Origin: Octopus vulgaris
Lineage: Eukaryota
Direction of reading: 5' to 3'
Length of the DNA stretch: 64,000 nucleotides
NCBI GenBank assembly: GCA_951406725.2
Contig: OX597823.1
Span: forward strand, 91,078,001-91,142,000
Part shown: positions 1 through 64,000 of the stretch, piece after piece
Numbering within the stretch: position 1 is the stretch's first letter
How the letters are laid out: every line of letters begins with the position of its first letter
Notes under the pieces: model-generated
Database searches by the model: none
Seen by the model: only the letters and a program-made list of their open reading frames with translations
Told to the model about the DNA's origin: nothing
Program-made: the position numbers and the translations under genes

Positions 1-120
1 ACATCGTTCCAGGTTCAGTCTCACTGCATGGCACTTGGGCAAGTTTCTTCTACTATAGCCTCAGGCCGACCAAAGCCTTGTGAGCCGATTTGGTTGATAG
101 AAACTGAAAGAAGCCTGTAG
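1..120 (+). mobile_element. tRNA-derived SINE family A (CORE-like), partial
   Basis: ggttcagtctcactgcatggcacttgggcaagt...gaaactgaaagaagcc matches the fuller copies at 17262 and 63155. Confidence 0.8.
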
Positions 121-135
121 AATTATATATGTATT

Positions 136-166
<31 letters not shown>

Positions 167-174
167 CTATATAT

Positions 175-700
175 CATCATTATCATCATCATCATCATCA
201 TCGTTTAACGTCTGTTTTCCATGCTGGCATGGGTTGGACGGTTCGACTAGGGTCTGGAAAGCCAGGAGGCTGCACCAGGCCTCAATCTGATCTGGCAGTG
301 ATTCTACAGCTGGATGTTCTTCCTAACGTCAACCATTCTGAGAGTATGGGGAGTCAGTTGCGGGTACTGGCAATGACCATGTCCGAATGGTACTTTTTAC
401 ATGTCACTGGTACAGGAGTCAGTCAGGTGCCACTGGCATTGACCACACTTGAATGGTAGTTTTTATGTGTCACTGGTAAAGAAGCCAGTCAGGTGGAAGT
501 GGCAATGACCAAACTTGAATGGTGCCTTTTGTGTGCCACCAGAGTGGAAGCCAGTCAGGCAGCACTGGCAACGACTATGCTTGAATGGTGCTTTTTATGT
601 GGCACCAGCACGGGAGCAAGTCAGGGGGATCTGGCATCGACCATGTTTGAATGGTGCTTTTTACGTGCCACACTTTTTACGTGCCACACTTAAATGGTGC
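175..700 (-). mobile_element. RTE-clade LINE 3' end (family C) with (GAT)n tail and about five 66-bp tandem units
   Basis: (CAT)n followed by gtttaacgtc...catgggttggacgg; gaatggt recurs at 385, 451, 517, 583 and 649; many other copies in the window. Confidence 0.8.
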
Positions 701-721
701 TTTAATAATAATAATAATAAT

Positions 722-917
722 GGCTTCAAATTTTGGCACAAGGCCAGCAATTTGGTAGGAGGACATAAGTTAATTACATCAACCCTGGTACACAACTGGT
801 ACTTTATTTTATCGACTCTGAAAGGATGAAAGGCAAAGTCAGCCTTAGCAGGATTTGAACTCAGAATGCACTAAGCATTTTGCCCAACATACTAACAGTT
901 CTGCCAGCTCGCCGCCT
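722..917 (-). mobile_element. tRNA-derived SINE family B (Deu/Nin-like central domain)
   Basis: Reverse complement reads ggcggcgagctggcagaa...ttctgagttcaaatcc...gcctttcatcctttc...gataaaataaagtaccag. Confidence 0.8.
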
Positions 918-1274
918 CGTTCCAAACCAATATATAAACAACAGGTTTAAATCTTCAATGAGACCCTTTGCTATCTTTAAACACTTCACCATTATAGTTT
1001 CCTGCGATGCTATTTAGACAAAGGGTCCATTTAGTAGTGCTCACTTTATTCACAACAAAATCTAAATAACACAAACAACAACAATAACAAAAACGAACAA
1101 AAAAAATAAAATAAAAGACAAGCAAGAACCAACCTAATATTCAGTTTCAAATACCAAATTCCAATTTCAGAATCGTTTCCATCAATCTTTCATGAAAATG
1201 GAAGAATTACTTTCAGTTTTCTTTTGCAATATTTTTTCATGTAAACTTATTTTTTTATATTTTGTGTCTACCTA

Positions 1275-1295
1275 CATTATTATTATTGCTGATAC

Positions 1296-1349
<54 letters not shown>

Positions 1350-1410
1350 CATCACCACTATCATCATTAATATTATTATCATCATTATCATCATCATTGT
1401 CATCACCGCG

Positions 1411-1448
<38 letters not shown>

Positions 1449-1613
1449 GATGATGATGATGATGATGATGATCATCATCATCATCATCATCACCACTATT
1501 GTCATCATTATTATTATCACCACCAACATTATCATCATCGTTATTACTATTAACCGCCCCACCATCACCATCATCATCATCATCATCATCACAATGATTA
1601 TTATTATTATTAC

Positions 1614-1667
<54 letters not shown>
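1275..1667. repeat. Compound (ATT)n/(ATC)n microsatellite
   Basis: Seen directly; it produces the poly-I/N/L ORFs. Confidence 0.97.
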
Positions 1668-1668
<1 letters not shown>

Positions 1669-2024
1669 GAGTTTCAGAAATTTGTTCCGGAAAAGCAACC
1701 AAAGAGAATTTGTCTCTGATAACATTATTTTTCTCTTGTTGTTTTGTTTTATTTTATTTTATTTTTTTAATTTTTAAAAATTTTTTTGTTGCTTTGTGTT
1801 TTCGTTGTTGTTTTTTTTCTTTTCTTTTTCTAGTTATTATTGTGTTTTGTGTTTGAAGTCGCTTCTCGTCTGATAAATTAATTTTATTAAACATCTTGTC
1901 CTCAGAAGCCCTCCAGTTTTTAGCGATGTCAGTTGCTGTTACTCTTAACCCATGCTGTTGTTGTTGTTGTTGTTGTTGTTGCTGCTGTTAATGTTAATAT
2001 TACGTTAGTTACTGTTATTGCTAA

Positions 2025-2318
2025 AATACACACACACACACACATACACTGATGTATACACACACATATACTAAGCTGCACATAGACACATACAGATATA
2101 TTTCTGTACGTATACACACATATGCATACACATACATATATACATATACACTCGCATACAAACATACTGATGTATACATGCATACACACACACACGCACA
2201 CACAGACATACATGCATATATTCATACAGAGATGCACATACATGTACACACACATGTGTACACGCATTGTACACGCACACTTACTCTCTTTCACAAACAC
2301 TCACAGACACATACAATG

Positions 2319-2366
<48 letters not shown>

Positions 2367-2840
2367 TCACATATGCATATATTCATACACACACATGTAC
2401 ACTCAAACATGCACACACAATCACACACACACATACTCACCCCTATACACACACTTACATATGCATATACTCTCACACATACATACACATATGCACACAC
2501 ACACTCACTCACTCCCACACACGCACACAATCACACATTCATTCACACACATTGACTCTCAGACACACAATGACGCACACACACAATGACACACACAATC
2601 ACACATAGACACAATCACATACACACTCTCACACACACAATCACACACACACTCATACACACACAATCACACACACACTCATACACACAATGACACACAC
2701 AATATCACACACACACACACACACAATCACAATCACACTCACACACATGTACACTTATACACACTCACACACACACACACACACACACACACAAATACAC
2801 AATGACACACACAATCACACACATACACTCACACACACAC
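2025..2840. repeat. Degenerate (CA)n/(TA)n microsatellite
   Basis: Seen directly. Confidence 0.95.
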
Positions 2841-3421
2841 TGTAAGACAATGCTTCTTTACTTCACAGCATCATTTTATTTAATTAGCAACTGTAGCTTT
2901 ATGCTGGTAATTATTTTAATTTAAATTTAAAAGAAGATAAAATTAAATATTGAAACTATATATAAAAACAAAAACAAAAAATAATATATAAGCTGAAGCA
3001 AAGCAAATAAAAAAAATGAAAAACAAAAAACAAATGACCAAAGAAGCAAAAACACTACAACAACAACAACGACAACGACAACAATATCAATATCAAACAC
3101 GAAGAAAAGTTAACGAAAGAAGTAAGGACATAAAAGTGTGTTGGTCGTAATTTCTTATTGAAATTAGCTATTTCTGAATTTAATTGAGATATAATTTTAC
3201 AATATAAGTTCAAAAGAAGGAGAGAGAGAGAGAGAGAGAGAGAGGGGAGGGAGGGAGGGGGATGAGAAAACGAGATGTTAAAAATATAACAAAAATGTGA
3301 AATTAGAAGTGTATATATATGTGTCTGTATGTATGTATATGTACAGAGGTGTATATATGTATGTATATAGATGTATATATATATATATGTCTCTCTCTCT
3401 ATATATATATATTTATCTCTG

Positions 3422-3480
<59 letters not shown>

Positions 3481-3485
3481 GTATG

Positions 3486-3520
<35 letters not shown>

Positions 3521-3929
3521 ATGTATCTAATGGAATGAAAGAAAGAATGATAGAGATGTAAGAACTGATGAAGAATTGTACAAGTATCTTTGTGGTTTGA
3601 TTTCTTGATTCCAATTCACAAATACAAATTTCTCAATTTTTGTTTTCTACATAAACATTCTCCAAATTCTACTGATATCAATGAAAGAAGGAAACTACCA
3701 TGCAGCCTCACAATCTGCGAAAATAATAGCCAAATATCACCATGCACTTAGGATTTGCAGTCTTAACGAAAAGGAAGATAGAGCGGATTGCATGACATAG
3801 TCTTATATATGGAATGACTGTGGGATGACAATAATATAAGATGCTATGAACACAATAATATAAGATACTATGATCGTAATAATATAAGATGTGATCATAG
3901 CATCTTATATTATTGTGATCATAGCACCT

Positions 3930-4275
3930 TCATCATCATCATCATCATCGTTTAACGTCTGCTTTCCATGCAGGCATGGGTCGGACGGTTCAACTGGGGT
4001 CTGGGAAACCAGAATGCTGCGCCAGGCCCAGTCTGATCTGGCAGTGTTCCTACAGCTGAATGCCCTTCCTAACACCAACCACTCCGTGAGTGTAGTGGGT
4101 GCTTTTTATGTGCCTCTGGCACAAGTGCCAGATGAGGCTAGCAAATGGCCACGATTGGATGGTGCTTTTTACATGCCACCGGCACGGAGGCCAGACGACG
4201 CTGGCAATGGCCACAATTGGATGGTGTTTTTTACGTGCCACCGGCACGGAGGTCAGTCGGGGCGGCGCTGGCAAC
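3930..4275 (-). mobile_element. RTE LINE 3' end (family C)
   Basis: Same (CAT)n-gtttaacgtc-catgggt-gcccttcctaa motifs plus tandem units. Confidence 0.8.
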
Positions 4276-4792
4276 CTTATATTATTATAATAATATAAGA
4301 TTTTGTGATCGTAATAATATAAGAATAAACCATTTTACATGTCTGTATTAGCGTATATGTTATGAACTACATAATACTATTGTACAATTTATAAGGTAAA
4401 GAAGGCTTGCTCATCAGATCAAAGAATATCACGGTTACATCCATTCATCAGGTCAATATTTACTTATAAAGGCAGTAAGACATCTGGGAAGTAATTACTC
4501 CTAATGAAATAATCTTTAATAATTGGATTTACTGAATTTCAGCTGCATAGTACTCTGCATTATATCCTTTTCTTTTGGTTTTGTTTATTAGAATGTGGTT
4601 TGTAGCCTGATCCATTGAAGGAGCTTTTTTGTGAGTATCATTGAATAAGCTAAATTCATATATTGTACATTAAATATATATTTATGTATGTATGTATGTA
4701 TGTATGTATGTGTATGTATGTATGTCCGTCTGTCTATCTATCTACCTATCTATGTATCTATCCCTCTCTCTCTCTCTCTCTCTATCTGTCTG

Positions 4793-4829
<37 letters not shown>

Positions 4830-4835
4830 TATAAT

Positions 4836-4909
<74 letters not shown>

Positions 4910-4914
4910 TCCTC

Positions 4915-5137
4915 CTCATCATCATTGTTTAACGTCTGTTTTCCATGCTAGTATGGGTTGGACGGTTTGACCAGGGTCTGGAAAGCCAGGAGGCTGCACC
5001 AGGCTCCAGTCTAATCTGGCAGTGTTTCTACAGCTGGATGCCCTTCCCAATGCCAACAACTCCGTGAGTGTAGTGGGTGCTTTTTACGAGTCATCGGAAC
5101 TGGTGCCAGGGGAGGCTGGTATCGGCCACATTCGGAT
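4915..5137 (-). mobile_element. RTE LINE 3' end (family C)
   Basis: Same family motifs. Confidence 0.8.
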
Positions 5138-5146
5138 GAGAAGAGA

Positions 5147-5207
<61 letters not shown>

Positions 5208-5264
5208 ATAGAAAGATGAAAGATATGTATATAAACTGGAATTTTTAACATTAATAATACAGGT

Positions 5265-5740
5265 GAGATGACGATGTGGCAGAATCGTTAGCACCTTTCT
5301 CAGAATACTTGGTGGCATTTCGTCCTATCTTTACATCCTGAGTTCAAATTCTGCTGAGGTCGAATTTGCTGTTCATTCTTTCAGAGTTGATAAAATAAGT
5401 ACCAGTTAAACACTGGCATCGATGGAATGACTGTAGCCCCTTCCCTGAAATTGCTGGCCTTGTGCCAAAATTCAGAAGCATAGTGTAATGCCTTGAAGGG
5501 TTTCAGTTGAGGATGTTGGTCCCTGTATTTGATCTTTTATTCTTTTACTTGTTTCAGTCATTTGACTGTGGCCATGCTGGAGCACTGCCTTTAGTCAAGC
5601 AAATCGACCCCAGGACTTATTCTTTGTAAGCCTAGCACTTATTCTATCAGTCTCTTTAGCTAAACCGCTAAGTTACAGGAATGTAAACACACCAACATCG
5701 ATTGTCAAGCAGTGGTGGAGTGGGGAGCAAAGACAGACAC
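5265..5740. mobile_element. SINE family B (+, ~5265-5475) followed by the tail of SINE family A (-, ~5535-5740)
   Basis: gagttcaaattc/gataaaataagtaccag, then tttacttgtttcagtcatttgactgtggccatgctggagc. Confidence 0.75.
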
Positions 5741-7051
5741 ACACTAGCACATGCATGCATGCACACATACAAACACACACACGCACACACACCACACACA
5801 CAAACATGCACACAAACACACACACACGTACAGACACACACACACACTCCCCTGCCAGTATATGGAAATGTGCATTTTTGCAACTCTGAGGGTTTTAACT
5901 CTTATTTCTAGCAATATAAGTGCTATATATATATTCATTATTAAACACACACACACACACACACACAATATGGGTTTTTACACAGTTTATGTTTTCCAAA
6001 ATCACTCACACCTGGTCAAGGTACCACACTGTGGGATTGAACTTGAATGCACATGTTTGCAAAGCAAGTTTGTGAAGAGTACAGTTATGACTCTGCCTGT
6101 TGCATTATTAATAAAATCACGTAACTAAATGCAATAAACAAAATAATTAGTTTTTCCTTTTATGAGGAAAAAGATGGCAGTTAACCAAAATCCTGCCGTT
6201 TTATATGCAATGCCCTCTGCATCTTGTACAACCCAAAGAACTTAACTTAGCTTACTGGAAACCTTTGACGCAAGGTGAAGAGACTCTAAATTTCAAAAGA
6301 ATAATTAGTTCAAAGAACATCTGAAAGCATTCAAAACCTTACAAAGAATTCGTTTTATAAGGAAAGGGCTTGTTAAGCTACCAATAAAATATAATTCTGA
6401 AAAATACACTTCTTTTGTTGTTGACATTTTGAAACATTTTCAGATTTTCAATGTAACAATTTAAGTAGAGACTTCAGTTTGAAGCAGCACAATGTAAACA
6501 TAGAGTTTCAGTGTGATACCAATCTGTGTTAAATGTCAGGGACTCGTGTATCTGAGTGTCTACAAAACTGATGTTCATCCTCATGTGATACGGAAGCTAA
6601 TACAGGTTCTTTTTTTACACCTGTAATACTTCTCTATGTACAACAGCGAACTGGTTGCTCAGCATGGAACATGCATTTTTCATCACCATTAGTATTCCAT
6701 ACATGTGTATGTCTGTGTGCATGTGTATATGAACACACACACATGTATGTATATACATATATATAATGAGAAGTAGTAAGGATAAATAAATCGAGGTAGA
6801 TATTAATAAAGCTCTGTAATTGAGTGAACTTGGTTGACTACATCAAACAATCAGATAACAATAAATTCAAATAGAATTAAAATCAAAGGTAATTCCTTGT
6901 GTACGATAAAGTAAATCCAAATATCATTTAGAAGAATTTCAAGAGATCCAGAGTATACAAGAACATGAACAAAGATGGAAAAAATCATATCTGTAATTGA
7001 TGATTATGCCATAGACTATCTTTGATCGTTTCTATTATGCCAATATATATT

Positions 7052-7607
7052 CGAGGGTGAGTTAAAAAGTAATGCCATTTTGCATAATTACCAACACAGG
7101 AACATGTATCATACATCAAAATGAAGCTGGTCCTCTGTGGATCACATCCCTACTTCTCAGCATAGTCACTGTTTCTCTCAATAGCATTATTCCAACTTCG
7201 AATGAGAACATGTGTCCCTGCCCCATAAAATTCTGTTGACTGTTCTTTGAGCTACTTCTTCACTACAGTTTTCACTTCCTCGTCACTGGAATAATATTTG
7301 CCTCTCAAACCCTCTTTCATGGGGTCGAAGAGATGATAGTCTGAAGGCGTTAAATTACTCCAGTGATGAGGAAATGAAAACTGTAGTAAAGAAGTGGCTC
7401 AAAGAACAGTCAACAGAATTTTACAGGCAGGGATACATGCCCTGATTCGAAGGTGGAACATTGCTATTGAGAGAAACAGCAATTATGTTGAGGAGTAGGG
7501 ATGTGATCCACAGAGGACCAGCTTCATTTTGATGTATGATACATGTTCCTGTGTTGGTAATTATACCTGTCCTAAACAAAATGGCCTAACTTTTTGACTC
7601 ACCCTTG
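7052..7607. mobile_element. Palindromic mariner-derived MITE made of two 3' ends joined head to head
   Basis: TIRs cgagggtgagttaaaaagt / actttttgactcacccttg followed by TA; the minus strand of the left arm reads TPSDYHLFDPMKEGLRGKYYSSDEEVK (mariner C-terminus); the right arm is its reverse complement. Confidence 0.88.
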
Positions 7608-7909
7608 TAGAAATAGAATAAAAGGTACAAAATACCAGCCAAATGAATTTATCTGAAAATTTATGCTAACATAATGTAATTAAGGAACCCAAAATAGGTT
7701 AAATTCAATAGTTATATGTAGCAGGTGAAATAATAAGTGCTGAGTTACTCCCCATGTTGTTTTACTCCTTCTTGTTGCTGTGCGTTCTTTGTGTTATGTC
7801 TCTGCTCACCTTTCACTGTATAGGACCTGTGTTTAGGCACAACAGTGGGAGTTTAATGCCATTAACATTAGAAAGGTTTAATTGTTGTGTGTTCAGTGAT
7901 TCTAATCAT

Positions 7910-8305
7910 AAACACACACATACACGCCACATACACACACACCACACATACACACAAATGCACAAACACATACACACATCACACACACACACATGCAAAC
8001 ACACACATGCCACACACACATGCCACACACACACACAAATACACACACAAACACTCACACACACCACACACATGCCACACACACACTCTACACACGCACT
8101 CAAACACATGCACACATGCACATACACACAGATACAAACACACACACATGAAAACACACATATGCCACACACACACGTCACACACACACAAATGCACACA
8201 AAAACACTCACACACACCACACATGCCACACACACACACACTACACACACACACACACACAAACACATGCACACACACATACACACACACAAATACACAC
8301 ACACA
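7910..8305. repeat. Degenerate (CA)n tract
   Basis: Seen directly. Confidence 0.95.
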
Positions 8306-9139
8306 CCTCCCCCACACTATTTATTAGAGCTGAAAAATCTTCACAAACTATTACTCTTTCAGTTTTCAGCTTTAATGAAATGGAATTATGCTCTGCCTTT
8401 GGTATTTGAGAACTATTTTTTCACCTTGGTCATCAGTTACAGGCTTACTTGTGTGTAAATGTATGTATGTATATACACATATGCATATGTGTGCGTGTAT
8501 GCACACACGTGTATGTATATACAAAATTGTCATTATTGTTTAATGTGCGCTTTTCCATGCTCACATGATTTGGATGAAATTTCTTGAGGCAGATTTTCCA
8601 AGGCTGGACGCCCTTCTCGTCATCAACTTTCACTTTTTCTCAAGTAAGATAACATTTCCTTATGTTTCCACAAATGATTGGGAGATGCAGCACACTTCTT
8701 GTACGACACAGATGCTCATTTACAACCACCACACTTTGTTAAGATAGGGAGATACCAACATATACAATCACACACCCACAAACGTATATATGCAGTTTCC
8801 AGCCATCAAATCCACTCACAAGGATTTCATTGGCTCAGGGTTCTGGTAGAAGACACTTACTCACTGTTCCATGCAGTGGGATTGAACTTGAAACCATGTG
8901 GCTGGAAAGTAAACTTCCCAACTACAAGGCTTTACCTGAAACATACCATGATCTAACAGATGTAAAAACTTTTAATCTGGCATTGATGATCTTTACAGTC
9001 ATAACAATATTCCAGTGATCTTTGTCCACTTACTGCAAAGTGCATCACTGACTCAATATCATTACTATTCAAGCATATTAATGATGGAACCAAAATACTT
9101 TGAAATATTAATGGACTAATGAATCAAGTTGACCATCCA

Positions 9140-9332
9140 GAAGAATTGCAGGAGATTCCAAAGTTGTCTGAAGACCATATTTGAAGCCAATGGCGATTTT
9201 ATTGAATAAATTTACTCTTTAGTATTTTAAGATATTTTTATGTAATTTTGGTAAATATATCTGTTAAAATGAGATGTTAGGGTTATTTTCAGTTTGCGTG
9301 ATTTAAATGACAATTTATTCACTGTACCCTGT
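9140..9332 (+). mobile_element. 3' end fragment of a Tc1/mariner element (same family as 21173-21752)
   Basis: gaagccaatggcgattttattgaataaatttactctttagta is the reverse complement of ~21290-21335; ends in accctg-TA. Confidence 0.75.
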
Positions 9333-9617
9333 ATATATATATACATATATCATGTGCTCTCATACACACATATGCATTCTATGTGTACATGTTTATAAAC
9401 GTTTATTTAATACACACACACACACATATATATTCACATACCTATATATATTATGCACTGACTTACATTGACACACATAAATACACACATTGACATGCAC
9501 TCAAAGATATACACAAACATATACAAACATGTATAGGTGCATGGGTGTGTATATATATACATAAAAATAATATATATATATCTGTGTATATATATATAAT
9601 GTATATATAAATACATT

Positions 9618-9652
<35 letters not shown>

Positions 9653-10239
9653 TATATGTATATATATATACATATATATAATGTATATATATGCATATAT
9701 ATATTGTATGTATATATACATATATATAATGTATATATATGCATATGTATACATGTATATATTATATGTATGTATATATATGCATATATATACATTATAT
9801 ATATGTATATATACATACAATATATATATATATATATGTACATGCACTATGCAAACATATAACATACATATACGCATGCATATATATTACTATATGTATG
9901 CATGCATATGTGTGTCTGTATATGAGAGTTTATGTATACACACACACACATATATATGCATATATTAGTAGAACCGTAGGAAACAGCAACAGCAATCATA
10001 CCTTCAATTGCTACTAATATATTTCATAGTTCCGAGCAATAAGAAAAATAAAAACCCAAAAAACAAAAGAAACCCAAAAAAGAAAAATGAATGCTGCTCC
10101 ATTTTTTGAATGAAATACGCAAAATTTAATCAAATTGTATTAAATTATTTTTGAGGTTTTCTTCTCTAACTCAATTATTCTAAGAGCAATGGAAATCATG
10201 TCGGGGGGGAAAAAAACCAAACAAAATTTAATAAATACA

Positions 10240-10242
10240 TAA

Positions 10243-10309
<67 letters not shown>

Positions 10310-10350
10310 TTATTGCTGCTACTACCACTACTACTACTACTACTACTATA

Positions 10351-10405
<55 letters not shown>

Positions 10406-10444
10406 TTGCTACTGCTGCTGTTGCTACTACTACTACTACTACTA

Positions 10445-10490
<46 letters not shown>

Positions 10491-10515
10491 CACCACCACC
10501 ACCACCACCACCACC

Positions 10516-10574
<59 letters not shown>

Positions 10575-10599
10575 CACCACCACCACCACCACCACCACC

Positions 10600-10639
<40 letters not shown>

Positions 10640-10640
10640 T
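10240..10640. repeat. (ACT)n/(ACC)n microsatellite
   Basis: Seen directly. Confidence 0.97.
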
Positions 10641-10664
10641 AGCAAAAACAACAATGACAATGAC

Positions 10665-10696
<32 letters not shown>

Positions 10697-10914
10697 TGGT
10701 TTCAAATTTTGTCACAGGGGCAGAAACTTTGGGGAAAGGGATGAGTCAATAACATTGACCCCCAGTATTCAACTGGTACTTATTTTATTGACCCTGAAAG
10801 GATGAAAGGTAAAGTGGACCTCGGTGGGATGTGGATCCAGAATATAATGATGGAGGAAATGTTGCTAAGCATTTTGCCTGGTATTGCTAATAATTCTGCC
10901 AGCCTTACCATCCT

Positions 10915-11224
10915 AATAATAATAATGATGATGATGATGATGATGATGACGGCGACGATTACGATGATGACGAGGATGATGATGGTGATAATGATGATGA
11001 TAATGGTGATGATGGTGATGATGATGGTGAAGATGATGATAATGATGATGACAATGACAATGACGACGACGATGATGATGACGGTGATGATGATGATAAT
11101 GGTGATGATTATGATGATAATGATGATGATGATGATGACGATGACTATGACGACGACGATGATGATAATGATAATGATGATGATGATGGTGATGATGATG
11201 ATGATGGTGATGATTATGATGATA

Positions 11225-11258
<34 letters not shown>

Positions 11259-11315
11259 CGACTATGACGACGATGATGATGATAATGGTGATGATTATGA
11301 TGATGATGATGATGA
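10915..11315. repeat. (GAT)n-type microsatellite
   Basis: Seen directly. Confidence 0.97.
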
Positions 11316-11559
11316 TAGAATTATTATAAGGAATTAGAAATACAAAGGAACCACGTAGAAAGTGAAGAACGTACCTTGAATATTTTTTCTCCTCATCGCA
11401 CTCCGTTTTTTTTTTTGTCCCTCTGCAAATCCCCACAAAATACTCACACATATATACCTATGCTTCTATGCACTCACACATACACACAGACACAGACATA
11501 CACACACACACTCATGTACACATACACACATACATATATATACATAGACACATCTCAGC

Positions 11560-11985
11560 ATGATTGTTGCCAGGGCCAGGGATTGGCTCTTGAGTCGATG
11601 GCAGGTAAAAAGCACCATTTGAGCCTAATCATTACCAGCGTCGCATAACCAGCACATGTGCCGGTGACACCTAATAACCAACATTCGGGCACGGTCGTTG
11701 CCAGTGTTGCTGGACTAACTCCTATGCAGGTGGCATGTAAAAAGCACCATTTGAGGTGGTCATTGCCAAAACCACCTGACTGGACCCCATGTTGGTGGCA
11801 TGTAAAAGCACCCACTACACTCTCGGAGTGGTTGGTATTAGGAAGGGCATCCAACTGTAGAAACTCTGCCAGATCAGATTGGAGCCTGGTGCAGCCTCCT
11901 GGCTCACCAGTCCTGTCAAACTGTCCAACCCATGCCAGCATGGAAAGTGGACGTTAAACGACGGTGACGATGATGATGATGATGA
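11560..11985 (+). mobile_element. RTE LINE 3' end (family C)
   Basis: Tandem units, then ggttggtattaggaagggcatcc and gttaaacga(tga)n tail. Confidence 0.8.
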
Positions 11986-12594
11986 TACACATAGAGATGT
12001 ATAAATGCATGTTATAATTTTTAATGATATACATTCAAGTGTGTACGTAAGTGTATGTAGAGGAAAAAAAAAAAAAATTTGGTTGTCAGTATGTATGTGT
12101 GTGTGTGTCTATCTATATGTATGTGTATGTGTGTATTCATAATTATACAAGGTATGTGATTAACTATATTCACGCACATACATTAATGAACAGTAACATT
12201 CAACATATGTTCATATAGATACATACACATATGTTCATATATATGTTTATGTATGTGTGTGGATGTGTTTGTCTATATATGCAAATGGATGTGTGTATTC
12301 ATATCTAAATATTCATATACCTATGTGTGTGCACATATGCTTATACACACACGCACTCACACACACATCCAGAGAGACATGCATACACACATACAATGGT
12401 ATGTATGCATACATACATATATATAAGAATATTTATTACAAGTAATTCGAATTATGACTGTGACTAATAAATATAATTCTCTACTTTTCTGTCTGTCTTT
12501 GTATGTATATATGTATATATATATGTGTATGTATATATATATATATATATATAGATGTATGTGTGTGTGTATATATATATATATATATGCATAC

Positions 12595-12633
<39 letters not shown>

Positions 12634-12647
12634 TGTATGTGAGTGTT

Positions 12648-12691
<44 letters not shown>

Positions 12692-12798
12692 AATATATAT
12701 ATGGTTGTATTCATAGCTTTTGTCTATAGTATTACATGTTTACATATGTTTTGCAAAAATTGTAGCAGATATACCATATATCATATCTCATATATATA

Positions 12799-12834
<36 letters not shown>

Positions 12835-13102
12835 TGTATGTATGTATGTGTATAACATGTTTATGTACAGAGTTGTTGAAATATATTGAAATATAAATTC
12901 ATATGAAGTTATAATTGTGTCTGATGGAAAATGTATGAGTTTTAGGTTTTTGTATGCCCTTGTGACTTTGTCAATATAGAAAAATGAGGAATAAAAGTTA
13001 ACAGTTAAATTCACAGAACAAGAAAAAAACAAAAAAATAAACGAAAAATGGAAAAGACATAATAAAAACAAATTAAAGAGAATTGTACAAAAAAACTAAA
13101 AA

Positions 13103-13147
<45 letters not shown>

Positions 13148-13224
13148 CATATATCTAATGTAAATTCATAAAATATCATATTACGTGAAGCAATAATTTT
13201 CTGAACTGCCGCCGTCTCTTGCAG

Positions 13225-13407
13225 ACTTCTGTTCTCTGCTATTGCGACAAACATGTCGAAATTTGTGATATATGTTTTGTTGTGATGTTGCTTTGTAAAG
13301 TTGATGTACCTCTTGAAGTTCTTTTGAAGTGTATTTCACATGAGCTTTGTTCTTTTAATAGGTGGTTGCATGCAGTGCTTCCAGAGTGGTTTGTAATGAA
13401 GAACGAA
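13225..13407 (+). other. Candidate exon (183 nt, phase 0-0 open frame; may be UTR)
   Basis: Unique sequence; acceptor gtctcttgcag| and donor gaa|gtaaga; no stop in frame TSVLCYCDKH...FVMKNE; no recognisable homology. Confidence 0.3.
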
Positions 13408-13726
13408 GTAAGAGACCCATATCTCTGTTTATTTTTGTCAATATAAAATAAAAAAGATCATAAATTAGCTAAAGATGACTTAATATACTGTGGCTGTAAA
13501 CAAATTTATTTTTGTTTATTAATTAGAATTGTGCCCATGGTGAGGAGAACGAAGTGTCAGTGTGAGTGAGTAACGGTTGTCAATAAATGTAAGGGAGATA
13601 ATTTTGGGTGTGTTTTACTTTTATTAGAACTTTTACAGCAAGGAATAGTCATATTAAAGCTAGTAGTTACCAAAACCTATGGTTAGTGGGAAACAGAAAG
13701 GTTTTTCAGTGGATTATGATTAACTA

Positions 13727-14160
13727 ACATCATCATCATCATCATCATTACCATTGTCACCATTGCTGATGTCATTGTTGTCATCGTCATCTTCGCTGTC
13801 ATCATCATTGTTGTCATTGTCGTTGTCATCATAGCTGTTGTCATTATTGTTGTCATCATTGTCGTTGTTGTCATTGCCATCATTGTTGTCGTAATCATTG
13901 CCGTTGTTGTAGTTGTTGTCATTATTGTTGTTGTTATCATCGTTGTCATCGTCATCGTCGTCCTTGTCGTTGTCATCATTGTTGGCATTGCCGTCATTTT
14001 TGTCATCATCGTTGCTGTCGTTGTAGTTTTTGTCATTATTGTTGTTGTTATCATCGTTGTCATCGTCATCGTCGTCCTTGTCGTTGTCATCATTGTTGGC
14101 ATCGTCGTCGTCATCGTCATCGTCATCATCATTATCATCATCATCATCACTATCATTCAT
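13727..14160. repeat. Degenerate (GTC/GTT/ATC)n tract with an internal ~114-bp-period duplication
   Basis: 13906-13995 is nearly identical to 14020-14110. Confidence 0.85.
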
Positions 14161-14528
14161 CTTCCAAGCTGGCATGTGCTAGATGGTTTGACAAGAACTG
14201 GCAAACCAGAAGACTTTACCAGGCTCTGGTGCCTGTCTTGGCATTGTTTCTATGGGTGTATACTCGTTCTAATGCCAATCACTCTTTACAGAGTATCCTG
14301 GGTGCTTTTTACCTGGCATCACCTTATTTCATTTCTTTCCAGCCTCCTCATCTCTTCTGCATCCAAGGCCCATATCTTGCTGCCATACAATATTGCAATT
14401 CAAACACAATCACCAAAGAACCGACCTTTCTATCTGTTATATTGCTTGAATTTAATTCTATGTTCTGACTAAGTACCAAACTAAGTTTGGTGACTCTGCT
14501 TTATTTCGTGCATTCCCCTTGTGTCCTT

Positions 14529-15001
14529 TTAAACCTTTCATTACCAACCCGGCTGAAACCGGCTCTGGCTCTGAGTACAAATGTCTTGTTTTCATAAGTT
14601 TTGAATTAAAATCTTCCACCAAACCTTAGTCACAATTTATGTTCCTAACACTAGCTGAATGATGACTAAGTTATTTTACTAAATTCTTTGTTATATTTAA
14701 AGTAATTGAAAGAAACACAGAGTATCTCAACAGAAATATGGTAACAAAAGGGTTTAAGTCACCATGATATGTTTAAACCTTTTGATACCAACCCTGCTGA
14801 AACCAGCTTTGGCTCTGTCAAACAAATGTTTTGTTTTCATAAGTTTTGAATTAAAATCTTCCACTAAACCTTAGTCACAATTCATGTTCCTAATACTAGC
14901 TGAATGATAACTAAGTTATTTTACTAAATTCTTTGTTATATTTAAAATAATTGAAAGAAACACAGAGCATCTCAAAATAAATGCAGTAACGAAAGGGTTA
15001 A
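14529..15001. mobile_element. Tandem dimer of a ~230-bp piggyBac-like MITE
   Basis: Ends ttaa-acctttcattacc ... gtaacgaaaggg-ttaa; units joined by agtcaccatgatat. Confidence 0.8.
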
Positions 15002-15189
15002 AGTGAACTTTTGACTACTTTCTAATTTGCATATTGGTTTGTTTCATAAGTGGCGTGATACCTTTTGCACATGGATCTTTAGGTTCTGCTTCTATTTTTT
15101 AATCAGCGTGCATTTTTGAGTATATATTGTGTTGTATTTGCTCACATATTCACTCCATTATTGGCTTGTATTCAAGTAATGTAATCCAA

Positions 15190-15660
15190 GTTAATAATTC
15201 TGTATTAAAACATAACACAATCTAAAGGAAAATATCTTTGTTGCCAACAGCAGTTGTAATTCTCTGAACTTTGTCCAACCCATTCCTACGGTAGCTACTA
15301 TTTTTTCAGGACAACCATTTCTTTTGCTAATTGCATCTCCTAGGTAACAAAAGGCATCAACTATTTTCAGTGCATCATCAAAAAAATCCCAAAGAGTCTG
15401 TTTCTGTTGCACTCATAGTATGCACTGCCCCAGAGGATCTATCACATATGAAGCATACATTCTCTGCCAGTCTGCTTGTGATTCTGCTACATTGCTAGTG
15501 TGTCCATAGCTTTACATTGGGCACAACGTATGGAGCTTATACCTGCTCCTTTTCTGCATGTTGAACACTTTCATTTCCCTGAAAGCATCAGGGTCCTGTC
15601 TTCTTTCTCACTAAAACCTTTATCTTTGCTAGGTTTACCATAAGACCTCTGGATTCTAGG
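15190..15660 (-). pseudogene. RTE-clade LINE ORF remnant (end of RT region with an upstream Cys-rich stretch)
   Basis: LKIVDAFCYLGDAISKRNGCPEKIVATVGMGWTKFRELQLLL resembles the RTE 'VDxFxYLG...ARI...W..FREL' motif; frameshifted. Confidence 0.8.
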
Positions 15661-16154
15661 TTATTATATTATTGAATGTAAGTAATATTCTTCTTTAGAG
15701 AATGACTGCTCTGCTTGTAGAGAGCGACATGGTATGATCTCGTAGTATATCACAATATATATATATATATGTATGTATGAAGCAACCAACAGCCCCTAAC
15801 ACAAAGACAGTCCTTTTATATATCCGTTCAAACAGATATTTAACATTGTCTAAATATTCATCACTCTTGGTCAAGACTTTGTGATTGGAAGAAAAAATGG
15901 TACTTTCCAAATACAAAACCAGGAATCATAACCAGATTACAGAACTTAGCTCGAAGGAAGCTTAGAAGTAAGATTGCATGATATCTTGAAGACTAATGTT
16001 AAATTCCAATGGATATTCTATGATTCATAGCATCGTTGGTACATCCTTGAAGACGTCTTTCCATTTATTTTATCTGAAATACATCAGGTTAATTTTGAAC
16101 CTACCACATGGGTCTGTATTGGTGCTACACAAGGTAAGAGCTATTCATATCAAA

Positions 16155-16528
16155 CTAGCAGTATTGCCCGGCGTTGCTCGGGTTTGTAAGGGAAATAACT
16201 ATATAAGCATTTTTAGAGATGTAAAGTATAATAGCCATCTCAATATGGCTAACCACAAAGGGGGAGTGTTACTGTAGCTTTTTACGTTCTGAGATTTACT
16301 TCCCTTATATATTCCAAAAATGCATTAAAAATGGGAAAAATTGATGGTAAATTTTTTTTTAAATCATAGACTCATCGTAGACGTGCGCTAATACCCAGAA
16401 GGGCTCGTTATGAATCACGACTATAAGACACCCGGTTTTGGTTAAACTGCACCGCAAAATGTGGGAGTAGTTAGGAATCTAAATCGTAGGAGACAGACAG
16501 CACACAACCTCACTTTTATATATAAAGA
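16155..16528 (-). mobile_element. Complete non-autonomous Helitron (~374 bp)
   Basis: Minus strand: A|TCTTTATATATAAAA ... CCCGAGCAACGCCGGG hairpin ... CTAG|T, i.e. 5' TC, 3' CTAG, inserted at an A/T site, no TSD. Confidence 0.85.
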
Positions 16529-16725
16529 TTTGTACAGTTTTTCTAACTCCAGCCTTCTTCAATAGCATGTAAATTGAGAGTTCAATGAAGTTATGGTCAT
16601 CAACGTGGGTCTGGTACCTGCTCCAGTATTTCATGAAACATCAGCTCATTCCATTATTATGATATTTCGTTTTTGGATTTGGTTTGCAAGATTCTTTATA
16701 TGAGTTCGTGTGTTGAAGCATATTT

Positions 16726-16884
16726 TGTTGTGCCTGGGGAGAGCCATTTTCCTTTTGTGCCTTACAATGTAACACACTCAAGACTATTTTAGGAAAATAA
16801 AAATAAGAAATAAGTGGAAATTTTACTGGTGAGTGTGTTACATTGTGAGGCACAAAAGGAAAATGACTCTCCCCAGACACAACA
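16726..16884. repeat. Inverted repeat with ~55-bp arms and a ~50-nt loop
   Basis: tgttgtgcctggggagagccattttccttttgtgcc...acactca vs tgagtgt...ggcacaaaaggaaaatgactctccccagacacaaca. Confidence 0.9.
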
Positions 16885-17261
16885 TTATTATGGTGTTACA
16901 TGTTAAGCATGCATAACTCTTAGAATTAAAGGCTGAAATGTTTTATGAAACAGTTGAAGAAGGCTGGGGATGTTTGTGCAAGGCACCATCTTGTGGGTGG
17001 AAATAAGGTACTTTGTCCCAAAATAATTAATGTATGGAACATATAAACACACACACACACACACATACACATATATTAATGTTTGTTTTTATGTTCATTG
17101 GTAATGAAAACACTTTTACATTTATCTGATGAGTTACTCTATAATTTTGTATTGAGTACTTTTATTATGCTTAAATAAGAATATTATTGAATGCATTCCA
17201 TTGATAGCTTAGCTAGCTGAAGCTTCGAAGTCACTGTCAATGATAGTCTTGTTTGAGAATG

Positions 17262-17647
17262 ATTGTGTGGTAAGTAGCTTGCTTACCAACCACATGGTTC
17301 CGGGTTCAGTCCCACTGTGTGGCACCTTAGGCAAGTGTCTTCTACTATAGCCTTGGGCCAATCAAAGCCTTGTGAGTGGATTTGGTTGACGGAAACTGAA
17401 AGAAGAATGTCGTATATATGTATATGTATATACATGTGTGTGTTTGTATGTCTGTGTTTGTCCCCCCAGCATCGCTTGACAACCGATGCTGGTGTGTTTA
17501 CGTCCCTGTAACTTAGCGGTTCGGTAAAAGAGACTGATAGAATAAGTACTAGGCTTACAAAGAATAAGTCCTGGGGTTGATTTGCCCGACTAAAGGTGCT
17601 CCAGCATGGCCTCAGTCAAAATACTGAAACAAGTAAAAGAGTAAAAT
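17262..17647 (+). mobile_element. SINE family A, near full length
   Basis: B-box-like gggttcagtccc, CORE-like caccttaggcaagtgtctt, internal microsatellite, tail tgaaacaagtaaaaga. Confidence 0.88.
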
Positions 17648-17766
17648 AGTATATATATATATATATGAGTGTGTTTGTGTGTGTTTGCATGTATGTGTGC
17701 ATTCATCATATACATTTGCAAATAAATATTTGAATACATGTATCCCTCTGGCTGTCTGTCTGTCTG

Positions 17767-17799
<33 letters not shown>

Positions 17800-18749
17800 C
17801 TATGTTTGTGTATGTGCATTTGTGTGTGTGTGTATGTGTGTGTTTGCATGTGTGTAAGAAAAACATTACATTGTCCTCTATAAAATGCCAAACAACGAAA
17901 CTCAAAACTTATTTCCAGTGAGATTTAAATAACAACTCCATAAGATTCCCATGTCCATTAAATTACTTCTGTATATTTCCTCCCATTGGTTCTACACATG
18001 AATTTGTAATAGATAACATTTAAACTGCCAGTTTATTCTCTCTCTCTCCCTCTCTTTGTGTTTCTCCTCCTAACATAGAATGAAAACTTCTGATAGCATG
18101 AAATTGTAACATTATCACTAACTTCTTATTAATGATTAGCATAAGTGAAACTGGTTGACTCTGTAAATATTTAATTTCATAAAAGTATATATATATATTC
18201 TTTCTTTTATTTTTCGAAATTAAGATAAACAAAGATCTTTTCATTTCAAATATATACTCTCCTTCATTTTCTGCAAGTAGATTGTTTGATTTTTCTCAAC
18301 TGATCAATGGGTTGATTGAGTAACTATATCAATAACGAACCTATAATGACTACAGGAAACAGCTATAAGCCAAATTAATAAATCAATAAAAATATGTAAT
18401 GATCGTTATTATATATTATTCTGTGTAAAAGTGAGCATAACTGGAGCACAACCATGGATTTACAATAAAGAACGGTGATGAAATACAACCTTAGACCCTG
18501 CTACAAAAGTAGGCAGAGGTCTTTACTAATCTAAACAATATTGTTAGCCAGGAGGATTGACAGATAGCTTATAAAGTATTTTGCCTCAGTTGATAATCCC
18601 TCACTAATAATTCTGTTTTATGTATGTATGTAGAAACATTGCCAGATCAGACTGGGCCTGGCGCAGCCTACTGGCTTCCCAGACCCCAGTTGAACCGTCC
18701 AACCCATGCTAGCATGGAAAACGGACGTTAAACGATGATTATGATGATG

Positions 18750-18782
<33 letters not shown>

Positions 18783-19409
18783 TGTATATATATATATGTA
18801 TATGAGCAAAACACCCCTCATCCATCCAATGGACAGTGTTGAGTTTTCAAACATTTAAGCCAAATTTTCTCAAAACAACTTGTCCGACCATCCCATAGGC
18901 CTACCCTTTGAGAAACACTGATTTAAATTTGAGACATCAGCAAAAGAAGAAATAAAGAGAGACTTTTTTCTATTCCAAAGAAAAACGATTTTATTCACAA
19001 AAATATGCTACCGAAGAGTTTAAAGTACCAGTAATGATAAGGCTGTTGACTGGGAGAACACAAACATGGTTTAAACAGTAAGCTTGGCAGGAAAGAAACA
19101 TGACTTTAAACAGTACAAAAGCATAAAAAAATGGAAGGTGCAGTTATGTACAGGTTGACGGAAGAAAAGCAGGACAAAAACGATGCATGTAAATGGGTTA
19201 GCTGGAGGTAAATCTAGATAGAAAAGCATGAGGAATTTATGAGAAGGTACCAGGGACAATAATAAGTTTATCTGATAAAACATGTAGGAAATCAACTTGG
19301 GGCGATTTTTGATGAAAAGCAACAACCTAAGTAACTAATTTTAAGCTAACTTAGTTTACAGGATGTTCAAGGGCATGGAAAAGCTAGTGGCAACAGCTGA
19401 TGTACTTGC

Positions 19410-19601
19410 ACATACAAAAGCACGTTCCCACGGCTTTATCGATCGCATTCTCACCTGGAATCAATTTTTGTAATTTTTTCAAGACTTATACATGTCCTGA
19501 TACCGTCGGTATCTACATACCAAATTTGAGCGCAATCGGATGGAGGATGCCCGAGATCCTAGAAAACACACACACAAACAGAACAAATTTTATATAATAG
19601 G
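19410..19601 (-). mobile_element. Probable 5' part of a non-autonomous Helitron-like element
   Basis: ccaaatttgagcgcaatcgg followed by acacacacaaaca-ttttatataatag, a layout like the 5' end of the 16155-16528 element. Confidence 0.45.
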
Positions 19602-19699
19602 TATATATGTGCCAGTGGTGTATGACATGCCCACTTATGCGTACCTGTCCTTCATTGGACACTAAACTCTGCTTGCAAAGACATGTTGAGGCAAGTGAA

Positions 19700-20001
19700 A
19701 TTGAAATCAAATTCTCTTTTATTGTCTCTTTTCACAACTACCAACATTACTCAGGAAGGAATTCTTGTTGGATGGAGGCAGATGATCAACAAGGGAGGGG
19801 CAATGTAATGGTGTGGTGTAGGATTTGGCACAATCAAGTAATTGGACCATTTTATTTTGAGGGCTCTGTGACAGAGCCCCCAAAATAAAATGGACATGCT
19901 TGGCAACAAGATGATGCTCCATGTGCATTCCTTTGGAAGGGGAAATCCTGTCTAGCATCAGAAGGATGGAGCCCTGCCCCATTATGCATTACAGGTTCAT
20001 G

Positions 20002-20043
<42 letters not shown>

Positions 20044-20620
20044 TATGTGTGTGTGCGTCTGAGTGTATATATGTATGTATATATATATATGTGTGTGTGT
20101 GTCTATCTATATATATATATAGACACACACAGGTATGTATATATATATATGTATATGCACTTGCACACACACACACACGCACAAACACACACGTATATAT
20201 GTGTGTGTGTGTACAGGCACATATGTATTGGAATATCTATCTATCTATCTCTGTATATATGCATGTATAAATATATGATTTTCCAGGGCTTGGACATTGC
20301 GGGACAATTGAATGGGCACCACAGACACCAAATTTAACTCCTGTAGATTTTTTTCTTCTGGGGCTACATTAAATCCTTTGTGTATTCTGAAACAATTCGC
20401 AACCAAGGACATCTTCTTCATAGAATCATTGAAGCATGTGAATAAGTCAACAGCAATGAAAAACTTTCTGAGAGGGTCCATTGCAATTTCAAATTCCATG
20501 TGAACACTCGTTTAGAGCTCCATGGCCACCACTTTGAGCATTTGTAATGGATTACCTACTTCATTGCAAATAAAGCATACTTGATATCTCCCATGGTACG
20601 TGAGTTTGTGACCACCCTGT
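19700..20620 (+). pseudogene. Decayed Tc1/mariner-superfamily transposase (DDxD/rosa-like), interrupted by a microsatellite
   Basis: Fragments VMVWCRI..VIGPFYFEG, QKDGA.PHY and PNLTPVDFF.WGYIKSFVY; ends gaccaccctg-TA. Confidence 0.78.
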
Positions 20621-20843
20621 ATATGCGTGTATGTGTGTACCTATGTCTATTTGTAAATATAACATATGTACATGTAATTAATATGTCTACAAATTCAGAC
20701 TAGTTTTGTTTCGTTCAAATTTCAAAGAAATCCTCACAGCACAGGCTGACCAATTCACAAGAACTATAATTAGTCCCAAAAGTGCCAACATCAAAATTCA
20801 CAAATAAGTATTTGTGTGTGCATATGATATGTATAGCTATTCA

Positions 20844-20844
<1 letters not shown>

Positions 20845-20920
<76 letters not shown>

Positions 20921-21067
20921 GTCTATCTATCTATCTATCTATCTGTCTGTCTGTCTGTCTATCTGTCTCTCTGTCTGCCTACCTGTCTTTCTGTCTGTCA
21001 CTCTGTTTATCTGTTTCTCTATCAATGTCCGTCTGTCTGTTTATCTCTCTCTCTCTCTCTCTCTTCC

Positions 21068-21135
<68 letters not shown>
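20845..21135. repeat. (TCTA)n/(TCTG)n microsatellite
   Basis: Seen directly. Confidence 0.97.
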
Positions 21136-21136
<1 letters not shown>

Positions 21137-21172
21137 TTATACATATGTATATCCGTTTATGTTTATGGATAT

Positions 21173-21752
21173 ACAGATTGCAGTGACTAAATTGTTGTCT
21201 AAATTATGCAAAAATGAAAATAACACAATGAAAATAACACAATGTCATTTTAACAGATATGTTTACCAAAATTACATAAAAATATCTTGAAATACTAAAG
21301 AGTAAATTTATTCAATAAAATCGCCATTGGCTTCAGCCATAACCTCGAGATGACTTTGGAATCTCCTACAATTTCCCTGGATGGTCTCCTTGTTTCAATT
21401 GGTGAATGCTGCCATAATCTTTGCCTTTAGTTCATCTTTGGTGTTACAACGAGTTTTGATGGTCTCTTGCTCAACTGTGCTCCACACATAATAATGAAGC
21501 GGTTTACAGTGTGGGGAGTCAGGTGGCCAGATATGAGGCCAGGATGAGGGCAACACTACCTCATCAAGACACCTGATGTAGGCCCCCATGTTGAGTCTGA
21601 GGTCATGTTGATGATAAATGGAGGCATAACGTCACCATCACTGGTGATCACTCCAAACACCATGATGTTGACTGGATATTTGATATTTATCACTCTCGGG
21701 ACATGTTTTGGGGACAGGGCAAGCCAAGAGTTGTTCTGTGTGTTCACCATCT
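21173..21752 (-). pseudogene. Decayed Tc1/mariner (maT/DD37D-like) transposase 3' half with its right end
   Basis: MVFGVITSDGDVMPPFI and IWPPDSPHCKPLHYYVWSTVEQET (WPPxSPDxNPLDY motif). Confidence 0.82.
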
Positions 21753-21833
21753 GTTTGTATTGTATATATATATATATATGTATATATGTATATATATACG
21801 GACACACACACACACACATACATGCACACACAA

Positions 21834-21865
<32 letters not shown>

Positions 21866-22243
21866 GGTAAAATATTTCTTTGCCTTCACCTGTTTAATAC
21901 AATAAGTAAGTTAATTGCATAGCAATTAAAAACATTTGTGTATTAAGAATTTGGGTATTATCCAAACAGTATATTTGATAAATATTATCCCTTAGTGGCT
22001 TGGATCCATAACCCCTTACTTACTTGGTGTTATATATATAAGTATATATATATATATATACATATACATAAACACACATGCACACACATATATAGCAAAA
22101 CATATTTACTTTTTGAATTCTGAAATTTTCCTATATTTTCAGCACACACACACACATACACACACACATGTGTGTGTGTACGTGTGTGCAGTTGTGAGTG
22201 TGTCTGTGTGTACACTTGTATATGCATGTGTGTGTGTCTATGT

Positions 22244-22274
<31 letters not shown>

Positions 22275-22422
22275 AAAAATGAGTCATAAAGTGCAGCAGC
22301 CTTTCACTTCATGTTTCCTTATATTTTTGATTTTGCCACATATTTCTTATTTTCCATTTTTTGTTTAACTCATATTTTTGAATTCACATTTACATCTTAA
22401 CAACTACAACAACAACAACAAC

Positions 22423-22482
<60 letters not shown>

Positions 22483-22778
22483 TAATAAAAGTAATAATAG
22501 TAGTAGTAGTAGTAACAACAATCATAATAATGTCGATAATAATGGTAATAATATTTTTTTTTTCCATCATTTTCATATTTTTCCTCTCAAAGATTTTTGG
22601 AAAACTTTGACATTTTCCGACATCTCTACAATTAGATTTTGGAAATTATTGAATTCTGTTTGTTTTCTATTTCGATCTGGTGTCATTGATGTCACCACTT
22701 GACATCGCGGAGGTTATACATACATACTTTACATACATGCATACATACATACATACATACTTATATATACGTACATAC

Positions 22779-22813
<35 letters not shown>

Positions 22814-22884
22814 CACACATACACATATACATATATATATGTATACACATGCACTGATGTTCTAGCTGAAGATGTTGCATGAGG

Positions 22885-22934
<50 letters not shown>

Positions 22935-23544
22935 ATGTGTGTGTGTGTGAGTGAGTGCATATATGTATGTGTATATATGCGTGTGTGTGTGAGTGCATAT
23001 ATGTATGTGTATATATGCGTGTGTGTATGTGTGTGTACAGACACATATGTATTGGAATATATCTATCTATTTATCTTTGTATATATACATGTATAAATAT
23101 ATGTGCATATGAAAAGGATGTGTTATAATACTATTCTGCATATACAAAAAACAGCCATACCAACAATCCAACATACCTCCTTCATCAGCTGCCCCACCGA
23201 TATCATTATAGTTTCGACACCTCAGCAGTCCCATTCAATCCAGTAGTGTCAACATCATCATCATTTAACATCTGTTGTCCATGCTGTCATGTATTGGACA
23301 GTTTGACTAGGGCTGGCAAGATGGAAGGCAGCACCAGACTCCAGTCTGATTTGGCATGGTTTCTATGGCTGGATACTCTTCCTAACACCAACCAGTCTGA
23401 GAATGTAATGGATGCTTTTATGTGCCACTGTCACAGGTACCATTTGCATGACACCATTGTCTGTAATGACTGTGATTTTATTTGGCTTGACAGGTCTTCT
23501 TCTCAAGCACAATATAAAGCCTCCGTAAGGCCCAACACTCAGGG

Positions 23545-24756
23545 TAGAACTGCCTTTGGCAGTAATTACAGCTTGAATTCTTTGAATTCGTACAAAGTTT
23601 GAATTGTTTCCAAAGTAATTTTTGTCCATCCTTCAGCTAAAACAGTCTCCAGTTCTTGTAGTGATGATGGTGGAGGATATTGACTCCTTATTTGTTTTTC
23701 TAAAATGCACCATAAATGTCCAATAATATTGAGATCTGGAGACTGTGGTAGCCAGATAATATGTTCAACTTCACTAGAATGTTCCTTGTGCTATTCAGTA
23801 ACAAATTTAGCTGTGTGTATTGGTGCATTATCATCCTGAAAGATTACATTTCCCCTCTGGAAACAGTTCTGCAACCTTAGGATAAATTTGATCAGTTAAA
23901 ATGCTTAAATAGTCTTCACTATTAATTCTGCCTTGAAGGGAAACCATTGGACTGGTGGATTTCCAAGATATAGCCTCCCACCCCAGATTATCACAGATCC
24001 TCCTCCATGTTTAACAGTTGGAAGAAGGCAGTCTGGGTCAAATGATCTTTTTGGTTATCTCCACACATATATTTGGCTGGTGGTTGGAAATAAGGTAATG
24101 GATGACTCGTCCGAGAAAATAACATTCTTCCACTGCTCTAGGGACCAATTCAGTAGGTTTTTACTCCACTCTAAACGCTTTCCAATGTTTGTTTTTGAAA
24201 GTAGTGGTTTTCTGATTGCAGCCCTCACATAAAATCTGGCTTTGTGCAGCTCTTAGCGAACAGTTTTTGTGAAAACTTGGTTCTCAAAGCGGTCATTAAG
24301 CTCTACAGTAATTTTGGGAGCTGTACTTTTGTGATCTTTTCTAACAATTCGAGTAAGAGTCCAACGGTCCCTATCTGAAAGTTTTGGTTTTCTTCTGGAG
24401 TTTTGTTTCAATGAAGAAGTTTTACCCTTTTTCTCAAAGGCTGTCATTACTTTCGAGACAGTGCTTCTTGATATACCAAGCATTTCGGCTGTTTTCATTA
24501 CACTAGTGCTTACCATACAAGCACCAACAATTTGACCTCTTTGAAAGTCCAATAGCTCTGTCATTTTAATTAATTTTAATTACCTTTTGCTGATGATATA
24601 TGACAAGAAACAGCAATTTTAGCAAAACACTAATAATACAACACTAATAATAAATATAAAAACATAAAAATAAACAATCTTTTGATGGTTTTTATGGATA
24701 TTTGAGAATTATGATGCTATGATGCTAGATGTTTCCATTATTTTGTCCAACCCCTG
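23545..24756 (-). mobile_element. Tc1 (DD34E) transposon with a pseudogenised, near full-length transposase (ATG at 24564)
   Basis: TA|caggggttggacaaaataatggaaac TIR; MTELLDFQRGQIVG HTH region, FSDES, FQDDNAPIH, WLPQSPDLNIIG (catalytic E changed to G); stops and frameshifts; the other TIR was not found. Confidence 0.92.
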
Positions 24757-24803
24757 TATATATATATATATGCACGCACACACTTATATGTATATGTGAA
24801 AAT

Positions 24804-24855
<52 letters not shown>

Positions 24856-24970
24856 GAGATATATGCAAGGGGTTAAAAATAATCGCAGTAGAGTCCACTC
24901 AAATGGACAGCCATGTTAGAGGATTATGAATGCTATTTGTCAGTACGACTACTGTGCTGATCCCTTAGAG

Positions 24971-25262
24971 CAGGGGTGGGGGAAACTTTTTAGTGCAGGG
25001 GGCAAAAATTTCCAATGGAAAAGGTCTATGGGAGAACACAAGTTCTAACTCTCATAGCAATATGTGTTCTATAGAGAAAACAAAATTTCCATTCAAATGG
25101 CATTGGTTTAAGCTGTGGTGGACACACGACCTATGGTCAGGAATAGGCATATGAATATTGTATGAATTTTATAATTGAAAAAAATTTATTATTTTTAGTG
25201 CATACGAGTATATCAGCCTGCAAGTACAATAGAATGTGCTTGCGGGTGTTTCCCCACCCCTG
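24971..25262. mobile_element. hAT-type MITE
   Basis: TIRs caggggtggggga / ttccccacccctg with near-identical 8-bp flanks ccttagag / tcttagag. Confidence 0.85.
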
Positions 25263-25314
25263 TCTTAGAGCGATTTAGAACAAGCATTTTTGCTTTTCTC
25301 TCTCTCCCTCTCTC

Positions 25315-25352
<38 letters not shown>

Positions 25353-26381
25353 GATACACAGTCTTTACATATGTATATATTCTCATAAATGTTTTAGAAT
25401 AAACAAATAGGCATAATATAATTTCTAACTGTTGATGTATACTTTTTCTGTATCCTCTTCATTTTCTTCTTGCTGTGTGTGTATATATACATCATCATCA
25501 TTGTTTAATGTCTGTTTTCCATGCTGGCATGGGTTGGATGGTTTGATTGCGGTCTGGAGAGCCAGAAGGCTGCACCGGGCTCCAATCTGATCTGGCAATG
25601 TTTCTACAGCTGGATGCCTTTCCTAATGCCAACCACTCCGAGAGTGTAGTGGGTGCTTTTTATGTGCTACTGGCACACACATACACATACATACATTTAT
25701 ATGTATGTATGTATGTGTATATGACTGTATGTATGCATCATGTTTGCCCAAGATGCCACACAGTGGGACTGAACCCAGGGTCTCTTGGCTGCAAAGCAAA
25801 CTTCTTACCCTTTCATATATATATATTACCCTTATAAATTGATTCCACGCACACATTATATACTTTCAGAAACCCAAAGGTAAATAGAGAAGCCTCTTCT
25901 AATAACTGAAGTGTATTTCATGAGGTTTTACTGCATAATCAATACATTTCCCAATGCACTAATAGGTTGGAACAGGTGTGGTCGTGTGGTTAAGAGGTTT
26001 GCTTTCCAGCTATGTGGACCTAGGTTCAGTCCCACTATGTGGCTCCTTGGATAAGTGTTTTCTACTTTAGTCCCAGGTCCACTAAAGCCTTATGAGTGCA
26101 GTCAACTGATGGAAACTGAAAGAAGCCTATTGTATATATATATATATCTAAATCTATCTGTCTATCATGGTCATCCTTTTTCTATGCTTCCATGGGTCAG
26201 ATGGAATTCGTTGAACCAGATTTTCTATAGTTCCATGCTGTTCTTTTTCCTCACCTATTTCTGAGCAAAGGTAATATCTCTATGGCCAGACATGTTTTGT
26301 ATGGAAGAAAGGAAATGAAGACCACTGCTTGTATGAGGGTGATGCTCATTTACAGCCATCACAGGGTGTCAAGATAAGAGT

Positions 26382-26524
<143 letters not shown>

Positions 26525-27296
26525 AGTTTCTTTTAGTTTGCATCCACCAAATCCAGTTTCAAGGTTTTAATCACCCCAGAGCTTTACTAGAAGATATTTG
26601 CTTAAGGTGCTGTGCAATGGAACTGAACCAAAGACCACATGATTGAGTACATACATATATATCTTTCCGGTTTTTTTTTTTTATCTTGAAAGTACTTGGT
26701 GACCCTGTCAGTGCAGGTGCCACTTAAAAGCACCCAATCCACACTGTAAAAATCATGCCAAAACAGTCACAGAAGTCAGGTGCAAGCTCCTGCCCCACTG
26801 GTTCTTGTGAAACTATCCCATCCCTGCCAGCATGGAAAGCAGACATTAAACAATGATGATGATGATGATGATGTTTTGTGGAGTTTTCTCTTGATACCAT
26901 ATGATAGTTACAAATGTACATCATTCTTCTACAAGTGATGTTGTCCCCCTTCTTTCTTCCATGGAAACTATGTCTGGTTATGGAAACAGGGGAGGGTCAG
27001 CAACAGGAAGGGCATCCAGCCTTACAACACCTGTGTGAACAGCTTCTATTTGACCCTTTCAGGTATGGAAAGTGGACCCTAAATGAAGACTAATGTTTTT
27101 CTATAATTGAGGGCTTGTCTATGATCTCATATGAATCCTGGAATTAGAAATTAAATATTCCTCAAATCGATGAAAATACCGATGACACAAAGGGTTAGTC
27201 ATAACTGGAATGTCTTTAATCATAGGTTAGTCCAATCACTTGTGACCTGGGGTTAAACTACCCAAATTCAGTGCTGTATGAATTCTAAATAAATGA

Positions 27297-27528
27297 CTAT
27301 TTCTTTACTACCCACAAGGGGCTAAACACAAAGAGGACAAACAAGGACAGACAAACGGATCAAGTCGATTACATCGACCCTCAGTGCATAACTGGTACTT
27401 AATTTATCGACCCCGAAAGGATGAAAGGCAAAGTTGACCTCAGCGGAATTTGAACTCAGAACGTAACGGCAGACGAAATACCGCAAAGCATTTCTCCTGG
27501 GTGCTAACGTTTCTGCCAGCTTGCCGTC
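27297..27528 (-). mobile_element. SINE family B, full length
   Basis: Reverse complement of the 38019 and 60476 consensus. Confidence 0.88.
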
Positions 27529-28189
27529 TTCATTATATATGACTGCTAAATAAATGACTGCTGATCAAAAAAGTTCCCTGGGTTAATTCTCTCTTTTTCT
27601 TAAATACTTAAGAAGTCTGTCTTTCATTATTTATTTCCTCGCAGACTTTCTTATCTGTATTCCTCCCCTGGCGTTAACATTTGAGCTCTTTAAAACAAAT
27701 TTCAGTCTATTTATTCCACTACTGCAGATGACAATACAAAGAATTCGCTCCTACATTATTCCTATCCCATTCACTGCCATTGTAAGCAACATTATACACA
27801 ATGTATAGACTGTTAAAATTAAATTAAGTGCGATATATGTAAACATATTAAAACACGTTTTGGTCTCCTATTCAATGAGTGTCTGCTTTGTGGAACAAAC
27901 TCCTGCAGACTTTCTGTCAACTTTACACCAGCATTTGTAGTACATAGAATACCAATATATTTCAGCAGACAGTCAGCCTGCGAAGCTGGTCAGGGAGAAT
28001 CTGAAGATCACCGTAATAGCAGCTGTATACATCACAGCTGATATAATCAGGAGAACAATCAAAATTGCTACAAAGTGACATTGCAGAATATCATTCTTGC
28101 ATTGTATTGCTTATCAAACTCAGAGTTTCATTCAACATCAGATTAAACTGTATCTAAAAGTTAATCTAATTTAGAATCTAGACATTACG

Positions 28190-28390
28190 ATGCATGTTTC
28201 TGACGTATGAGGTTGCATAAGAGCGCGGTTTTTGGCAATGAAAGTGTAAAGTAAGTTAATTATGGAGATGAGAGACGAAGCGGTGTCACATTTTGGTATC
28301 TATGTTAATAGCAAAGGAAAACAAAGAGGGTTATAGCAGCCATTTTGTTGTGTGTAAAGGATAAAGGCTGCACGTCTTGGTAATAGCAAA
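28190..28390. promoter_or_regulatory. Possible promoter or first-exon region inside a ~1.1-kb repeat-free island
   Basis: Local CpGs (gagcgcgg), YY1-like gcagccattttg at ~28336, splice-donor-like aaa|gtaagt at 28251. Confidence 0.25.
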
Positions 28391-28828
28391 TTACAAAGTC
28401 AAACATTATAATTATTTGATTTCTCCAATCCTTTTGCTGGACATTTGTGGAGAGATTCTGGTGGAAGCTAAACAATAATAATTATGTTTGGTAAAAATCC
28501 AATGAATTTACAGTGAAACTTTTAAAGTATCGATTTTGTAAGAAAAACGAAGAATGTTCTAAGAATCAGGAACGAAACGGGAAAGAATGTTGTTTGTTAG
28601 ATCAATGTCTTTATAACACCAAGAGAAATACAGCTGCTCTTGTAAATAGGTGGTTTAAATAATCAATTTAGAGGTAGAGAGTTCAAATCATACATCTGAC
28701 ACTGTGATTGTAATGTGTTAAGGGATAAAGTACTTTACTCTTTATGTACCGGTCATCATTCTATGCAATAGTAGGTTCCATTAGCATGTACCTATAGAGT
28801 GGTACTATAGAGTGGAACTATAAAGTGA

Positions 28829-28866
<38 letters not shown>

Positions 28867-28874
28867 TCAGAAAT

Positions 28875-29240
28875 TTGACTGCAGCCATGCTGGAGCACCA
28901 CTTTTAGTCGAACAAATCTATTCCAGGACTTATTCTTTGTGAACCTAGTACTTATCCTATCAATTTCTTTTACTGAACTGCTAAGTTACAGGGACATAGA
29001 CTCACCAACCTCAGTTATCAAGTAATAATGGGGGGACAAACACAGACACAAAGACACACACACATACACACACATAAATATGCATGACAGGCTTTTTTCA
29101 GTTGCCATCTACCAAATCCCCTCACAAGGCTTTGGTTGGCCCGATGCTATAGTAGAAGACACTTGCTCAAGGGGCCATTCAGCGGGACTGAACCCTGAAC
29201 TCAGAGCCATGTGGTTCTTACCACATAGCCATACCTGCTC
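28875..29240 (-). mobile_element. SINE family A
   Basis: Family motifs on the reverse strand. Confidence 0.82.
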
Positions 29241-29265
29241 CTATCCACACAACCATGCCTGCCCC

Positions 29266-29409
<144 letters not shown>

Positions 29410-29592
29410 CAGTCAGGTGCAATGTGATATGATAAAGGATAAATTCAGTTGTCACTAAGTGTGACTAAGGGCGACGAAGCACCTAGCAATGTGCTAGAAA
29501 TAAGAGTTAAAATACTCTTAAGGCTCTAGGAGTTAAACAAAATATATACACACATGCTGACAGGGTAGGCAACCGTCCCCTGACCAACATGA

Positions 29593-29649
29593 GGATCCCC
29601 AGACTAGATCTAGTTTCACCTGTACTGTAGGTATCATCAGTGAGACCCC
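29593..29649 (-). ncRNA. Type I hammerhead ribozyme motif, near canonical
   Basis: Minus strand: UCUCA-CUGAUGA-U-ACCU(ACAGUAC)AGGU-GAAA-CUAGAUCUAG-UC|UGGGG; all three stems pair; GUC site at 29604-29602. Confidence 0.75.
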
Positions 29650-29789
29650 TCGAACAGTGCATGATTGGCTAATTCCCTCCACCAGCATATATGTAGTTAC
29701 TATAAAAATTTATGGATAGTTTAGCAAAATGCTAATGCATATACTAAAAATTAATATAAACAGCCAGGCACAGTGTAATATAATAAAAG

Positions 29790-29864
<75 letters not shown>

Positions 29865-29904
29865 GCATACATTTATTTATATACATACATATATATATAT
29901 ATGT

Positions 29905-30630
29905 GCATGTCAGCTGCCCCTGGCACCTATGCTGGTGGCACGTAAAAAGCACCCACTACACTCATGGAGTGGTTGGCGTTAGGAAGGGCATCCAGCTGTA
30001 GAAACACTGCCGGATCAGACTGGAGCCTGGTGCAGCCTCCTGGCTTCCCAGACCCCGGTTGAACTGTCCAACCCATGCTAGCATGGAGAACGGACGTTAA
30101 ACGATGATGATGATGATGATTCATATACATAAACATATTGCTGATGTGGCCGATGACAGTACCACCTGATTGGCACTTGTGCCAGGGGAATGTTAAAACC
30201 ACCATCCAAGCATGTTCATTGCCAGGGCTGCTGACTGGCTCTTGTGCTGGTGGCATGTAAAAAGCACCATTCAAGTGTGTCTTACTAGCACATGTAAAAC
30301 ATCTGAGCAAGGTCGGTGCCAGTGCCGCTGGACTGGCTCCTTTGCAGGTGGCACGTAAAAAATGCCTTCTGAATGTGGTCGTTGCCAGTACTGCCTGACT
30401 GGCCCTCGTGCTGGTAGCACATAAAAGCACCCACTACACTCTCGGAGTGGTTGATGTTAGAAAGGGCATCCAGCTGTAGAAACTTTGCCAGGTCAGATTG
30501 GAACCTGGTGCAGCCTTCTGGCTTGCCAGTCCTCAGTTAAACTGTCTAACCCATGCCAGCATGGAAAGCAGACGTTAAAAAATAACAACAACGAGGATAA
30601 TGATGATGATGATGATGATGATGATGATGT
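29905..30630 (+). mobile_element. Two consecutive RTE LINE 3' ends (family C)
   Basis: Two aggaagggcatccagctgtagaa cores, each with a (GAT)n tail. Confidence 0.82.
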
Positions 30631-31379
30631 GTGTATATGAATATATATCTATACATACACATATATATATACATACACATATGCATATAAACAGTATTAA
30701 ATTAGTTTTTAATGCCTTCTAAATTACAATATAGTTTTTCATTATTAGTTTCATCATTATTGCTAATTAATAACACTAAAATACTATTTTATTACTTGGA
30801 TTAGTTCAAGAGTATTTGTTTAATAATCTAATTCTCTTGTATCAACAACAACAGCAGCAACAACGATAATAATGATATAGAGATTATACCATTTCATACA
30901 AATACCATTGACCAATTTTCCCGGTGGTCTTAACCATAAACTCACCAATGATATTTGAGCAGCTACTTAATATTGTGGTTATGTTTGAGAGTTAATCTCT
31001 TAATTGTTTCAGTCATTAGACTGCGGCCATGCTGGGGCAGCACTGATAAAGTTGATGTGTAATCTCCTATTTATCATTTTCTACTCCAGGCACAAGGCAC
31101 GAAATTTTTGGGGAAGGGGCCAGTCGATTAGATTGACCCCAGTATGCAACTGGTACTTAATATATTGACCCCAACAGGATGAAAGGCAAAAATTGAGCTC
31201 AGCATAATTTGAACTCAGAACGTAATGATAGATAAAATACCACTAAGCATTTTGCTCGGTGTGCTAACAATTCTGCCAGCTCGCCACCTTCCTATTTGTC
31301 GTTTATTAATTTAATATATTTCTTTCTGATTAATAAAAATATTATCACCACAGATAATGTGAGATGGAGATTTTGATAA

Positions 31380-31574
31380 TACAGTTCTATATTTATGAGT
31401 TGAGGAATTATGAACATTATTTACATTATTTACATTATTTACATTCAACGGATATTTATCCTCATCTTGTTTGGTGTTAACACAATATTTTGGCTGATAT
31501 ACCCTCCAGCTTTCATCAGGTGTCTTGGGGAAATTTCAAACCTGGGTTCTCATTCCTAAGGTATTTTTCGATGC

Positions 31575-31622
<48 letters not shown>

Positions 31623-31624
31623 CA

Positions 31625-31694
<70 letters not shown>

Positions 31695-31719
31695 AATCAC
31701 TGCCTGGAATCAAACTTGT
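31380..31719 (-). mobile_element. Family D copy (tRNA head + HHR tail), 5'-truncated at the B box; HHR at 31479-31524 is mutated
   Basis: Reverse complement matches 56560-56742; GAAA has become AAAA. Confidence 0.8.
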
Positions 31720-31726
31720 GACCTGC

Positions 31727-31760
<34 letters not shown>

Positions 31761-31771
31761 TAATAATAATA

Positions 31772-31838
<67 letters not shown>

Positions 31839-31896
31839 CAACAACACTCAGCAAGAAATGGAAAGAGAAATGAAAGAAGATGATAATGAAAATGAT

Positions 31897-31941
<45 letters not shown>

Positions 31942-32056
31942 AATAATATGAAGAAGAAGAAGAAGAAGAAGAAGAAGAAGAAGAAGAAGAAGAAGAAGAA
32001 GAAGAAGAAGAAGAAGAAGAAGAAGAAGAAGAAGAAGAAGAAGAAGAAGAAGAAGA
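31727..32056. repeat. (AAT)n and (AAG)n microsatellites
   Basis: Seen directly. Confidence 0.97.
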
Positions 32057-32259
32057 ATAGTTTTTGATTTAGGTGCAAGGCCTAGAAATTTTTAGGGAAG
32101 GGAGAGTAATCAATAACATCGTCTCCACTAGTCTGGTACTGTATTTGAACGATCTTGGAGAGATGAAAAGCAAAATTGGCTTCAGGGAGATTTGAACTCT
32201 GAATGAAGTTTGCAATTAATAGTTGGTAGAAATAATAAAATCATGTTTTGTTTCTGCAG

Positions 32260-32314
32260 TTTATCTATGGCTTCAAATAATGAGCCCAAACTGCATGCCG
32301 GACTCAATTCCCAG
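32260..32314 (+). CDS. Candidate small exon with a start codon (ATG 32267; MASNNEPKLHAGLNSQ, phase 0)
   Basis: Acceptor tgttttgtttctgcag|, donor ccag|gtaggg; 16 codons end exactly at the donor; unique sequence; product unknown. Confidence 0.35.
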
Positions 32315-32719
32315 GTAGGGATATTTCTCACCAATGCACAACCTTCAAAATCATAAATGCTGTTAAGGCTGTTTATTGAAATTGCTTTCAAATGGCGATG
32401 TTTTGACATCATAATGACATTTAAACTGTGATTGTTGATATCAGTTTTGGTATTCTCATTACAAGTGGGGCTCATTTACTGAGATTAATCAATTAATCAC
32501 ATTTCGTAATGAGAATAGTGATTTGTCAGAATTAGTAATGTACCGAATTCTACAAGTCTAAAATAGAGGAACCATTGGGAATTGATCTCGTGCCTTCTAA
32601 TTAAGATGATGATATATCAACCAGTACCCTATTAACATTGACCCCCACCAAATGCTGGTATCACATTGTCACTGAATTAAGCATCATTTAGTAATGTGAT
32701 TAATATATGCATATATATA

Positions 32720-32914
32720 GGCGCAGGAGTGGCTGTGTGGTAAATAGCTTGCTTACCAACCACATGGTTCTGGGTACAGTCCCACTGCATGGCACGTTGG
32801 GCAAGTGTCTTCTACTACAGTCTTAGGCTGACCAAAGCCTTATGAGTGAATTTGGTAGACGGAAACTGAAAGAAGCCTGTCGTATCTATCTATCTATCTA
32901 TCTATATCTATATC

Positions 32915-32946
<32 letters not shown>

Positions 32947-33115
32947 ATATATATACATACAACACACACACACATATATAAAGTATATATATACATACAA
33001 CACACACACACATATATATTCTTACAAAGAATAAGTCCTGGGGGCGATTTGTTCAACTAAAGGTGGTGCCCCAGCATGGCCGCAGTCAAATGAGTGAAAC
33101 AAATTAAAAAAAAAA

Positions 33116-33148
<33 letters not shown>

Positions 33149-33500
33149 GAGAGGCATATCAGTGCAGGTGTGGCTGTGTGGTAAGAAGTATGCTTTTCTC
33201 CTACATGGTTCTGGGTTCAGTCTCACAGCATGGCACCTTGGGTAAGGTGTGTATAGGTGTGTGTAGGTATGTGTAGGTGTGTGTGTGTGTGTCTGTGCCT
33301 ATGCTTGTCTTCCCCACCACCACTTGACAACCAGTATTGGTGTGTTTATGTCCTTGTAATCTCGCAGTTCAGCAAACTAAAATGGATAGAGTAACTACCA
33401 GCCTTATAAGAAAAGTAGTGTGCTTAATTCCTTTGACTAAATTTTTTCAAAGCAGTGCCCCAGCATGGCCACAGTCTGACGATTGAAACAAGTTAAAAGC
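32720..33500 (+). mobile_element. Two SINE family A copies, each with an internal deletion
   Basis: ggcgcaggagtggctgtgtggtaa head and cagcatggcc(g/a)cagtc tail, twice. Confidence 0.8.
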
Positions 33501-33556
33501 GACCGAATAAATGAATACATGTGGCAGGAGGAAACAGAGAGGTCGATATATATGTA

Positions 33557-33608
<52 letters not shown>

Positions 33609-33805
33609 GTCTTTCGTCTCAAATGCTAGCTGAAGCATAAAAACTTTCACTCACAAAAACTTATTCACACACCGCAAAGCATTTCATCTCAATCCTGTCT
33701 TCTTTCTGCCGCCTAAAACCTCATCTTCTCCCAATGCGCGGTGTCACTATGTCTCTCTCTCTCTCTCTCTCTCTCTCGCTATGTGGTGTCGGTTCTCCCT
33801 CTGTT

Positions 33806-33851
<46 letters not shown>

Positions 33852-34192
33852 ATATATCTCACCTTCACTCGCTTCCACAGGCTTAGCCAATACCGCAGGA
33901 TGAAAAACATCAGCTAAGTTCCCGACCTGTTTCCTCTTTTCATTGTTTTTGCAAGCCTTATTATTATTGTATCCCCATCTAATAGCGTTATCGTTGTCTT
34001 TCGTCTCAAATGCTAGCTGAAGCATAAAAACTTTCACTCACAAAAACTTATTCACACACCGCAAAGCATTTCATCTCAATCCTGTCTTCTTTCTGCCGCC
34101 TAAAACCTCATCTTCTCCCAATGCGCGGTGTCACTATGTCTCTCTCTCTCTCTCTCTCTCTCTCGCTATGTGGTGTCGGTTCTCCCTCTGTT

Positions 34193-34250
<58 letters not shown>

Positions 34251-34529
34251 ATATATCTCACCTTCACTCGCTTCCACAGGCTTAGCCAATACCGCAGGAT
34301 GAAAAACATCAGCTAAGTTCCCGACCTGTTTCCTCTTTTCATTGTTTTTGCAAGCCTTATTATTATTGTATCCCCATCTAATAGCGTTATCGTTGTCTTT
34401 CGTCTCAAATGCTAGCTGAAGCATAAAAACTTTCACTCACAAAAACTTATTCACACACCGCAAAGCATTTCATCTCAATCCTGTCTTCTTTCTGCCGCCT
34501 AAAACCTCATCTTCTCCCAATGCGCGGTG
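33609..34529. repeat. Tandem repeat of a ~390-bp unit (2.3 nearly identical copies)
   Basis: gtctttcgtctcaaatgc starts at 33609, 33996 and 34395; the units appear to differ only in (CT)n length. Confidence 0.95.
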
Positions 34530-34655
34530 CGCCCGTTCTCCCACCCCCACCACCAATACCGGTGAACACTGTTCTCACCATCTACACCGGATACTCCCTC
34601 TTATGTTTCTCTATCTGTCTAACTATTTATCAAATTTCTCTATCTATCTAATTTC

Positions 34656-34691
<36 letters not shown>

Positions 34692-34760
34692 CATTCGTCT
34701 AAAATCAAACTTCGTATCTTCGCGCCATCTTGAAGTATGTCCCCTCTAATACACATATGT

Positions 34761-34794
<34 letters not shown>

Positions 34795-35224
34795 TCATTC
34801 ATCTACAAGCTGTAGTCCTGAGTGCAGATAAGTTGAATGCTTAATTTTCACTTCGGTTACCATTTATTTATGTTTCTCTATCTGTCTAACTATTTATCAA
34901 ATTTCTCTATCTATCTAATTTCTCTATCTATCTATCTATCTATCTATCTTCATTCGTCTAAAATCAAACTTCGTATCTTCACCCGCCCTGCCCACCCCCA
35001 CCACCAATACCGGATATCTCTATATTTTGCTCCATCTATACCGGATGTCGCTTCTCCCACCACCATTATAGGTGTCTACTCTTCGAACCCCCTCTTCAAT
35101 ACGCTATTTCACCATGCATTACCCCTCTCTCGATATCCTACGTTCTACTTGCCTAGAACCTGTCATCATTTCTCTGAACCACCCCTCCCCACTGGTGCTC
35201 CCCTATATTTCTGCACCCCCCCAC

Positions 35225-35491
35225 ATAAAAAGCACCATCCGAACGTGGCCGATGCCAGACCCCTCTGGCACCTGTGCAGGTGGCACGTAAAAAACACCCA
35301 CTACACTCGCGGAGTGGTTGGCGTTAGGAAGGGCATCCAGCTGTAGAAACACTGCCAGACTAGATTGGAGCCTGGGGCAGTCCCGAGCTCCCCAGACCCC
35401 GGTCGAAACCGTCCAACCCGTGCTAGCGCGGAAAACGGACGTTAAACGATGATGATGATGATGATGATGATATAGATAGATAGATAGATAC

Positions 35492-35547
<56 letters not shown>

Positions 35548-36030
35548 CATCATCATCATTATCATTTAATGTCCAATTTTCCATGCTGGCATGGGTTGAA
35601 TGGTCTGACTGAGGACTGGTAAGCCAGGAGGCTACACCAAGCTCAATCTGATCTGGCAATGTTTCTACAGCTGGATGCCCTTCCTAACACGGGAGCCAGT
35701 CAGGTAGACCTGGTATCGATCTTTTTCAGATAGTGCTTTTTACGTGCCACCAACATGGGAGCCAGTCAGTGGGTACTGGCATTGCCCACATTTGAATGGT
35801 GCTTTTTATGTGCCACCAGCACAGGAGCCAGTTATGGGGCATTGGTAACAGCTATGATTTTGGTTTTACTTGAATCAACAGATCTTTTCAAGCATATCAT
35901 ATCCCCCAGTGCTTCAAGAGTATTCTTAAACTGGCCGAACATGCAACACTGGCATTGGCCATGGCTGTGATCTCACTTTAGTTGACGGGTCTTCTCAATC
36001 ACAGTATATCTCTAAAGGTCTCAGTTGCTC
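35225..36030. mobile_element. Tail-to-tail pair of family C elements separated by (GATA)n
   Basis: + copy at 35225-35470 and - copy at 35545-36030. Confidence 0.82.
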
Positions 36031-36039
36031 GTCCAGTTA

Positions 36040-36208
36040 AACACAGAGCATTTCATCAGAAATATGGTAGCAAAAGGGTTAAAGTCACCATGATATTTTG
36101 AACCCTTTCGATACCAACCCAGTTGAATCTGCCTATGGCTCTGTAGAACAAATGTCTTGTTTTTGGAAGTTCTGAATTAAAATCTTCCACCAAACCTTAG
36201 TCACACTA
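36040..36208. mobile_element. Junction fragment of the piggyBac-like MITE array
   Basis: aaagggttaa-agtcaccatgatatttt-gaaccctttcgatacc. Confidence 0.75.
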
Positions 36209-37014
36209 TAAATACCAGCGGTCTGTAAACGGGGATCTTAGTCCACACACAGTATCTAGGTATGATATATATATATACATATATACATATACGTACATGT
36301 GCACACATGCACACACACACACACACATGTACATAAGGGGATGCAGAAAAGTTCTAGGCTTCAGTTAAAATACAGGAAGATTAGTTAATTGTGATAATAT
36401 TCAAAGTATTCCCCTTTCAGAATCACACCACAATTACTGCAGTCTTTCAGTTTTTCTAAGCCTTGCATATATATAAACACATGCGCTCACACAAACACAA
36501 ACACAGACACACACACAAATACACACACACACAAACACATGTATATGTATTTACAAGTGTGTGTCTTTTTGTCTGTGTTTGTTCCCACCATCATTGCTTG
36601 ACAACTGACGTTGGTGTGTTTATGTCCCCGTAACTTAGTAGTTCAACAAAAGAGACCAATAGAATAAGTACTAGGCTTACAAAGAATAAGTCCTATGATC
36701 AATTTGTTCAACTAAAACCTTTTAAAGTGGTGCTCCAGCATGACCACAGTCAAATGACTGAAATGTGTAAAAGAATATAAGAATATATACACACACACAC
36801 TGTGGTTGACTGGCCAGTTTATCCGATGGCAAGTGGGACCCTGTGCCATTAGAATCCGTATATGGGGGCTCATGTTAGTATCTAAGGGGCCCATTCCCTC
36901 AAGTTTGAGAACTTTTTATTCACCTCTGGAAGAATGCATTAATTATTTCAGCAAGGCTGTTCCGTTGATTGGGTCAACTGGAACTTTTGTTGTAACTGAT
37001 GCAGTGTCACTATA

Positions 37015-37056
<42 letters not shown>

Positions 37057-37069
37057 CACACATGTGTGT

Positions 37070-37452
37070 GGAGGCACAATGGCCCAGTGATTAGGGCAGC
37101 AGACTCACAGTCATAGAATCACAGTTTCGATTCCCAGACCAGGCATTGTGTGTGTTTTTTGAGCAAAAACACCTAAAGTTCCACAAGGCTCTGGCAAGGG
37201 TTGATGGTGAACGCTGCTATATTCTTTCACCACAGCTTTCTCTCACTCTTTCTTCCTGTTTCTCTTGTACCTGTATTTCAAAGGGGCCAGCCTTGTCACA
37301 CTTTGTGTCACACTGAATCTCCCCGAGAACTACGTTAAGGGGTACACATGTCTGTGGAATGCTCAGTCACATACACGTTAATTTCCCGATCTAGCTGTTC
37401 TGTTGATCAGATCAACTGGGTCCCTCATCGTCGTAACCGACAGAGTGTCACG
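37070..37452 (+). mobile_element. tRNA-derived SINE family E
   Basis: A box tggcccagtga, B box gtttcgattcc; the head is shared with 45835 and ~52870-52915 (-). Confidence 0.8.
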
Positions 37453-38018
37453 ATTAGTGGTAGCAGTCGTAGTAGTGGTAGAGAAAGGTTGAGTGTTGCA
37501 CAGTTGGTAGGAATGTGTAAACAGTCGAGCATCGTAGTCTGGAAGTTTGTTGAGAAAGCAGCCGTTTGTTGGTGTCGATGGAAGCTGAAGGCAGCAAATG
37601 CTAAAAGAGTGTAATGCCTTTAAACAATAAATTAGTTTCTTTGGTTGTAATTCTTTCTTCTCTGTGAAATCTAATTTCCTTTGTTGTCCAAACAGGTTCG
37701 TTACACAAGGAAATCTCAACTGAAACACAAACGACAGCCAATCACATGTCTCGCAGTCGCCAAACTTCAAAGTTATTTCTTCTTTTTGCTTTATAATCTT
37801 TGTTTTTTTCTTTCTTTTTACGGACAAATTACAATAATCTATTGCAGAGTACGATAAAGTACATCAGATGGACTTTTGAAATCAAATTTCTTTGTACTTC
37901 AAAAGCTTTTGACATTGGTGATTGTGTTGGTGGTAGTGGTGGCGGCGTGCCAGCAAGATGGTGATGCTGATAAATGTGGTGGCTGGATGGTGGGGGACCG
38001 CGATGGTATTGATAATTC

Positions 38019-38420
38019 AAGGTGGTGAGCTGGCAGAAACGTTAGCACACCGGGTGAAATGCTTAGCCGTATTTCGTCTGCCGTTACGGTGTGAGTTCAA
38101 ATTCCACCGAGGTCGACTTTGCCTTTCATCCTTTCGGTGTCAATAAATTAAGTACCAGTTATGCACTGGGGTTGATGTAATCGACTTAATCCCTTTGTCT
38201 GTCCTTGTTTGTCCCCTCTGTGTTTAGCCCCTTGTGGGTAGTAAAGAAATAGGTATTTTGTCTGCAGTTACGTTCTGAGTTCAAATTCCACCGAGGTCGA
38301 CCTTGCCTTTCATCCTTTCGGGGTCGATTAAATAAGTACCAGTTACGCACTGGGGTCAATATAATCGACTTAATCCCTTTGTTTGTCCTTGTTTTTCCTG
38401 GGTAGTAAAAAAATAAGTAT
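38019..38420 (+). mobile_element. SINE family B with a tandem 3' duplication
   Basis: Two gcctttcatcctttcgg...aagtaccagtt units; same arrangement at 60476-60890. Confidence 0.88.
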
Positions 38421-38908
38421 TGATAATTGTGGCAATCAGATGATGCTGACCATAAGGATAGTATGAGTGGTTTCCATGACAGAAGTGCTTGTCTTATTTT
38501 TAGGGGTGGTGGTCATATAAATGGTGATAAAAGTTGAGGAAATACTGCTGTTGTGACCCAAAAGTCACAAAGTGTTAATAGTTAATTTCTCTTTTAACTT
38601 TATGATTCCTTAGCACTATTTATACTGTTCTTTTACTCTTTTACTTGTTTCAGTCATTTGACAGTGGCCATACTGGAGCACCACCTTTATTTGAACAAAT
38701 CGTCCCCAGGATTTATTCTTTGTAAGCCTAGGACTTATTCTATCAGTCTCTTTAGCTGAACCACTAAATAACAGGGACGTAAACAGACCAGAATTGGTGG
38801 GGGGGGGGGGACAAACACAGACACAAACAAACACACACACACACATGTTTATGTGTCTGTTTCACAAGATTCATTCTTGGCAAAAGATGGCCGACTTCAA
38901 ATGTAACA

Positions 38909-38954
<46 letters not shown>

Positions 38955-38974
38955 TGAGATACACACACTCATGC

Positions 38975-39019
<45 letters not shown>

Positions 39020-39582
39020 ATTTCAGGTGTTGAAACAAGGTCTGAAATCAAAGGGTCTTTGGGTTAATTCAGCAAAAACCAAAGTCCTAGTAAGTAGGAA
39101 AACAAACAAATCACAAATCCCTTCTGGGAGATGGTCCTGCTTGGTATGTAAGAAGGGTGTTGATAGAAACTCCATAGGTTGAACCCAGTGCAAGCTTTGG
39201 ACACATTAGAAGTGCAGCGGTTATCAAAGTTTTCATTTACCAAATTCACTCTCAAGGCTTTGGTTGCTCCTCGACTCTAGTAGAAGACAATTGCCCAAGG
39301 TGTCACACAGTGGGAGCGAACTCAGAACCATATGTTTGGGAAGCAAGCTTCTTACCATTACAGCCATGCTGGTGCCTATATAATAACATTGCCAAAACAA
39401 CATTGCAAAAGATTTGGCGAACGATTAGGCAAGCTTTTGTTGATAATTAAGAAAATAGAAAATTCTGGAATGTTTGTTTTTCTTTTGTTTTCAGTTGCTG
39501 ATCTTTGGTAATTCTCAAATGAAACTCCCAGTGGAATACTGTTGACTTATCAGTAACATTCATGTGTCTAAATACACACACA

Positions 39583-39649
<67 letters not shown>

Positions 39650-40149
39650 ACACACAGAATCTGGTCGGCTTCTAAATGAAATACATTGAGCCGATTGGCA
39701 AAAAAATAAAATTACTCCCCAACACACTACAGCAGTGCTCCAGCATGGCCGCAGTTAAATGACTGAAACAAATAAAAGAATATGTATGTATGTATGTATA
39801 TATGTATATGCATATTTATATATGGACCTACACAAAATGCACCCAGCACGAAGGGCAATGAGAATTCCATCACCACATCTTTCATCCCTCCAAATCTTTA
39901 TTTTCCTCCATGCTGAGCCTTGAAGGATTTAGTCAAGCAAATCAACCCCAGGACTTCTTTTATCAAAGTCTGGTACCTATTCTATTGAACTCCTTTGCCA
40001 AACTGCTAAGTTACAGAGATATAAACAAAACAAACCAGTTGTCAAGCTGTTGGGATGACTATCTTTCATATATATTCCTTTATTTGAAAGAGGTTAATAT
40101 TGTAATGTTTAAATAGAAACATTATTTACATTACATTATTTACATGCTA

Positions 40150-40470
40150 TGGCACATAAAAGGGCACCATTCGAGCATGATCGTCACCAATGTCGCCTTA
40201 CTGGCACCTGTGCTGGTGGCATGTGTAAAAAGTTTTGAGCGAGGTCATTGCCAGTACAGCATGACTGGTCCTGTGCTGGTGGCACGTAAAAAGCACCCAC
40301 TACACTCTCGGAGTGGTTGGCGTTAGGAAGGGCATCAAGCTGTAGAAACTCTGCCAGATCAAGATTGGAGCCTGGTGCAGCAATCTGGTTCGTCAGCCCT
40401 CAGTGAAAATCGTCCAACCCATGTTAGCATGGAAAGCAGACGTTAAATGATGATGATGATGATGATGATG
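40150..40470 (+). mobile_element. RTE LINE 3' end (family C)
   Basis: Family motifs and (GAT)n tail. Confidence 0.82.
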
Positions 40471-40819
40471 AATTGTCCCTCTTTGATACACAAAAGCCAA
40501 ATGAGTTTGATGTTCCTGGTCTACAATGCTTAACAAAGGGTAAAACACTTTAAATGATGTAGTTGTGCATTTCAGTTGAAAGACAGGATAGTCACATTTG
40601 GATCATGTGTCTGATTGATTAAGTTCTTGGACAACATTCAAGAGGAATGGAAAGACCTGAATTATTCTGAGAAAACCATGATGACAACAGATCAAAGATA
40701 GGGAAAACAACGATGTGGTTGGCATTGGTGGTATTATTGGTATGGTGGTAATGAAGAGGAGGACAAGAACAAAGATGGTGGCAGCAACAATGATGAGGAC
40801 TATTCCTTTAGGCAAAGGA

Positions 40820-41337
40820 ATGGCTGTAAAGTTAAGAAGCTCATTTTGCAACCATGTGGTTTCAGGTTCAGTCCCACATTGCAGCAGTAACTTCAGAAAG
40901 TGCCTTCCTTCACTCATAGCCCCAGGCTCACCAATACCTTGTGAGTGAATTTGGTAAATGGAAACTTTGTGGAAGCCTGAGCAGGAGTGGCTCTGTGGTA
41001 AGAAGCTTACTTCCAAACCACATGGTTCTGGGTTCAGCTCCACTGCACGGCACCTTGGGCAAGTGTCTTCTGCTATAGCCTCGGGCCGACCAAAGCCTTG
41101 TGAGTGGATTTGGTAGATGGAAACTGAAAGAAGCCTGTCCTATATATATGTTTGTGTCCATGTTTGTCCCCCCCACCACCACCACCATCGCTTGACAACC
41201 AATAACTTAACAGTTTGGCAAAAGAGTCCGATAGAATAAGCACTAGGCTTGCAAAGAATAAGTCCTGGGATCGATTTGTTCAACTAACGGCAGTGCTCCA
41301 GCATGGCCGCAGTTAAATGGCTGAAACAAATAAAAGA

Positions 41338-41368
<31 letters not shown>

Positions 41369-41610
41369 TATGCATACATATATATGCATGTGTGACCTTG
41401 TGCTTGTTCTCACCGCCACTTGGTGACCAGGGTAGGTTTGTTTATGTCCCAGTGACTTACTGGTTTAGCAAAACAACAGAGTAAGTGCCAGACTTTAAAG
41501 ATGTAGTGAAACATAAGAGCTGGGGTCAATTTGTTAGACTAAAACCCTTCAGAGTGGTGTCCCAGTATGGCTGCTGTCCAATGACTGAAACAAGTAACAG
41601 ATAAAAGACA
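40820..41610 (+). mobile_element. Cluster of SINE family A copies (best copy 40981-41340)
   Basis: Repeated head, CORE-like and tail motifs. Confidence 0.82.
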
Positions 41611-41819
41611 GAAAACGACAAAGGTTTCCAAAACACTCAACATCGTCCCCAACTACCCTCCCACCTCCCATCTATATAAGTGCATTCATTGTATTTTAGA
41701 ATTGGAAGTCATAGAGCCAGTTGGAAACGATATTTCCTGGGGCTAAAACAATAGTAACAATCTTCCCTTCCAGGACAGCCACATTATGTTGGCAAATTTT
41801 TTTATTTAGTTATGCACCC

Positions 41820-42280
41820 TTTTCAAGTAAGGCGATGTTGGTAATGATCATGCTCGAATGGTGCCCTTTTACATGCCACTGGCATGGAAGCCTGTTGGCT
41901 GCTCTGGCAATGATCATGCTCGGATGGTGCTCTTGGCACCCTACTAGCACAGGCATAAGTGCTGGTAAGGCGATACTGGTAACGATCATACTTGAATAGC
42001 TGCTCTGTCAACAATCACACTCGTATGGTACTCTTTGCACCCCACTATCATGAATGCCAGTCATCGAATTGATTTTGCCTCAACAGGTCTTCACAAGCAG
42101 AGTTTAGTGACCAAAGAAGGAAAAGGTATGCATAAGCGGGCTGGTTATGCTCCAAGCATAGGCCACGGGTTATGGTCTCATCTTGCTTGCCGGGTCTTCT
42201 CAAACACAGCATATTTCCAAGTCATTTCCTTGGTGAGGCCTAATGTTTGAAGGTCATGCTTCACCACTTCATCTCAGTTT
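41820..42280 (-). mobile_element. Longer family C copy reaching the RTE ORF C-terminus
   Basis: Minus strand reads DEVVKHDLQTLGLTKEMT..WKYAVFEKTRQAR* upstream of the tandem 3' units. Confidence 0.72.
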
Positions 42281-42419
42281 CTGCTAATGTTGACTATGCC
42301 TTTTATCCCTTTGGGGTCAATAAAATAAATACCAACTGCACACTGGGGCCGATGTAATTGACTTAGCGCCTTCCACGAAATTGCTGGCCTTGTGCCAAGA
42401 CTTGAAACCAGTATCTGAG

Positions 42420-42580
42420 CTAGCGCTGAAGAATTCCTGGCTTTGTGTAAAAGAAAATACAGGAGGATCAGTTAATTATGATTTAATACAACGTATTCCC
42501 TTCTCAGATTCCACATTTATTGCAGGGGTCCTTCAGTTTTTCGAAATCCTGTATAAGAACTTTTCAACGCTCCCTCGTAC
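42420..42580. mobile_element. Mariner-type MITE fragment (related copy at ~36335-36460)
   Basis: Ends gaacttttcaacgctccctcg-TA; shared aaatacagga-gat-agttaatt-tgat. Confidence 0.6.
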
Positions 42581-43550
42581 ATTATAACAAATTTATTAGC
42601 AGTAAAGGGAAAGATATGAGGTGTTAAGAATGTTTGTATGCAGAAATATGTATGAGAAACCCATTCACATGATGTATGGTTCATACATACATACATACAT
42701 GCATGCATATTATATATATATAAGAAATAATTCTTTTTTCAGAATCAGGTCTCAAAGCACACACATGCTATAAATAATACCATGTAAATATTGGGATGCA
42801 AAAACCCTTTGCAAAACCCTGGGGTTGAATACCCTAATATTTACATACTGTAATTTATAGCGTTTATGTGGAGTTAAATATCAACAACATCTGATAGTGA
42901 GAGGACACAGGTTTATGTTGAACCTGTGGTTAAACAGACGCACACTAACCTTTCAAAATGTGTTACCTCAATTGAAAACACAAACAGACCAAGTTCACAG
43001 AATTACAGACTTAATATTTAGTATTCAGCATATTTCTTATTGAAATCTTGGAGGAGTGGACTCAGTGTCTTGACCCAATCAGCTTTGTTTTAATCTTCAC
43101 TTTGATCTGAGGTTGAAACTTAACAGGTTTTGAATTTGGCTTCCGTCATCACTGAATTCACAACCTTTTTTTTTTTGACCCAATAAGAAAGAAACTGAAA
43201 GTAAATCTTAACAAAATAATTTACATTGAATTGTCCAATAAAGAGCTGTCGATGTAGAAATATTTCTTTCTTCCTTATTTTGTCTGAGTTTCATATTGAA
43301 AGGAGTCAAATTTAAAATGGAAAAAACTTGCAAAAGATTTCTTATGAAATTTTTTTAAAAGAAAAAATTATATGTGTATGTGTTCGTCTGTGTGTGTGTG
43401 TGTTTATGTGTGTTTGTGTGTGCGTATGTTTGTGTGTGTTTGTGTGTGTGTATGTTTATGTGTGTGTATGTTTATGTGTGTGTGTGTGTTTGTGTACACA
43501 TAGGCAAATAAGTTTCTTATTGTGAAATGGCAATAATAATAGCAAGATTA

Positions 43551-43609
<59 letters not shown>

Positions 43610-43822
43610 CGATAATAATAATAATAACAATAATAATTATTTCAAATTTTTGCCACAAGGGCAGCTTGGGGGTAGGGGAGTAAGTCGATTATATCAACTC
43701 CAGTGGTATTTATTTAATCAGCCCCGAAAGGATGGAAGGCAATTTGAACTCAGAATGTAGCGGCAGACAAAATACTGTAAAGCATTTCGCCTGGATCGCT
43801 AATGATTCTGCCAACTTGTCTT

Positions 43823-43879
<57 letters not shown>

Positions 43880-43884
43880 CATAA

Positions 43885-44460
43885 TGATGATTTCATTTAT
43901 TTGCCACAAGAGTGAAAGATGAGGGGGACAATACAGAAACAGAGAAAGTGTTGGGGTTTACATATAATAATGAAAGAGGTGACGTATTCATAGCAATAAT
44001 AATAATAATAACAATAATAGACAACAAGAAGAGCTTGATGCGATTTGTAATGGATTGTTTTTCTAAAAGTTTGAACAATATTTCAAGAAATTGTCTGTCT
44101 TCTTCAGGTCCAAAACTTAAAGTGAAAAAAACCTGCAGAAATACAGAAATTCTAAACATAAACGAAGAGGGAACTGTCAGAATTTCTAAACAGTCCAGTT
44201 GTTATTGTTTATCTTTTTTATAAATTAATAATAATGATAAACTTTTCTACTCTTGGCACAAGGCCTGAAATTTTTTGAGTGGGGATGGGGCAGTCGCTTA
44301 AACTGATCCCAGTATGCAACTGGTACTTAATTTTTTGAACCCGAAAGGATGAAAGGCAAAGTTAATCTCGGCAGAATTTGAACTCAGAACATAAAGCTGG
44401 AAGAAAAACTGCTAAGAATTTAACCTGGCATGCTAATGATTCGGCCAGCTTGTAACCTTG
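43885..44460 (-). repeat. Composite of SINE B, unique spacer and retro-type tail; duplicated at 48160-48685
   Basis: 43890-44360 is highly similar to 48160-48685 in the same orientation. Confidence 0.88.
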
Positions 44461-44719
44461 ATAATAATAATAATGATCATCATCATCAGCAGCATCATCA
44501 TCATCGTCGTTTAACATATGCTTTCCATGCTGGCATGGGTTGGACAGTTTGACTTAGGACTGGTGAGCCAGAGGCTGCACCAGGCTCACTCTGATTTGGC
44601 AAAGTTTCTACAGCAAGATGCCCTTCCTAACGCTAACCACTCTGAGAGTGTAGTGGGTGCTTTTATGTGCCACCAACACGAGGACTAGTCAGGCGGTTCT
44701 GGCAACGACAATGCTCAAA

Positions 44720-44757
<38 letters not shown>

Positions 44758-45739
44758 TAATAATAATAATACGATGTCAGTATCGACAAAACAAGGGAGT
44801 CAAATACTGTACTGTTGTCAACTTTTTTTTATATGTTTTTTATCTTTCACAGCTGGTCCACAATAACTTTGCGCAGTTTTTGGAGTTCATAAAGGCCTCC
44901 ATTTATCATTTTTGCCCTATAAGTACTAATTAAAGAATGAATTTGAAAGACAACTTTCAGACAAACCATCATAGATAATATTTCTTGCTTTGAGAATACC
45001 GAATATACTTGAGGTTACGTTGTAAACATTTACTTGCTTTGCGCTGAACACAAACGTGGATTCTATCTGGGAACTGGAAATGATAAACAAGTAACAAAAG
45101 CCACAGAATCTCCATCAGTAAATCACGAGTTTTCTTTCTCTCGTTGCCTTTTCATGCATCATTCACATTGTCAGTAAAATGGTCGCTTGCTGAGGTATCT
45201 ATTCTTTGACTTTCTTCTCAACAAACAATGTGTTTTTATTCTTCACTTGCACTCGACTGCCTTTGATCTAATTTTGTTCAACCCATATATAATAACAACC
45301 ATGTTCCTTATTAGTAGAGATATGGACCAATTTTCTGCGGAGAAATACTTTACATTGGTACGTAGAGAATAAAAGTGGAAATGTGACTGATTAGGAAGAA
45401 AAAGAACAAAAACATACCAATGTACCATCCACTCTCCATCAACGTTCACACAAAGACGTGCATGTACCGATGTTCATTGCTGTTTGTTAGTAAGTAAAAT
45501 GTATACAAGTGAAATAGTAATGAAGGTGTTTTTTTGAAAGGAATTAAAGCATGCAACACACGTAGAGGAATCTATTTACTGGAAAATTCAAAATGGAGTA
45601 AATATTATTGTGCATGGAGCTTGAATCAGTTGCATGACGAAGAAATTGTGTGCGCATGTATGTTGTTATCTAATCTTAAAGAGAGCATGCATGTCTTTGT
45701 GCGTGAGTGGGTGCATATATGTGTGTATGTGTGTGTGTG

Positions 45740-45787
<48 letters not shown>

Positions 45788-45834
45788 CATACACATACAT
45801 ACATACATATATATATGTATGTATGTATATATGT

Positions 45835-46133
45835 GGAGGCGCAATGGCTCAGTGGTTAGAGCAGCAGACTCGCAGTTGTAGGATTGCAGTTTCGATTACC
45901 AGACCAGGCATTGTGAGTGTTCATTGAAAATACCTAAAGTTCCACGACGCTCTGGCAGGGGGTAGTGGTGATCCCTGCTGTACTCTTTCGCCACAGCCTT
46001 TTCTCACTCTTTTTTCTGTTGGCCTGCTTGCTTCGCCAGCAGGGTGGTGTCATTTGAAAGCTAAAACAATGCGAAGCGCTTTGTGAGCAACGATGTGTAG
46101 CAACATCTGATAGCCTGGTCGGTCACGGTCACG

Positions 46134-46137
<4 letters not shown>
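45835..46137 (+). mobile_element. tRNA-derived SINE family E with an alternative 3' tail
   Basis: tggctcagtgg A box, gtttcgattacc B box; diverges from the 37070 copy after ttctcactct. Confidence 0.8.
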
Positions 46138-46184
<47 letters not shown>

Positions 46185-46187
<3 letters not shown>

Positions 46188-46600
46188 GAATTTGCAAAAA
46201 AATCAAAAGATGAAGACGGCTGTGTAAACAACAAACATGTGTTAGTTTAATGCTTGGGAAGTGAGAAATTCTTTTATGTTTCGAGCCTACGCTCTTCGAC
46301 AGGAAGGAACACGGAAATAAACAGGGAGAGAAAATAGAAAAAGTTTTAGTGGCTAGTGATCTATTATGGTGAATGCCAGACAGAGGGATCACACAGGAAA
46401 GCTTGGAAGAAGGGGAGATAATAAAGTAATAATAAAGTAGTACTGATCCCAAAATGAAGGTGTGTGTGCATGTGTGCACGTGTAGGTGCTGGGAAGTGGT
46501 CAGTGCTAGTGTGTGCGGGGTGGTGTGATGTGGTGTGGTGTGGTGGTGTTGGGGTGTGGGTAGGTCCGAGTGGGGGAAACCAAGAGTGGGGATAGGGGTG
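46185..46600 (-). mobile_element. Penelope-like terminal repeat (family G) with an HHR-like motif at 46271-46306
   Basis: Minus strand CUGUCGA-A-GAGC(GUAG)GCUC-GAAA-CA-UA-AAAG; homologous to 49170-49730. Confidence 0.7.
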
Positions 46601-46604
46601 GGAA

Positions 46605-46817
46605 TATATATATTGTTGATCCAAACATGAAAACACAGAGAAAACACAACGCAAGGACGTGGAACAAGTATAGTATTATTGGACGTTCAGGAGGTTTAGA
46701 AGAAGGAGGGTTTAACGTTTTGAGTGGAGCTCTTCATCAGAAACATAGGAAAACAAAAGATCCAAAGAAGGGAAGACAGAGAAAAAAAATCGCCAATGGT
46801 ACACACGCTGTCACATT

Positions 46818-46820
<3 letters not shown>
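46605..46820 (-). mobile_element. Penelope-like terminal repeat (family H) with an HHR motif at 46710-46744
   Basis: Minus strand GUUU-CUGAUGA-A-GAG(CUCCA)CUC-AAAA-CG-UU-AAAC; G12 has become A, consistent with CpG decay. Confidence 0.68.
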
Positions 46821-46852
<32 letters not shown>

Positions 46853-46857
<5 letters not shown>

Positions 46858-47439
46858 GAAAGAAGGTTTGAAAATGCAATTTAAAAGATGTTTATTTACT
46901 TTACCGGTTTCACTCTTTGGAAAAAGATTGTCAAAAGTAACATGAAGAAGTTTGGTTGCGTTAATTATTGGTTGTTACAAATTGCTACATTACATATATA
47001 CAGTCTTTGGTAACAGGGACATGTTAAGGACATAAAAAAGTTCAACAAGTTCCTTAAAATATTGGGCACAAAAGATTACATAAATAATCGTTCTCAAGGA
47101 CATATGTAAGATAGTTTCCAGAAGGAATTGATATTGGTATTGTATCTGTATATTCAATACCAATATCAATTCCTTCTGGAAACTATCTTAAGTATGTCCT
47201 TGAGAACGATTATTTAATCTTTTGTGCCCAATATTTTAAGGAACTTGTTGAACTTTTATGTCCTTAACATGTCCCTGTTACCAAAGACTATATATATGTA
47301 ATGTAGCAATTTGCAACAACCAATAATTAATGCAAACAAACTTCTACATGTTACTTTTGACAATCTTTTTACAAAGAGTGAAACCGGTAAAGTAAATAAA
47401 CATCTTTTAAATTGCATTTTCAAACCTTCTTTTGTATAT
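46853..47439. repeat. ~590-bp near-perfect palindrome (~290-bp arms, loop 47143-47154) with an HHR-like motif in each arm
   Basis: The arms are reverse complements; UUACUU-UUGACAA-UCUUU..AAAGA-GU-GAAA-CCGG-UA-AAGUAA at 47351-47395 (+) and 46896-46940 (-). Confidence 0.92.
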
Positions 47440-47741
47440 AATTCCACTCGTGCGGTACCCCACAACTCCACTTTGTTATATATATATATATATATATATA
47501 TATCTCAGATCCTTTATCTTTTACTTGTTTCAGTCATTAGACTGCGGCCATGCTGGGGGACCACCTTGAAGAATTTTATTCAAATGAATTGATCCTTGCA
47601 CTTGTTTATTTTTTAAAGATTGTTTGTTTTTTTATATGAATAAATGTACTATATACACTTATAAGTATAGGTATGCATAAAAACATATATACATGCTGTT
47701 CTATCAGTATTTAAGCATTGAAATCCATATTTTTCTAATTG

Positions 47742-47796
<55 letters not shown>

Positions 47797-47802
47797 AGTA
47801 TA

Positions 47803-48086
47803 TAAATTAGTGTACATTTAAAGACAAAGAGGCGAGCCTTAACAGGTCGTCTTACATACTAGAAAGAACAGTCAAAAAGTCCAAACCACAGTTCAGAGCA
47901 ATTTCGAAGGGAATGAAAAATAAAAACATTTACCATGTTTTACAGCTGGACCTTACGTTTCGAACTTCAGTTAGCAAATAAAATAATTTGCAAGGTGAAG
48001 TTCTCATCAGCAGATATGCCAAAACATTAACATATAAATTAGAGACCAAATAACGCGTGTCTCATCCTTATATATTATAAGTTTTC

Positions 48087-48135
<49 letters not shown>

Positions 48136-48268
48136 TAATAATAATAAATAATAATAATAATGATTTCATTTATTTACCACAAAAGTGAAAGATGAAGGGG
48201 ACAATACAGAAACAGGAGAAAGTGTTGGGGTTTACATATAATAATGAAAGAGGAGAAATATTCATAGC

Positions 48269-48339
<71 letters not shown>

Positions 48340-49143
48340 TAATAGACAACAAGGAGAGTTTGATGTGATTTGTAATGGATTGTCTTTCTAAAAGTTTGAA
48401 CAATATTTCAAGAAATTGTCTGTCTTCTTCAGGTCCAAAACTTAAAGTGAAAAAAACCTGCAGAAATACAGAAATTCTAAACATAAACGAAGAGGGAACT
48501 GTCAAATTTCTAAACAGTCCAGTTGTTATTGTTTATCCTTTTTATAAATCAATAACAATGATAAACTTTTCTACTCTTGGCACAAGGCCTGAAATTTTTG
48601 GAGAAGGGGTGAGGCAGGCGCTTAGACTGACCACAGTACGCAACTGGTACTTAATTTTTCGACCCCGAAAGAATGAAAGGCAAAGTGCAGTTTCAATCAA
48701 CAGCAAATAAAAATTCCGATTAAACTTCAGAAATTGCTAAAATCATTTTTTAAAATTAATATAGGGCAGGAAAAATTATAGAAATTTTTATCTACTATTG
48801 GCCTAGCATGTATACAATTTATATGTTAATGTTTTGGCATACCCGCTGATGAGAAGTTCGCCTTGCAAATTATTTTATTTGTTAATTGAAGTTCGAAACA
48901 TAAGGTCCGGCTGTAAAACATGGTAAATGTTTTTATTATTTAATCCCTTTGAAATTGCTCTGAACTGTGGTTTGGACATTTTGACTATTCTTTCTAGTAT
49001 GTTAGGCAACCTGTTAAGGCTCGCCTCTTTGTGTTTAAATGTACACTAATTTTTATATGCAAAAATATGTCTATTGACTTTGTATACATGCTAGGCAACT
49101 GGTAGAAAAAAATTCTATAGTTTTTCCTACCCTATATTAATTT
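47803..49143. mobile_element. Inverted pair of ~235-bp HHR-bearing elements (47803-48040 - and 48818-49052 +); the second is flanked by its own ~65-bp inverted repeats
   Basis: CUGAUGA-GAACUUCA...UGAAGUUC-GAAA-CG-UA at 47950-48015 (-); diverged copy at 48841-48906 (+); 48755-48820 is the reverse complement of 49079-49143. Confidence 0.82.
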
Positions 49144-49169
49144 ATAAATATATATATATGTATATATAT

Positions 49170-49730
49170 ATCATATCCTATCCTATCCTACACCCCCTCC
49201 CACACATACCCCACTTCTACCCCCATCCTCTGCCTACCCACAAACCCCAACTCTACCCCAACCCCCAGCTGAACCCACACCCCACCCGTGCTTTCCCCAC
49301 TCTCGACTCCCCCACCTCCCCACAACATCACACCACATCACACTACACCATACAACATTACACATCACATCACAACACACCACCCATACACCCATCCCCA
49401 CATCTTCACACCTACACATACATACATGCACACGTCCAGACCACCAGCCCTCTTTCACACGCACATACATACTCTCTTATACACACACGCACCCTTGTGT
49501 TGGGGGCACCTTTGTGTTTGACCCTTCTGTCCGGCACTAGTCGCCATGATAGATCGTTAGCCACTACACACATTTTTTTCTCTCCTTGTTTTTTCTGTGT
49601 CCCTTTCTGTAGAAGAGCGTAGGCTCGAAATGTAAAAAACTTTTTCTATTCATGAGCATTATACTAATACATCTGTTTGTTTTGTACACCACCTGTCATC
49701 GTCTTTTGTTTTTTCGTAAACTCTCCCTAT
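49170..49730 (+). mobile_element. Penelope-like terminal repeat (family G) with an HHR-like motif at 49603-49638
   Basis: CUUU-CUGUAGA-A-GAGC(GUAG)GCUC-GAAA-UG-UA-AAAA. Confidence 0.7.
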
Positions 49731-49755
49731 ATATATGTATATATATATATATATA

Positions 49756-49935
49756 CTAGCAGTATTGCTCGGCATTGTTCGGGTTTGTTTTCTTTTCGAC
49801 CCTCTAGAATTGGAAGTTTTGAAAAGTAAAAATTTTGCATTATGTAGCTTATTATTCTCTTTAAGTGAAAAATTTTCTGGTTGAAATACACCGAAAAATG
49901 GTGACACAGCAGTCAAAAAATCGTAATAAATACAT
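49756..49935 (-). mobile_element. Helitron 3' end, truncated (second subfamily)
   Basis: a|ctagcagtattgctcggcattgttcgggtttg matches the terminus at 16155; the interior differs. Confidence 0.7.
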
Positions 49936-50466
49936 GCATAGAATGGCAAGAGTTGGCAGGGCCTGGAACCACACAAGGTTCAATTGTCCGTTTTGGTATG
50001 GTCTTTATGGCTGGATGTCCTTCCTAATACCAACCATTTTACAAAGTGTGCAGGATGCCTTATTTTGCGGTATCAGGAACAGTGCTTTTTATTTATAAAA
50101 TTTATAAATATACATACGTATAACAAAACACATAATACATAAATATGCAAATACATGCATATACATACATACATACACAGTATGTATAAGTATATGTATA
50201 ACCATACATGTGCATGTCTATATATGGTATATACACATATGTGTATCTGCAAGCATGTGTTTGGAGACTTGGTATGTTTGTGCATGTGTGTATGTGTGTG
50301 TATACACACACAGATACACACATGCACAATTACACATGCACACACACACATACTTGGAAACAGATGCATCATGTTCAATTAAATAATAAATAATAGATAA
50401 TATATATATATTTTGCATTATTTATATGTATATATATATATATTATATTATATATATATGTATATA

Positions 50467-50511
<45 letters not shown>

Positions 50512-50556
50512 TGATAAATTGAAGGATTGGATTGTATGCACATATACTTTCACATG

Positions 50557-50607
<51 letters not shown>

Positions 50608-50862
50608 ATAAAACATATTGATGTCAGATGTCTTACTTGCAGAGTGAGAATGCAAGTAAGGTATTTCACATCAATAAATAGTAAAATATAATCTTTCTAA
50701 CTTGATCTAAATATTCTCTTTCTTTATCTGTGTCAACTTGTCGCATATGTTCTCAATTTTTGCCTCCTCACTCGACCTGTATACCTACATAACTACCTGC
50801 TTACGTACATACAACATACATATGTACGTATGTACCTACACACATACATGCATACATGCATT

Positions 50863-51497
50863 CAGGCGAAGTTTCGTTTGTCGTAGCACACGTTTCCGTC
50901 GATTTCCGTAAAAAACTTTTATTTTTTTACATATGGCTTTGCGGGAATATTTGAAGTAATGAGAGTGAAAGAGACTAAGAGGAAGCGATTTTATGACGAG
51001 GGAATTTCTTTTTGAAGTCCCCGTGTGTGTGTTTGATGGGGTGTGGGAGACAGACAGTATGTTGTGTAAGTGAAGTGCTTCTGTTAGTGTGTGCGAAGAG
51101 ACAGAGAGAGTAATGTGTGAAAGAGAGAGATAACTGAAATTTTTTACTCGGTGTATGTGTATATGTATGTGTGTGTGTGTATGTATCTATGTATGTGTGT
51201 GTGTATGTAGATGTGTGTGTGTGTGTAAGTATGTGTGTGTGTATGTATGTATGTATGGCCGATTCCGTGTAATTTTTTACTCGGTGTATGTGTATATGTA
51301 TGTATGTCTGCATGTATGTGTGTGTGTGTATGTATCTATGTATGTGTGTGTGTGTATGTATGTGTGTGTGTATGTATGTGTGTATGTATGTATGTATGTA
51401 TGTATGGCCGATTCAGTGTTTACATTTTTTACGGAAATCGACAATCGACGGAGGAAATCGACGGAAACGTGTGCTACGACAAACGAAACTTCGCTTG
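50863..51497. mobile_element. MITE-like element with ~45-50-bp CpG-rich TIRs
   Basis: caggcgaagtttcgtttgtcgtagcacacgtttccgtcgatttcc vs ggaaatcgacggaaacgtgtgctacgacaaacgaaacttcgcttg; superfamily uncertain. Confidence 0.8.
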
Positions 51498-51599
51498 CAT
51501 TCATGTGTCTTTGTGTGTGTGTATGTATGTGTGTGTGTTGATATTTTGCATGTGTATATATGAGTTTATGTAGAGATCAATCTCTTTATGTGGTACCAG

Positions 51600-52750
51600 C
51601 TGGAGTGGCTGTATGGTAAGTAACTTGCTTATCAACCACATGGTTCTGGGTTCAGTCCCACTGCATGGCACCTAGGGCAAGTGTCTTTTACTATACCCTT
51701 GGGCTGACCAAAGCCTTGTGAGTGGATTTGGTAGACAGAATCTGAAAGAAGCCCGTCGTGTATATATATATATGTATGTATTTGTGTCTGTGTTTGTCCT
51801 CCCACCATCGCTAGACAACTGATGTTGGTGTGTTTACATCCCCATAAATTAATGGTTTGGCAAAACACACCAACAGAAAAATACTAGGCTTACAAAGAAT
51901 AAATCCTGGGGTTGATTTGTTCAACTAAAGGCATTGCTCAAACATGGCCACAGACTTGTCTGATTGTCACCTGTGCCGGTGGCATGTGAAGAGCACCATT
52001 CAAGCATTGGACTTCATGGAGTCAGTGACAGGTGACCAACACCTTTGGCGATATGCAATGCTTGTGTTCACCTGTGAAGCCAGGTGAGACTATAGTCAGG
52101 GCTGATGTCAGTATCAGGTCAATGACACCCGTGCAGGTGGCACATAAAATGCAGTCACTATATGCTTGGAATGGTTGGCATTAGGAAGGGTATCCAGCTG
52201 TAGAAACCTTGCTAGATCAGATAGGAAACTAGAGCAGCCCCACATGTCAACCAGTTTTCAATCAAACCATTCATCCCATGCCAGCATAGAAAACGGATGT
52301 TAAATGATGATGATGAAGATGATGATGAAGATGATGATATATTGTATTGATATTTAGCAAAAGCAACAGATTGACTCATGCTCTGAGAGTTTTGTGTACT
52401 GGCGGTTGCCTTACTAGCACATGTGCCAGTGGCGCATGAAAAACAACATTCAAACATGGTCGTTGCCAGTGCCACCAGACTGGCTCCCGTGCAGGTGGCA
52501 TGTAAAAAACACCTTTTGAGCATGGTTGTTGCCAGATACGCCTGACTGGCTCTCATGCCGGTGGCCCGTAAAAGCACCCACTACACTCTCGTAGTGGTTG
52601 GCAATAGGAAGGGCATCAAGCGGTAGAAACTTTGCCAGATCAGATTGGAACCTGGTGCAGCCTTCTGGCTCACCAGTCCTCAGTCAAACTGTCCAACCCA
52701 TACCAGCATGGAAAGCAGACGTTAAAAGACGACAACGACGACGATGATGA
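51600..52750 (+). mobile_element. SINE A (51600-51950) followed by two family C elements
   Basis: Family motifs. Confidence 0.78.
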
Positions 52751-53344
52751 TGATATATATATGTATATTCTCTTGTTAACATGTTATTTTTTTATGGGTT
52801 TCAGAATAACGGCAACGCCCATGCTGTGGCACTGCCAACTGCAAGTATTTGCCTGCTAATAAAACAGGCAACCGCAAGTCTGCTGCCTTAACCACTGAGC
52901 CATTGTGCCTCCACGCACACACACATACACATACACACACACACACACATATATAGACATGCATACACATTTCATAGATCACAATTATTTGCTAACACGG
53001 ATCCACATTAAATCTATACCCATCAATACATATATAACTCAACATACATCATATTATATATTAACATTAACTTACAAAAACATGTGCACACACACACACA
53101 CACATACACACACACACACATGTACACTCACACATATGCAAGACACTTGTATCTAATCATGCACATTAACAGGTATCTCTTCCTCTCTCTCTCTCTCTGC
53201 CTCTCCACATGTATGTGTGTGGGCGCGTGTGCGAGTGCCTGTAGCTGAAAAGCCAAATCTTGTTGCAATTTGATGCAAATATGTTATGCAATGGATGACC
53301 TAAACAGTATTGTAAATAATACCTGTCTTTAATTAGATAAAGGT

Positions 53345-54060
53345 CTAACCCTTTTGATACCAACCTGGCTGAAACCAACTCTGGCTCTGAGTACAAATGT
53401 CTTGTTTTCAAAAGTTTACAAAATCTTCCACCAAACCTTAGTCACAATTCATGTTCCTAACACTAGCTTAATGATAACTATGTTATTTTATTAAATTCTT
53501 TGTTATATTTAAAATTAATTGAAAGAAACACAGAGCATCTCAACGGAAATATGGTATCAAAAGGGTTAAAGTCACCATGATATTTTTAACCATTTCAATA
53601 CCAACCTGGCCAAAACTGCTTCTGGATCTGTAGTGCAAATGTCTTGTATTCATAGGTTTCATATTAAAATCTTCCACCAAACATTAGTCACAATTTATGT
53701 TCCTAGCACTAGCTGAATGATAACTAAGTTATTTTACTAAATTCTTTGTTATATTTAAAGTAATTGAAAGAAACACAGAGCATCTCAACAGAAATATGGT
53801 AACAAAAGGGTTAAAGTCACCATGATATTTTTAACCCTTTCGATGTCAACCTGGCTAAAACCGCCTCTGGATCTGTAGTACAAATATCTTGTTTCCAGAA
53901 GTACTGAATTAAAATCTTCCACCAAACCTTAGTCACAATTTATGTTCCTAACAATAGCTTAATGATAACTAAGTTATTTTACTAAATTCTTTGTTATATT
54001 TGAAATAAATTGAAAGAAACACAGAGCATCTCAACAGAAATATGGTAATGAAAGGGTTAA
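53345..54060. mobile_element. Tandem trimer of the piggyBac-like MITE
   Basis: Three ~235-bp units, each ending aaagggttaa, joined by agtcaccatgatatttt. Confidence 0.85.
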
Positions 54061-54319
54061 GAGGTATTAAATACTGAAATAAGTTAGGATAAGAATATTA
54101 GTTTCAAATTTTGGCACAAGGCCTGCAATTTCATGGGTTGAGGTATGTTGATAATATCGACCCCAGTACTCAACTGGTACTTATTTTTTCAACCCCCGAA
54201 AAGCTGAAAGGCAATGTTGACCTTGGCAGAATTTGAATTTAGGACATAAAAATGAAATGGTGAAAAGGATTCTGCTCGCTCACTGCCTTTATAATGGAAA
54301 GAATATTGAAACTTAGTTT

Positions 54320-54506
54320 ACAGTTCTATATTAAAGAGATGAGGAATTATGCACATTATTTACATTATTTACATTTGATGGATATTTGTCCTCATCTTGT
54401 TTGTTGTTAACACAACATTTCGGCTGATGTACTTCCCAGTCTTCATCAGGTGTCTTGGAGAAATTTCAAACCTGGGTTCTCATTCCTAAGGTATTTTTCA
54501 ATGTTA

Positions 54507-54547
<41 letters not shown>
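54320..54547 (-). mobile_element. Family D copy (tail only) with HHR at 54409-54454
   Basis: GACAC-CUGAUGA-A-GACUG(10 nt)CAGCC-GAAA-UG-UU-GUGUU. Confidence 0.8.
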
Positions 54548-54671
54548 TTAATTGAAATCACTGGAGAACTATATGTACATATGCACACACACATGTTAGG
54601 TATGTATGTGCATGTATAAACATATATGTACGTGCGTATACACACACACGCACACGCACACATATATATAT

Positions 54672-54704
<33 letters not shown>

Positions 54705-55250
54705 CACACACACACATATATATATTTATATATATTTACCTGACAGGCTTCTTTCAGTTTCCATCTACCAAATGCACTCACAAGGCTTTGGTTGGCCCGA
54801 GGCTATAGCAGAAGACACTTGCTGCTGGTGCCATGAAGTGAGACTGAACTGGGAACCATGTGGTTGGGAAGCAAATTTCTTACCACACAGCCACACCTGT
54901 GCCTATATACATACATACATACAAACATACATATATATAGATCTATATTTATATATACACATATATCTATAACATATTCACACACATCAACACACACACA
55001 TATACACACGCACATATTTATGCGTGTGTATGTATTTTTATGCATCTATATATGCATATTTGTGTCTGTTAGTGTGTTGATATTTATATATAAATATTAC
55101 ACATATAATATCCGTAGATACATAATTACTTTTTTGCAGATATACATAGTTCATATATGAAGTCGTCATTCACAGATATATATCTGTACGTAAACATATA
55201 TCTATGAATACACACACATATATATAGATATATATATGTATATATGTACT

Positions 55251-55292
<42 letters not shown>

Positions 55293-55311
55293 CATATATA
55301 TAAATTAAATT

Positions 55312-55352
<41 letters not shown>

Positions 55353-56024
55353 CTTATATATACATATAATTATGTGTATATGTTTATATAGACTCATACT
55401 AACACACAGTGATGTACATACATGCATGCACGCAGTGTTGTGTCACAGATGGATAATGGTGCTGCAATAGCGAACGTTCCACTTCAACGCTTGACTGACT
55501 CGTAAAGCTGAGACAATCCGACTTTCTTACTAAATATTGATCTTTCTATTTTCTTTCTCTTTCACACGCAGATATTCTTATATGTTGCTTAAAAGCCTTT
55601 TAACATTCAATTGATTGTAACTACTGCTGCTGCTGCTGTACTCTGTGTTAATCTTCATTTTCTGCTCCACCCCCAACCCGTCATCCACCACCGCTGCCAT
55701 TTAAAAAAAAAAAATTGTTTTATTTTTTTTTTTTCTCCTTTTATTCGTGTTTATTTTTACTTACCTTTTGAATTACATTCATTCAATTTTTCTTTTCTTT
55801 TTCCAATCTACTTTCTTTCATCATCTTTATTTCATTCATTCATTCAACTTACATTATTACTTCTTCACTTATTACACTATTTCATATTCTTCTTCCAATT
55901 TTTTTCATCCTATTTTCTTCTCCATTATTCTCCCTCTTTCCTACATTTTTTTCAAACTTCTTTTTTTCTCATTCCCCTTTATTTTTCATTCCAATTTATT
56001 GTCATTTCTTTCATTTTATCCCCT

Positions 56025-56238
56025 TATTCTTTTATTTGTTTCAGCCATTTGACTGCAGCTATGCTGGAGCACCTTTAGTCGAGCAAATCGACCCCAGGAC
56101 TTATTCTTTGTAAGCCTAGTACTTATTCTATCAGTCTCTCTTGCTGAACCACTAAGTGACAGGGGCTTAAATACACCAGCATCCGTTGTCAAGCGATGTT
56201 GGTGGGGACAAACGCAGACACACAACATATACATACAT

Positions 56239-56269
<31 letters not shown>

Positions 56270-56430
56270 CACGACTGGCTTCTTTCAGTTTCTGTCTACG
56301 AAATTCACTCACAAGGCTTTGGTCAGCCCGAGGCTATAGTAGAAGACACTTGCCCAAGGTGCCATGCAGTGGGACTGAACCCAGAACCATGTGGTTTATA
56401 AGCAAGCTACTTACTATACAACCACTCCTG
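56025..56430 (-). mobile_element. SINE family A
   Basis: Full set of family motifs. Confidence 0.88.
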
Positions 56431-56470
56431 TATACAAAAAAATTAGTGTAGACAACTGTATGTCAACAGT

Positions 56471-56742
56471 AAGAGATGAGGAATTATGTACATTATTTAC
56501 ATTATTTACAGGCATATGGCATAGTGGTTAAGAGCACAGGCTACTAACCCCAAGATTCTGAGTTTAATTCCAGGCATTGACCTTAATAATCATAATAACA
56601 TTGGAAAGTACCTTAGGAATGAGAACCCAGGTTCGAAACCTCCCCAAGACACCTGATGAAGGCTGGAGGGTATATCAACCGAAACGTGTTAACAACAAAC
56701 ACGATGAGGACAAATATCTGCCAAATGTAAATAATGTAAATA
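56471..56742 (+). mobile_element. Family D: tRNA-derived head + hammerhead-bearing tail, preceded by an inverted copy of the family 3' end
   Basis: A box tggcatagtgg 56517-56527; B-box-like gagtttaattcc 56560-56571; HHR core 56648-56690; 56471-56510 is the reverse complement of the family 3' terminus. Confidence 0.8.
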
Positions 56743-56793
56743 GTGAACAGTATGCAATGTTTGACCAAAAAGGAAAACTATAATTGTCTCTAC

Positions 56794-57088
56794 ATATGAC
56801 TAGGATGTTACAAGTGCCTACATTGCTAGAAATAAGAGCTAAAATGCTCTAATGCTGTAGTCAAAGCACATTATTTGATACATATATACAGACAGGGATT
56901 TTAATTGCTGAAAAACACCTGTTGAGAATTCCCTATACTGATTGGTCAGTTTTGGCTAATTCTGGTGTTTTCAGGCAATTAAAGTCCCTCTCTGTATATA
57001 TGTATACAATTATGTGCTTTGACTACAGTATTAGAGCTTTTTAGCTCTTATTTCTAGCAATATAGGTGTTCCAACACCCTTGTCATAT
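56794..57088. repeat. Palindrome with ~125-bp arms, related to the 29460-29530 element end
   Basis: ttgctagaaataagagctaaaa...aaaacacc vs ggtgtttt...ttttagctcttatttctagcaa. Confidence 0.88.
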
Positions 57089-57119
57089 TTTGTTACCATT
57101 GTCCTTATATATATAACGG

Positions 57120-57450
57120 TTAAAGACCCCCTTTAGCCATGAATGACCATGAGATTGCACCTTGAAATTTACCCCGTGAGACACAAGTCCAGGCAAGTGT
57201 GTTTATGAAAGACCAGCAGTTGCTCATGCATACCAGCCTCCCCTCTTCACACCACTGGTGTTATCCAAGGGAAAGGCAAAGGGGCTGATACAGCTTGGCA
57301 CCTGTGACGTCACAACTCATTTCTACAGCTGAGTAAACTGGAGCAAATCAAAATAAAGTGTCTTGCTCAAGAACACAACACACAGCCCGGTCAACTCACA
57401 ACCTCACTATCATAAACTTGACGCTCTAACCACTGAACCATGTGCCTTCA
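57120..57450 (-). mobile_element. tRNA-derived SINE family F (second copy ~58120-58460)
   Basis: Reverse complement head tggttcagtggttagagcg; CORE-like gtgttcttgagcaagacacttt; two similar copies. Confidence 0.78.
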
Positions 57451-57497
57451 CATATATGCATATATATATATACATATATACATACATACATATATAC

Positions 57498-57584
<87 letters not shown>

Positions 57585-57585
<1 letters not shown>

Positions 57586-58090
57586 CTGGACTGGTGCAGC
57601 TTTCGGGCTCCCCAGACCCCAGTTGAACCGTCCAACCCATGCTAGCATGGAAAGCGGACGTTAAATGATGATGATGATGATGATGATGATATATATATAT
57701 ATATATATATGTATGCATATATGTATATAAATATATGTATATATATCATCATCATTTAACGTCCGCTTTCCATGCTAGCATGGGTTGGATGATTTGACTG
57801 CGGTCTGGCGAACCAGACTCCAATCTGATCTGGCAGACTTTCTACAGCTGAATGCCCTTCCTAATGCCAACCACTCCGAGAGTGTAGTGGGTGCTTTTAT
57901 GTGCCACCGGAATGAGGGCCAGCTTGTTGGTACTGGCAACGGCCACACCCAAATGGTGCTTTTTACGTGCCACCTGTACAGAAGCCAGTCTAGCGGCACT
58001 GGCGATGACCTCGCTTGAATGTTTCACGTGCCACCAGCACAAGTGCTAGTAAGGCGACATAGTAATGATCCCGCTTGAATGGTGTGCTTA
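57585..58090. mobile_element. Tail-to-tail pair of family C elements
   Basis: + copy at 57585-57690 and - copy at 57745-58090. Confidence 0.8.
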
Positions 58091-58615
58091 ACATGTATGT
58101 ATGCATTTATGTATAACAGATAAAGACCTCATTGGGTCATGAATGATCACGGGATTGCACCTAGGAATTCCCCTCTGATGCACAAGTCCAGGCAAGTTTG
58201 TTTGTGGAAGACCAACAGTTGCTCGTGCCTACCAGCCTCCTCTCTTCACATCACCGATGTTATCCAATGATAAAACAAAGGGACCGATACAACTTGGCAC
58301 CAGTGATGTTGCAACTCATTTCTACAGCTGAGTGAACTGGAGCAATTGGAAATAAAGTGTCTTGCTCAAGAACACAACACACAGCCCCGTCCAGAAATCA
58401 AGCACATTATCTCATGATTTTGAGCCCAACACCCTAATCATTGACTAATCACATATCTTCATGGTTGCGTGTGTGTGTGTATGGCAGGGATCTTTGTATT
58501 TGTGTCTGTCCTGGTTTGTTTACATCCCTGAAACTTAGCAGTTCACCAAAAGAGATCAATAAAATAATCACTAGACTTTGAAAACTAAGTCCTGGGGTTG
58601 GTATATATCTATCTC

Positions 58616-58654
<39 letters not shown>

Positions 58655-60475
58655 ATATATCTGATGGTACATCTTGTATTTGTTATTGATCATCATTGTA
58701 CAAGTCTTAGCTTGCAGAGCTTTTAAGACAGTATGAGAGGGATTAAGATTATATCTTCCTTCCTTATTTCTTTTCATCTCTTTATGGATCTCTATCTGTA
58801 AACAACAATATAGTCGCATCATTATTATGTGGTCCCTCAAGGAGGCGAGCTGGCAGAATCATTAGCAAGTTGGACGAAATGCTTAGCAGTGTGTCAACTG
58901 CTGCTATGTTCTGAGTTCAAATTCCACTGAGGTCGGCTTTTCCCTTCATCTTTTTGGGGTCAATACATTGAGTACCAGTGAAACACTGGGGCTGATATAA
59001 TCAACTAAACCTCCTCCCCGCAAATTTCTGGCCTTTTGCCTTAAATAGAAATGATCATTACGGAGTCCTTCCCACACTTTATGGAAATAACCTCCCTCAT
59101 CAGGTGGATTATTTCCACGTGTCCGATCACTAAATAGTTATTATTACCAATTCATATGAAGAGAATTTCAAACTTGATTGGAGTTGGTAGCATTTCAGAA
59201 ACTCTGCCATTCATCATCATCATCATCATTATTATTTAACGTCCATTGTCCTATGCTGGCATGGGTTGGACAGTTTGACTAGGACTGGTAAGCTGGAAGG
59301 CTGCACCAGACTGCAGTCTGATTTGTCATGGTTTTCTACAACTGGTTGTCCTTCCTAACACCAACTAGTCCAAAAGTGTTATGGGTGCTTTTACGTGCCA
59401 CTGGCATGGGTACCATTTGTGTGACACTGGGGAGCGTTTATTTTCCACCGGCACAGGTGCCAATTTGCATGACACCGGTATCTGCCACAGCTGTAATTAT
59501 GCTTGGATTGCTGGGTCTTCTCAAGCACGACATAATGCCAAAGGTCTTGGTCATTGCTTCCATGAGGCTCAATGCTCGAAAGGAACCATTATTAAAGTGC
59601 TGAGCTGGTAGAAATGCAAGGACATCAGGAAAATTGCTTAGTGGTATTTCTTCCTTCATGTTCTGAGTTCAAATTCCACCAAGGTGGACTATGCCTCTTA
59701 TCTTTCTGTGGTTGATAAAATAAAGTACCAGTTGATCACTGGGGTTGATGGAAACAACTTGTGCCCCCCTCCCATGTTTAACTGCCAAATCCACTCACAA
59801 GGCTTTGATTGGCCTGATGCTTTAGTAGAAGACACTCACCCAAGGGTCCACACTGTGGGACTGAACACAGGACCATGTGTTTGGTAAGCAAACTTCTTAA
59901 CCACACAGCCACACTTCCGCTTCTTTCTTTTAAATGTTGGCCCCATGGATCAAGTTTGATAACTCAATCATGAAGATGATGTCCAGGTTTGTGCCACTTT
60001 TATTTGTCAGTACCATCCTTAAAACACAGAAATCCCAAAGATTTATTCCTTTCAACTTGCTTCTTATTATGATGGATATTTTACCATTCCATTATAGTGT
60101 CTAAAAATGCTGTATGGATTGGATATAGTATTTCTGTTTTATTGTTACCCGATTCTTATATCTCACCAAGGAATCTATTTTACAAGAATAGATCTTCAAT
60201 ACTGTTAGCCACTTCTTAATCCTTATCCTGCACATCTGTTTAGTTATTGTTGAAATCTTTTAATCTTCTTAGATATAGAATTAATATTATCATAAATTGA
60301 TACATTTAATTCTCTGAGTCTAAAACCAAATACTTAATTCTACCTTTCACCATATTAGGGATCACTAAAGCAAAATAGAGATCTACTAGGGGAGATCAAT
60401 ATAGTAGGCTGTAGAGTAATCCTGAAATCTATATGGGTTGGGGGAACAATCATATACAATATTATATGCCATTCT

Positions 60476-61360
60476 AAGGCAGTGAGCTGGCAGAAACGGT
60501 GGCGCAATAGGCAAAATGCTTAGCGGTATTTCGTCTGCTGCTACATTCTGAGTTCAAATTCCGCTGAGGTCGACTTTGCCTTTCATCCTTTCGGGGTCGA
60601 TTAAATAAGTACCAGTTATGCACTGGGGTCGATATAATCGACTTAATCCGTTTGTCTGTCCTTGTTTGTCCTCTCTGTGTTTAGCCCCTTGTGGGTAGTA
60701 AAGAAATAGGTATTTTGTCTGCCGTTACGTTCTGAGTTCAAATTCTGCTGAGGTCAACTTTGCTCTTCATTTTTTCGGGGTTGATTAAATATGTAACAGT
60801 CATGCACTGGGATTGATGTAATTGACTTAATCTTTTTGTCTGTCCTTGTTAGTCTCCTTTATGTTTAGCCCTTGTGGGTATAAAATAAATAAATAAATAT
60901 TATATGCCATTGTAAGGCGGTGATCTGGCAGAAACGTTAGCATGCTGGATGAAATGCTTAGTGGTATTTCATCTGTCTTTATGCTTTGAGTTCAAATTCT
61001 GCCAAGCTCGACATTGCCTTTCATCCTTTCTGGGGTTGATAAGTTAAGTACCTGTGAAACACTGGGGTCAATGTAATCAACTATACACCTACCCCAAAAA
61101 GGTGCCATGCAATGGGACTGAACCCAGAACCATGTGGTTCATAAGCAAGCTACTTACCACACAGCCACTTAACAAACAAAATGCTTCACAGCTTTCCTTC
61201 TGGCGTTTTACACTATGAGTTCAAATTCCACTAAGATCCACTTCGCCTTTTATTCTTCCAGGGCCAATTAAATAAAGTACCGGTCAGGTAATAGGGTCAG
61301 TGTAATTGACTTTCTCCATCCTCACTTCAGAATTGCTGACCTTTGTCAAAATTTCAAACA
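60476..61360 (+). mobile_element. Cluster of SINE family B copies
   Basis: At least four gagttcaaattc...ccttt-cat-cc-tt units. Confidence 0.85.
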
Positions 61361-62883
61361 ATTATCATTATTATTTTTTGCCATTGGGATATAAAAATCT
61401 TTTGTCATATTCTTTCCGTCAGGTCCACTAAACTCTGCCGTACCTGTGTAGAATATCAGAGTCTCAGTTCTCGTATCTGTTTATTCAGGTGTTAAATATA
61501 CCTGTTGAGTCTATAAAAAAAACACACACACACATACACACATGCATACACATATATTTAGCTATGGATATATAAAGATGTATGCATAATCATGTATATA
61601 TATATATATATATATATAAAAACACACACACACACACACACACATATATATCTTTATATAACTTTATATGCACACACACACATAGGCACACAAATATGTA
61701 TGCACACACACACATATGTATACATAGATACAGAGTGTCTGCGTGTATGTGTGTATATATATGTATCCATACATATGTGTGTCTATATATAAATACATGT
61801 GTTGATATATGTATATATATTTATTTATATATATATGTATGTGTGTTTATCTATATGTATGCATGGTGTGCATTTATGTGCATGTATGTATAATATATAT
61901 ACTTAAACACACATATATATACACATATCCACATTAATATATACACATATTCACACATAAAAACCTATACCTGCATATAATTACACATCAACAAGTTATC
62001 ATCTATTTTGTCTTTGTGATTTCATTAATTTCTTGGAATAGTTTTGGAAGCAGAAGATTTCTTCAGATAAAATCTATTTGAATATTTGTGCTTGACATGA
62101 AGAATAGAACCCCGCCACCATCTAACACCACCATCTACACCACCTCCACCTGACCTTCTCTGAAATTAATGAATTCAAAACGAAGAGAAGTAATTGCAGA
62201 GTCCATATTTATTTATATATTTTAATCTAATTAAGTAGGTAAGAACATTTAGATCACAATTGGCAATATAGTGTTACTGTAAACATAAAAACCTCCTAAA
62301 GAAAACACTGTAACAATATACGTATATATACACATATATACACATATATACATTGTGAACATTAGGAGAGAGGAGGACAAAAGAATTAAATAATATTTTA
62401 TATACATGAATAGAGAATAGAATAAGTTGGATAAAATTTATGGTATGAGTAAGTTATGAATAATTTTACCATTCCATGGAGGGTGGAATGGCAAAGAAAA
62501 TATTGCGAAGAATTTGAAAATGGTTATAGCCTTGAATGGAGATTGAGAAGAGGATTTACATAATGGTAAATACAAGAGCTCATATATATTTATATATATA
62601 ATTATACACACATATATATAACATATGCAGATGTAGGTTTCTATGTGTGAATATGTGTATATATTAATGTGGATATGTGTATATATATATATGTGCGTGT
62701 AAATATATGTATACAAACATGTAAGTATATATATTATACATACATGCACATAAATGCACACCATGCATACATATAGATATACACACACATATATATATTT
62801 GTTTTTATGTCTTTATACATATGTATATACATATATATGTGTGTATGTGTGTCTATATATATGTGTATTTATGTATGTTTGTA

Positions 62884-62916
<33 letters not shown>

Positions 62917-62934
62917 ATTCAACATGTGCAATTG

Positions 62935-63110
62935 TTAATCCCATCATGCATTTTTTCTCTCCTTTTTTTTCTGTCTTTACTCTCCATCTGTTTTTTTTCC
63001 TCATTCCTCTCTGTAGAAAAGCATAAACCTGAAACATCAAAGACTTTTCCATTTATCCTGAGTGTCAAACTAACACATTGTTTGTTGTTCCCTCACTTCA
63101 CTATATATAT
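62935..63110 (+). mobile_element. Degenerate family G Penelope-like end with an HHR relic at 63007-63042
   Basis: ctgtaga-aaagcataaacct-gaaa-ca-tc-aaag; the downstream sequence resembles 49640-49700. Confidence 0.55.
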
Positions 63111-63154
63111 GTACTTCACTATATATATGTATATATATCTCTTTCTTTTTTTTT

Positions 63155-63541
63155 CTCTTTTACTTGTTTCAGTCATTTGACTGCGGCTATGATGGAGCAC
63201 CGCCTTTAGTCGAGCAAATCGGCCCCGGGACTTATTCTTTGTAAGCCCAGTACTTATTCTATCGGTCTCTTTTGCCGAACCGCTAAGTGACGGGGACGTA
63301 AACACACCAGCATCGGTTGTCAAGCAATGCTAGGGGGACAAACACAAACACACACACCCATATATATATACATATATATGACAGGCTTCTTTCAGTTTCC
63401 GTCTACCAAATCCACTCACAAGGCATTGGTCGGCCTGGGGCTATAGCAGAAGACACTTGCCCAAGATGCCACGCAGTGGGACTGAACCCGGAACCATGTG
63501 GTTGGTTAGCAAGCTACTTACCACACAGCCACTCCTGCGCC
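63155..63541 (-). mobile_element. SINE family A, full length and least diverged copy
   Basis: Reverse complement ggcgcaggagtggctgtgtggtaagtagcttgct...tgaaacaagtaaaaga with CpGs retained. Confidence 0.9.
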
Positions 63542-63640
<99 letters not shown>

Positions 63641-63689
63641 TATAAAATTTCTAAATATCCCAGAGAGGTATGAGTGGTGATGGAACGAT

Positions 63690-63985
63690 AGAGTGGTTGT
63701 ATACTGTCAACTTAACGTGACAGTCCCGTAAAGGGAATTACACCACCGCTATTTAGCCCTAGGAAGCATCAACGCTTATTGTCGGCCTTGACATATTTCC
63801 TGTGTCCTTATGTTTACAAAAGGGAGACAAGCACCCCCAACAGCTAGGCTTGCATCGAGAGACATGACATGTTTCTGAGTCTTGCTCATCATCAGTCTGG
63901 AGTAGCATGGCTTGATAGCTGAATAGCGGTGGTGTAATTCCCTCTATGGCACTGTCATGTTAAGTTGACAGTATACAACCACTCT
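63690..63985 (-). mobile_element. ~296-bp element with 68-bp terminal inverted repeats enclosing an HHR motif (63855-63901)
   Basis: 63690-63757 is the reverse complement of 63918-63985; minus strand UCCAGA-CUGAUGA-UGAG(CAAGA)CUCA-GAAA-CAUG-UC-[AUGUC]-UCUCGA. Confidence 0.8.
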
Positions 63986-64000
63986 CTCTCTCTCTATATA

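Follow-up and report, generated by a model that had tools for sequence, protein, structure and literature searches.

A palindrome in the Octopus vulgaris genome is an ordinary inverted remnant of a Penelope-like retrotransposon with an already published U3-A8 hammerhead core

The 64,000-nucleotide stretch of Octopus vulgaris DNA analysed here (the window) contains a long palindrome, and both of its arms carry a hammerhead-like motif with UUGACAA in the place of the usual CUGANGA core. An earlier note, made from the letters alone, suggested a functional variant core in which C3U is compensated by G8A. The locus thus raises the question of what the palindrome is, whether U3-A8 is the core of a whole family or a local accident, and whether such a motif would still cut. 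We believe that the palindrome is a head-to-head pair of remnants of a Penelope-like element (PLE), and that each arm carries a type I hammerhead with a family-wide U3-A8 pair and a likely U10.1-U11.1 mismatch. Intact elements are predicted to undergo likely slow self-cleavage as dimers, and the copy at the locus is predicted to be inert. The probability of this reading as a whole is approximately 0.85. The features are listed below with their positions in the window.

46822..46856, no strand: (TA)n target microsatellite, left flank, read from the sequence; family copies end in (TA)n
46857..47157, minus strand: left copy, a 5'-truncated 3' end of a Neptune-type element without tail; it matches the family 3' end, and family sequence reads up to 47157
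46896..46940, minus strand: hammerhead motif of the left (mirror) copy, with the U3-A8 core at 46934-46928 and a predicted cut between 46902 and 46901
47143..47157, no strand: junction, made of a 12-base unpaired spacer (47143-47154) and a 3-base microhomology, CAA (47155-47157), common to both copies
47155..47439, plus strand: right copy, a 5'-truncated 3' end of the same Neptune-type element; it matches family copies
47351..47395, plus strand: hammerhead motif of the right copy, with stem I TTACTT (47351-47356) and AAGTAA (47390-47395)
47357-47363, plus strand: core of the right copy, TTGACAA, U3 to A9
47364 to 47379, plus strand: U10.1 (47364), stem II (47365-47369 and 47374-47378) and U11.1 (47379) of the right copy
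47380-47383, plus strand: GAAA of the right copy, G12 to A15.1
47383-47388, plus strand: palindromic stem III of the right copy, ACCGGT
47389, plus strand: A17 of the right copy, with the cleavage triplet GUA and a predicted cut at 47389/47390
47440..47477, plus strand: 3' tail of about 38 bases, an optional feature typical of Penelope-like elements, found here only at the right end; some family copies have the tail and others do not
47478..47503, no strand: (TA)n target microsatellite, right flank, read from the sequence

The sequence from 46857 to 47439 is a near-perfect inverted repeat between two (TA)n tracts. The right arm (47155-47435) is 94.8% identical to the left arm over 287 columns. 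The predicted fold of the palindrome RNA is one hairpin with a 12-base loop (-435 kcal/mol, z -41), and 0/20 shuffles folded as well. The 590-bp palindrome described in the earlier note is therefore real. Its limits of 46853..47439 fell short at the right end, where the unit continues through the tail. The caution that the two arms are not independent evidence was justified, because, compared with 12 family copies, they have two derived changes in common, and private changes distinguish them.

A genome search yielded 1,413 candidates at first look; 40 of these were scored and gave 42 matches at 95-100%. The family copies have a fixed 3' end that runs into (TA)n, with or without the tail, and their 5' ends vary. 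Upstream of the copies lies a microsatellite-rich 3' UTR and then, in the translations, a GIY-YIG endonuclease behind a C-X4-C-X2-C linker; the Neptune and Nematis clades are distinguished by a zinc-finger linker, CX2-5CxxC, ahead of the endonuclease (Craig et al. 2021, PMC8557442). At one locus (L099), the 3' end of the window's GUA subfamily stands about 2.1 kb behind a gene for reverse transcriptase and endonuclease (RT-EN), with GIY-YIG at E 4.4e-5. Young copies with open frames of 776 aa were many among the 150 scored protein matches (RVT_1 E 6e-8). Another copy (L135) has the full layout of motif and tail, upstream ORF, RT-endonuclease ORF, UTR, motif, tail and (TA)n, and the intact copies have a tandem pLTR structure. 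In the parent copies the RT is followed by a C-terminal GIY-YIG, as in Neptune and Nematis; neither domain lies within the window itself. PLEs are described as forming partial tandems and inverted truncated copies, carrying a 30-40 base tail and inserting in (TA)n (PMC8557442), and all of these traits were found here; the optional nature of the 3' tail is also described (PMC8557442, PMC11167929). One homologue (83% identity) carries the name Octopus bimaculoides. The arms are two head-to-head, 5'-truncated 3' ends of a Neptune-type PLE in (TA)n, with membership of the family and the link from RT through zinc finger to GIY-YIG both seen directly; Neptune and Nematis are not separated here by reference sequences, and the protein tree held no named reference elements.

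In L135, the RT ORF and the ORF of about 446 aa upstream of it overlap at a heptamer, TTTTTTA (L135:2611-2617), which has the pattern of a -1 frameshift site. No strong stem was found after this heptamer when the sequence was folded (-6.5 kcal/mol). A frameshifted ORF1 is mentioned for some PLEs (PMC8557442). The Penelope-type endonuclease fragment adjoining copy L005 was rejected as the parent, being a different, older element. Penelope-like RT-endonuclease sequences also occur in records labelled as bacterial genomes or symbionts (L395, L396; P0016, P0034, P0043, P0080), and these are likely host DNA in the assemblies.

The motif letters given in the earlier note (stem I, UUGACAA, GAAA, ACCGGU and GUA) are present on both arms. 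So is the invariant core of the type I hammerhead (U4, G5, A6, A9, G12, A13, A14 and the A15.1-U16.1 pair), which is unchanged in 12/12 aligned homologues. At the locus, positions 3 and 8 form a Watson-Crick pair (U-A) and position 17 is an unpaired H (A). Stem I has 6 bp and stem II is a weak 5 bp, and changes in these stems are compensated in homologues. The palindromic stem III forms an ACCGGU duplex of -10.3 kcal/mol. The strict minimal hammerhead consensus (CUGANGAH with G10.1-C11.1; Cervera and De la Pena 2014) is departed from in UUGACAA and in U-U, so that the motif is filed as a variant. Searches that require CUGANGA would miss it, as the earlier note had expected. A search of the whole window against Rfam gave no hammerhead among the best 150 of 251 matches at E<=1, and those listed were microsatellite-driven miRNA only.

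The register of stem II was read differently from the earlier note, which had paired UCUUU with AAAGA and counted two extra nucleotides (GU) before G12. The letters are as described, and what looks like an insertion is better explained by a U10.1-U11.1 mismatch ahead of stem II. In the favoured register, this mismatch is followed by C-G, U-A, U.G, U-A and U-A. An older subfamily with a GUC site forms 1 pair in the first register and 5-6 in the U-U register, and the first register was rejected as the ancestral one. The GUC subfamily has no G where that register needs it, and a U stands on each side of a G-C-rich stem II in 10/13 outside relatives. Both observations suggest that the U10.1-U11.1 layout is a trait of the element lineage. 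In the window's subfamily, the first register is locally 0.9 kcal/mol more stable and would compete, and stem II in the U-U register is very weak (-0.2 kcal/mol).

Exact whole-genome patterns (n = 1,901) gave U3-A8 in 1,882 matches, U3.G8 in 12, C3-A8 in 7 and C3-G8 in 0, with 0 in the reversed controls; these patterns fix C7 and parts of stem II and so miss decayed copies, and the counts are copies of a family, not independent events. The U3-A8 core was intact in 103/110 parsed copies that had not been chosen by the core pattern. The motif was present in 19/20 fetched regions with intact genes (U3-A8 in 18, U3.G8 in 1). Position 17 was A, U or C in 154/157 parsed copies and G in 3 (5/162 were not parsed). 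Across subfamilies, the changes sit in loop II, in a still-pairing position of stem II and in position 17, and the core is unchanged. Contigs from 4 sequencing runs, which as assemblies are blind to RNA ends and expression level, covered the motif of the young parent, and none of the listed variants fell at positions 3 or 8. The earlier note had asked for the genomic copies to be collected; they indicate that U3/A8 is the family consensus, with the intact young copies in agreement, and a CUGACGA consensus mutated at this locus only, which that note had named as its refutation, was not observed.

The pair at positions 3 and 8 was then followed into relatives. In a sister family (57% protein identity), the core is UUGAAAA (N7 = A, no CpG) with a canonical G10.1-C11.1 stem II in 11/11 loci, and all 11 have their own different, complementary stem I. 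In other families, U3-A8 is accompanied by A or U at position 7, and the core of one subfamily is U3.G8. When a 64%-identical homologue was searched against the genome, the matches were mainly to the same family, and one sister family was also found. A genome pattern with C at 11.1 and an ACCGGU stem III gave 6,319 matches (control 89), of which 5,769 were U3-A8 (control 20) and 232 were U3.G8 (control 12). A pattern for C3-G8 that left 11.1 free and had a slightly tighter spacer matched 325 times (control 40). For ACCGGU-type hammerheads of the octopus genome, this amounts to about 7,650 pattern matches with U3-A8 versus 325 with C3-G8, where matches, some of them double-counted, are not events.

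Related elements in metagenome and genome contigs comprised 79 loci, 38 of which reach the gene end and 35 of which have at least 80 bases behind it. A strict scan with positions 3 and 8 left free matched 13/35, and 13/13 were C3-G8 (shuffles gave 0.005 matches per replicate); about ten of the 22 loci without a match show the motif by eye and were missed by the stem III rule. A wider scan of all 79 loci gave 17 matches (C-G 12, U-A 4, A-U 1, unpaired 0). Among 12 aligned homologues, the pair was C-G in 7, U-A in 5 and unpaired in 0. Their covariation score was 0.60, against 0.17 when shuffled and <=0.17 when slid; the score refers to the whole structure, and the 12 rows are hand-picked and related, with only two stem II pairs in register and one row off by 6 bases and lacking the 5' side of stem I. 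A protein tree of 26 rows places the 7 rows with U3 from the octopus genome in a single clade (100/100), nested in a group (93/97) where the remaining 14 rows are C3-G8, the core labels of 5 of these 14 being read by eye. Covariation of U3/A8 with C3/G8, the other check proposed in the earlier note, is borne out by the relatives, the alignment and the tree. Judged from these sequences, a single swap from C3-G8 to U3-A8 likely took place on the stem of the octopus genome's clade.

Several other cores were observed. L324, on a separate branch, has a U3-A8-like motif and was considered as an independent swap; it was rejected because its stem I has only 2 pairs. A metagenome contig (L391) carries a PLE-associated motif with A3-U8, the third Watson-Crick option, beside U3-A8 motifs. 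A 359-base tandem repeat (L206-L212, L218, L224-L232) has a canonical C3-G8 hammerhead with an ACCGGU stem III and resembles an animal retrozyme; its scattered homologues (L273, L307, L308) have U3-A8. A young subfamily of a related Neptune-type family (L277-L306; about 200 matches, linked to RT-EN genes) combines a U3.G8 wobble with a stem II of 2 pairs and an irregular 17/1.1 junction.

Where an intact element is a tandem, two motifs would join by their self-complementary ACCGGU to build stem III, and this dimer would cut after H17. PLE hammerheads are reported to cleave slowly and as dimers (PMC4209133; PMC6765202). We lean towards slow cleavage by the family motif, as a prediction held with less assurance than the reading as a whole. 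In the predicted folds, stem I of the isolated right arm formed with a probability of 0.05, and the monomer misfolds. By secondary-structure energies only, the dimer minimum of the family is about 7 kcal/mol below the double-hammerhead fold, versus 2-3 kcal/mol in the sister family and in one relative (L333).

The copy at the locus is likely inert, because it is truncated and has gathered private changes. The two arms face outward from their common 5' junction, and a transcript of either strand therefore runs through the antisense arm first. Such read-through RNA would form a hairpin of about 285 pairs, with the motif hidden inside it. In the predicted fold of the full palindrome RNA, for both strands, the pair probability of stems I and II was 0.00 and the core was unpaired with a probability of 0.00. 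Both motifs are thus likely buried in the palindrome hairpin.

A possible, though rather doubtful, alternative is that the motif descends from a hammerhead and no longer cuts anywhere in the family, being kept as the 3' end that the RT recognises or simply hitchhiking. The weak stem II and the competing fold are consistent with this. The youngest intact subfamily has a GUU site, an A-A mismatch in stem I and a 4-pair stem I, and the U3.G8 subfamily of the related family still multiplied, reaching about 200 copies; together, these data suggest that selection on catalysis may be weak. Across subfamilies, conservation of the 45 bases downstream of the motif is similar to that of the core, and hammerhead mutants of an anole element insert normally in vitro, so that the mutations do not block insertion there (PMC11167929). 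Against loss of cutting, the changes between subfamilies spare the core and keep to loop II, one position in stem II where pairing persists (U with A or G) and position 17 (A, C or U). Furthermore, families whose proteins differ by 43% retain U3-A8, and the changes in their stems I and II are compensated. Slow cleavage in intact elements remains the reading we prefer.

The formation of the palindrome can be pictured from its junction and ends. The left copy runs to 47157 and the right copy begins at 47155, so that they overlap by the three bases CAA. The endonuclease of the element would nick the TA tract, and two cDNAs would start at two reverse-transcription start sites, one with the tail and one without. 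They would stop 15 bases apart and then join at the CAA microhomology, as this one junction suggests. Two start sites are reported in vitro for a PLE (PMC11167929), which fits a tail on one side only. Head-to-head pairs are common in the family (11/30, 3/30 and 9/30 loci in three sets, with overlapping loci not merged). A long near-perfect inverted repeat in TA with such common pairing might also be read as a foldback DNA transposon (MITE) or a hairpin-RNA gene with an incidental hammerhead likeness. This origin is refuted and very improbable: the inner ends of the copies vary while the 3' end is fixed, most family copies are single, the tail stands at one end only, the same end stands behind RT-EN genes, and inverted truncated copies are a described trait of PLEs (PMC8557442). 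A MITE would be a fixed-length unit with terminal inverted repeats and no RT link, whereas variable 5' truncation, a one-sided tail and an RT-EN link were found here.

The least probable alternative, that the core is a canonical CUGACGA mutated locally by CpG decay of G8 and a chance C3U, could draw on the CpG that C7-G8 would form and on the 359-base repeat, which has CUGACGA and decayed-looking homologues with UUGACAA or UUGAUAA, but it is already refuted for the locus by the 0/1,901 family matches with C3-G8 and the U3-A8 of intact young copies. The caveat in the earlier note that G8A could be CpG decay is thus excluded at the locus. Such decay cannot explain U3, since C3 lies outside any CpG, nor A8, which in the sister families stands beside A7 or U7 with no CpG. 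A8 might still have had an ancient CpG origin in the ancestor.

Other hammerhead-like motifs were observed in the window. Positions 46302-46278 (minus strand) and 49607-49631 (plus strand) belong to a repeat family with the minimal-hammerhead layout and a core that is mostly CUG-U-N-GA. In the loci fetched for this family, U replaces the conserved A6 in 14/23 counted and CUGACGA occurs in 6; the two window copies form an inverted pair, and many further loci exist in the same genome. These repeats may represent another variant of the core, or a family in decay. A direct repeat (44000-44362 and 48325-48686) has a canonical-core hammerhead-like motif in each copy on the minus strand (44113, 48438) and is probably the end of another PLE family. 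A 259-base inverted repeat (47782-48040 and 48816-49074) holds an apparent hammerhead remnant without stem II. Two further canonical CUGAUGA hammerhead-like motifs lie at 29640 and 63895 (minus strand).

Searches that accept only CUGANGA would miss most ACCGGU-type hammerheads of the octopus genome. Young, intact elements offer a natural series of cores: outside relatives combine C3-G8 with U-U, the sister family has U3-A8 and G-C, the window's family has U3-A8, U-U and GUA, GUC or GUU, and a third family has U3.G8. This series makes the need of PLEs for hammerhead cleavage directly testable. A bolder and improbable reading is that U3-A8 became the ruling core of ACCGGU-type retrotransposon hammerheads in the octopus genome after one ancient swap, and that the window's family stacks U3-A8, U-U and, in its youngest intact copies, GUU while still multiplying. 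The motif may then persist as a slow switch that proteins assist, or as an ACCGGU pairing handle that brings two templates to one target and yields head-to-head insertions. The pairing handle is weakened by Naiad elements, which form inverted insertions without canonical hammerheads (PMC8557442).

The core itself has been described before. U3-A8 was found in nature and is compensatory and active in vitro, and U10.1-U11.1, also found in nature, is tolerated better than any other mismatch at 10.1/11.1 (Perreault et al. 2011, PMC3088659). About 1,300 minimal hammerheads with U3-A8 were reported in PLEs of Schistosoma (Cervera and De la Pena 2014, PMC4209133). The proposal of a functional variant core thus stands for a compensatory, family-wide U3-A8 and fails for novelty, which the reports of 2011 (nature) and 2014 (PLEs) had anticipated. 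A literature search on C3U/G8A and positions 3 and 8 returned nothing beyond these reports, and for U10.1-U11.1 only Perreault et al. 2011. Judged by titles and the opening of abstracts, reports on octopus hammerhead ribozymes included none on this motif; Lunse et al. 2017 and Nelson and Uhlenbeck 2008 may cover the combination or the host. The main text of a 2026 preprint on animal retrozymes makes no mention of octopus or molluscs.

Both core departures of the octopus family thus appear in Perreault et al. 2011 (PMC3088659), in a section that does not place the two in one RNA or in a retrotransposon. In the supplementary alignment of PMC4209133, as far as it is legible, a U-flanked stem II goes with C3-G8 (Hydra, D. 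willistoni) and U3-A8 with other stems; the two were not found together in this alignment, which has no octopus row. The Cercyon PLEs of Schistosoma mansoni (PMC4209133) are similar in their type I motif at the 3' end or pLTR, in U3-A8 and in a palindromic stem III that implies dimers. They also have over a thousand mostly single truncated copies, with some opposite-strand pairs 100-700 bp apart. Unlike Cercyon, the octopus family is a Neptune-type element with a 6-base stem III, ACCGGU, and its stem II is flanked by U-U, whereas Cercyon has a 5' bulge and G10.1-C11.1. With the Neptune and Nematis PLEs described in PMC8557442, the octopus family has in common the RT, the CX2-5CxxC linker, the C-terminal GIY-YIG, pLTR tandems, an inverted truncated copy, the 30-40 base tail, (TA)n targets and a hammerhead near the 3' end. 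It differs from that description in an upstream ORF of about 446 aa that overlaps the RT frame at TTTTTTA and in a 2-kb microsatellite-rich 3' UTR. Overall, the U3-A8 hammerhead core has already been published, and the octopus locus is an ordinary inverted PLE remnant.
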